Assembly (NCBI RefSeq): GCF_009914755.1
Contig: NC_060926.1
Source: the human T2T-CHM13v2.0 reference genome, Homo sapiens
Length of the DNA stretch: 64,000 nt
Direction: 5' to 3' (one strand)
Of this stretch, positions 1 to 64,000 are shown piece after piece. The position numbers and the translations under genes were made by a program. Numbering within the stretch: the stretch's first letter is position 1; each line of letters starts with the position of its first letter. Below the pieces are notes generated by a model, which was not told the origin of the DNA, ran no database searches, and worked only from the letters and a program-made list of their open reading frames with translations.

Positions 1-1627
1 GAAGGGCAGGGTAGTAATCACACCTCCAAGATAAGCTCCCCAATTAGCAATGACCAGATGGGAACTGCCTAAACTAGTCTAAGTTATAGAAATATTTTTA
101 AAGCAATATTTTTTTTATTTTTTAGCTACCTTTAGTAACCTTCTTCATCTTACAGAATCAATATAGCAAGAAGTTAAAAGCAAGGGTTTAAAAACGAGAG
201 AAGCCTGAGTTTGAATTCTGACACTACCTTTCACCAGCTGCATGTGCTGGAGCAATTGTTAACATGTCTGCACCTCATATTATTTTAAGATCCTTCTTGT
301 CTTAAGAAGAGAGTGTCAACTTTCCCATGTCAGGAAAACTTGAGGCTCCAGGAAGGTAAAGCAACACCCACATAAAAGCCCCCACCGGAGCTTTCCGGGA
401 CCAGCCTGCCCTGGTCCATGCTCAGCACACTCCATCTGCCACAGAGGCTGATTCTGACAGACAGAAGTTTACAGTGACCACCAGGGCTCTGTCCCTCCAC
501 CCTAGTTCATACCATGTCTCTGCTTGGGTCATGTGCGCTGAGCCATGACAATGCCTTACAATCTCTGAGATCTGGGGAGACTTCAGACTGTCTAACTGGC
601 CTGTCTCCTGGCCCACCTAGCAAATGTCTGCCACCAACAGACCAGGAGACAGGCCAGTAGTGTGGTGTGAAAGAAACAGCCAGTGTCATGTGACCAGCAC
701 ATATACTGGTCTAAACACAGGGTATGTGTTTAAACAGCTTTATCTCTGTTGCAAACAGGCAAGACCACTGTCAGCCCATTTGCCGCCTTGGCGCAGCATA
801 GGAAAAGGTGCTCCCTCTGGGTGATGCCCAGTTGGTGGACACCCAGTAGGTAGCAGGATAGTTTTCAGGCAAACCTGCATAAACATATGTGCAGCCCAAA
901 AACAGGAAGTCCCATCCTGCTGCACCCAAGAAACAGAAAGGTTAGGACACCAAAAAGCAAAGACCAGCTAAAAAGAATTTAGTTTACCATCCTTTTATTC
1001 ACTATAAAATGCACTACATATTATCCAAACAGCTTAGTCCTCTGCCTGCAGACGTGAGGCTCCAATTATCCAAAGACCTCGGGCCAGAAATGGCCAAATC
1101 CACTCAGGGTTTGAGGAAGGATGACTCAGATGCCCACAATTGGAAAAAAAAAAAAAAAAGTGTGCACCGGTGGAGACATCCAATCACATCACAGGAATCT
1201 GATGGGCAGGGTCTCTCCCTCTCCCTCTTTCTTATTTAATACAAACATTTAAAAGTAAGCATAATTTTTAAAAAAGAGAGAAAGAACAAAAAGGAATTGT
1301 CCATGGGCACTCTGCAAATATTATTGCAGATATATAATCTGTCTTCTAGGAGGGCATCCAAATCCTTGAAAAACCTTGCTAAGAATAACAGACGATGATC
1401 TCAGTACTCCTCCACCTCCCATGAAAAGGGGAAAAGTCATCACATTATTATTACATTTTTTTGCCTCTCAGAGCCTCAGGATTGACCTCTCTAAAATGTG
1501 AATAATAACAGCAATGTATAGAGTGTTTTTTAGAATTACCTGGTGAGGATGTGGGACATAGGAAGTGGCTCACACCTGCTGATCCCTTTTCCCCCATCTC
1601 ACTTTGAGACTTGTGGGTATCTTTCAG

Positions 1628-1850
1628 TTGCCCTCTCCTGAGGATGGTGTTCTTGTTCATGGGATGTTCATGGATGCTTCTCGATGGGATGATAAGGAGA
1701 TGGTGATAGAAGATGCATTGCCCGGACAGATGAATCCAGTGCTGCCTGTGGTGCATTTTGAACCACAACAAAACTATAAGCCAAGCCCAACACTTTACCA
1801 CTGCCCACTTTATAAAACAGGAGCCCGGGCAGGAACACTCTCAACCACAG
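1628..1850 (+). CDS. DNAH6: Axonemal dynein heavy chain 6, penultimate coding exon ([21 protein letters not shown]...[19 protein letters not shown])
   Basis: ctttcAG|TTGCCC acceptor at 1627/1628 and ACAG|GTGAGG donor at 1850/1851; 223 bp (phase 0 to 1). The translation is the typical dynein heavy chain C-terminal domain (G-x-F-x-D-x-A/S-R-W-D, Y-x-CPLYKT-x-x-R-x-GTLSTTG). Confidence 0.95.
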
Positions 1851-2099
1851 GTGAGGATGTTCTTAAGATTAGTTCAAATAATGACCAAATGCAATCTTCA
1901 ATCAAAGTCCAAACACTAAGCTGTGATTGGCTCAAGATCTCCCTTGGGCCAATAAACTAGACTTAAAATGAAGCCACCTATAACATACAAAATTCGTAAA
2001 TGTAATTATAAATTCTATTTGTTCTGAGTATAGATTAATATTATAGAATTAATTCTTGCTTCTATTAGAATCCAAGGAGTAGAAAATAGAGTTTAACAA

Positions 2100-3230
<1,131 letters not shown>

Positions 3231-3252
3231 TTTGAAAACAATCCAGCTGTCT

Positions 3253-3385
3253 AGCCAGGTGTGGTATCATGTGTCTGTAGTCCCAGCTACTCAGGAGGCT
3301 AAGGTGGGAGGATCACTTGAGCCCAAGAGTTCAACACCAGCCTGGGCAACATAGTGAAACCCCCATCTCAATTAAAAAAAAAAAA
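3253..3385 (+). mobile_element. Alu monomer (FLAM/FAM-like)
   Basis: Single-arm Alu with A-tail; TSD AATCCA(G/A)CTGTCT. Confidence 0.85.
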
Positions 3386-3391
3386 TCCAAC

Positions 3392-3797
3392 TGTCTTTGT
3401 TTGTGTTTGTGTTGCTATAAAGGAATACCTGAGGCTGAGTAACTTTAAAGAAAAGTTTATTTGGCTCATGGTTCTGCAGGCTGGTGCCAGCATCTGCTTC
3501 TGGTGAGAGCCTCAGGATGCTTCCACTCATAGCAGAAGACAAAAGGGAGCTGGTGTTTAGAGGTCCCATGGCAAGAGAGGAAGTAGGCAAGATGGGAGGG
3601 AGGCGCCAGACTCTTTAACAAGCAGCTCTCGCAAGAACTAATAAAGTGACAGCTCACCCCCCATTCCAAGGAGTATTAATCTACTCATCAGGGATCTGAC
3701 CCCCATCAGCCAAACACCTTCCATTAAGCCCCATCTCCAACATTGGGGATCAAATTTCAACATGAGATTTGGAGGGATCAAACATCCAAACTATAGA
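3392..3797 (-). mobile_element. MaLR LTR (MSTB-like)
   Basis: tgttgctataaaggaatacctgagg...catccaaactatag resembles the MST consensus. Confidence 0.8.
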
Positions 3798-3799
3798 AG

Positions 3800-4251
3800 C
3801 CTGGCATAAAGAATTCTTACAAATCAGTAAGGAGAGGGGACCAACAAACTAACATTATCTGAAACTGTGACAGAAACCCCATCTTGTACAAGGATCAAAA
3901 GAAACTCTTTTTCAGCTATTTAAAAGAGGGGTAGTCCTATGTAGTAGTCATCAATGGCCACTAATATCCCAAAAAAGAAAGACAATCAGACATAATGTGC
4001 TTCCTGATAGAAGTACCTACTACCTAAGAATTATTCTTGCCATAAAACTCAAACCTGCCAGCCTGGGCAAGATGACGAGACCCCGTCTCTACAAAAAATA
4101 CAAAAATTAGCAAGGTGTGGTGCACACGCCTGTAGTCCCAGCCGCTTGGGAGACTGAGGCAGGAGGATCGCTTGAGTCCAGTTCAAGTCTGCAGTTAGCC
4201 ATAATCAAACCACTGCACTCCAGCCTGGGCAAAAGAATGAGACCCTATCTC

Positions 4252-4283
<32 letters not shown>

Positions 4284-4550
4284 AAAAAAAACCTCAAACC
4301 TGAATGTAGTCACGCCTCTAGATCTAACCACCCCTTACAGGAAGAGAGGAATATATTTAAAATCACCACAGCAGTGCTGTCATAAAATCCAGATTCTGGG
4401 AAACTTAACAGGACAAACAGTCTGGTTGTTTCAACAAATATATTACAAGGGGGCGGCAAAAGAAGCAGAGGGAAACCTACCAATTGAAAGATTTAAGAGA
4501 CACATCACTGTTGCAAGATATGAAACTCATTTGAATCCTGGTTATTAAGA
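3800..4550 (+). mobile_element. Old L1M 3' fragment containing a 5'-truncated AluJ (4058-4290)
   Basis: ctgaatgtagtcacgcctctagatctaac...ggaaact...aggacaaac is L1MC/ME-like; Alu TSD CTCAAACCTG. Confidence 0.65.
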
Positions 4551-4558
4551 AATTATTA

Positions 4559-4852
4559 GGCTGGGTGCAGTGGCTCATGCCTGTAATCCCAGCACTTTGG
4601 GAGGCCAAGGCAAGCGGATCATTTGAGGCCAAGAGTTTGAGACCAGCCTAGCCAACTGGTGAAACCCCGCCTCTACTAAAAATACAAAAATTAGCCAGGC
4701 ATGGTGGTACGCACCTATAGTCCCAGCTACTCAAGAGGCTGAGGTAGGAGAATCACTTGAACCCAGGAGGGCAGAGGTTGCAGCAAGCTGAGATCACGCC
4801 ACTACACTTCCAGCCTGGGTGATAGAGTGAGACCCTGTCTCGAAAAAAAAAA
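4559..4852 (+). mobile_element. Alu (AluS)
   Basis: Full dimeric Alu. Confidence 0.93.
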
Positions 4853-5071
4853 TTCTATGAAGTCTAAGCTGGACAAGTCCTAAAGAATTATTTGTTCTAA
4901 AATCTTCATTTTATAGAGCATAAAACAGACCCATAAAGGACTATTTGTCCAGCATCTTTAGGGGCAAGTCAGGCCTGGAACCCAGATGTCTTGACTCTTT
5001 GTAGCCTCTCTCTTTGTATGAGGAAGTTATTCTCTTAAGTAACAACCTTTTTTTCCTATATCCTTAATTAG

Positions 5072-5175
5072 GACATTCAACCAATTTTGTGGTAACCGTC
5101 CTGTTACCCTCCAAGCGGTCCAAAGACTACTGGATTGCCAAGGGATCAGCTTTGCTCTGCCAGCTGAGCGAATGA
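5072..5175 (+). CDS. DNAH6: DNAH6 last coding exon (G|[33 protein letters not shown])
   Basis: Not in the ORF track; translated by hand. Pyrimidine tract plus taattAG|GACATTCA; phase 1 joins the previous exon to give STTGHSTNF and W-I-x-K-G-x-A-L-L-C-Q-L. TGA at 5173-5175. Confidence 0.95.
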
Positions 5176-5325
5176 AAAGGTGCCACCTCAGCCCTGAAAA
5201 AGAACCAGGCCAGAGATCTTTCCTAATGGGAGCAAAAGGTTTGAATAATTTATATGTGAGCAAAACGGTGTTAATTCTGATTTGACTTAAACGTATTGTG
5301 ACTTTTATTTCTCTTATGACCTTAA

Positions 5326-5331
5326 AATAAA
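5326..5331 (+). terminator. DNAH6: DNAH6 poly(A) signal
   Basis: AATAAA ~150 nt after the stop, followed by GT/T-rich sequence (gtgtttgagttctttctgttgg). Confidence 0.8.
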
Positions 5332-7432
5332 GTGTTTGAGTTCTTTCTGTTGGCAATCCAAGCTCTGCTGTAGAAGCAGTGGGTTCAACAACCCACCTGT
5401 TAAGCCTGCTCCCCCACCCTAAGTGAGAGGCAGCTTCCCATCAGTTACTTTCTGGGACCCCCAGGAAGAGTAAGGACTCAGCACTCGCTTCCCCTCACAG
5501 GCTCCTTTCCTCTTCACCCTGATATGAAAGGCCCCAGGTGCTTCCATTTCTAGACAAGATGAAGGCTCTCAGAGTCCAGTGCATGGGAGGTTGATGCAGT
5601 GAGCACAACTGGTAGAGCAAATGAGCAGGATAAGAAGAAGTTGGCCTATGATGTCAGTTCCCTGTTCTGTGGGGCTTCATCACAATCCTTGGAAGAGCCT
5701 GTGCTTTCACAAAAGGGCAGGCCAATCCTGCCCAAGTACGGAGGATTTTCCCCTTCCACTTTAGGATGAATCTGTGTGAAAACTAACCAAGTCCCAGCCA
5801 GGTGCATTTGAGCCTCTGCCACCTCAAAAGCAGAGGTTGGTGGGTCAGTTCTCAAATGGAGCAGCCACTGTGACAAACCATCTTGTGTCAGTCCTGCCAA
5901 TAATGGTCTGCCTGCTTCCTCGGCCATAATGTGACCCAAGAAACAAGGAAATCACCCAGCTAGGATTGAGCCCTTGGTAGGAGCCATACCACCCTCTTAC
6001 AAAGAATTGGAGGAACAGAGTCAGCCACAGTGATCCTACCCTCCCAGTTTATCTCTGCCTCCCCACTTCATCCCCATACCTATCGAAGTTAAGAGCAGAC
6101 TCAAGTCGCAGAGAAGCAGGGAACACCACTTTTACCAGAAATCAGTGCACAAATCAGAAACTACTCTTGGTGTTTCAAGCAGAAATAGGTACTAACATGG
6201 GCACAGGAATGGCTGCCACTGCAGAAGTCAAAGAGTTGATATCAGGCATCACAGCATCTGTACTCCAAGGTGGGAACCCTGAAGGAAAAATTATGCCAAC
6301 CTCACAGCTACTTCACGCTGAAGCAGGGGAATAGAGGGGGCTGCAGAGACTGGCTACTGCACAAACTTGTGTCTGCTGAAGCCTGCACATAACCACGCCC
6401 CCTGCTCAAGAAAAATTCCCTCTGCCCACTTTTGTTTTCCAAATATCCCATGAGTGTATCTCATTAGGAGAATCGAACATAGCAGCGAGGGGATTTGGGA
6501 GTTTTTGCCCGCCTACGCCTGCAATACAGGTGGTGCAGAATGGAACCAAAGTGGTGGACATGGGTCCTGAGTGCCATCACACCGTTTTAGTAAGGCCACT
6601 GAGATCTTCTGGGCCCTAGAAATAACTGAACATGAACCCACAAAAGCCTCAGAAAAGGAAGGGAAGCCAGAGCTACAAACCCAGGCAATCAGCCTTACCC
6701 TAAGCCAGATTAGGGGACAAATACAACTACTTCTTATTGACCCCACCCAAGTCCTGGACAGACCTTCTACCCAGGGTTTTTATGGGCTATTCAGAGGCCC
6801 AGGACCATAAAGGACACTTGCCACAGGTGGGAGACCCTGATCTGGAACCATGGTGGTTAGGGGAGGGAGATCACCTGGGCAGGGTTAAAAGCTCCCATTT
6901 CAGATTCAACTGGGGAAGTTCTACTCTTACACATTTTATAGAGTCCCAATAAGATTTGTATTTAGAAAAGACATTGACAATAAACATGTAAATAATAAAT
7001 AACAAAATGGGGATTGGGGGTAGTTTGAAAACCACTTTCTTGCACAGCACCTCTGACAAAGCCTACCCACGCCCCCCAACCCCCCCACCCAGCCTCCAGC
7101 ATGTCAGTGAGACACACACATTATACAAAATAAAAGCATCTCTCAGGACACAGGGAGCACCCTATTCACCAGAGCTTGAATAGAGAGGTGCAGACCACAA
7201 GTTCCGTGGCCCACTGACTCCCCTGCATCCAGAACCAAGAGTGACACAAAGAAAGAGAGTGGAAAGAAGAAAGGGTCAGGATACAAAGCCAGGGCCTGAA
7301 GGGATCAGAGCTGCAGCTGAGAAGTGCAGGGCCTAGGGGGAGGCAGTGGAAGGATTCAGAGGGTGTGAGAGAAGAAGTTGTCTGCCTGATATATATATAT
7401 ATCATGAATAAAAATCTATACAAAAAAAGGTA

Positions 7433-7464
7433 TTTATTTTCATACAACTCATTTATAATTTATT
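7433..7464 (-). terminator. TRABD2A: TRABD2A poly(A) signals (two AATAAA)
   Basis: TTTATT on + at 7459-7464 and 7433-7438, ~220-250 nt past the stop; U-rich downstream sequence on the - strand. Confidence 0.7.
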
Positions 7465-7683
7465 TTCACACAACTCACTATGTTACAAAACTGTACACCT
7501 GCCCCCAAAGTTGGATAACCCAAAGTCACATTCCTTGGAAAGAGAAGAATCAACACTGGGCCGCTTTTTCAAGAGCAGTCTCTTCTGGATTGGGCCCAAC
7601 AAGGCTAGACCAGAATGTGGAGTACAGGAATGGCCATTCTTCAAGTCCGAGGGGTCAGGTTCTTAGCCTGGTGCTTCCAGTCG

Positions 7684-7867
7684 TTACAGGAGGGGTGTCT
7701 CTGTTTGGAAAGCCAGCACCAGCACCCAGAACACAGGAGTCCAGAGAGACAGGCAGGCACTGCTGGCCACCATCTGGCTGTGGTGGGAATGCCCACGGCG
7801 AGGGAGCCGCAGTTCAGTGGAGATGTGCCTGTCCAGGACAGGGACCTGGAGTTGCGGGACTATGTCA
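7684..7867 (-). CDS. TRABD2A: TRABD2A last coding exon (S|DIVPQLQVP...SSACLSLWTPVFWVLVLAFQTETPLL*), hydrophobic membrane/GPI-signal tail
   Basis: ctttgcctcctAG|TGACAT acceptor, phase 2; TAA at 7686-7684. Confidence 0.94.
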
Positions 7868-8499
7868 CTAGGAGGCAAAGAGAAAGACAGAGTCTGAAGT
7901 CACAGCAGAAACCACTGCACACGCCAAGGCCCCCAAATGCCCACACAGCTTCTCTTCATCTCCCCTCCTTATAGACAGGAATGGGTATTAGTATATTAAT
8001 AGGCTTCCTATATCTCTGGCCCTCTTTCATGTCTTTGGCCACTGCTACCAGAAAACCAAATGGCAGAGGATATTAAGACCAGCAGACTGGCTAACTGTCC
8101 CTGGCTATTTGGCTCTTTATTCAAAGATTAGTGAAAGTCTTCGTATAAGGCCGAATTCAAAGTTTGCTAACATTAGTCTCTGGGCAATCTTAGGCAGGGA
8201 CCCTCCTCACTGGCCACCACAGAGGCAGAGCCAGACCATGCAGATTCCTCCCTGGGTCTCTGCCTCTCTCATCTGCCCAAGTCCAGGCCTGATGTGCACA
8301 GCATATAGGCATACCAGGTCAAGACAGTTCAAGCTGAGGGGCCCATGACCTCAGGCTTACCCAGATCTTTCAACTCAGCTGAGGTATAAAGTGCCCAACC
8401 CCGTAGTCACCAATGGCCTTGTTTGAAAAAGTACTAAACAGGTCAATTTATTCCTCTGTCAATGGAGGATGGTTCATGAGTCACCCTGGGACATGAACA

Positions 8500-9180
8500 C
8501 CATCAGAAGCTGTCCCCATTCTCCAGGTCCCATCTGGCTGCCAGCTTCTGTCCATTTAAAATGCAGATCACACAGCATATCACATATCTGCTTCAAACCT
8601 TTCAATGGCTCCCTACTTCCCTCCGTGTTTACCTCTCTGGACACATCTCACCCCATTACTCCTTCACTTCCCAGGCTCCAGCCAGAATTACTTTATCTCA
8701 GCTTCTTTAACGCAATCGTTCCCTCCAACCAGGCTTTCACATTGTTCCCTCTGCCTTCAACTCTTCTCCTTCCCTATTCAGTTGTTCACTCACTCACTCA
8801 TTCATTCTACATTTATTAAGCACCTGTGCAGGCCCTGAATCCCTGCGTCTACTGATCCAGACTCAGAAGCTCTATTCACAAGGTTCCACTTTGGCTTCTA
8901 CTCAGTATAAGCCAAAAGGATGCTTCCTCAAGGGAAGACTTTCCTGACCTCTGACCCTAAGTAGTAACCTCCAACACACACACACATATGCATGCACCAC
9001 AAACACACACACCCACAGCAGCTTACACTTCCACTGCAGATTATCTATTCAAAAATCCATCTTCTTCACCAGACTGCAAGTTCCATGAAGGCAGGGCCCG
9101 TGTCTGGTTGGCCCCACACACATAGCATCCGACACAACAGCAGGCACAAAGGAGGGACTCAATAAGGCTGAGATTAATTT
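8500..9180. mobile_element. L2 fragments
   Basis: L2-typical motifs (aaacctttcaatggctccc, agactgcaagttccatgaaggcaggg, ctcaataa; cattcattc...tttattaagcacc). Confidence 0.6.
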
Positions 9181-9719
9181 AACTGGATTCCTGCTCCCAG
9201 CCTCTCTGGGGTAGTTCTTCCAGAAGCCTTGTGCCCTGCAGACTCAGGCTCGCCTATCCACCTCTGGTCTACTCCCCAGCCATCTCTGAGACTACATTTG
9301 GTGTAGGGTCACGACCCTTCCCTTACAATGTGGGGGTTAAACATGCCCATTCCTACCGAGCTGCTTCCAGCTCTGCAAGTCTATGACATTCTCCCTAAGT
9401 CTGCCATGGAGAAAGATATGAAATATCTAGTTCTTTGCAACCTTTCCAGATGCCTTCCACTTTTAACAGACTCATCCTACCCCGAAACTTGTTCTTTAAC
9501 AAGCATAAACATGTTGCCCTTGCCCTGGCTTGAAGCAACTATCTTAAATCTGGATTCGCTTCTGTCACAGTGGACAGAAAAAGGGTGCCTGGGGTCATGA
9601 GGAAAGGGAAAGGTTGCTCCATGAGGGGGGCTCCCATTGCAACCAGTGTGAGGGGCATTCCTGGGTCCGCTCACTAGGGTAAAGGTGGATGCCAACCCGA
9701 CCCAGCCTACTCGCCTGAC

Positions 9720-9971
9720 CTCTCCTCCAGGCGGACCCACAGATCGCTGAATTGCCGGAGTCGCGGCCTCCGCTGTGACCGCCTCCGCTTCTTCCGGAAC
9801 CTCTGTTCGGCCTCACTGGGCGTGTCGGCACTTCCAGGCCGGGACACAAGGGGAGGCAGCGTTGAGTGCCCTGAGGATACGGCTTCTGGTGCCGGTACTT
9901 CCAGGGTAGGGACTTTTGGAGCAAAGATGGTGGACAGAGTGGGCCGTGTGGAGGTCTTTTTACTCTTCCCT
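9720..9971 (-). CDS. TRABD2A: TRABD2A coding exon 6 (K|GKSKKTSTRPTLSTIFAPKV...RFRKKRRRSQRRPRLRQFSDLWVRLEE|S)
   Basis: gtacAG|AGGGAA acceptor and GAG|GTCAGG donor; 252 bp, phase 2-2; open frame, CpG-rich; contains the RQFSDLWVR motif. Confidence 0.93.
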
Positions 9972-10313
9972 CTGTACGCAAGTGGAAGGAGAAGGTATTT
10001 GGAGGAGGGTCACACAGCATGGCGCCCTCCCCAGCTCTCTTACACCTCAGGGTTTCAAGACAAAGGCAGATAACCTGAAAGTTCAAGCTGGCCAGGAAGG
10101 GCAGAAATTACCCAGTTCTTGAAATTACCTTGGGAATTTATCTCTTTGACGCCTTTTTTTTCCCCTCAGATATCCTCACCCTACCTTCTCCAAATCCCCT
10201 AGTCCTGGGGAGAAAGATCCAAGATTTTTAAACTATTACATGTACAGTAATTACTGTAGTTTTCCAACAATGAACAGGTCAGCACTGTCTAGAAAGACAC
10301 TGACAATTATAGC

Positions 10314-10478
<165 letters not shown>

Positions 10479-11445
10479 TAAAGCTTTTAAAGACAGATGG
10501 AAAATGTTTAAATGCCATTTGCTTAAAACCACTGAAGTAGCTCTTAACCCTCTTAACACTTTCTGAACCCTCATGAGGGCTTTATTCAGGAAGAGGCTCT
10601 CAGGGCTGTCTTCTAACCACTTAATTGCAGATTTGTTCTTAAATCATCTTTCCCAAAGAGAGATTTTCACAACTAATGGGAAACTCAGACTGACTTCTAG
10701 TTTTCCCCTAAAGGTGACTATAGTCACCAAATACTTCTTTGAGTGAAGAAATAAGCTACTATAAGGACCAAGTTTCTTCCAACAACAGAACTTTTGTCAA
10801 GGGTTTGGTGAAGGGGATGGGGGAGCAGAAAGAGAAGAATTCTACTAGATGTCAATCCCATTGGTCTCCTGATGTAGGTAGGTAGTGAGAGTCCTGAAAC
10901 TCACATCTGCCTGAGGAAGGGGAGCAGTGGATGCGCCATGTCTAGGGCTTTCCTCGTCCAATGATGTAGGTGCCACTGACCAGCACATGTAAGAACTCAA
11001 TTACTTAGCCTTGAGGAACCATCTACCTTACCAGAGTGGGTCCCAGTTCTGAGCCACGACATGGCAGAACCTGAGAAGTCAGTTAGTATTAATGGCCGTG
11101 TGTGAGGAAGGGAGGAGGTATACAAGAAGGAAAGCAAAAAAGGGAAAGACTTATATTGGGCAAAAAAGTTAAAAGAAGGGAATTCCTAAAATGGCAAAGG
11201 ATTAAAAAATGCCCCTACTCTGAACCTGAGACTAAGGACCCCAGAAACATAAATTCATAGCTAGAAGGTTCCTGGAGGACAGGGCTTAATATATTATTAC
11301 TGTCTCCTGAGCTCAGCGCAATGCCTGGTACATAACTGTGAAGCCACTTAAATGAACCCTTTCATTGTTACAACAAAGAAACTAGAGCCCAGAAAGGGAA
11401 TGTGCCCCCATCATGGCTCTCTAGGATTCAGGTGGCCTCCTAGGG

Positions 11446-11789
11446 CAGGGGTCCCCAGCCCCCAAGCCATGGACTAGCACTAGTCTGTGGCCTGTTAGGA
11501 ACTGGGCCACACAGCAGGATGTGAGTGGCAGGCAAGCAACCATATTACCACCTGAGCTCCACATCCTCTCAGATTAGCAGGGACATCAGATTCTCATAGG
11601 ATCGCAAACCCTGTTGTGAATTGTGTGTGCCAGGGATCTCGGTTGCACACTCCTTATGAGAATCTAACTAATACCTGATGATATGAGGTGGAACAGTTTC
11701 ATCCCAAAACCATCCCCCCCTCCCCGATCCATGGAAAAATTTTCTTCTACAAAATTAGTCCCTGGTGCCAAAAACGTTGAGGGCCACTG
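11446..11789. mobile_element. MER1B (hAT-Charlie) DNA transposon
   Basis: CAGGGGTCCCC...CCACTG termini; degenerate 8-bp TSD TCCTAGGG/TCTTAGAG. Confidence 0.85.
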
Positions 11790-12295
11790 TCTTAGAGGGT
11801 TCAAGAGCAGATGATCAGGTAGCTCCATGCCCATCAAGCCCTCTGCCCATGGCCGAAACTATGTCTTGGCCTCCATATGACCCAAACAGGTCCTGGTACA
11901 TGGTAGGCACTCAAGAAAAGTCTGTTGCTTTGATTTAGTGAGGAACATGGTCTCTAACTCACTAGGGCTGTGTTCTATGGTTTGAAACAGTGGATCCTCA
12001 CAGTGAGACAAATCATAGCTTTGTTTCTGTTCAACTCACAACAAACAAAGACCTCACCCCAGAAACTCCAGGTAGCCAAGGCCAGGGCTTAAGAGCCAAG
12101 TTAATAGCCCTGGGTGGGGGTTGGAGAGTAGGGATCAGGAAGGAATTAGCTTTACTCTTCCTGGTTTTTATCTCCCTTATATTTGTGAGTTAAGGAGTCC
12201 TGAGGAATCATAACACCTACTTTACAATTAAGGAAACTGAAGACCAGGGGGAGGAAACTGACCTGCACAAGGTTCCAAGAAGGATTCTATGCCAT

Positions 12296-12596
12296 CTTTT
12301 GTTTTGTTTTGTTTTGAGATGGAGTCTTGCTCTGTCCCCCAGGATGGAGTGCAGTGGCACAATCTTGGCTCACTGCAACCTCCGCCTCCCAGGTTTAAGA
12401 AATTCTCTGCCTCAGCCTCCCAAATAGCTGGGATTACAGGCACATGCCACCACGCCCAGCTAGTTTTTTTGTATTTTTAGTAGAGACGAGGTTTCACCAT
12501 CTTGGCCAGGCTGGTCTTGAGCTCCTGACCCCATGATCCACCCACCTTGGCCTCCCAAAGTGCTGGGATTATAGGCGTGAGCCACCGTGCCTGGCC
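12296..12596 (-). mobile_element. Alu (AluS)
   Basis: Full Alu with (GTTTT)n tail; TSD ATTCT(A/T)TGCCAT. Confidence 0.93.
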
Positions 12597-13326
12597 AATT
12601 CTTTGCCATTTTTAAGTAACATTCATTGTTGAGATTTTTTTCAGGTCATAAAGCTAATCCATTCTCATTGTAGAAAATATAGAGAGTATAAATTAGTGTC
12701 ACTGTAATCTCCAGGGAGATCCTACAGACAAATGCTCACATGGGCTCAGACAGGGGTTTAAGGGTCCCTAGGTCAATAGAGGTGGCTGCTCTTCTGTCTC
12801 AAATAGAAAATCCCAGCTGCTGAACACACCCAATCCATCATAGAGCCTCTGGGCTGGATCCCATCACAGGCTCAAGATCTAGATTACCATGTTTTGACCC
12901 ACCTGGATTCTCACAGTTTAGCTAAACTTCTACCCACAAAAGCTAAGCCCATGGTCATTTTGGCTACAATATAGGGCTACCCCCTTGTGCTGATAGCTTA
13001 TTTGCCCCCTACCTGCATTTCACGCAGCCTCCTCACTTCATGGAAGTCTCCAAGAAAGAAACACACTGGTTGACAAGGAAAAGACCCCAGGCTTGGAGCC
13101 TTAGACAAGATAATTGACCTTTCTGAGCCTCTGCCCCTTGCATAAAATTAACCTATCCTACCTCATTGCTGTGAGGATTAAAACAGCCCAAGCACCATGT
13201 TTCACACAGTGCTGAGCACACAGTAGATCCTTACTTCAAGTGCATCCCCCTTTCTCCCAGTCTTCTGAGAATGAGTGAAGCTGTATAAACCCTAGCAGGG
13301 CTGACCAGAACCTTAGAGCACCCCGC

Positions 13327-13820
13327 TGTGTAACCAAATGGACATCTGCCAGATCCCCAAAGATGTCCATGACCTAGCCCCTGGAAGCTGTGAACACATT
13401 ACCTTACACGGTAAAAGGAACTTTGCAGGTGTATTAAGTTAAGGACCTTAAGTTGAGGAGAGTAGCCCAGGTTATCCAGGGGTGCCCAATCCAATCACAC
13501 GGGCCCTTAAAAGCAGAGAACCCGTCTGTGGTCAGAGGGGGATATGACTATGGAAGAATGGTTATAGAGATGCAATATTGCTGGCTTTGAAGATGGAAGG
13601 CTCCACAAGTCAAGGAATGTGGGCAGCCTCTAGAAGCTGGGAAGAAAACAAATTATCTAGACCCTCCAGAAGGGAATGCAGCCCTGCCCACACCTTAGTT
13701 TCAGCCAGTGAGACCTGTGTCAGACTTCTGATCTCCAGAACTATACAATAATGAATCTGTGTTGTTCTAAGCTATTGAGTTTGTGATAATTTGTTATAGC
13801 AGCAATAGAAAACTAACATA
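13327..13820 (+). mobile_element. MaLR LTR (MLT1D-like)
   Basis: ccccaaagatgtccatg...ggctttgaagatgga...cagcaatagaaaactaaca. Confidence 0.8.
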
Positions 13821-15127
13821 GTATCCATTACCCCAGGGGGAGAAGGGAGGAACTGGCTAAGCCCTCTGCAGATTAGCCCAACAGGAACCCCATCTCTTTC
13901 TCTTCTCTGTTCTAAGAACAGCAACCTCACCTTCAGGAGCATTTCCTGTGTTTTCCAGCCTGCTGACAGGTGGAGAGTGGCAGCTGCTAGTTGCCCTCCC
14001 CACACACCAACATGCACACCCATCTCTGTCTCCCCAATACTGGCCTACCCCAAGACTAAGGGAGCTGGCAGGGCCTTAAGTAAGCTAAATCACCACTTAA
14101 CAGCCCTCATGTCCCCAGCCACACCAGCCTGCCCTGGATTCAAGTTCCACATGACCAGAATCATCCCTTAAGGACTACCAGATGGCTGCCGAGGAGGGGA
14201 AGAAGGAAACAGGTATCCCTCCACTGCCCTGGTCCTCCTTGCCAGCCCCTCTTTGTGGGCATTCTCCCCAACCCACTTCCCTGGGCCCTTAGCCTCCCGG
14301 GACCCTGTCCCTTCTTCCTGAACAGGAGCTCCTTTGGAGACCTCATCCTCCCTCATGGCTTCACCTGGGACCACTGTATGCACGTTCACCCCTAAAACCT
14401 CTCAGGTCCCCCACTGGCTGAATAAATGAATGCATGTGAGCAGTACCAGCAATGATATTAACACATAATCAATCCTATTTGAGATCCCATCATGTGCCAG
14501 ATGCCAGGATAGGTACTCCTGGAAATCCAATTTTGAAAATTAGATCCTTGTCCGGAAGGCTCTAGAAGAAAGAGAGAGCTCTTGCACAAACCATAGGTTC
14601 CTTGGGGTCATGCACAGGATGAACCCAGGCTGGAGCAATGGAGGAAGATGTGGCAATTGTGCTGGATCTCACAGATTCTGATAGAGAGAACTGGGGGTAG
14701 TGTGGGTAGGGAAAGGATCTCTGGCAGAGGAAACTGCACGAACAAAGACAGAGGCTAGGAAGTAAAAGGTGGGAGAAGAAAGGGTAGAAAGAAAAGGTTT
14801 GGGAGGTGGAGGGGTCTGTGCTATTTCCTGGTCCTGGTTAATAGTGTGGCCTTTCACAGTTTCTTCGTTAGTAAATGAGAAGGAACACTTCCCTTGCGGG
14901 CTGGTTTTGAGAATTAACAGAGAGCCCATATAAACCTGGCTACCACCTGATGATCCACCAATAAATGCTCTTTTTCTCCCCGGGGAAGTGAGAACACTTG
15001 TTCTCAGCCTTCACTGGGCATCGGAATCTCCTAGAGAGCTTCTAAAAAGACGGATTCCTGACCTTCCTTTCCCCAAGGGCAGGTGTCAGGGTTAGAGGCA
15101 GAATTAGGGAGCCTGGGAACAACCAGC

Positions 15128-15128
<1 letters not shown>

Positions 15129-15161
<33 letters not shown>

Positions 15162-15806
15162 ACACACACCACACATACCACACACACTACACACACACAA
15201 AACACACGTACCACACACACCACACATACCACAATGCACACCCCACACATACACAACTCACACATCAGACATGCACCACACATACCCCACACACATACAC
15301 AATACACACACCACACATACCATACACACCACACGTACCACACTGTACACACACAACACACGTACCACACACACCACAACACAACGCAAACCCCACACGT
15401 ACACAACACACACATCAGACATGCAGCACACATACCCCACACACATACACACAACACACACACCAAACATGCACCACACACATGCACAGTACCCACACAT
15501 GCACACACCAGCCATGTTCCACACACATCCACACTACACCACACACACCCCACATACCACACACACCCCTCACACACAGGTACCAAACAACACACATACC
15601 AGACATGCACCACACACACACCATACACATGCACACTACACACACACACATACACCCCACACATATTCCACACTAGATACACACCACACAAACCCTACAC
15701 ACAAACATCACACACAACACACCCCTCACACACACCACACACCAGACACACACAAACACAAACATTACATACTCCACACACATTACACCACACACACGTA
15801 CACACT
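15129..15806. repeat. Degenerate (CA)n/CACAC low-complexity tract, ~680 bp
   Basis: Pure (AC)n at 15129-15160, then variant units; this tract is the source of the His/Thr and Cys/Val ORFs. Confidence 0.97.
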
Positions 15807-16778
15807 CCCCAGGTAGGGCCCTCTCCAGCACCCTAAGGACAGTGCGTTGAACCCCAGGCCAGTCAGCCCAGCGGGAAGAGCTGAGAAGGGACCAGAGGCC
15901 AGTGAGGGAGGAAAGACCCACAGTCCTGCAGGGCGCAGAGAACCCCTAAGGGCTGGCTCCTCCAGACCTGCAGGAGAACAGGAAGGAGAGAGGCAGGAGA
16001 CGTGAGCCTGCAACAGAGCTGACTCAGGCAGGGGCGGGATCCTCCCGGTCAAGGGGAGGAGAGGAGGGCTCCTCAGAAGGGGGAAGTAGCGTCAGTAAAG
16101 GAGAGGCGGGGACGGGATGGAGGCTCTTCTGAAGCAAGCAGCAGATCCATGCTGGAAGGGTAGGGTCTGAGTGCCAAGACCTCCGCGTGAAGACAATGAC
16201 CTTGAAAAAGAACAACATGAAACCACGGAGGGTTTGAATATAGGACACTGGAAAGAATAGTCCCACAGAAGGGCGAAGAGTGAACCAGAGGGAGAAGGGC
16301 CTGGAAGGGGGCGGTGGCCATGGAAATGGAGAAGGACAAATCCCAGCGAGTCTTTAGTGGAGGAAGCCAAAAGCCTGGTGGAGAAGGAAAATGAGCAGTC
16401 TCACATCAGCGCTTCTGTAAACTAGAAAGTGCTCTGTGAAGGGCGGTCAGTATTGACATACTGAATACAGGGCATGAAGACAGGTGGGGATGAGAGAAGT
16501 CCAGGATGTATCCAGGATTTCCCGCCTGAAGGGAGACTGGCAGGAGCCTCTGGGGTGAGGGGGAACAGGGAGACAAGGTGCAGTGAAGGGGGGCCTTCTG
16601 AGGAGAAAGAGGGCAGCTGGAGATGGGCGGCCTTCGGGCAGACACAACTGCTGGATCCTCTGCCAGGGGATGGGCATTTGCATCCTGGAACTCTCTCGCT
16701 ACAGCTGAGACCTCTGCCAGGAGAGGGGGCTGCTGACCACAGATCGGGAGGCAGTGGGGGCCAGAGGAATGGAGGGGA

Positions 16779-17151
16779 TATTAGGGGCTGATGTGTGCCC
16801 CCCACATTCACATGTTGAAGCCCCATCCCCAGTACCTCAGAATGTGACCATTTGGAGTTAGGGCCTTTAAAGAGGTGATTCAGTTCACATGAGGGCCCTA
16901 GTCCAATAGGACTAGTGTCCTTAGTAGAAGAGAGGCCAGGGATGCTCGCTTACAGAAAAAAAAAATGCCATGTGCCGGCAGGAAGAGAAGGCGGCCATCT
17001 ACAAGCCAAACAAAGAGGTCCCAAGAGAAACCAGTCCCGTTGACACCTTGATCTGGGACTTTCAGCCTCCAGAACTGTGAGAAATGCATTTCTGTTGATT
17101 AAATCACTCAGTCTGTGGTTGTTGTTATGACAGCCCAAACAGACTACTACA
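16779..17151 (+). mobile_element. MaLR LTR (MLT1A/B-like)
   Basis: cagtacctcagaatgtgac...cagcctccagaactgtgag...gcagccc. Confidence 0.8.
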
Positions 17152-17815
17152 GGGGAAGGGGAAGGACACCTGGGGCCCACCAGGATGGACGACCAGTTGG
17201 GAGGCCAGTGGGTGGACAGCATTGCTGAGGGCTGGGGGCTGGGCCTCCTGAGTTCTTTACAGAAAGGTCTGAAAGGGCAGAGGGCAGTTTGGCCAAAAAA
17301 AAAAAAGAGAGAGAAATAAACCTAGGGAGGAGGAAACAGCTCAGAGAAAAGGTGCTTTCTCCTGCCCCTGAGAAGGGTGAGACATGCACTCCCTGCACCC
17401 CTAACCCCTCTGGCCTGTTTACCACTGTCATGGCCCGATTTTGCCTCCCGAAAACTTCCAAAACACCTAGGGCAAAGGACACTGGGCATTAAGCCTAATT
17501 ACTCCTCCTTTCCCCTACCCCTCAACCCCTGGGCAACCTTCCCTTCACCTTCCCCCGCTTGCCAAACACCACTGAGGAAAACGCCAGTGTGGCCCCTGCA
17601 GCCCAAAGTGTCCATCCTGCCAACCACGTCTGACACAGCCCCAGCCACACAGAGCCAGCTGAGCTGGTGCCAAATGTCCATGTAAGGTCAAGTGTGGGGG
17701 AAATGACGAGGCAGGGGTTCTCTGGAGCTCCTCAAGATAGCAGCCCACCCTGGTGCCCAGGCAGCCCCATGAGGGTCTCAGCTCCCCAGCCAAGATAGAA
17801 GCACAGGACGGTTAC

Positions 17816-17906
17816 TTGTGGATGGGTCGTCCAGCAGGGGCGTGTTCTACCTCATAGCCTTCACGCCGCAAAACATCCAGCACTGTGTTGTTGCCCATGA
17901 AATGAC
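17816..17906 (-). CDS. TRABD2A: TRABD2A coding exon 5 (G|[30 protein letters not shown])
   Basis: Not in the ORF track; found by hand. ctgcAG|GTCATT acceptor and CAA|GTAACC donor; 91 bp, phase 1-2. Completes the GAGH motif. Confidence 0.95.
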
Positions 17907-18157
17907 CTGCAGTGAGAAAAACAACCTGAAATGCTGCAGCTCTCAGGACCACCAAACATACTCCCCAAACACACACCCTAGAACCAAGAAATTACCCTGC
18001 CAAGCCCCCTGCCTATCTGTCCAGCACAGTACAGTTCTAGAGAGCTTCTGGAATCAGGCCTGCCAACAGTCCTGCAAGGCAGGCAGGGCAGCATCAGTAG
18101 CATTTCAGAGACAATGACACTGAAGATCAGAACAATGCAGCAAGTTACCTGAAGTCA

Positions 18158-18573
<416 letters not shown>

Positions 18574-21044
18574 AGGAGGGGGGGGAATTCCCAACTACAG
18601 GATGGAATGCAATTGTGCTCTCTGAAAAAACAGGGAGGCTGGTGGGACGGAAGGAATGGCTACTTCCCAATCACCACTTTCTAGAAAAAGTAAAGGCAAC
18701 CTAATCTAAGATCTGTCATTCTTGGAGGTTTCTGCATAGGACAAACCCACTGTAGTCTCAGGAGTCACAACCAGGGAACCCTGGGAGCCTGCGGCAGTAC
18801 AGCAAATAGGCCCCGAGAAGGAAGCAGAAGGCCCATGGTTCCTGCTTTCATTTTCACCCTCATGCATCAAAGGGGGTGTTCATGGGTCAGCAGGGGCTCA
18901 GAAAGGGAAGTTTGGCAAAACCATTCCCTCCCATCCTCCCCTCTCCTCCCCACAGCCTAGACCAGCCTAGACAGCTGCCAGTGCAGGGGCGATAGCTGTA
19001 ACCTAGAAATGTGGGGTAGGAGAGGAGGCCACTGGAGAAGTAACCCTGGCAAACAGGAGCCAAAAATCAGCATGAGCTGATTTAAGATCGACACCTAAAT
19101 AAGAAAAAAAGTCATGTCTTTCACCACTGATCCTAGGTTATTCATTTGCAAATAAGGAACTGGCAATTTAGAACAAGTGATTATAGTTTCCACTTAGCAC
19201 TTCTGACTTCAATTTTTCTTCTACTGCAAAGGTGATTTCCATTTCTAATCTTCGCATTTTATATCCAGATCCCCATGACAAAAGTCGCTGCTTGATTTTA
19301 AAACTCCAGTACTTTCCATTTTCAGTTATCCTCATTTTGCAATTAAAAGTTTGCTAACCACACAGCTTTTAAGTTTTAAAAGCACACGGTAATGTGTTTC
19401 GGAGCAATTTCTGTAGTTTCCTCTGTTCAACTTAGCCTTCAGAAGGCACAGAGAGAAAGCAGCTACAGGAATATAACTTTGCCTTAGAAGGAGCCAGTGC
19501 TAGATGGGGGCTCACAGCCCCTGGGCACTTCGGGCATCAGGAGTGCCCAGGGGCTGTCAGCCCCAATCTAGCCCTGCATCAGTATGACAAATCAAGCCCT
19601 GAGTACTGGGCAAGCTCAGGTGTTGGTGTTGCCTGTTCCACCTGCCTGGCAGAACCCCCACCACGAGGGCCCACCCACCGAACTGCTCAGACCAAGCTGT
19701 GCCCCAGCCTCCCACCAGCCCAGAACCCAGTCGACCTTTCCCCTCTCCCCAGCGCCCCATTACCCCTGCCACGGGACATACGGGAAGTTTTTGGGAGCTC
19801 ACCTAAGTCTGGCAGGGGTGGAAAGCAGAAGCCCACACTCCAGCACCTGGGCACCTTCCATCCACACAGACCCGGGGTGGTGCATTGGGACACCACCACT
19901 GGCTCTGTTTCCTAACTTTCTCATCTGGGGTCTGCACCACTGTTACGGTGCCTCAAGAGTGAGGCCCAGGCTAACAGCTTTGTTCCAAGAAGCCATTTGT
20001 TGAGACAGTACAAATGTGCACACGGTGCCCAATCCAGACATGAAACACAGGACTTACAGAAGAAGAAAACTACCACATACTCACGGGCATTGCTGAGGGC
20101 ACAAACTGCAGTTTGTTTGTGGCAGAACTTTTCAATGAGCATAATGTGGGAGCCAAACCCCTTATATTTCTATAACAGTTTTATTAATATTTGAATATAA
20201 TTCACATAACATAAAATTCATCCTTTTAACGTATGCCAGTCGGTGATTTTTTCTGTATATTCAGAAAATCATGCAATCATGACCACTATCTAATTTTAAA
20301 ACATTTTCATCGTTTTGACCCCAGCCCCTGGCAACCACTAATCTATGAATACTTTCTGTCTCTATAGATTTGCCTGTTCTGGACATTTCATATAAATATA
20401 ATCATATGATTTTGTGACTGGCTGTTTTCACTTAGCATAATGTTTTCAAAGTTCATCCATGTAGTACCATATATCAGTACCTCTTTCCTTTTTATGGCCA
20501 AATAGTATTCCATTTGTGTGTATATATCACCTTTTATTTATCCATGTCAGTTGATGGATAGTTGGATTGGTTCCACTTTTTGGCTATTATAAATAATGCT
20601 GCCATGAACATCTGTGTACAAATTTTCGTGTGGACATATGTTTTCAATTCTCCTAGGCATATATCTGGAAGTTGAAATGCTGAATCAAATGGTAGCCCCA
20701 TGTTTAATTTTTAAAAACTGCTAAACAGTTTTCCAAAATGGCTACACCATTTTAAATTCCCAGTAGCAATGTATGAGGGTGCCAATTTCTCCATGTCTTC
20801 ACCAAAACTTTTTACTCTCCATCTTTTTTATTATAGCCTAGTGAGTATGAAATGGTATCTTCACTTTAGCACCACAACAATAGGACTCCAGTAAAATAAC
20901 AGTGGATTATATGTGAAAGTGCAGCAAGACTCAGACTCTATTTAAGAAGGTTCTTAAGAAAGCACAAGACAAAAAATACTAGAGGAAAAACTAGAGGTCA
21001 CTAGAGGAAACTGAAGCCTCTGGGACCTAGAGTTACAGCAAACA

Positions 21045-21724
<680 letters not shown>

Positions 21725-22695
21725 AAACATTAAACAGCCCAACTCTGAGAAAGATTAACATAAACCCTCACACTAAAAACATATTTCCCTCACTTCCCAT
21801 TGCCAAATACATCATATCCAGCTTTCAATTAAAAATTACAAGTCACACTGGGAGGCAAGAAAAATCACAATCTGAAGAAACAATGAAAGCATCAGACCCA
21901 GACTCAGACATGATAGAGATTCTGGAATTATCAGATAGGGAATATAGTTGAACTGAAGAGCATCATCAATCAAATTGATCTAATTGACATTTAAAGAATA
22001 CTTCATCCAACAACAGCAGAATACAAATTCTATTCAGCTCACATGCAACAGATTTCTCCTTCGTTTTTGATTTTTGCTGGATGTGGAAATGTTTGTTGAC
22101 AGTCTTTTATTTCAGCATTTTGAGTATGTCTCCCATAGCCTTCTGGCTTGCATGGCTTCTGATGAGAAATCTGCTGTTAATCCTATTGGGGATCCCTTGT
22201 CTGCTTTGCTCTCACTGCTTTCAAGATTCTGTGTCTTTGGCTTTTGACAGTTTGGCTATGACACGCCTTGGTGTGAAACTTTTTGATTTTATACAACTTA
22301 TAGTTCATGGGTTGAATGTGCAGAGTAATATTTTTCATCAAATTTGAGACATTTTCAAGCAATTTTAAATTCAAATATTCTTTTTATTTCTTTCTTTTTT
22401 TCTCTCCTGTCTTCTGGGACTCCCGTTAGGTATACATTGGCACACTTGAGGGTGTCTCACAGGTATCTGAAGATCTATTCATTTTTCTTCATTCCTTTTC
22501 CTTTCTCTTTCTCATACTGAATCATCTCAATCAACCTATCTTCATGTATGTTGATTCTTCTTCTGCCAGTTCAAATCTACTGTTCAGCCCCCGTAGTGAA
22601 TTTTTCATTTCAGTTCCTACACTTTAAATTCCAGAATTCCTATTTGGTTCTTTTAAAATAATTTTTATATTTTTATTGATATTCTGTATTGGTGA

Positions 22696-23067
<372 letters not shown>

Positions 23068-24909
23068 TGAACATATTTATAATAACTAGTGTTAAAGTCA
23101 TTTTCTAGTAAGTCCAAGATATTAACTTCCTCAAGGACAGCTTCTATTGGTTGCTTGTTTTTCCCTGGGTATGGGCCATACTTTCTAGTTTTGCTCTGTG
23201 TCTTATAATTGTTTTTATTGAAAACTAGACATTTAAATAATATACCAACTCTGGAACTCATCTCCTCTCCCTTAGTCCCAGGTGCATTGTTGTTGCTGTT
23301 TGTGTAGTGATTTTCTAGGACTAAGTCTGTAAAGTCTGTATTCTTTGTTGTGTGTGATCACTGAAGGATCTGCTCAGTTAGTTTAGTGGCTGGCTAATGA
23401 CTGAACAGAGATTTCCTTAAATTCCTTGCAAGTTTCCCAACCTTTGCAGAGGGGCTGTGTGAGTTTGGGGGCATGTATTTGATGCTTCAACAGGCAATTT
23501 ATGACTTTGCCTTAGCTTTCACACTCTGCTTACACAGAGCCTCAAGATCAGCCAGAGGTGAGAGATTAGGACCTTCTCAGGTCTTTCCTGGGCATGTGCA
23601 CAGCTCTTCTCATGCATGTGACTCTCTAGGAATATTTTAGAGCTTTTCTATACCCCCTATGGGATTTTGCTTTTAAGTTTTTTGGGCAGCCCCTTGTAAG
23701 CTTCAATTAATATTGCTATTTCCAGCAACTATGATGTTAAACAGCTGCTACTGATTGTTTTCAACACACACCCTAAGAATAGGGCTATTCACACAGAGCA
23801 AGCTCTGAGTCAGGTCAAATGAAGACAAGCTTGGGAATGGAAATTTCAGGGAACTATTGGACATGTCAAATAGTGATGATTCTTTAAGGATGGAGCTTTG
23901 GAGGAACTTTGAACCCATTCTGTCCCCTCCAGTAACCATTAGGCAAACAGTTTTCACAGCTACTGTAGTTCAAGGCTCCTGATTTTCAAGGCTACTGTGA
24001 AGCTGGGAAAAGGGAGATAAAAACAGAACAAGTTAAAATGCCACAAAGCCCACTGCTTCTATCAAAATTCATCCAGTTTTCTTAAATAAACACTTCTAGG
24101 ATTGTTGCAAGCCTTTAATTAATTTCCAGAGCTGTGGAAAAGTTGATTTTGACCATTTTTTCCAGTGTTCTTATTGCTGCTATGGAAGAACAGGTTTTTG
24201 GAGGCCCTCACTCCACCATTTCAGAATTGCTTCTCTCCAACCCCCTATCTTACTGGTAAAGAAACTGAGTGACATGACTTGTTTAAGTTTATGAAGTTAG
24301 CAGAAAAATATGAAACAAAGCCCAGCCCAGCAAATGATCTTTCTGCATACTGTCCAGCCTCTGGCATTTCTATCCTCATTTCCTGAGGCTGCAAAGAATT
24401 CTGTGTCAGAGTCACTCCGGGGGAGAGAATTTATTTCAAGAAGCCCACAAAAGAAAATAATTGTCCTATTCTGTCTCCATGTGTGCTGCTAACAGTCAAT
24501 AACAGCTGATGTATCAGCCCCAGGCCTTGGACTTGGGAGGCTCATTGTCAGGTAGAAGAGTAAAGACAAACATATTTGTAGTGAAAGTTTACAAAGTGAA
24601 AAGTACCAGAAAGAAGTTGGGATTAAGTATGAAATTCAGAGGACAAAAATGTTTTCCCAGCTGGCTTATGTGTGGAGAGAGCTATGGGTGATGTCACATG
24701 CACCAGCTCATCCAGCAACATTTCAACCATGCTGGATGCTCCATCCCCAGCTGGAGCCACTCTGCAACTGAAATAAGTCAAGGAAGGTGTCACTCCCTTC
24801 ATCTCGCTTCATGACTAACACAGGCCCTAAGCAGGGGCTCACCTCAACATTCCCTTCTTGGGAGAAGCCTCAGATTTCAGAGGCTAATCAGAGGTGACCC
24901 ACTACTCAC

Positions 24910-25084
24910 CAGCTCCAAAGGCAAAGAAGAAGCCTTTGTCAGGGAACTCCTCCAAAAGGGCCTTCACCCGCTTCCCTATTCTCTCATTCCGCTTGTAGAT
25001 CAGCTCCCGGCGTAAGTAGCTGTCAATCTCCTGAGCAGTGATGCGCTCCTGAGGTGGTAGCGTGGCATTAATAAAATTGGGAAC
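24910..25084 (-). CDS. TRABD2A: TRABD2A coding exon 4 ([12 protein letters not shown]...[10 protein letters not shown]...FFFAFGAG)
   Basis: T-tract plus gtggAG|GTTCCC acceptor and CTG|GTGAGT donor; 175 bp, phase 0-1. Carries the RN and FAFGAG(H) motifs. Confidence 0.96.
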
Positions 25085-27621
25085 CTCCACCAAAATAAAG
25101 AGAAAAAAAAATAAGGGGCAACAGAGTTATTAACAAAGTTACTTCATTGGAGCATCAAATCCCCCAACCTAGATGGTCAAGACGTTGTCAAGAGAAGAGT
25201 GACACCATTCTTGGAGTTTCCTGTCTGCTATGTTTCCCACTCTATCACATTCCCTGTAACCAAAGTGAAAAAAATATTAAGTGAAGTGCATTGAATGAAC
25301 TCTTACACTATTTACAACTGCACTTCTGTTTTAGTTAAATGGCTCTGTCTGATGCCGTGTGTTTATAAAAAAAAAAAAAGGACACTGTCTTTGCACAGTA
25401 CATCCATAGTTTTAACTTGTGTGATTCATACATGCTTTTCTTATAAAAATAGTCTTATATAGTTACATATTTTAGATTCTATTACCGAAAACATGAAATT
25501 TGTATAAACATTTAAATGTTTTATAAATCCTCTACTTTACATTTTCATTATTTCTCCACTTCCTATTTCTCTCTCTTGCTTTCCCCAATGTTCTTTGCCC
25601 TCCTGGCAAATATTTCACTGATTCTGGTATACATGTTAGCCAGTTTCAGTATTTTGGCTAATAACAGGATGAAAGTGCATCAAAATTGTGACAATCAGCG
25701 TGGTTCTTGCAGCCCAGGAGCTACAGGTAAGGCTGGCACTCTGTGTTTTCTCCCCACCCCCTCAGCTGTCTGGCTTCCCAAACCTCAGCCTCCCACTCCT
25801 CCCCCTGGGTGCATGCTCTCTCCTCCACCCAGGGACTTAACAATGTTACCCATTATCTTGGTCAGTATCTACCCTGCCTGCTGCTGCTGCTTCCAGTAGC
25901 CTCTCAAAAAGCTTTCCAAAGTCCTCAGACTCTGTGACAGCATTAACTTCCATCTTATGGATAACAGATCTCCTTTTGCGACGGCCTCGAAATGATATTC
26001 TTTCATTTTCAAATCGACAGCCTTCATCTTCTACTCTGTCATCTTTTTTTTTAATCATGTCATTTATGTAAGATCCCCTGCCCATTTCCCAAAATCTCTT
26101 CTCTTCAGCAGAGCCCCCCTCTCTACCAGCCTCTCTACAGAGGCAGCGTCAGATACACAGGGTGACCTCCCTCTGACATCCTGCTCCACCTTCTAAATTC
26201 CAAACATCACCCAAAGCCTGCACCACTCCCTGCTGGCCAGCCTGGCCCTCACTCACAGTGACAGCACATTCCCTGACCTCCTGTAGGGGCCCTGTGGGCA
26301 GAACAGATATGGGAAAGCCACAGGAGAAAAATGCATAAGACATCTGTATTATCTGCTCCATCAGCCTCACCATTTGCCCACGTAATGACCAAATCCTCCG
26401 CCCACATTAACTTTTTTCTGCTGCTTCAAATGTCAATTTCCCAATTGATCTTGACTTTTCTCCCCCCTTCCCTACCCTCAGCAAGAGTGCAGGTAAGATT
26501 TATCACCACCACCAACTCTATTTTTCCTTCTTTAATGTGTTTCTTGTTCTCCCTTTCCTCCTGCTTCACTTTGTCTCAATTTGACTTTTTTTTCCTCTAG
26601 ATTTTTGGGGATGCTCCTTACATCTTTTGAGGCTTCTGTCATTAATGAAATGTCACCTTTCTGGGCTGATGCTGCACTCAGCCTGTACTGTCCTTCTCCC
26701 CATTGCTGCTATTCCTCCTTCAGCTCTCATGTTCACACATGTCTCCTTATGGTTGGGTCCCCAGATTTAACATAGACCTGTACAGCATCACCCACACCCA
26801 CTAGCTCCTGTCTCCCCTCTCCAGTGTCTTCATGCATGTGGACACCAGTCCTGGGTGGGGGAAACAACACACTCCCCTACCTCAGAAGTTTAGCTGGTGT
26901 TTGCTATTTGCATGTAGTCCTAGAGAGGAGGCGAAGGCACCATGGCTTGTCCCATGGGAAGCCTGTTGATAAAAGCATAACAAAGATCCGTACCACTTCC
27001 CTCCTGGAAGGAGACCATGATCTTCTGAGGCTGAGCAGCTACTTCCTTCCACTCAATGGCCCACAGGTAAGGCCTGAGCTGGGCAAACACTCAATCCACC
27101 AGCTCAGCCACACTCATCCTGCAATACCACAGGATGCAATGATCCACGTCTGCAAATGCTAGCAGCCTTCCCAGCTCTGATGCCCTAAGCCTGTAAGCAT
27201 TCTGTGAATACACAGCTATATCATGTTCACATGTTCCTAGAGGCCACTGAAGCTGCAGTCAAAGTTCTGCCCCATCATTTTGCAAAAGTATGACCTAAGT
27301 CAGCCAGGAGGCCATCAGACTCAGAACCCTTCCCTTCCTCAAGGCTGGTTCATGTGGCCTACTGTTAAATCCTTTGAAGCTTCATCCTTTGGGTGGAATA
27401 CTGGAATTAACCCTCATCAATGCCCCTCTCTGTTCTTACAAGGTTTGTAAAGCTTTCATTCGCTGTAGTGCCTCATTCAATGACATCTAAATCTGCCCAC
27501 TTTATTTCTAGAGCCCTCATGACCTCAATCCTTTGTACACAGGATGTACATGTTGCCAGGTAATGTTTTTATTCCTATAATTAAATGTGTGCTGAGCTTG
27601 GCAGGGGGAAAGGGTGCTCAC

Positions 27622-27768
27622 CTGGGAGCTGTCATGGCTGAGGATGACGGAGCTGAGGTCCCCGCAGTTATAGTGTTTGATGAGATCCTCCGTCGTGTAG
27701 GGGATCTGAAGACTGCCTGCTCGCAGGCTTTCCTGCTGCAGGAGGGTCTGGTTCAAAGCAAAGATGAC
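27622..27768 (-). CDS. TRABD2A: TRABD2A coding exon 3 ([18 protein letters not shown]...[21 protein letters not shown])
   Basis: ttttAG|GTCATC acceptor and CAG|GTGAGC donor; 147 bp, phase 0-0. Confidence 0.96.
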
Positions 27769-28199
27769 CTAAAAGAAAGGTCTCTTTTAAGTTCACTAAC
27801 AAGGCAACTGTTTGCTGCCATCTTATTTCTTTTGTCCATGGCTGGAAATACCTTCACCTTTGTGCTCGTTATGTAAGGACGTGGATAGTGCTACTTAAAA
27901 AAGGGAACACAAATCCCTGGACAGCATCCAAAGAAAAGGAGAACAGTCCTTCCCAAATCAGCCCCAATCAGACACACCTAGGGAACTGCCTTATGGAGGA
28001 CACAGACAACCTGGAACTCTTCCATGAGTGTGACCAAGAGGTGAGGGAACCCAAGAGCTGGCTTGTGAGGAATAGAAGCTAGGAGGTGGGGCAGCGAGAG
28101 GGCTGGGGACTCACAGACACACCTACCAGTGGGTCCCAATTATGTAAAGGACTGGGCAGAAACCAGTGCATTATCCACATCTTTTCTAACCATCAATGC

Positions 28200-28680
<481 letters not shown>

Positions 28681-29252
28681 TTCAAGATCCTGATGCCAGG
28701 AACCCTATCTCTCCAGCTCTGACCCAGATCTCCAGTGTCCAGGAGAATTCATTTTACAAAGCAGGGAATTCTCCTGGGCACTGGAGAGCTGGGTCAGAGG
28801 TGGGGAGGTAGGGTTCCTGGTATCAGGTGGGTAGTGGGGCTGGCCACCCCCTACGAGGCTCCAGACAACACTTACAACCCGTGGAATTTTCTCTCTCACT
28901 TTCCCCAGGTACAGATGCAGCTCTATAGCCTCTGACAGCTCCCCTTTCTTGTGCTTCCCCAGTAATCAGCATACAGGATGCTGCCTTTGCTGGAATATCT
29001 CCTCACTCTTTGCTGCAATACAGACAGGCTTGGTCCATCTGTGTTGCAGCAAAGACTGACTATGAGGTCTTTAGCAAGATGTTTCAACTCTCCAGAGACA
29101 ACGCATTAGAGGTCTTAAGTCAGCAAATGACCCTACCCAGCCCCAACCCCTTTCTCCTTTCACATGTTCTCCTCATTCTGAGTGGTGAGGAGACAAGGCT
29201 TCCTGGTTTGCCTCCCATGGGCCAAGGTGGCACAGGCCCACTGCGTACCCCT

Positions 29253-29627
29253 TGTCTCAGTCCATTTGTGCTGCTACAACAAAATGCCTGAGACTGGGTA
29301 ATTTATGAGGAACAGAAATATATTTCTCACCATTCTGGAGGCTGGGAAGTCCGAGATCAAGGCACTGGCCTTTGGTCTGGTGAGGGCCTTCTTGCTGCAT
29401 CCTCACATGGAAGAAGACAGAAGGGCAAGCTAACTGAATGGCTGCATGACACCTCTTTTATTAGGGCCTTAATCCCATAAAGGCCTTATAAAGAGGAGTC
29501 TTAATCCCAAAAAGGTCCTTATAAAGAGGAGCCTTCATGGCTTAATCACCTCCTAAAGGCCTCACCTTTTAATACCATCACACTAGCAACATCTGAATTT
29601 TGGAGGGGACACATTCAAACCACAGCA
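29253..29627 (-). mobile_element. MaLR LTR (MST-type)
   Basis: TG...CA termini; TSD CCCCT/TCCCT. Confidence 0.8.
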
Positions 29628-29925
29628 TCCCTCCTTCCACATAGTTTACCTCCCTCAGTTACTCTAATATTTCCTGTGCCTGTGATGCAACCTTAACCAA
29701 AGGAGACAGATCTCTCTGTAAAACCCCTCCATCCTCTCTTCTCTCAATACCTCCTCCTTTTCTCTGGCAGAGGCACCTCCAGTCTCTCTGGAAGGCGTCT
29801 CCCCAAGGTTCTGCACAATAGCCTCTTCTGTCTTGGTACCCTCTAGACCATACTGTGTTCCCATCCTTCCCATCCCTCTATTGGTCACAAGCCAGAGCAG
29901 GTAACAAATCTGCTTGGTCATGCGG

Positions 29926-30279
29926 TGATTTGGTTTGGCTGTGTTCCCACCCAAATCTCATCTTGAATTGTAGCTCCTAGAATTCCCACGTGTTGTGAGA
30001 GGGACCCAGTGGGAGGTAATTGAATCATGGAGGTAGGTCTTTCCCATGCCGTTCTCGTGATAGTGAATAAGTCTCGTGGTTCTATAAAGGGGAGTTCCCC
30101 TGCACACGCTCTCTTGCCTTCCACCATGTAAGACACGCCTTTCCTCCTCCTTCACCTTCCGCCATGATTGTGAGGCCTCCCCAGGCATGTGGAACTGTGA
30201 GTCCATTAAACCCCTTTCCTTTACAGATTACCCAGTCTTGGGTATGTCTTCATTAGCAGTGTGAGAACAGACTGGTACA
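29926..30279 (+). mobile_element. THE1 solo LTR
   Basis: tgatttggtttggctgtg...cccacccaaatctcatcttgaattg; TSD TGCGG/TGTGG. Confidence 0.92.
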
Positions 30280-30816
30280 TGTGGGATCACAGCCTTGCCA
30301 GAAAAGCAGATACACCCGGGTGCTTGTCTGCAAACTGATCTAAATGAGACAACTCAGCCTTCCACAGGTATAAGCCCCTGCATTCTAAAGCCATACAATT
30401 AGGGCCTACCCACAACAACTGGGAATTGCCAACTGACTTCAGATCAGCTGGAGGAACAAACCTTCAAAGGTTTGGGAGGGAAGAGAGAGGGGCATTATGA
30501 AACACCTATCAGGTATGCCTGGCCCCAGGCCCAAGTCCCACATATTCTGTCTCCATCTAACTCATCCAAGCCAAATCCTCAGTCTGACTGGCTCACAAAT
30601 ACCTGCTGATGAGCTTTGCTATTCTCTTAAAGGCATTGAGCACAAGCCCAGGTTACCTGGTGCTTAAATACCTTCCTCAAAGAGTGTCCATTAATTTTGA
30701 AACATTTTTCTTTCTTAAGGTTTTCTTGGTATTTGGAGAAGATTGAGTTACCCATTGTAACAGACATGTCAGTCTGCAAACTGGGGCAGACTGTGTATGG
30801 GCCACATCACAGATTA

Positions 30817-31130
<314 letters not shown>

Positions 31131-33496
31131 ATGACTACTGGAGAGTTTTGTGCATTATAATGATTTAAGATATCAGGTACTCCCCTACTGAGAATTACAC
31201 ACAATCCCTGGTGGAAGATGGACATTAGGACAGTGACCTGGCTAATGGTGTTCATCAGTGACAGGTTTCTGGCCCTGTGGTCCTCAAGGACCAGAAGGCC
31301 TGGGAACAGCAAAGTTGGGGGAGACAAGGGCGGGGGAAGAAGGGTAGCAAAATGCCAACTGTGATCCTGAGTTACTCTAGGATTCTGGAAACTGAGTGGT
31401 TGATAGACTGAACATCAAGAATGGAAGGGCATAAGGGATGATGAAGGGTATCATGAGAGTTCATTCTGTGTCAACTAATCAAGGACAGAATCAAGGCAAG
31501 TCACAGTACTAAATGATCCTAAATTTCAATCATTCATCCCTTCTATTCATTAATTCAGTCAATAAATAGTTATTATATGCCCACTGTTCCAAGCACTGAA
31601 GATACAGTCATGAACAAGACAAGATCCTTGCCTTTAATGGAGCTTTCATTTTACCTGAAAAAGGGGGCATTTTTCAAGAAAAATCTTGAAAAGATGGGTG
31701 GAAAGGAGGTCTAGTGTATCATAGAAGCTTCTGGGAGGAGAAAGAAAGGCAGAGGCCCAAAGTTAAACTCTCTGATTTCAGGCTTGCCAGGACAGCACAT
31801 ACACAAGCAAATCAAAACCCTTGATCATCCCAGGGTCATTGCTTTCTATTTTTCCTGGAGGGGAGGGAGGTCACCTTGTGTCACTGAGCACTATGGTGAG
31901 GAGACCATACTATAAACACTCTTCTTTTAAGGAAGTTTGAACAGTGGGCTGTGCATCAGAGTTAGTGCTGAATCTTTCTTTTGTTGCTAAAAACCACAGA
32001 AATGTACTTTTTAAATCTCTAGCATGATTTCCTGTAATCACCACACGCCTTTCCTTTCAGAGCTGCTGCAATGATCCGAATAACAACCCAGGGGAAGCAT
32101 GGCTTTCATGTGTGCTTATTTATACCCCAACTACTTATGAAAGGCCTTAAGCTTCTCACAGATTAAAACCCAGCACAAGATAAGCCGTTGACCTAAAAGA
32201 TCAAGAGATACAGTGCCTCGAGAGACCAGCTAAGTGATGAGGTAGAAGGGGCTGGATTTCCTTGGCTGAGAAGAGCAAGGATCCTGCCCCCACTGTGCTC
32301 ACCAGCAGGTGCCAAACACCAAACACAGTGGTCACTGTATGTCCAAAGAGACGCAGTCAATGAAAGTCAGAGGAAGGCTCCATGATGAGCCTCAAAGACA
32401 GCTTGGCCTGGGGTCATCAGACAAGGCAGCCCACCCCAAATCCCTCCTTCGCTGGCTTAGCTGAGATGTGGGGAAGTCTCTGGGGCACTGTTTATGTTAA
32501 GCAAGGCAAAGCCCTCACTGAAACAGACTCCTTGGAGAAAGACCCAAGACGGATTCCTGAAGAAACAGTCTCTGAGTGGGATCAAAGTGTCCTTACAGGG
32601 TTTCCTTGGAGCCAGAATACTCCCCTGATGACTCAAGGTGCCTGTTCGCACACTACCACCACAAACCAGGGAGGCAGGTCACTGCTATCCAGCTGTCCCA
32701 CTCCAGATGGCAGCCCTTTATCACCTGCACTGCCCAGACCTAGTAGTCCATGCCTCAGGCTGCCCTGGAGGGAAGCTGGGCAGGGGCAGGGCCCTGCTGA
32801 AGGTGCCTCCCTTGGAGTGAACCTTTGGTCAGGCCATGGGTAGCCATCTGTGGAGCTAGAGGAGGTAACTCCCTCTCCAGTGAGGAGCCAAGTCCAGGGC
32901 AGGGCGGTGCTCCAAGGGAAATCTCCATGGGCACCACAGGAGCAATGCACAACCCTAAACTCACTCCCATTCAAATGACTGAGGCCCAGATATAGCATCC
33001 TCATAAACTACTATGGCATCTCTGAAGGACCCCTCTCTGATAGAACTAATGACTGTCAGTCATCCTTACATAATTTACTCTCCTTGCTGTGCTTGGAGAA
33101 GTCTGAACCAGTCTAACAAATTTGGGGTTTCAGGATGTGGCTTGTGGATAAGAGAATTGCTCAGAAACTCCCACCAGTTAAGTTGACCCCAGGGCGTCTT
33201 CCAGGAGGGCCATCCTGAATGGGGCATTGTCACTGATTAAGTCACCTCACATGAATCAGCTGAACACACCTGGGGTACAAGGACTGTTGTTCCTGGAGAT
33301 CCAAAAAGGCCAGGTGCCATGAGCAGTATGCTCAGCCAGGAGCTGGGGACAGTGGCCAGGAGGGGAGAAAGGCAAAGGAGCAGGCACAAGGGTCCTGGAT
33401 GGATCCACCCGGCCAGTGCTCACTGCCTCCCACTGTGCCTCCCTTTCTCCATTCAAATCCTTCCTTTACAGTTTCTGTTAACGTTTTTCATGTGTT

Positions 33497-33926
33497 GTGT
33501 TAGGCTCCTAGGGCTGCCATAACAAAATACCACAAATTGAGTAGCTTAAACAACAGAATTGTATTGCCTCACCATTCTGGATGCTAGAAGTGTGCAACCA
33601 AAGTGTTGACGAGGTCATGCTCCCTCTGAAGAAGTTGGGAAAGCATCTATTCCAGGCCTCTCTCCTAGCTTCTGGTGGTTCCTTGGCTTGTGGCTACATA
33701 ATTCCGATCTACATAGTGTTCTTCCCACATGTGTATCTATCTCTGTGTCTTAATTTCCCTTTTTTATAAGAACAGTCATTTTTGAGTAGGGCCAACCCTA
33801 ATGACCTCATCTTAACTTCCTCACCTGCAAAGACCCTGTTTCCAAACATAGTCACAATCTGAGATACTTGGGATTGGGACTACAATGTAAGAATTTGGGG
33901 ATGAAGACATAATTCAACCCATAACA
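33497..33926 (-). mobile_element. MaLR LTR (MLT1C-like)
   Basis: ggctgccataacaaaataccacaaa...aattcaacccataaca. Confidence 0.8.
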
Positions 33927-34089
33927 CATGTCGATCTCAGCGTTCCTTTTTTTCTAACAGTATGCATATGGTAAAAATTTTAAACAGTGTAAAGAAATAG
34001 ATTGCCTTCCAATTCCCGTTCCCCAATCAGCAACCACTGCTGTCAACACATTGTATCTCTTTCCATGGATGCTGTCTGCACATAAAAAT

Positions 34090-34171
<82 letters not shown>

Positions 34172-34177
34172 TAGATA
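34090..34177. repeat. Compound tetranucleotide STR (GATA)11(GACA)9(GATA)2
   Basis: Counted directly from the sequence. Confidence 0.97.
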
Positions 34178-34264
34178 GTCTCCACTTTCGTTTTGCTGCT
34201 TTGGCCAATAAAACTCAAACAAAGGCTTTAGTCAATAAAAGCCTTTCCATGAACAAATACTGAA

Positions 34265-34649
<385 letters not shown>

Positions 34650-36402
34650 TAAGATAAAACAAGCAGGAAATAAAAAGCCCAAGTCTGGTGAACGAGTAGC
34701 CTTCACTGTTTCTGAAGGAAATGCAGCCCGAGCTATCCTAGCCATAGGATAACATCAATGACTGAGGCAAATCACAGAAATGGAGAAGGAAAATTTCTGA
34801 CTACAAAAAGGGACAAAATCAAGGTTCCCTGCAGTCTTTTAAGTGAAAAAGCAGTTTAGGAAACCCCTTGCTGCAGACCCCCAGATGTATCCCCTACTGT
34901 CCCAACCCAAAGCCGTCCTGAGACCTCTGCTCTGGGCTCAGGCTGCCCCTGGCTGACTCCAAGGAGAAACCCAAGCAGAATTCTACAGCTCAGTATTTCA
35001 GACAATCCTGTAAGGATTCAGGGCTCATTTCTCCCAGATCTCAGACCAGCCTCCTCTTCCAGACACCCAGATGATTTGATTTGCCCTGAGGCCTTCGAAG
35101 CCAATATTTCCCAAACCACAGATTGCAACTCATTCTCCACCACTTCATTGTTGACATAAACCTTGGCATGATCTACCCACCCATAAGCTTGCTTATTTCC
35201 CTTCATCTTAGGCACCAGCTCACATCGTGCATCCAGGGCTGCTCCATGCTGAGTAATTGCTGCATATAAACCAAGCCAAGCTTGTAAACCAGCTCTTTTG
35301 TACACCAGCTTGTACACCAGATGGGCATCTTCTGTAATCATAGCTATGCTCTCATGAATCTCCACCTACCTCCACCCCCAGGTGACTGCAATACACAGGC
35401 AAGGCTGGAAACCACAGACAGGACTTGTCAGAGTTAGAGCCTCAAGAACCTGAAGAAATGAATACCCGACATGTCCAACTCTTGCAAATAAAAAAATGCC
35501 TTAGAGAGGTGCTGGTCTTGCTGCACTGCAATCAATTGCTGGCTCAAGTCGCCAACAGGTGTCTGAATGCCAATTCCCTGCACCATAGCTTTTAGAGTCT
35601 GACTCACTCTCGCCAGAAGGGATGTGGGCTGTTGAGGTGTTGGCAGAATGGGCCAGCATGCTTCCGCCAGTCGTAGTGTTTTCTACGGTTTTTCCAAAGA
35701 AACATAAGCCTTTCTATGGACTAGCCTAGAAATCACCCTTTAAAACATTATTTCAAAAGAAATTCACATTTTAAGTTTCCAAGTCCAGTTGGTGGAATGT
35801 TCCAAGGAGATTTCCTCTCTAATGCCGTCTTGCCAAGCTACTAACACTGATGTACCTCCAACGGGTTCTCTTGAACAAAAAATTGCCAGGTAGCAAATGC
35901 CTTCACCTAGGTCCTTGTCACTCACTGTCAATCTTTCAACAGCACCTGGGGGAAAAGCACAATCCCCTGGGAAAAAAAGGACAAAAGGAAGTGTGGTGGA
36001 ATATTAGAACTCTGAGCATCCAGGAGATGGACAGCAAAGTACTCAAAGCTGTTAGCAGGATGGGTTTACAATTATAATAATCATCACAATAATAATAATA
36101 GTATTCCTCACCCTTCCTCCACCCCCACAGAGTCCGCCTGTCCTCTAGGAGGTTGAACTGCACTTGGGGAAGAAGATGGTGGTGGTCCTACCCTGACAGA
36201 GTAGCTCTTGGGTTGGAGAGGGGGCAAGAACCAATGGGCGTGTGACAGCAACCAGTCACAGAGGGCAGTAGCGGGTAATGCAAACACTCAGTAGGAGTTT
36301 GGGGTCAAGGTGGAGGCCCCAGAGAGAGATGAGCTGTCTCAGTCACTCCCTTGCCCTAGAACTATAGTTTGCCCCTCCCCTCATCAAAAAACAGGTGGCG
36401 CC

Positions 36403-37000
36403 ATGAACGGTGAATCTATGTTACTGTATTACCAGCTCCTGATGGCCAAGCAGTAGGCATGCTCAACCCCTCCATGGGGGGCCTTCAGCAACAATGATCC
36501 AAGGAAGGAGAGTGTTTGAGAGCAACATTATCCTGATTAGCAAAAGAGAAGTGATTGATGTGCAGAACTGCATCCAAATGGTAACAGTGGCCATGGCTTC
36601 CACCAGCCCCTTCCTCCACCACCTAACATCATGCTGCTGGCCTGACCAGCCACAGGCTGTGAAAAGCCTGCTGGATGTGGCCAGGCCATTAGGGGAAGAA
36701 GCCAGAGACCTCCAAGACCTTAGCACTAACCAGGCTGCTTCCCTAGAAGTCTATAAAGATTTCTGTCCTGTCCTGTCCTGTCCTGTGCTATAAGAAACAG
36801 TAGCTATGCTTAAAGCTTGCTACTTGCCATTCTTGCTACCTGCAAAAGTGTCTGCTTCAGATACACAGAAAGGCCTTATTTATTGAGAAAAACTCTTTAT
36901 CATTGGAGGCCACTAGTGGAGGGTCCCAGCAAAATCCAGGCCATCCCAACTAGGGATACAATGGACGTCTGTATCTATGGCAGAGGACAAGCACAGCCCA
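36403..37000 (+). pseudogene. Unprocessed GARIN/FAM71-family pseudogene, exon 1 (DUF3699 Rab2-binding domain)
   Basis: GGCGCC-ATG, then joined across frameshifts: MNGESMLLYY / SMGGLQQQ / VFESNIILISKREVIDVQNCIQMVTVAMASTSP / PNIMLLA*PATGCEKPAGCGQA / KTLALTRLLP*KSIKISV / KKQ*LCLKLATCHSCYLQ. This is colinear with recalled FAM71A/B ([75 protein letters not shown]). Stops at 36643, 36744 and 36801; degenerate donor GT at 37001. Confidence 0.88.
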
Positions 37001-37760
37001 GTCTAAGTCTCTGCAAACACTCAAGGAGATGGGCTCAGGGTCATACACAGCTGTTGTTCTCTGAGGCTTACCTGAAAGAGGCATTGCATTTGGAAGGACC
37101 CAGAAAAAAATGAGCCACCAGTGGGTGATGTCACCTTGGTGAGAGTCTCAGTGCTTTTTTAGAGTGTACCAGAAGGCTGAATTTAAGACCTTAGATGTCA
37201 GCTGTTCTAATCTCTTACCCAATGCTTAATCCCCCCATAGCATCCCAACCATCCAAGCTCTTCTTTTTGAACACTTACCTTCTCAAGTCACTCACTTGTA
37301 AAATGTCTTGTAAGACATTTTTAACTATTAGAAAGTCCTTTCTTTTTGAGTTCCCTGTCCATGACTGCCATGTACTCATTTGCATATATCAGTACATTGT
37401 GTGTTTGCACACATGCATAATTTGTTAGTAGTAGCTGTCAAAATGGAAAATGTGCATGTCCTACTTCTAGGAATGTCTCCCCCATAGAAATACCAGCACA
37501 AGTATGTAATATACACATGTTCAACGAGGTTCCCTGGGGAACTGTAATGGTGCTCTGCTGGTACTGGGGCTGTTCAGTCAAAATTGAATTGACCATAAAT
37601 GGGATTCCTACATTGAATGGAAGATTGGATTTGATGACCTCAAATGTAATTACATTTATAAGCCGTTAATTTGCTCCATCTCAAGAAGCAATGGGAGCAG
37701 AGCTCTCTGGTCTCCATCCTGACCTCTCTGCCTTGCTTGATTCTCCTCCCCTTGGCACAG

Positions 37761-38737
37761 GCTGTGGAGCTCCATAGAGAAGGGGGTCAGGATCAGGTTG
37801 GCATCAGGAGGCTCCACGTGGTCCCTGAGATGTCTGAGTCATCTCCTCTGGTTATGTTGTGGGGAGGGACACCAACGTAACCTCCACACACAAACTCTAT
37901 TCATGGAACAGCCAGTATAGCTACCCCAGCACATACTCTTCTACAGTCATAAACCTGTGAAGCCTGGCAAAGGACAACAGGGGTGGCAGCACAGGTAGAC
38001 ACAGGCACTGCAGCAGGCTCTCTTAGTGTAGCAGCAACCAAGTCTGCAGACCCAGGACAGACCAATGCAGCAAGGACAGGAGTAGCCACCAAGGGTCCAG
38101 GAAGAAGCACAACCAGCATGACCATGCGGTGGGGGATGGTTGCCAGAATGACCATGGGGTTACGGGAGGAATGCCAGCATGACCATGGGATTGGGGAAGG
38201 GGTTGCCAGAATGACCGCAGAGTTGAGGGAGGATGGCCAAAATGACCATGGGCTGGGGGGAGGGGTGGCCAGAATGACCATGAGGTGGCAGGAGTTGCTA
38301 GCTTGGCTATCAGCAGCAGGGCCAATATGTCCTCAGGGGCTGTTGGCAGGGTGGAGGAGGGTGTTGCAGCTTGTACCTGGAGGTGCTTCCAGCACCTCAG
38401 CAAGAGCCACCAGGCTTTCCCCAGAGGGCAGCAGGAATGTGACAACTGCAAAGATGACCCATATGCCCAATGTAGGAGCAGCCAAAGGCCCAGTGATGAG
38501 ACCTTTATCTCCATTGTGCAGAGTGACAGCTCCCTGAGTGAATTAGATGGAAGCCAGAGCCTCCTGGGCCAATGGCAAGACCAGAAGGAAATAAGGAAAA
38601 AGAAGAATAGATCTCCCAATGGGAGAAGTTTCCATTAGCCCAGGAGGGTAAAGGTCACTGCAGGACACAGAAGACAGGTCAATCTGAAAATCATCTCCTT
38701 AACCAGCTGTGGAACCACTAGAGAGGGCAAAAGAGGG
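37761..38737 (+). pseudogene. Unprocessed GARIN/FAM71-family pseudogene, exon 2 (Ala/Gly/Ser-rich and basic C-terminal region), truncated by an MLT1 LTR
   Basis: Strong acceptor ctcctccccttggcacAG|GCT, phase 0. AVELHREGGQDQVGIRRLHVVPEMS, TGTAAGSLSVAATKSADPGQ, LSPEGS and ISIVQSDSSLSELDGSQ...KEIRKKKNR parallel recalled FAM71A/B C-terminal segments; multiple frameshifts. Confidence 0.82.
38113..38286 (+). repeat. G-rich minisatellite, ~5.5 units of 30-32 bp (63-bp higher-order period)
   Basis: CCA(G/A)(C/A)ATGACC cores at 38113, 38143, 38174, 38206, 38237 and 38269. Confidence 0.9.
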
Positions 38738-39503
38738 TGTTGTGGGTTAAATTTTTCCCCCCACCCAAAAGATATGTTCATCCTAACCCCCAGGACCTAT
38801 GAATGTGAACTTATTTGGAAACAAGCTCTTGCAGATATATTTAAGTTAAGATCATTAGGGTGGGTTCTAATCCAATATGACTGCGTCCTTATAAGAAAGG
38901 GAAATTTAGATACAGAAAGACAGGCACCCACAGGGGGAAGACCATGCAGAAACACCCACCGAGAACACCATGTGATGCCAAAGGCAGTGTGTTAGTCCGT
39001 TCTCACGCTGCTAATAAAGACATACCCAAGACTGGGTAATTTATAAAGGAGGAAGGTTTAATTGACTCACGGTTTTGAAGGGCTGAGGAGGCCTCAGGAA
39101 ACTTACAACCATGGCAGAAGAGGAAGCAAACATGTCCTTCGTCACATGGCAGCAGGAAGGAGAAGTGCTGAGCAAAAGGGGGAAAAGCCCCTTATGAAAC
39201 TATCAGATCTCATGAGAACTCACTATCAGGAGAACAGCATGGAGGTAACCACCCCCATGATTCAATTACCTCCCACCTGGTCCCGCCCATGACACATGGG
39301 GATTATGGAAACTACAGTTCAGTGTAAGATTTGGGTGGGGACACAGCCAAACCATATCAGGCAGAGACTGGAGTGAGGCTCCTACAAGACAAGAAACACC
39401 AAGGATAGGTGTCAACCACCAGAAGCTGGAAGGGGGGATTCTCCTCTAGGTCCTTCAGAGAGAACACTGACTGGCCAATACCTCAATTTAAGATTTCCAG
39501 CCT
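38738..39503 (+). mobile_element. MLT1 LTR (3'-truncated) interrupted by a THE1 LTR (38988-39359, -)
   Basis: MLT1 motifs on both sides of the THE1; THE1 has a perfect TSD GGCAG. Confidence 0.88.
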
Positions 39504-39504
39504 T

Positions 39505-39784
<280 letters not shown>

Positions 39785-39849
39785 TTATTTATTTATATTT
39801 CATATATTATATATAAATATATATTATTTATATTTGAAAAAATAAAAAT

Positions 39850-40078
39850 AATACAATTTTTAAAAACAAAAATACAGTATAACAACTATTTACATTGCAT
39901 TTACATTGTATTATGTATTGTAAGTAACGCAGAGATGACAAAGTATTTGGGAGGGTGTGCGTAGGTTATATCCAAATGCAACTTGCCATTTTATAGCAGG
40001 AACTTGAGCATCTTTGAATTTTGGTATCCAAGTGGGTCTTGGAACCAATCCCCCATGGATACTGAGGGACAACTGTAC
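39850..40078. mobile_element. MER2 (Tigger-type) fragment, one end only
   Basis: tacagtataacaactatttac...ggaaccaatcccccatggatactgagggacaactgta. Confidence 0.85.
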
Positions 40079-42579
40079 AGGCTAGATACGAGTAAGCCCA
40101 ACCACTTACAGTGGATGGAGCAAAAGCAACAGCAAACTTACCAAAACATTATGCACTGGGCACTTTACAAAGGTTCTCTATTTATTCTTTACTACAAACT
40201 GACAATGTTTGTTTCATCATACCCCTTTTAGAAATAAGAAAACAGACTCAGAAAGGTTCAATATCTCACCCAAGGTCACAATACTAGGAAATGGGGGAGC
40301 CAGGATTCAAACCCAGATCCACGGTCTCCAAAGTTGATACTCTCCACTGAGAAACTGCACAGAATAACAGGGCAATAGGCAGGAAGACTGGCCTTGGTGC
40401 CTCCCAGGCCTCTAAAGCCAACCTCTCCTCAGGCAAGACCTGCCTGACTGCCCAGACCCATGCAACTCTAAGGCAAGGAGAGGCAATACACCTACTTCTC
40501 CTGAATGCCCTGTCCTGGTTATGACAGCACCACCAGGTAAGATGCACAGACAGCCTCAAATTCACCCTTCCTGTCCTGTTAACTAATGCCCCTTGCCCCC
40601 CCAGAGATCATGGTGTCAGGTCCACCTCTGGGGAAAAGCTCCACAAAACCATCCTTGGATTACAGACCTTTCTCTCCTACTGGGTGTACCAAAGGTGTCA
40701 AATCACTGTGCCCTTCCTCTACCAACCCCTACCCAAACCACAGCCTCTGAAGGGACAGCCCTATGTAGGACATGATTCCACGTGCCCCCTCCCTCCCCAA
40801 GCCATGCCAGTTACACCTGAGTGGACACCTGACTCGATGATATGGCACTGGCTGAATCATCAGCTTTACATTCAAAGAGTACATCTACCCCACAGAATGG
40901 ACTTTAAAATCGTCCACAAGCAGAAAATGCTCATCTTTATAGGCCAAATACCAATTGCCTCATTTCAAATCTCTTTTAATTTGCATTCGTGTAGATTTCA
41001 AGAAGGGCAAGATACAGGAGACCACAAGAAAAGAACTATTGGAAATATTACAACTAAGATAAAACACCCCTGATATGGCATTTCCTACGGTGCAAAAACT
41101 AAAGGGACTTAATTTTCCCCTTGGAAAACACAGTAAGTAAGATACACAGATTGCTACTTTCACATTAGTGCTTGCCGAACATTATACTCCCTTTTTTTAA
41201 AAAAAAATGGTTATCAGTCTAACCATAATCATGGCTTATCATCAGCTGAATCCCCTTCTCCCTCCCTCCAATGACACATATTCACTCCACCTGCACTGCC
41301 TTCTGAACGTTGTGCTCACTGGAGAATACTTTACAGGCTTATCACCAGACAGTTTACTTCAGGGTTCAAATTCTACCCTTCCTTGCCCCCTAGCCCCCAC
41401 GTCCCCCTTTCCACTCTCCCCTTGCCTCCCCACAGCCCTTCTTCTCTCTCCCTTTCTTTCTGGGCTGTGGAAAGAATCGATTAAGCTCCTGTCCACATTT
41501 GCAGCAGACCTTTTTCTCTTTCCTGAGACTTGTTCAGCTGTGGGGAGACCCAAGTCCCAGTTGGGGCATTGTTGCGTTAGCCCAGGGGTTGAGGGGGTGG
41601 GTGAGGGGGTTCGAGTCCGGCAGATGTCTTTTTTGTCAAAAACAAAGGCCCCCCAGCGAGTCTCTCCTCTTTCCAGCACTTTCATTCCCCTCAGATCAAA
41701 GACCTGCTCTGCATATGAAAGGCACCGCCCATTACGCGGCTCACAGTGGCCCGCACCACCCCACTAGCCTCCCCGCACTCAAACAAAGGGCCTCGCATCT
41801 GTTCAAGCGCAGGCCTCACCTTCTGGAGTGTGGAGTTGTTGTGTCTTCTTTTTATCTTAGTTCACTTTTGAGAGCCATTCAGTCCCTTGAAGTATAGTTA
41901 AGAAGAGTAGGGGAAGGGTCTCCCTTGCCCTCAGACCATTCACCCAGATAATTTTTTAAGACATCTTGAGGGTGTCTGGTCCTTGCCTCCCCACCTCACC
42001 TAGGTCTCCGTGCAGTGGGGAGGTCCTTCTCAGGCTCATTTTCTACCTTCGCAGCCACTCTTCCAAATACCTCCTCCCTTACCTGAAAAGGGACTATTCC
42101 CTTGGAAGAGTCTAGACTGGCCCCTCAAACCAAGGAGGTGATGAAAGTCCTGCTCCTTCTTGTCATGTGAATGGATGCTGCCAGACTCGGGAGCTAAAGC
42201 TTCCACACACTTCTTTGGATGTCTAGGTCTGCTTTTTGGCAGAGGCAGCAGGGAAGCGCTTCTCAAAACTTGAACCTGAGTTCTCAACAAAAGGACTCAA
42301 GCATAAGGACGAGATAAACTGATCTTCAGTGACATTTTAATCTGAAGAAGTGCTATGTTGTCAATGATGACGGTTCCTGAACACCAGGAGGGCACACAGC
42401 CTGGAAGAATGCACATGGCCAGCTGGACCTTCCCTCTCTTTTCTTCCCGCTGCCTCCTGGACACCCCCGAAGTCTTCTGCTCGCTTTGGTCACATCTCCT
42501 GACCATTTTTTCTCCTTTTCAATCAGTTCAGCTCCAGCCCTGACTTCCAAGGGCTAAATGAGCACATCCATCTTCTCCC

Positions 42580-42947
42580 GTTACACACTAAATTGTGTCC
42601 CCGCCAAAGGTCATGTTGAAGTTCTAACCTCCCATGTCACCATATTTGGAGAAAGGGCCTTTAAGAAGGTAATTAAAGTTGAATGAGGTCATAAGGGCGG
42701 GGCCCTGACCCAACAGGACTGTGACCTTGTAAAAAGAGGAAGAGTCGCCAGAGCTGTCTCTCCTGAGGCTCACACAGAGAAAAGGCTGTGTGAGGTCACA
42801 GCAAGAAGACACCGTCTGCAAGCCAAGGAGAGAGGATTCGCCCTGATCTTGAACTTGGAGCCTCCAGAACTGTGAGACATAAGTTTCTGTGGTTGAAGCC
42901 ACCTAGGCTGTGGTATTCTGTTACAGCAGCCCAAGCAGGCTAATACA
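42580..42947 (+). mobile_element. MaLR LTR (MLT1A-like)
   Basis: gggcctttaag...gcctccagaactgtgag...taataca. Confidence 0.8.
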
Positions 42948-43629
42948 CTTCCTTCCCCCAAATCCCACACAATGCTGGGGCAACAATAAGAATAAATACT
43001 AATTTCTCCATCTCCAAGGCCTAGTAAATGTCCAGCCTCTACCAAGCACTTCCTGACTGTCTCAGAAGGTCTCCATTCTTGTAACTTTTACTGCTTGGTA
43101 GGTAAGTTTCCTTTACATTTTATAAAGTTGTGACAAGACAACCCAGCTTCAAGACTATGTCAACAAACTATGAAGAATCATATGAAGAACCAAATCAAAA
43201 GCACAATAAAGCTAATAACCCACCCTTAACCGCATGTGAACTTGTGCCTGGGGCCAGTTAGGCATGAGTGCTAAGCAGTTCATCTGAATGATTATCAACT
43301 ATATCAGTTCCACAGAGTCCCTGGCATTTCTCTTAATTTTCTGCAATATCCATGATCAGCATCCATGTCAGGTTTTCCCTTGTACAACAAACTACATGAC
43401 AATCACTATCAAGTCCACACATGAAGCAACTCAATAAGTCAAATATCTCACTCCCCAGCTGTCTCAGTTCCCAGACTCCCGATGTCTTCCTTCTGACGGC
43501 CCGGGATCCCAGCAAAGAGGCAACCTCCAACACCACTGCCAGGTAGATGGGTGTCTCCCCCTACCCAGCCACACTCAGCGGTCAAATGCCTTGTCCTGCA
43601 GCACTGCTGTGTGCTATCCCTCCCTCCAC

Positions 43630-43935
43630 TTTATTTTCTATTTTGTTAGAGAGACAGAGTCTTGCTCTGTCACCCGGGCCAGAATGCAATGGCACAATCA
43701 TAGCTCATTGTAGCCTCAAACTTGTGGGCCCAAGTGATCTTCCTGCCTTAGCCTCCTGAGTAGCTAGGACTACAGGCGCTCACCACCATGCCCAGCTAAT
43801 GTTTCACTTTTTGTAGAGACGGGGTCTTGTTATGTTACCCAGGCTGGTCTTGAACTCCCAGCCAGCCTCAAGCAATCCTCCTGCCTCAGCCTCCCAAAAT
43901 GCTAGGATTAAAGGCTTGAGTCACCATGTCCAGCC
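43630..43935 (-). mobile_element. AluJ
   Basis: Diverged dimeric Alu. Confidence 0.88.
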
Positions 43936-44602
43936 TCTCCCTCCCCACTAAAAATAGCTTCTGTATAGCCGTTCTATGCATAGAACACACCTGAGTTTCC
44001 CAGCCCCACACTCTAGCTCCCTCCAACATCGTCTCCCACCAGACCCCTACACAAATGCTCATATAGCCAACCCAGCCTGCCACCCTGTGGCCAGCAGAGC
44101 ACAAATTTTCCCAGATTTGCCTGCGCTTTTGGCCCATTCAGAATAGCTGTCTGTTTTTCCTACCTGACTAAATGCTAGCCTTCCCTTGAAAATCCAGCTC
44201 AAATTCCAGTATGTTCATTAATCTGGATAACATTTAGAAAATAAAGTTTGTATACCTTTTCCTCATCAATCACATTCTTAGGCAGTTATTCTACCATGAC
44301 AGCCCCAGAGAAGGAGGAAGGGACTAAAACTGGGTTCATGAGGATAGGCTGTGCCCAAAATCCACCCCACCACAGGGATGTCTGTCACTTCTGCTCCCAG
44401 CAACCAAGGGCCTCGGGGCAGCCTTCATTTTCAGGCTCTTCAATCAATATGAGGCTCCCTGAAGTTCAGGACTGGTTTGGAGAGAAGCTACAAAGCTGCA
44501 CCACACATGGTTCCATAGTGTAACAGTTATCATGTCTGCTTTACACACTGAAGGTCCTGGGTTCAAACTCCAGTGGAACCATGGGGTGGTTGATTCCCAT
44601 TT

Positions 44603-44742
44603 GGCCATGCACAGTGGTCCACACCTGTAATCCCCATGCTTTGGGAGGCAGAGGTGGGAGGATCTTTAGATGCCAGGAGTTTGAGGCCAGCCAAGCAACA
44701 TAGCAAGACCCCATCTCTACAGAAATAAAAAATTTTTTAAAA
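44603..44742 (+). mobile_element. Alu left monomer (FLAM-like)
   Basis: Single-arm Alu. Confidence 0.8.
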
Positions 44743-45425
44743 ACCTGCATCACAGATTCAAAAACTACCCCTCACAAGGGAAGGAAGGTCTCTGCCCCCA
44801 CAGCCCATGAGCCACACACCGACTACTGCCCTCGGGGTGTGTTTAACTTTCACTTTTTTATTGTTTAGAAGTTACTCCCCAGGAAAATGGCACACTAACA
44901 TTATTGTGTAAGCAGCATCTCTGCCCTGGTGGCAGGAAGGAAATGATTCTGGGAAGATCAACAGAAGAGAAAAAGTCAGGGTAAAGATGGAAACAGCCAG
45001 CAAAGAGTAAATGCTGTAGTTTGGTCTTTTAATACAGTATGGCCGGATTGAGCTATCAGAAAACTACCTCCCTCCAATTGCACCCAGCAATTAGTAAACA
45101 CCCACATGTGCAAGGCACTATGCTAGACCCATACCAAAAAAAAGTGGGGGTAAATCAAGATCCTTGCTCTCTAGAAGTTTATGTGCCAGGCCAGAAGACA
45201 AAATAAACATCTGGAAAGTTAATCACCAACAAAAGAATTAAATAACCATAAGCGTGATAATTCAACAGCCACCGCATGGAAGCAAATGAATAACTTCTCA
45301 TTGGTGGTATGGACAGCAGACGCTATGAGTTCAGGAGAAAAGAGGGTCTTCTGAGCCCTGCAACTTGAGGTAACGCACTGTGGCAATACAAGAACAGGAC
45401 TGGAGCAGGGACCAAGAATAGGACC

Positions 45426-45611
45426 CAATGGTTCTCCAACTTGCTTGTGCATCAGAAACACCCAGAGGGCCGGTTAGATCAAAGATGGCTGGCCCCACCC
45501 CAGAGTTTCCAGTTCAGGAGGTCTGGGATGGGGGTTCCAAATTTTGCATTACTAATAAGTTGCAGATGATGCTGATGCTGCCAGTCCAGGGACACACTTT
45601 GAGAACCACTG
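45426..45611. mobile_element. MER5A-like hAT MITE
   Basis: caatggttctc...ttgagaaccactg terminal inverted repeats. Confidence 0.8.
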
Positions 45612-45972
45612 GTTTAGCCTGAACATTCTACATCACAGGTAGGAAACTGGCAGTCCAAATGGCCTATCTGGCTCATGGCTCGGTCTCATTTATTTTTTGG
45701 AGAGATGGGGGGGGGTCTCACTATGTTGTCCAGGCTGGTCTCGAACTCCTGGGCTCAAGTGAACTTTGCTATAAGAGAATTAGCCACAATGCAAGCACCT
45801 GCCATGAACTTGGCACAGCTGGACACTCTCCTCCCCACCACACACGCATCAAGGTGAAAAACCTTCTACAGAATGTTTTCACTTTGATTGGACACCTAAA
45901 GACAGCTTTGAAATGATGCAAAATCTCCTTCCTGTCAAAGTTGCTCAAACTTTGCAACTTTACCCTGGGTCT

Positions 45973-46347
45973 GTGTTATGGGCTGAACTGTGTACCCCTT
46001 AAGTTCATATGCCCAAGTCCTAACCATCCATCCCCCCATACCTCTGGAAATGACTATTTGGAGATAGAGCCTTTAAGTGAAAAGGGCGGGCCATAATCCA
46101 GTATGACTGGTGTCCATATAAGAAGAGGAGACTAGGTCACAGACAGACAGAGGGACGAAGACGTGAAGACAGAAGGAGAAGACAGCCATGTGCAAGTCAA
46201 GGAGAGAGGCCTTGGAAGAAACCAGCCTTGCCGACACTAGAAATTCTCAGACTTCTAGCCTCTAGAATCATGAGGCCGACACTTTCTGTTGTTTAAGCCA
46301 CCCGGTTGGTGGTACTTGGTTTATGGCAGCCCTAGCAAACTAATACA
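45973..46347 (+). mobile_element. MaLR LTR (MLT1B-like)
   Basis: tgttatgggctgaactgtgt...ggcagccctagcaaactaataca. Confidence 0.82.
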
Positions 46348-46894
46348 AACCCTCATGTCCACTGCAGTTATTTAACAGTGATTTCTACATCATCTCCTAG
46401 GGAGAGGACCAGAAAAGCAAGAAGAAAGCTCCAGTCTTGTGCTGTTAGAATCCATTTCCTAAGCCTCCTTTTCTCTGCTTATTTCCTTCTCTCTTTCATC
46501 CTCCACAGTTTCTCCTCTCTGCCTTGTAGGCAATGGCGCCTGCTTTCTGAAATGTCACAGCAACAGCAGAGTCAGGGTTGGGGGTTGTTGGTGAGGTGGA
46601 GAAGGTGTGTGGGGTCATCCCCAGATCACCCACTGGCAGAAGCCAGATGTAGGCCACATTTGAGAAGCAGAGCCAGGGCTGGGTAGGAATGTGAAGGGTT
46701 GACAGGATCTTGAAAGTCTTGGATCCAGAAAGGGAGGTGGGAGCAGTGGGGAGGTGCTCAGGCAGGTATCAGGCCCTCGAGCTTGGATTCAGTCACAAGA
46801 TGCCTCAGACATCTGCAAACACTTTCCATCAGCCTGGCGATCGATTTACAGGGCCGTAGATCGATTTACAGGGAGGTGAGGCCAATAGGGCTTT

Positions 46895-47366
46895 ACCTTT
46901 GGCACCAGGTACAGTTTGGTGGAAGACAATTTTTCCACAGAGCAGGTGAGGGGTGCTGTTGGGGGAGTGTTTTGGGATGATTCAAGCACATGACATTTAT
47001 TGTGCACTTTATTTCTATTATTATTACTTTGTAATATCTAATAAAAGAATTCTACAACTCTCCATAGAGTAGAATCCGTAGGAGCCCTGAGCTTGTTTTC
47101 CTACAACTAGACAGTCCCATCTGGGAGTGTTGGGGCACAGTGACAGATCATCAGGCATCAGATTTTCATAAGGAGCACACAACCTAGATCTCGCATGCAC
47201 AGTTCACAATAGGCTTCATGCTCCTATAAGAATCTAATGCTGCCACTGATCTGACAGGAGGAGGAGATCAGGCAGTAATGCGAGTGATAGGGAATGGCCG
47301 GGGAGCAGCTGTAAATACAGATGAAGCTTCAGTACCCATCTGTGGCGTGGTGATTGGGGACCCCTG
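46895..47366. mobile_element. MER1A (hAT-Charlie), left terminus degraded
   Basis: gaagacaatttttccac, gattcaagcacat...ttattgtgcactttatttc and right TIR ttggggacccctg. Confidence 0.82.
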
Positions 47367-48982
47367 CTCTACAGCATTTCAAAGTCACTTCTGGGCCTGG
47401 GTTGTGTCAACAACCATCGGCAGCCTCTTCAGACAGCACTGAAGCCCCAGAGAGCACAGAGCATCCCAGAGCTGTCCTTTCCCCGAAAGTCAGGCAGCAG
47501 CAACCTACCTGCCTGTATTCTGCTCAGCGATAAACAACCTCACCTGCCCAAAGCACCCGCAAGAGCAGAAGCTCAGTGTGAGCTGCAGTTCTCACCTGAG
47601 CATTGAGAGGCTAATGAGGTCTCTCCTGTTAGGATTCCTCATTTTATGATTCTGAAGCTCTTGCTGAAGCTCCCTTTTAAGCTCTAAATGACTGTGAATG
47701 CAAAGGGAAGAGCCTCGTGGAAGAGTTCAGGGAGGTACACAAAAAGTGTCAGGAGGGACAGAGAAAAAGAATACAGAGAAGAAGCGCCCTAATGCCCGTG
47801 GCATGACGTGATGCTACACCACCAGTAACCACCTCAGGGTCCAGGGCAGCCCCCACTTCCTCTGTCCCTGGGCCATGGAGCACCTTGACCCCAACACCTT
47901 AACCAGCTCCTTGGAGGATCCCAGTACAACTTGGCCCCAGTCCCACCTGGCTCCTTGCCCTTCTTCCTCTCCCCCAAGTGGGGTAGACTCTGCCTCAACT
48001 ACCCCTACCTGGCAGGGGGACTCTTTGGAGGAGGGATGAAGAATTCGTGTTCTCACTTTTTCTCGCATGGAGACATGCTGGGAGTTATTCCTGAAGTCTA
48101 GACGTGTCATTGGGCTGATCCACCAAGCAGGTGTCAAGGAAGAGCTGGCTGCTAGGGTTTCAAAGGAGCTCTCTACTGCCAGCCTAGTTCACCAGGGCAG
48201 GAGGCAGGGATATGAGGCAGAAACTAGGCTGCACTTCCCTTGAAGGGCCTCTCTTAGGACCCCAAAAGCAGCTGGGCAGGGTCAGACACAGCCACAACAT
48301 GGTCAGAACCCCAGCAGCATGTGTGGCATCCAGGTACCTGTACAAAAATAGGTACAAAAATACCTATTCTTGGTTTTTTTTAAGTTCGCTTTGGACTTTA
48401 GAGGGGCAGCCCAGAGCCAGGGGAAGGGAGAATCAACACTTGCTTTGTCTTTGAATCCCCAAAATTAGAAACAGAGTGCATCACCTATGCTGAGTGCTTA
48501 AGAAATGTGTCCCAAATAAAAAGGGGCCATAAAATGAAAGACAGCTCAAGTCCTGAGCAGGCCTGTGCCCAGGGGGAAGCAGAGCTAAAGTCTGCACCTG
48601 CGAGCCCAGGAGCTTCACAGCCAGCCATTCAGGTACAACGTTGGTTTGATTTTCTGCTCTGCTCAAAAAAATCAGAAACTAAAGGGATGTCCAACATGAA
48701 AAAAATAACTGCAAAAGACACTCCCGAGAGAGCTAAGAACCCACCCAGACTTCTAATTTGTGAAGACACGGTCCACGTACAACATCTGTATTGACGCCTA
48801 TGTGAAAGCCGGGACATGGTTTATCCAAGGAATAGACGTGTCAGACTCCCAGGGTACCGACAGTAACTGCAGCACTTCAGCCCAACCATGCCTAAGAACA
48901 GGAAATAATACATAGCAGTGTTGGGAAATTATGTAAAAAAGCAAAAGACTGAGATAAAAGCAAATTGCTCCCAAAAGGTTAG

Positions 48983-49289
<307 letters not shown>

Positions 49290-49350
49290 CCATGTGAATC
49301 TTAAGATGCCAGTCTATATCTACATAGCTCTTAGAAAGGCTCTATTCAAA

Positions 49351-49600
<250 letters not shown>

Positions 49601-49872
49601 GAGAAAGGGAAGAGTTCTCTTTCAGAAAGTTCACATATTTTTCCTAGGCCTTTATTTTAAACCAAGACTATCGAGGAAAAATAGAATGTCAGGATCTCCA
49701 TCTTCAACCAACTTCCAAATCGATCATGGAAAATGTGGAAAAGTCATCTATGAGCATCATAGTCAATTTTTTTTTTTTAATGAGACCTCCTGCTTTTTTT
49801 GGAATTTATGATGGGGAAGCCAGAATCCCTCAGCCAATTACTCCTCTAAGTCTGGCAGTTGGCAGCATTCAG

Positions 49873-50264
49873 TGTAGGTGCACCTGACAGCAATAACTTC
49901 AGAAGAAGAATGTGTGTTCAGAATTCCGAGCTAAGGAATCCAGAGATTCATTCCTTGTCTATAAGGAACATGTGAACCCCTGGCCCATCCTGTGGAACAT
50001 GGACCACACAAGGGATTGAGGCCCTTTGCTTTGAGTTAAATGAGGATTGCCATGTAGGAGCAGGTGCTAAGTGAAGGTGATTTATCAACTGCAGGCTTTT
50101 TGCAAGCGATTGGGATTCTCCTGTCCAGCCCACTGCCACTGGATCACCCTGTAAGTCAGTCCTCTCAATAAACCCTGTGTCTCATTTGCTGGCTCTGGGT
50201 CTCTTCTTCCGCCTTTTGAACCTAGTGCCATCCCCACTGAAGTCAATAGGGGTCCCGCATGACA
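49873..50264 (+). mobile_element. ERVL solo LTR (LTR47-like)
   Basis: TG...CA termini, internal AATAAA, TSD TTCAG/CTCAG; motifs ccgagctaaggaatcc and gtcaataggggtcc. Confidence 0.78.
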
Positions 50265-52560
50265 CTCAGAGGCAGAGTTGGATTAGAAACAGGAGATCTG
50301 AGAACCTAGGCCTGTCCTGCACTAACTCTTGCTGTGACCCCAGGCCAGCCCACCCTCTGCTTCCAGATGGGCCTCTCTCGGGTTAGTCCAGCAGGAAACC
50401 ATCCCCAGTGACCTCTGCTGGCTGACCCCCCACAATCTTGCCTTGGCCTCTAGGAACAGAGACCTCCTAGCCCCAGGGGTTGTTCTTAAGACCCATGGCA
50501 CTGATGTGAGAATATGCAGAAACCTGCAAAGTACAAAACAAGGCACCACATGGTATCCCCGGGATCCTCTCCTTAGGCCTGGCAGGCCACCCCATCCTCA
50601 AAGAATCTGACCCCTTCCTCCACAGGAGTCTTCCTCAGGCCATCTAGCACCTCCCCAGCTCCCACTCCTCCAGCATCCACCTAGCCCTTAATAACCACAG
50701 GCTGAGAGAGGTGGCATCCTTCTAGGAATTTCCCCTTCCTCCTCAGTCAGACCACAGGGCTCCTGGGGAGTGGGCTGCCTCAACCACTCCACTCTGCCCT
50801 GGACCTTTCCAGAGAATCATCCTGGAGCCATCTGTTTCTTCTATTAGGTGACCGACCAAACTAAAGACAACTTGCTCCCCATCTTCTCCAACACCCCAAA
50901 ACTATAGCTCAAGAATTGCAGTTTCATACAATCTGGAAGTATGTCCACTGAGCCCAAACCACTATTGAATGTTGCATTGTGGGGAAAAAAAAAGAGAAAG
51001 TGAGTTGTTAGGGTCCTGAAGAACAAGAACTGGCAGTGACCATCCTCCTGGAAAGTACAAAAGAATGACAGCCAAAAAGGCAAATATGAAATATGTTAGT
51101 GCCATCTATTGGCAAGAGTAAACAATAACAAAGAAGTGATGCTTTGCACAGTAGCAATTCAAATAAGAGCACCTCAGCGTCAACTCTGGGGTTTGCAAAA
51201 GGAGTTTTACATCCAACTAACTGCCTCTTAGGATGTTGAAAGCCCAAAGATGCAGGCTTTGCATGTGGAAAGCAGAGGGAAACTCCAGAACTGTTGGCTA
51301 CATTCATGTTCACTTAGGGATATGACAAGAAAGAGCCCAAGCCAAGATGTGACTGGGTCCCAAAGGACAGATTCCATGCTGAGGAGACCGGAGCTTTCCC
51401 AGATTCCTGCCCCACCCCACCACGACGTCCGATCACTTGGTGGGGAAGTGGACAGGAGAGTCCTATGCTTAGATGGGCAGAGCAGGCATTGCAATTCCCT
51501 ATGCCCGGAGCCTGTCCATAGATGCCTGGTGATGTGTGAACATGGAGATGGGATTTAGCAAGACCATTTCTCTAGGGGAACCTACCTGTGCAGACAGAGA
51601 AGAAGTGAGACACCACCCTGCTGAGCCCACTCCGCTGAGCCTCCAGGTCCAAGCTATGTGCTTCCTTCACATAGGGAATGCCAATGCAGCTGGCAGTACC
51701 AAGCAGGCATGAACTTCAGGTGAAGGAGAACAGGAGTCATAACTTGATTCGATACCGAGGGGCAAGGATGATGTCTGCCCTGAGATGACAAGATCAAATC
51801 CAGGCATCCGTGTCAGGGTCCTAACCTGTTGCCAGACTTCAGTTAGATTCAGGGACTACACCCCACAAACCAAGAGCCACAAGGCCTACAGGGGCCAGGC
51901 AGATGAGTTAAAAGAAGTCAAGATGTCTAGGTGAAAGGTAACAGGGAGGAGTGGGGACTGCGGCCAAACTGGAAAGACAATATTGGCCACATCTAAAGGG
52001 GGCGGCCAGTGCTCAGTCCAGCCAACTGCTGCTATGTGGGAGCATGGCCCAAGAGAATCCAGGCTGTTCTCCATATGGTATTTCTCAATTTTTAAATATT
52101 GTCAACTTAGTCATTAAAAAAGAAAAAAAATCATGCTAACCACATAAAACAGAACTGCAAGTCGGATTCAGCCCATATGCCTCTTATTTGCAACCTCTGC
52201 TAGCCCTTCTGTTTTATGCTTCTGTCCTCTTTTCCTTTAACTTCTTTGAAAAAAAATCTTTGTCTATAGGAAACCAAGAAGAAAAACAATTTCCCTTTGC
52301 AAAATCAATGATACCACTCATCTTGAGAAGTTTGAGAGTTAAATATAAAATTATCAGTGAGGACTGTCTCATGGTAGGCACTGTATGTTCACTCCCTTCT
52401 GCTTATATCTTATTTATGAAGTGCTTTCCAATTTCCTGCTTTTTTTTTTTTTTTTTGCTTCTGACAACAGGATGGTAGGGCAAGTATTATTATCCCCATT
52501 GGAAAGATGAGAAAACTAAAGTTTAGAGAAGTTAAGTGATGGTTGAAAGTCATACACTGA

Positions 52561-52836
52561 GGCCAGGTGTGGCGGCTCACGCCTGTAATCGCAGCACTTT
52601 GGGAGACTGAGGCAGGAAGATCGCTTGAGGCCAGAAGTTCAAGACTAGCCTGGCCAACATGGTGAAACTCCATCTCTACTAAAAATATAAAAATTAGCCA
52701 GGCGTGGTGGCGGGTGCCTGTAATCCCAGACAGGAGGATGACTTCAACCTGGGAGGCAGAGGCTGCAGTGAGCTGAGATCGTGCCATTACACTTCAGCCT
52801 GGGCAACAGAGTGAGACTCTGTCTCAAAAAAAAAAA
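52561..52836 (+). mobile_element. Alu with a right-arm deletion, next to a MIR
   Basis: Alu body lacking ~18 nt after taatccca; MIR core at ~52480-52555. Confidence 0.88.
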
Positions 52837-53089
52837 GTCATTGGGCTGTATACTCAGGTTGTGAGTATTTTACTGTTTATCTCTAGAAATGAAACATGGG
52901 GAAGTTACATGAAAAAAAGACTTTTAAGAACAAGTCGTTTTCCTCCTGAATTTAAACAACTCTACCTTGCTAGCTTAACCTCAAGGTCTTATAAGAAATT
53001 TAGTTTATACATCTTAAACACCTACACAAACCCTAAGAATGTGTTATAAAATCAACATGACACTGTAGTCTATAATTATAGTGCTCTAA

Positions 53090-54448
<1,359 letters not shown>

Positions 54449-55316
54449 AAGAGACAGTGTTGCACACCTTCCTTCAAAGATACCTTGCTTGAGCTAATAT
54501 TTTACTTCCAAGCTTTTTTTCCCCAATTGGGAGTATGAAAGAAGGCTTTGGCTCAGGTTAAAATGCTCACCAATTTCAAATTCATTCCGTCAAAATCAAT
54601 AAGCCTTCAAATCAAAGCACCTTTCTTTTTCAAAATATTATATTAAATGCAGACATTGAAAAGGTTATAACATTGGCTCTTTGGGTTTCCATAATAATGC
54701 AAGAAAATCTTTCCCAGGAGATCAATGCAGACAATTAATGATCCCTTATCTTATCTATAAATCTTAGTGTGCCAAACAAATACTATAGCATATAGAATAG
54801 CATCGGATTACTTATTAATATTATAGAATTTTAGCAAGATAAATTCCCTAAAGATATCATTATCAACTCAGGAACATTATTTTTAGACTGTTACATGTCC
54901 TTACACCTTTTAAATAACAACCTTAGTTCAGTATGTCAAGATCTGCTAAGGCTGAGCTATTTGGATTAACAGTAATCTCAAATTCTGAGGAACAAAACCT
55001 CAACGTGACCCAATGAGAACATTTACAAAACAAGAACACTTTATTTCATATTGCAAGACTCCCATTGGTCTCCAGAAGTGTCTAATGCACTTTAAACAAC
55101 TTTTATGGAAACAACTAAACCATGGCACTTTAATCAAGTATTACTTATGAGAATTGAAGAACCAACTTCTTGAACATCAAATTAAATTCCAATGCCCTGG
55201 GGTAGGATCCTTAAACCAGGGGTAAGAAGAGCATAACTCTGCCTAGGAAAGGAACTGTCCTGGGGCAGTGTCCTAAAGAGGGACAGTAGTGACCTCAAAG
55301 AGACTGCTGTCTCCTA

Positions 55317-55923
<607 letters not shown>

Positions 55924-55983
55924 TCAACAGATTCACCCATACAACCAAATGCCACTAAGTCTTTTATGCAAAGAGAGTCTTAC

Positions 55984-56544
55984 CTGTGAAAAGTTCAACC
56001 CATTCAATGGATGGCACTGCTCTTCCACCTTTTCCACTGCCCCAGTCTGTTTCCTCAGCCGCTCAGCCTCCTGGGCAAGGAACAGGTCTAAGACAGGCAC
56101 TCCACGGGACTTAATGTCCACTTCAGTCAGGGAGTTGACCATGAGCATCACCCAGACAGGCCTCTTGCGCTCCCAGTTTCCGGCAATAGCATTGAAGAGG
56201 TAGTCTGCGTAGAGCCCCTTGCCGCGCTGGTCTGGGGTCATCCACAAGGGCATCATGAGCTTGACATACTCCAGGTGGCGCTTGAGGCGGCAGTAGATGT
56301 CCCTGGGGAGCACATCTTGGAGGTTCTCGCCCTGTGGCAGCATCTGACAGCTGGTGAGAGCTGAGATGGTATAGGGGTCTGTGAGATCCAACTCAAAGTA
56401 CACAATGCTGCTCTGCAGGAAAGCCTCCTTAGAGTTGTCGGGGATGAAGTCCCAAACTCGGGTGTACGGGACATGGATTGTGCCAAAGAAGTAAGATGGT
56501 GGGTCTCGCTTAATGGTCCACAAGAAGGAATTCAGCTCGCTTTG
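55984..56544 (-). CDS. TRABD2A: TRABD2A/TIKI1 coding exon 2 ([27 protein letters not shown]...[13 protein letters not shown]), TraB/PrgY/gumN-like metalloprotease core
   Basis: ttttcAG|CAAAGC acceptor and CAG|GTAAGA donor; 561 bp = 187 codons, phase 0-0. Contains the conserved TIKI motifs GTIH, YFELD and LDLFLAQ. Confidence 0.97.
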
Positions 56545-57244
56545 CTGAAAAGAAAAGAGGTAACATCAAGGTATAATATGGGGGAGAGGCATGGTCAGGA
56601 ACCTGTGAGAGGAAATGAATCAGTCACATTTCAAGAGAAAAGATATCAAAGTAGAATTTAGACTTTTGAGTCCGTGTAGATTCACCTGCCAGGACAATCC
56701 ATTGCCCTAAATAGACAGGAGCAAATTATGAAATCAGGGGCTCATTAGGACTCTAGTTTCAACCTTGGCTGTATGTTGGGATCACCAGCGGAGCTTTAAA
56801 AGAAGCATCTCTGAGTCCTACCTCCAGACATTCTGATCTGATTGGTCTGGGATGAGACTCAGCTTTTCAATCAAAAGGGGATGGGACCCCCTTTTCAATC
56901 AAAATGTTGATTCCAAGATGAGAAAGCAATAGCAGTCACCAGTTTTGAGATTGTGCCATGCCTGCCCTAGCAATGAACTGGGCAAGAGTTAAAGAAGTGA
57001 GTCTCAGGGGCCTCCAAGGATATACCTGATACCATCTAAGAGACACCTGAGAAGCCCACTGTCTCCCAGGCAGACCTGATGATCCCTGCTCTTTCAGATC
57101 TCAAAACCAACATCCCCAAAGGCAGAGGCTTCAACTCTAGCTATGCACTGGAATCACCCCCAAAGCTTTTGAAAGTCCAATGCCTGGGTCCCACCCCAGA
57201 CCAATCACATCAGAATCTCTGGAGGTGGAACTCAGAAATGCTAC

Positions 57245-57542
57245 TTTTTTTTTTTTTTGAGAAGGAGTCTCACTCTGTTGCCCAGGCTGGAGTGCAATGG
57301 CGCAATCCTGGCTCACTTCACTGCAACCTCAGCCTCCCGGATTCAAGCAATTCTCCTGCCTCAGCCTCCTGAGTAGCTGGGACTACTGGCACTCGCCACC
57401 ACGCCCAGCTAATTTTTGTATTTTTAGTAGAGACGGGGTTTCACCATATTGGCCAGGCTGGTCTCAAACTCCTGACCTTGTGATCCGCCCACCTCAGCCT
57501 CCCAAAGTGCTGGAATTACAGGCGTGAGCCATTGCTCCGGCC
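57245..57542 (-). mobile_element. Alu (AluSg/Sc-like) inserted in a MER5
   Basis: TSD CAGA(A/G)ATGCTACTTTT; MER5 halves at ~57125-57244 and ~57543-57605. Confidence 0.92.
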
Positions 57543-57986
57543 ACAGAGATGCTACTTTTAAAGCTCCCCTGGTGACCCCAATGTACCGCCAAGGTTGAAA
57601 CTAGGGTCCTAATGAGCCTATGATTTTACAGTTTGCTCTTGTCCCTTTAGGACGTGGATCACACTTATTTCTCTCACAAAGCCTTCAGTTTCAATCACAG
57701 AGATCTGGATGATCTCTGCTGGATGGATTCTCTCCAAGCAGTTGCACATGCTGAGCAGCGGTGCATGTTCGTCTGAAGCCAGGCCATTTCACTCCTGGCC
57801 CCTGAGTGTCTCTCATCCTCAACAACTGGCATTTATAACATATCTGCTTATTAAGAGGCACTGTACAAAGAAGTGCAGTGCTCAAGGAATTAGGTGTAAA
57901 TGGCAGACATACCAGTGACAAGAACAATGTATTAAGAAAGCCGGAAATGTGAAAATCTAGGGTTATAGAAAGACTATATATATTTC

Positions 57987-58325
<339 letters not shown>

Positions 58326-58412
58326 AAATATTTGGAACATATTCCCTTTACTAAAGTATTTGACTTCAGCCTTTTAAGTAACATGCTTCCCTTGGATCAT
58401 GAAGTTTCTATC

Positions 58413-59196
<784 letters not shown>

Positions 59197-60274
59197 TTAA
59201 AAACCATTGATTGTTGAAGTAATATTAACAGATGAATCACGTACAGGGTCCCCATCCCCTAGGCATCCTCTTATGCAGTAATAAGGGCCCCTGAGGTTAT
59301 TTAAATACTTCAAAAACGAAATGGAAACTGTACATCTACCAAGAACGCCTGCTAAGGCGAATTAAGCAATCAAATGTCTCACTGTTGGTTAGAATTAGAT
59401 CAAAAGGGTAGAAGACACTGGGTAACTAAAATAGATGCTAATCAAAAGTTGAGATTGACAGTTATGTCTTTGGTTAATTGTAAACAGGTAAGAATTATTA
59501 CCTACAAATAGGTAGAGGCAGCCTTCGAAGAGTAATTTTAGTTTATTTGTTCATTTAGAGGTCTGGTTCATGAAATGTCTGGGGACCACTGACCTATATA
59601 AGAGATCTAATTGCACAATGTCCAGGCAGTCTACCCAAGAACTTCTACATAGTTTCCAACTGGGAGACACAGCAAACAAGCTGAAATGTTATTATTAAAC
59701 CCATGGACACCTGATTCATTGTCATCTATCAGGACACCATCATGTTAAACAAATATATTCCCAGGAAAATCAAACCCATACTGCAGGATAATGGAGGGGT
59801 GGGGTTCGTTTTGGTTTGGTTTTGGTTTGTTTTTATCCAATACACTTAATCTGCCTAAGGTCCCCATCCTACCTCAAAATACCTGCATTTCTCTTCAGAA
59901 GCAGTCTGTTCAGTATGCATCCATTTTCATTTTATTATTTATTTATTGTTGCCTTTTCAACTATTACTGGTCTAGAAATAAGGTCACTGTATGATCTTTT
60001 CACTGAAAACTGATTAAATTTAAAAACACACACACACGCACATACACGTCTGGCCTCTAGCCATGTAATGGCAGTACCGATGCTAACAGCAGCTGTTCAC
60101 TGTGTGCCAGCCTCCACCCAAGCATTTCGCCTGGACTGTCCCACTGCCTGCATTCAACACAATTATTTCTGCTGAGCCTACCATGTGCCAGACACTGTTC
60201 TAGGCACAGAGAATACAACAGTGAGTGACACACAGTTCCCTGTTGGTGCCAATTGCTGTGGAGAACATGTAAGC

Positions 60275-60902
60275 TGGCTTTAAGTCTTTCAGCCTGGAGG
60301 AGGCCAAGATGTAACTTTCTTCCAGTGTCCCAAATCTGGGTTCATCTGACACCAGCCGACTTGACCATGCCACCTAAGTTGGACCCTAACAAGATCAAAG
60401 TCGTATACCTGAGTTGCACCGGGAGTGAAGTCAATGCCTCATCTGTGCTGGCCACCAAGATCAGCCCCCCTGCGTCTGTCTCCAAAAAAGGTTGGTGATG
60501 ACATTGCCAAGCCAACCAGTGACTGGAGGGGTCTGAGGACTACAGTGAAACTGACCATTCAGAACAGAGAGGCCCAGATTGAGGTGGTACCTTCTGCTTC
60601 TGCCCTCGAAGCCTTCAAGGAACCACCAAGAAATAGAAAGAAACAGGAAAACATTAAACACAGTGGAAATATCACTTTTGATGAGGTCGTCAACGTTGCT
60701 CAACAGATGCATCACCAATCTTTAGCCAGAGAACTTTCTGGAACCATTAAAGAGATCCTGGGGACTTCCCAGTCTGTGGGCTGAATCTTGATGGCTGCCA
60801 CACTCATGACATCAACAATGGTGCAGTGGAATGCCCAGCTAGTTAAGAAGCACAAAGGAAAACATTTCAATAAGGGATCATTTGACAGCAAAAACCACAA
60901 AA
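60275..60902 (+). pseudogene. Processed pseudogene of ribosomal protein RPL12 (uL11)
   Basis: Includes RPL12-like 5'UTR and ATG at 60367 ([15 protein letters not shown]); frameshift, TGA and small deletions; TAA at 60844-60846; 3'UTR and decayed A-tail; no introns. 13-bp TSD AGAACATGTAAGC at 60262-60274 and 60903-60915. Inserted in an L2. Confidence 0.95.
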
Positions 60903-60915
60903 AGAACATGTAAGC

Positions 60916-62360
<1,445 letters not shown>

Positions 62361-63217
62361 TGCTAAGTGGTGGACAGGTAGGCTGACTCCTGAGTCCAAG
62401 CTTTTAAACGCCATATTTATGCAGCCTTAACATGCAATAGACTTTACCTCTGATTCAGAGTCATATCTTTTTTCAGTTAATACCCTGCTAGTTGTATTGT
62501 TGCTGAGGAGCACCACCTGATTCCAAATCTAGAAAGGCTCTGTCCAGCTCATCTTCCCGATCCCAGATGATTGCCCAGATAAACCACACTGACCTTGTTA
62601 CATCCTCAGGTGCCACCTTTCCCATTTTCTCTTTTCAAGTTAACACAGCTCAGGGGCTTTTCTGCTTTTTTATGCCAAGGGCTGTATCTTATTCACCTTC
62701 ATATCCCCAAATACTGAAATACTTGCCATATACTACTACATAGGAGCTCAAAAAGAGTTTTTTAAAGAAATGAATCTTATCTTGTACAATTTCTTCAATA
62801 CCTACAGATCTGTTCTGACCAAAGGGCACCCGGATTCCCACTGTGTGCACCAATAACCATTCCTGTGGAACACTGATCCTGCCCTACCAGACATGTCTTC
62901 AGCAGGGCACAGGCTGAAAGAAGAGTCTTCAGGACTCTTCTTTACCTTACTTTGCCCACTGGCGAGCCCCCGGACCCTTGCACTTACTGTACTGGTGCAA
63001 CTGCCTCTGCCTCTCTCATACTGATATCCTCAGGGTAGGGCTATTTATCTCTACAAAAAAAAAAAATCCTTCACTACCCCATTTCACTGTTAAAATATAT
63101 GGCAATTAGAAGAAGCCATAGATTTTAACATTAGGGTGGTTTAAAAGAAAAAAAAACTGAACCACGATTAACATGTCCCTTCTAACTTGTTGCAACTGTT
63201 CCCAGAAGGAAAAGACA

Positions 63218-63388
63218 ACCGGGCATGGTGGCTCATGCCTGTAATCCCAAGACTTTGGGAAGCTGAGGCAGGAGGACCATTTGAGGCCTGGAGTTGAAGG
63301 TTACAATGAGCTATGATCACGACACTGCCCTCCATCCTGGGTGACAGAGCAGGACTGTGTCTCAAAAAAGAAAAAAGAGAGAGAGAAA
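63218..63388 (+). mobile_element. Alu monomer (FRAM/FAM-like)
   Basis: Single-arm Alu with A/GA tail. Confidence 0.8.
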
Positions 63389-63644
63389 ACATGGCCATGG
63401 GTGACTGAGACACAGAAGCTACAAGCTTCTGAATCAAACTGAGATTTTAACAGACACCTGTGTAGTCCATCCAGTGAAAAAGAACAAGGCACAATGACAA
63501 CTGCATATTGCAAGCTAACTCCGTAACACCCAGCACACCCTCAGCTCCTCCCATCCTAGCATCCCTGGACCTGCAATAACTGCACTTTTCCAAGATTACT
63601 CTTCAGCAGACCAGCCACAATGAAGCTGGCTTTACATTATCCTT

Positions 63645-64000
63645 TTCATTCAACAAATATTTTTTGAGCATCTGCTATGGCAAGGCACTCTTCTGGATAC
63701 TGGGGATGCAGAAGCAAACAAAACAGACAAAAATCCCTACCCTTATGAAGATGACATAGGGGAAGGGGCAGCAATAAACAAAAATTTTTATCAGATGGTG
63801 ATTAAGTGCTATAAATAAAAATAAAGCAGGGAAGGCAGATGGTAGTGGTGGCAGCAGTTGATGTCACCTTTACGAGAGTAATCAGGAAGAAACTCATTGA
63901 GAGACGCTTGAGCCAAAGCCAGATGGAGGTAAGGGAGCAAGCCTGTGGATAAATGAGGGGAGAATTTCCCAGGGGGAAGAAAGAGCAAGTATAAAAGGCA
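63645..64000 (-). mobile_element. L2 3' portion
   Basis: ttcattcaacaaatatttttgagcatctgctatg... is an L2 tail. Confidence 0.8.

What the first reader, a model, noticed from the sequence alone, without database searches (positions are those of the whole stretch)
36403..38737. Hidden intron-containing GARIN/FAM71 fossil gene, antisense in TRABD2A intron 2; possible dead parent of intronless GARIN4/FAM71A
Seen: a Kozak ATG (36403) and colinear peptide blocks spread over several frames. There is a phase-0 intron at 37001-37760 with a strong acceptor and a damaged donor, at least three in-frame stops (36643, 36744, 36801), several frameshifts and a (CTGTC)n expansion at ~36763-36786. Established (recalled): GARIN/FAM71 proteins are testis Golgi Rab2 effectors with a DUF3699 domain; GARIN3/FAM71B has two exons and GARIN4/FAM71A is intronless. 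Inference: keeping an intron means this is a once-functional or duplicated gene, not a retrocopy. Residues such as PATGCE, SCYLQ and GSLSVAA look GARIN4-like, so it could be the lost parent of an orphan retrogene, or a gene still intact in other mammals.
Basis: partly seen in the sequence, partly recalled or inferred. Interest (0 to 1): 0.88.

Follow-up and report, generated by a model that had tools for sequence, protein, structure and literature searches.

The report
Decayed intron-bearing GARIN3-like pseudogene in TRABD2A
This stretch is the badly decayed remains of an old copy of a testis gene of the GARIN/FAM71 family that still carries the family's intron, one of several such dead copies in the human genome, and nothing singles it out as the lost parent of the intronless gene GARIN4.

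Summary
Window 36403-38737 (+), antisense in TRABD2A intron 2, is colinear with GARIN3/GARIN4/GARIN6: tblastn with GARIN4 gives E 9e-21 for exon 1 and 2e-7 for exon 2. The gap at about 37004-37760 is a real relic intron. It sits at the GARIN3/GARIN6 phase-0 intron position, its interior aligns to the introns of GARIN3, GARIN6 and copies on chr10 and chr16, its donor is destroyed and its acceptor is intact.

The gene is long dead. It has at least 7 stops, 15 frameshifting deletions and two tandem-repeat expansions. It lacks roughly the last 135-165 codons.

It is one of at least seven GARIN3-like pseudogene loci (chr2, 8, 9, 10, 14, 16, X). The chr9 locus matches the position of the named pseudogene FAM71BP1.

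The "dead parent of GARIN4" idea is not supported. Trees are near-star, chr2 pairs with chr10/chr9, and GARIN4 pairs with GARIN3 (support 92.5/87). Forcing chr2+GARIN4 costs 5.9 lnL (AU p 0.14, not rejected). Quartet site counts are 30/31/34. Substitutions on the chr2 lineage show no codon-position bias, so there is no sign of a long functional life.

Verdict: a new member of a known kind, of low to moderate interest.

The parts
36046..36277 (+). Conserved upstream block (promoter-like or 5'UTR-like), shared with GARIN3, GARIN4, GARIN6 and the chr9 and chr16 copies. It holds a degenerate form of a TATA-like GATAAAT motif at about 36273-36281.
   Evidence: An nhmmer profile built from the five other copies, without chr2, hits 36046-36277 at E 3.6e-15.
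36403..37003 (+). Exon 1 relic, from the ATG to the destroyed splice donor. It encodes the broken Rab2-binding region.
   Evidence: tblastn and blastn matches to GARIN3, GARIN4 and GARIN6. MAFFT alignment. Five stops and 6 frameshifting deletions.
36763..36786 (+). (CTGTC)4.8 microsatellite, a 15-base insertion specific to this copy.
   Evidence: TRF. Absent from the 8 other copies aligned across that region.
37004..37760 (+). Relic of the family's single phase-0 intron. The donor GT is lost and the acceptor AG at 37759-37760 is kept.
   Evidence: Same position as the GARIN3 and GARIN6 introns. Interior blocks 37060-37221, 37316-37462 and 37601-37676, and one block crossing the acceptor (37605-37833), align colinearly to the introns of GARIN3, GARIN6, chr10 and chr16 at 67-72% identity. 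It is not a high-copy repeat.
37761..38737 (+). Partial exon 2 relic, corresponding to profile positions of about 209 to 441-470 out of 607. The C-terminal part is missing.
   Evidence: tblastn, full-length profile, MAFFT alignment. At least 2 stops and 9 frameshifting deletions. The longest open homologous stretch is 38294-38638.
38113..38286 (+). Tandem array, 31-base unit x5.6 (or 63 x2.7), an expansion specific to this copy inside exon 2.
   Evidence: TRF. Seen as a chr2-only insertion of about 190 bases in the exon 2 alignment, and as self-matches.
38737..38988 (.). Interspersed repeat at which the GARIN homology ends. It looks like an MLT1/MaLR-type LTR, but that name is from recall only.
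   Evidence: Window 38730-38800 matches 4 unrelated chromosomes at 80-84% identity. No GARIN 3' part lies downstream.

Best explanation
This is an ancient, non-functional copy of a two-exon GARIN3-like (FAM71A/B/C subfamily) testis gene, lying antisense in TRABD2A intron 2.

The whole transcription-unit-sized piece was copied: about 350 bases of upstream sequence, exon 1, the intron, and most of exon 2. This happened during a burst of GARIN3-like duplications around or before the eutherian radiation. The same burst left GARIN4, GARIN6 and at least six other dead copies.

The copy has decayed neutrally for essentially all of its separate history. It lost its splice donor, gained many stops and frameshifts, gained two tandem-repeat expansions, and lost its 3' end. 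It has no coding function today.

What is shown: homology, the shared intron, the disablements, and the existence of the family of copies. What is inferred: the timing and the neutral history. What is unresolved: whether the copy was made from DNA or from an unspliced RNA.
For: **Homology**
- Colinear protein matches to GARIN4 and GARIN3: E 8.7e-21 and 4.4e-16 for exon 1, and 2e-7 and 1e-10 for exon 2.
- DNA identity of 68-76% to GARIN3, GARIN4 and GARIN6.
- A full-length profile gives colinear hits from 36435 to 38614, covering profile positions 14-441 of 607.

**Intron**
- The intron position and interior are shared with GARIN3, GARIN6, chr10 and chr16.
- The chr9 copy also shows intron-like sequence.

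**Family of copies**
- Copies lie on chr5, 12, 1, 2, 8, 9, 10, 14, 16 and X.

**A burst of duplication**
- Trees are near-star. Internal branches are 0.008-0.077 against terminal branches of 0.24-0.47.

**Age**
- GARIN3, GARIN4 and GARIN6 each have afrotherian orthologues by the sources' names, and GARIN3 and GARIN4 have xenarthran ones.
- The pseudogenes fall outside those three clades.

**Neutral decay**
- chr2-specific changes number 47/53/39 at codon positions 1/2/3 (p 0.57).
- GARIN3 shows 41/41/60 and GARIN4 shows 43/38/59, a third-position excess with p about 0.04.

**Damage**
- 15 frameshifting deletions and at least 7 stops.
- No 3' part anywhere in the window.
Against: - The chr2 terminal branch (0.26) is shorter than those of the other pseudogenes (0.33-0.47) and close to the live genes (0.24-0.25). 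This could mean a period under constraint, or only a low local mutation rate.
- The codon-position test rests on 139 changes and would miss a short functional period.
- The dating rests on human paralogues plus proteins of other species. The pseudogenes cluster together in the protein trees with weak support (0.2-0.86), which may be long-branch attraction.
- PF12480 itself does not score on this locus.
- GENCODE and expression data could not be consulted.
Confidence: 0.8

Rival explanations
1. The chr2 locus, or its direct ancestor, is the intron-containing parent whose spliced mRNA was retrocopied to give GARIN4. It then died, leaving GARIN4 as an orphan retrogene.
For: - A few shared letters: PATGCE, and a Cys codon in SCYLQ seen only in chr2 and GARIN4.
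- tblastn of the linker region gives 62% identity to GARIN4 against 39% to GARIN3.
- The constrained tree is not rejected (AU p 0.14).
Against: - The ML tree puts chr2 with chr10/chr9 and GARIN4 with GARIN3 at 92.5/87 support.
- The constraint costs 5.9 lnL.
- Quartet counts are 30/31/34, with no excess for chr2+GARIN4. Quartets that include chr10 or chr9 give 48 sites for chr2+chr10 or chr2+chr9, against 28 and 38 for chr2+GARIN4.
- The linker motif is also present in the chr10 and chr9 copies.
- The upstream spacer length groups chr2 with GARIN3 and chr9, and GARIN4 with GARIN6 and chr16.
- Mean exon 1 tblastn scores are 106.8 for 118 proteins of the GARIN4 search list and 109.4 for 118 of the GARIN3 list.
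- GARIN3 is a living intron-bearing candidate parent.
Confidence: 0.06
2. The copy was made from an unspliced, intron-retaining transcript of the ancestral GARIN3-like gene, by retroposition, rather than by DNA duplication. It would be one of several semi-processed copies produced in the same burst as the spliced copies GARIN4 and chr14.
For: - The copies sit on ten different chromosomes.
- No non-repeat homology extends beyond the gene-sized unit: 16 kb of the window was compared with seven 5-9 kb loci, and the flanks of chr9, chr10, chr16, GARIN3 and GARIN4 were compared with the whole window.
- Intronless GARIN4 shares both the upstream block and more than 1 kb of 3' flank with GARIN3 and chr9. 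If GARIN4 came from RNA, those flanks were transcribed, so the same unit in unspliced form could give chr2.
- Two copies, GARIN4 and the 5'-truncated chr14 copy, are clearly processed, which shows that retroposition of this gene was taking place.
Against: - Five duplicates keep the intron (GARIN6, chr2, chr9, chr10, chr16) and only two lack it. That is unusual for retroposition.
- The shared upstream block looks like a promoter, with a TATA-like motif.
- The chr2 copy has lost its 3' end, so no poly(A) tail or target-site duplication can be examined.
- TSS and poly(A) sites of GARIN3 were not available.
Confidence: 0.35
3. The locus was a working gene for a long time and was lost only on the lineage leading to humans. 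On this view it is a unitary pseudogene that is still intact in some mammals.
For: - Its terminal branch is short for a pseudogene, at 0.26 against 0.33-0.47.
- Many mammals carry extra genes that their sources name GARIN3-like, GARIN4-like or GARIN6-like. Their genomic positions could not be checked.
Against: - There is no codon-position bias on the chr2 lineage.
- It carries at least 7 stops and 15 frameshifting deletions, and its 3' end is missing.
- It may share deletions with other dead copies: two of 1 base with chr10 and one of 7 bases with chr9.
- None of the 492 stored proteins scores notably higher on chr2 exon 1. The best is 156, against group means of 89-109 for the three named search lists.
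Confidence: 0.07

Closest known systems
FAM71BP1 (pseudogene at 9p21.2)
   Same: A dead GARIN3-like copy from the same burst. The chr9:25.948 Mb locus found here lies at the position where a paper places FAM71BP1 (passage seen, PMC8489072). It also shows intron-like sequence. It is among the copies nearest to chr2: they share a 7-base deletion and letters near the 3' end of the alignment, and quartet counts give 48 against 38 and 39.
   Different: The chr9 copy keeps the C-terminal coding part and more than 1 kb of 3' flank, which chr2 lacks. It is closer to GARIN3 proteins, with a mean exon 1 score of 147.5 against 132.7 for GARIN4 proteins. It has a name. The equation of the chr9 locus with FAM71BP1 rests on chromosome band only.
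GARIN3 (FAM71B), chr5
   Same: A two-exon structure with a phase-0 intron at the same codon boundary. Exon 2 starts AAELHREG in GARIN3 and AVELHREG here. The intron interiors are homologous, and the spacer from the upstream block to the ATG is short in both.
   Different: GARIN3 is intact, with 202 + 403 codons. Its intron is about 1.9 kb and contains Alu-like sequence. The chr2 copy is disabled and truncated at its 3' end.
GARIN4 (FAM71A), chr1
   Same: The same subfamily, at 66-69% DNA identity, with some shared linker residues.
   Different: GARIN4 has no intron, is intact, and is named in Afrotheria and Xenarthra. It has the long upstream spacer. It groups with GARIN3, not with chr2.
GARIN6 (FAM71C), chr12
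   Same: It has the best local DNA identity to chr2: 75.6% over 246 bases of exon 1 and 76.6% over 94 bases of exon 2. It keeps the intron and a readable donor.
   Different: Over all shared exon 1 columns its identity to chr2 is 66%, the same as GARIN4. It belongs to a well-supported group with chr8, chr14 and chr16, at 99/100 support.

Membership tests
GARIN/FAM71 family (Pfam PF12480 GARIL_Rab2_bd) | A match to the Rab2-binding domain model above its cut-off | tested here: not met
   0 of 9 stop-to-stop frames match PF12480 at E <= 1. The locus is not among the 9 genome matches. The region is split over three frames and holds stops.
GARIN/FAM71 family (Pfam PF12480 GARIL_Rab2_bd) | Significant colinear homology to bona fide members along their length | tested here: met
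   tblastn with GARIN4 gives E 8.7e-21 and 2.2e-7. A full-length profile covers positions 14-441 in order. blastn gives 68-76% identity.
GARIN3/4/6 subfamily, two-exon gene structure | A phase-0 intron at the GARIN3/GARIN6 position, with homologous intron sequence | tested here: met
   Boundary alignment. Intron blocks align to GARIN3, GARIN6, chr10 and chr16.
Functional protein-coding gene | An open reading frame and usable splice sites | tested here: not met
   At least 7 stops, 15 frameshifting deletions and a lost donor GT.
Unprocessed (DNA-duplicated) pseudogene | Keeps the parent's intron and upstream region | tested here: met
   Intron. Upstream block at 36046-36277.
Unprocessed (DNA-duplicated) pseudogene | Homology extending beyond the transcription unit into the flanks | tested here: not met
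   No non-repeat matches outside about 36046-38737. At about 30% divergence, weak flank homology could be missed.
Processed pseudogene / retrocopy | Lacks the parent's introns, and has a poly(A) tail and target-site duplications | tested here: not met
   The intron is present. The tail and duplications cannot be examined because the 3' end is missing.
Parent gene of the retrogene GARIN4 | Exclusive sister relationship to GARIN4 | tested here: not met
   ML tree and quartets at 30/31/34. The alternative is not statistically rejected (AU p 0.14).
Unitary pseudogene (intact orthologue elsewhere) | An open orthologue at the syntenic site in other mammals | not testable with these tools
   No mammalian genomes or synteny data were on hand. 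The only indirect evidence is that none of the 492 stored proteins is specially close.

The most novel reading that the evidence does not exclude
The chr2 relic may be one of a set of intron-retaining, semi-processed retrocopies. On this reading, in a stem eutherian a long read-through transcript of the ancestral GARIN3-like gene was reverse-transcribed repeatedly. That transcript covered the conserved upstream block and more than 1 kb of 3' flank, including an old L1-like piece. Spliced transcripts gave GARIN4 and the chr14 copy. Unspliced transcripts gave GARIN6 and the chr2, chr9, chr10 and chr16 copies. A single leaky testis transcript would then have seeded two living genes and a family of fossils.
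Probability: 0.3. Interest if true: 0.5.

Novelty: new member of a known kind. Interest (0 to 1): 0.25.

Why it matters
On its own the locus is an ordinary fossil. It adds an entry, missing from the RefSeq table supplied, to a family of GARIN3-like pseudogenes of which at least one (FAM71BP1) is already named.

Its value is as a data point. Together with the chr9, chr10 and chr16 copies, it shows that the GARIN3/4/6 subfamily went through a burst of gene-sized, intron-bearing, dispersed duplications at about the time GARIN4 and GARIN6 arose.

That bears on two questions: how GARIN4 lost its intron, and whether unspliced testis transcripts can be retrocopied. GARIN proteins matter for acrosome formation and male fertility in mice (abstracts seen in the listing: PMC8602946, PMC11236154). 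The birth-and-death history of the family is therefore of some interest to reproductive and evolutionary genomics.

Tried and rejected
**Searches that found nothing for this locus**
- The Pfam scan of single frames found no PF12480, and the genome-wide PF12480 search missed the locus. The domain is too fragmented to score.
- The first tblastn with every frame of 60 residues or more from nine loci was too noisy to read. I replaced it with the longest frames only.
- I looked for the missing C-terminal part and 3' flank downstream and elsewhere in the window, by tblastn, a full-length profile and blastn with the 3' parts of five copies. Nothing was found.
- I looked for flank homology that would prove a DNA duplication. 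Only Alu-like multi-copy matches appeared.
- I looked for an annotated protein in another mammal that is specially close to chr2, using 120, then 237, 383 and 492 stored proteins. None stands out.

**Trees**
- Protein trees with read-through translations (X at each break) put all six pseudogenes together with weak support. I treat this as probable long-branch attraction and do not use it for fine placement.
It was replaced by FastTree.

**Readings rejected or left open**
- "The intron is a transposon insertion into a processed copy": rejected. Its interior aligns colinearly with the introns of four other copies, and it is not a multi-copy element.
- [quoted passage not shown]: left as a hint only. 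The two 1-base cases lie in short runs and conflict with the 7-base case over which copy is the partner.

**Literature**
- Searches for TRABD2A with FAM71 (0 papers) and with GARIN (1 unrelated paper) found no description of this locus.
- A search for six possible pseudogene symbols found only FAM71BP1, in 2 papers.
Full report
**Observation**

The region 36403-38737 on the + strand was read and translated in three frames.
- An ATG at 36403 with a purine at -3.
- Stops at 36643, 36744 and 36801.
- A (CTGTC)4.8 repeat at 36763-36786.
- A pyrimidine-rich tract ending in AG at 37759-37760.

A Pfam scan of nine stop-to-stop frames found no PF12480 (0 of 9). A whole-genome search with PF12480 listed nine places, none of them this one. 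They were the eight GARIN genes and a broken copy on chr14. The domain is too fragmented to score.

Homology is nevertheless clear.
- The 597-residue open frame of GARIN4 on chr1 matches 36512-36881 across three frames (E 8.7e-21) and 37761-38126 (E 2.2e-7).
- GARIN3 exon 1 gives E 4.4e-16, and GARIN6 gives E 3e-10 (alignments).
- At the DNA level the window is 75.6% identical to GARIN6 over 246 bases, and 68-69% identical to GARIN4 and GARIN3 over about 425 bases.
- A profile of 196 full-length GARIN3/4 proteins gives colinear hits from 36435 to 38614, covering profile positions 14-441 of 607.

**The intron**

GARIN3 has exon 1 ending ...KSLV, followed by GTAAGC, and exon 2 beginning AAELHREG. 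The window's second block begins AVELHREG at 37761.

In the exon 1 alignment the donor reads GTG|GTAAGC in GARIN3 and GTG|GTGAGT in GARIN6. The window reads GTC|TAAGT, so the GT is gone. Intronless GARIN4 and the chr14 copy run straight on into exon 2 sequence at that point.

The 757 bases between the two blocks are not an insertion.
- 37060-37221 aligns to the GARIN3 intron (71%), the GARIN6 intron (67%) and the chr10 copy (68%). In each case it lies 57-87 bases after the donor.
- 37316-37462 aligns to chr10 and chr16.
- 37601-37676 aligns to chr10.
- 37605-37833 aligns to chr16.

Searched alone against the whole genome, the intron matches only itself at the first-look sensitivity, so it is not a common repeat. 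The phase-0 intron is therefore confirmed, starting at about 37004.

**State of the gene**

In the homologous reading path there are five stops in exon 1 (36495, 36643, 36744, 36801, 36884) and at least two in exon 2 (37878, 37950).

Relative to GARIN3 and GARIN4 there are 8 deletions in exon 1 (6 frameshifting) and 10 in exon 2 (9 frameshifting). There is also the 15-base (CTGTC)n insertion, and a 31-base x5.6 tandem array at 38113-38286 that no other copy has.

Homology stops at about 38700-38737, where an interspersed repeat begins. Window 38730-38800 matches four other chromosomes. I call it MLT1-like from recall only. The last 135-165 profile positions are not found anywhere in the window.

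Upstream, a block shared by all copies is recognisable at 36046-36277 (nhmmer E 3.6e-15 with a profile built without chr2).

**The family**

Whole-genome searches with the window DNA (13 matches) and with GARIN4 protein (19 matches), followed by tblastn on the fetched loci, give this picture:

| Locus | State | Intron |
|---|---|---|
| GARIN3, chr5 | intact | present |
| GARIN6, chr12 | intact | present |
| GARIN4, chr1 | intact | absent |
| chr2 (this locus) | dead | present |
| chr9:25.948 Mb | dead | intron-like sequence seen |
| chr10:63.975-63.980 Mb | dead | present |
| chr16:66.714-66.716 Mb | dead | present |
| chr14:79.212 Mb | dead, 5'-truncated | absent |
| chr8:79.951 Mb | dead, exon 1 only | cannot be assessed |
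| chrX:52.734 Mb | dead, about 50 codons | cannot be assessed |

A paper places the pseudogene FAM71BP1 in the 9p21.2 gene desert (passage seen, PMC8489072). That fits the chr9 copy. This kind of relic is therefore already known and, in one case, named. The hub's RefSeq table has no row for the chr2 copy. GENCODE could not be checked.

**Is it the parent of GARIN4?**

An exon 1 DNA tree and a 1242-column exon 1 + exon 2 tree are near-star. Internal branches are 0.008-0.077 and terminal branches are 0.24-0.47. The groupings recovered are:
- chr2 with chr10, and loosely chr9;
- GARIN3 with GARIN4, at 92.5/87 support;
- GARIN6 with chr14, chr16 and chr8, at 99/100 support.

Forcing chr2 and GARIN4 together costs 5.9 lnL. 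The AU p-value is 0.14, so the data disfavour this topology but do not reject it.

Quartet site counts are 30 (chr2+GARIN4), 31 (chr2+GARIN3) and 34 (chr2+GARIN6). With chr10 in the quartet, 48 sites support chr2+chr10, against 28 for chr2+GARIN4 and 35 for chr2+GARIN3.

The spacer between the conserved upstream block and the ATG is about 70-95 bases in chr2, GARIN3 and chr9. It is about 300-410 bases in GARIN4, GARIN6 and chr16. The long spacers of GARIN4/GARIN6 and of GARIN6/chr16 are detectably similar (z 4.8 and 8.9). GARIN4/chr16 are not (z 0.5).

Against 492 stored GARIN-family proteins, chr2 exon 1 scores a mean of 106.8 on 118 proteins from the GARIN4 search list, 109.4 on 118 from the GARIN3 list, and 88.6 on 109 from the GARIN6 list.

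GARIN4 is also not an orphan. GARIN3 is alive, and a 2012 table lists mouse Fam71a with a 2-exon chr11 paralogue (passage seen, PMC3428356).

**Was it ever functional?**

I counted lineage-specific differences from a majority of at least 70% of the other copies, by codon position.

| Lineage | Position 1 | Position 2 | Position 3 | p |
|---|---|---|---|---|
| chr2 | 47 | 53 | 39 | 0.57 |
| GARIN3 | 41 | 41 | 60 | 0.04 |
| GARIN4 | 43 | 38 | 59 | 0.04 |

So there is no sign of purifying selection on the chr2 branch.

Against this reading, the chr2 branch is shorter than those of the other pseudogenes (0.26 against 0.33-0.47). I cannot explain this beyond local rate variation.

chr2 shares two identical 1-base deletions with chr10 and one 7-base deletion with chr9. 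These hint at descent from an ancestor that was already broken. They are not conclusive.

**Age**

By the sources' names, GARIN3, GARIN4 and GARIN6 each have afrotherian members, and GARIN3 and GARIN4 have xenarthran ones.

In protein trees of 144 and 76 sequences, the human pseudogenes fall outside those three clades. The 76-sequence tree was rooted on turtle sequences. Support is weak and long-branch attraction is likely.

Divergence of about 30% in both intron and exon between copies fits a duplication near or before the eutherian radiation. The rate used for that inference is recalled, not computed here.

**How the copy was made**

No non-repeat homology extends beyond the gene-sized unit. 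Intronless GARIN4 shares both the upstream block and more than 1 kb of 3' flank with GARIN3 and chr9. That flank includes a stretch that is multi-copy in the genome and, from recall, looks like an old L1 3' end.

If GARIN4 came from RNA, those flanks were transcribed. The intron-bearing copies could then be retrocopies of the unspliced form of the same transcript.

The alternative is DNA duplication of a small unit, with later intron loss in GARIN4. I rate the RNA route at about one in three. It cannot be settled on chr2, which has lost its 3' end.

**Verdict**

This is a real, ancient, intron-bearing GARIN3-like pseudogene. It is a new member of a known kind and has no special tie to GARIN4.

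**Papers and what was seen**
- Passages only: PMC3428356, PMC8489072 and PMC11236154.
- Search listing and abstract only: PMC8602946.
- The supplementary trees of PMC11236154 (S1 Fig) were not seen.

Noticed in passing
L024 (chr1 GARIN4), L022 (chr5 GARIN3), L029 (chr9 copy): flanks outside the coding region: Intronless GARIN4 shares with GARIN3 and the chr9 copy a conserved upstream block holding a TATA-like GATAAAT motif. It also shares more than 1 kb of sequence past the stop codon, beyond a conserved AATAAA about 95 bases after the stop. GARIN4 is therefore either a retrocopy of a long read-through transcript, or a DNA duplicate that later lost its intron.
   Followed up: partly
L022 1442-1607 (- strand), about 790-950 bases after the GARIN3 stop, and the matching parts of L024 and L029: Part of the shared 3' flank is a dispersed repeat, with 9 other genomic matches at 68-85% identity. 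From recall it resembles an old L1 3' end. It sits in the same order and orientation in GARIN3, GARIN4 and the chr9 copy.
   Followed up: partly
G000 chr8:79951565-79952055, chr9:25948405-25948915, chr10:63975676-63980020, chr14:79212584-79212910, chr16:66715776-66716349, chrX:52734036-52734182: Six further GARIN3-like pseudogene loci. The chr10 and chr16 copies keep the intron, and the chr9 copy shows intron-like sequence. The chr14 copy is processed and 5'-truncated. The chr8 and chrX copies are fragments. The chr10 donor still reads GT.
   Followed up: partly
Proteins P0084-P0097 (Balaenoptera acutorostrata); P0060, P0113, P0115 (Choloepus); P0122-P0125 (sirenians, elephant); P0457 (Vombatus); P0485-P0488 (turtles): Many mammals have extra intact paralogues that their sources name GARIN3-like, GARIN4-like or GARIN6-like. 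One example is a run of near-identical GARIN4-like proteins on a single minke whale contig. Turtles and a wombat carry GARIN6-like genes. The family keeps duplicating in several lineages.
   Followed up: no
window 38113-38286: A 31-base unit repeated 5.6 times (72% matches) inside the exon 2 relic. It is an expansion found in no other copy.
   Followed up: yes
window 38988-39360 and 30000-30279: Both stretches match one region next to the chr14 GARIN copy (L027 3570-3933) at 74-76% identity. This is evidently an interspersed repeat unrelated to GARIN. Its family was not identified.
   Followed up: no
L024 about 1420-1470 (GARIN4 5' spacer): A near-perfect inverted repeat of about 20 bases per arm lies just after the conserved upstream block of GARIN4 (seen in the alignment). 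Its meaning is unknown.
   Followed up: no
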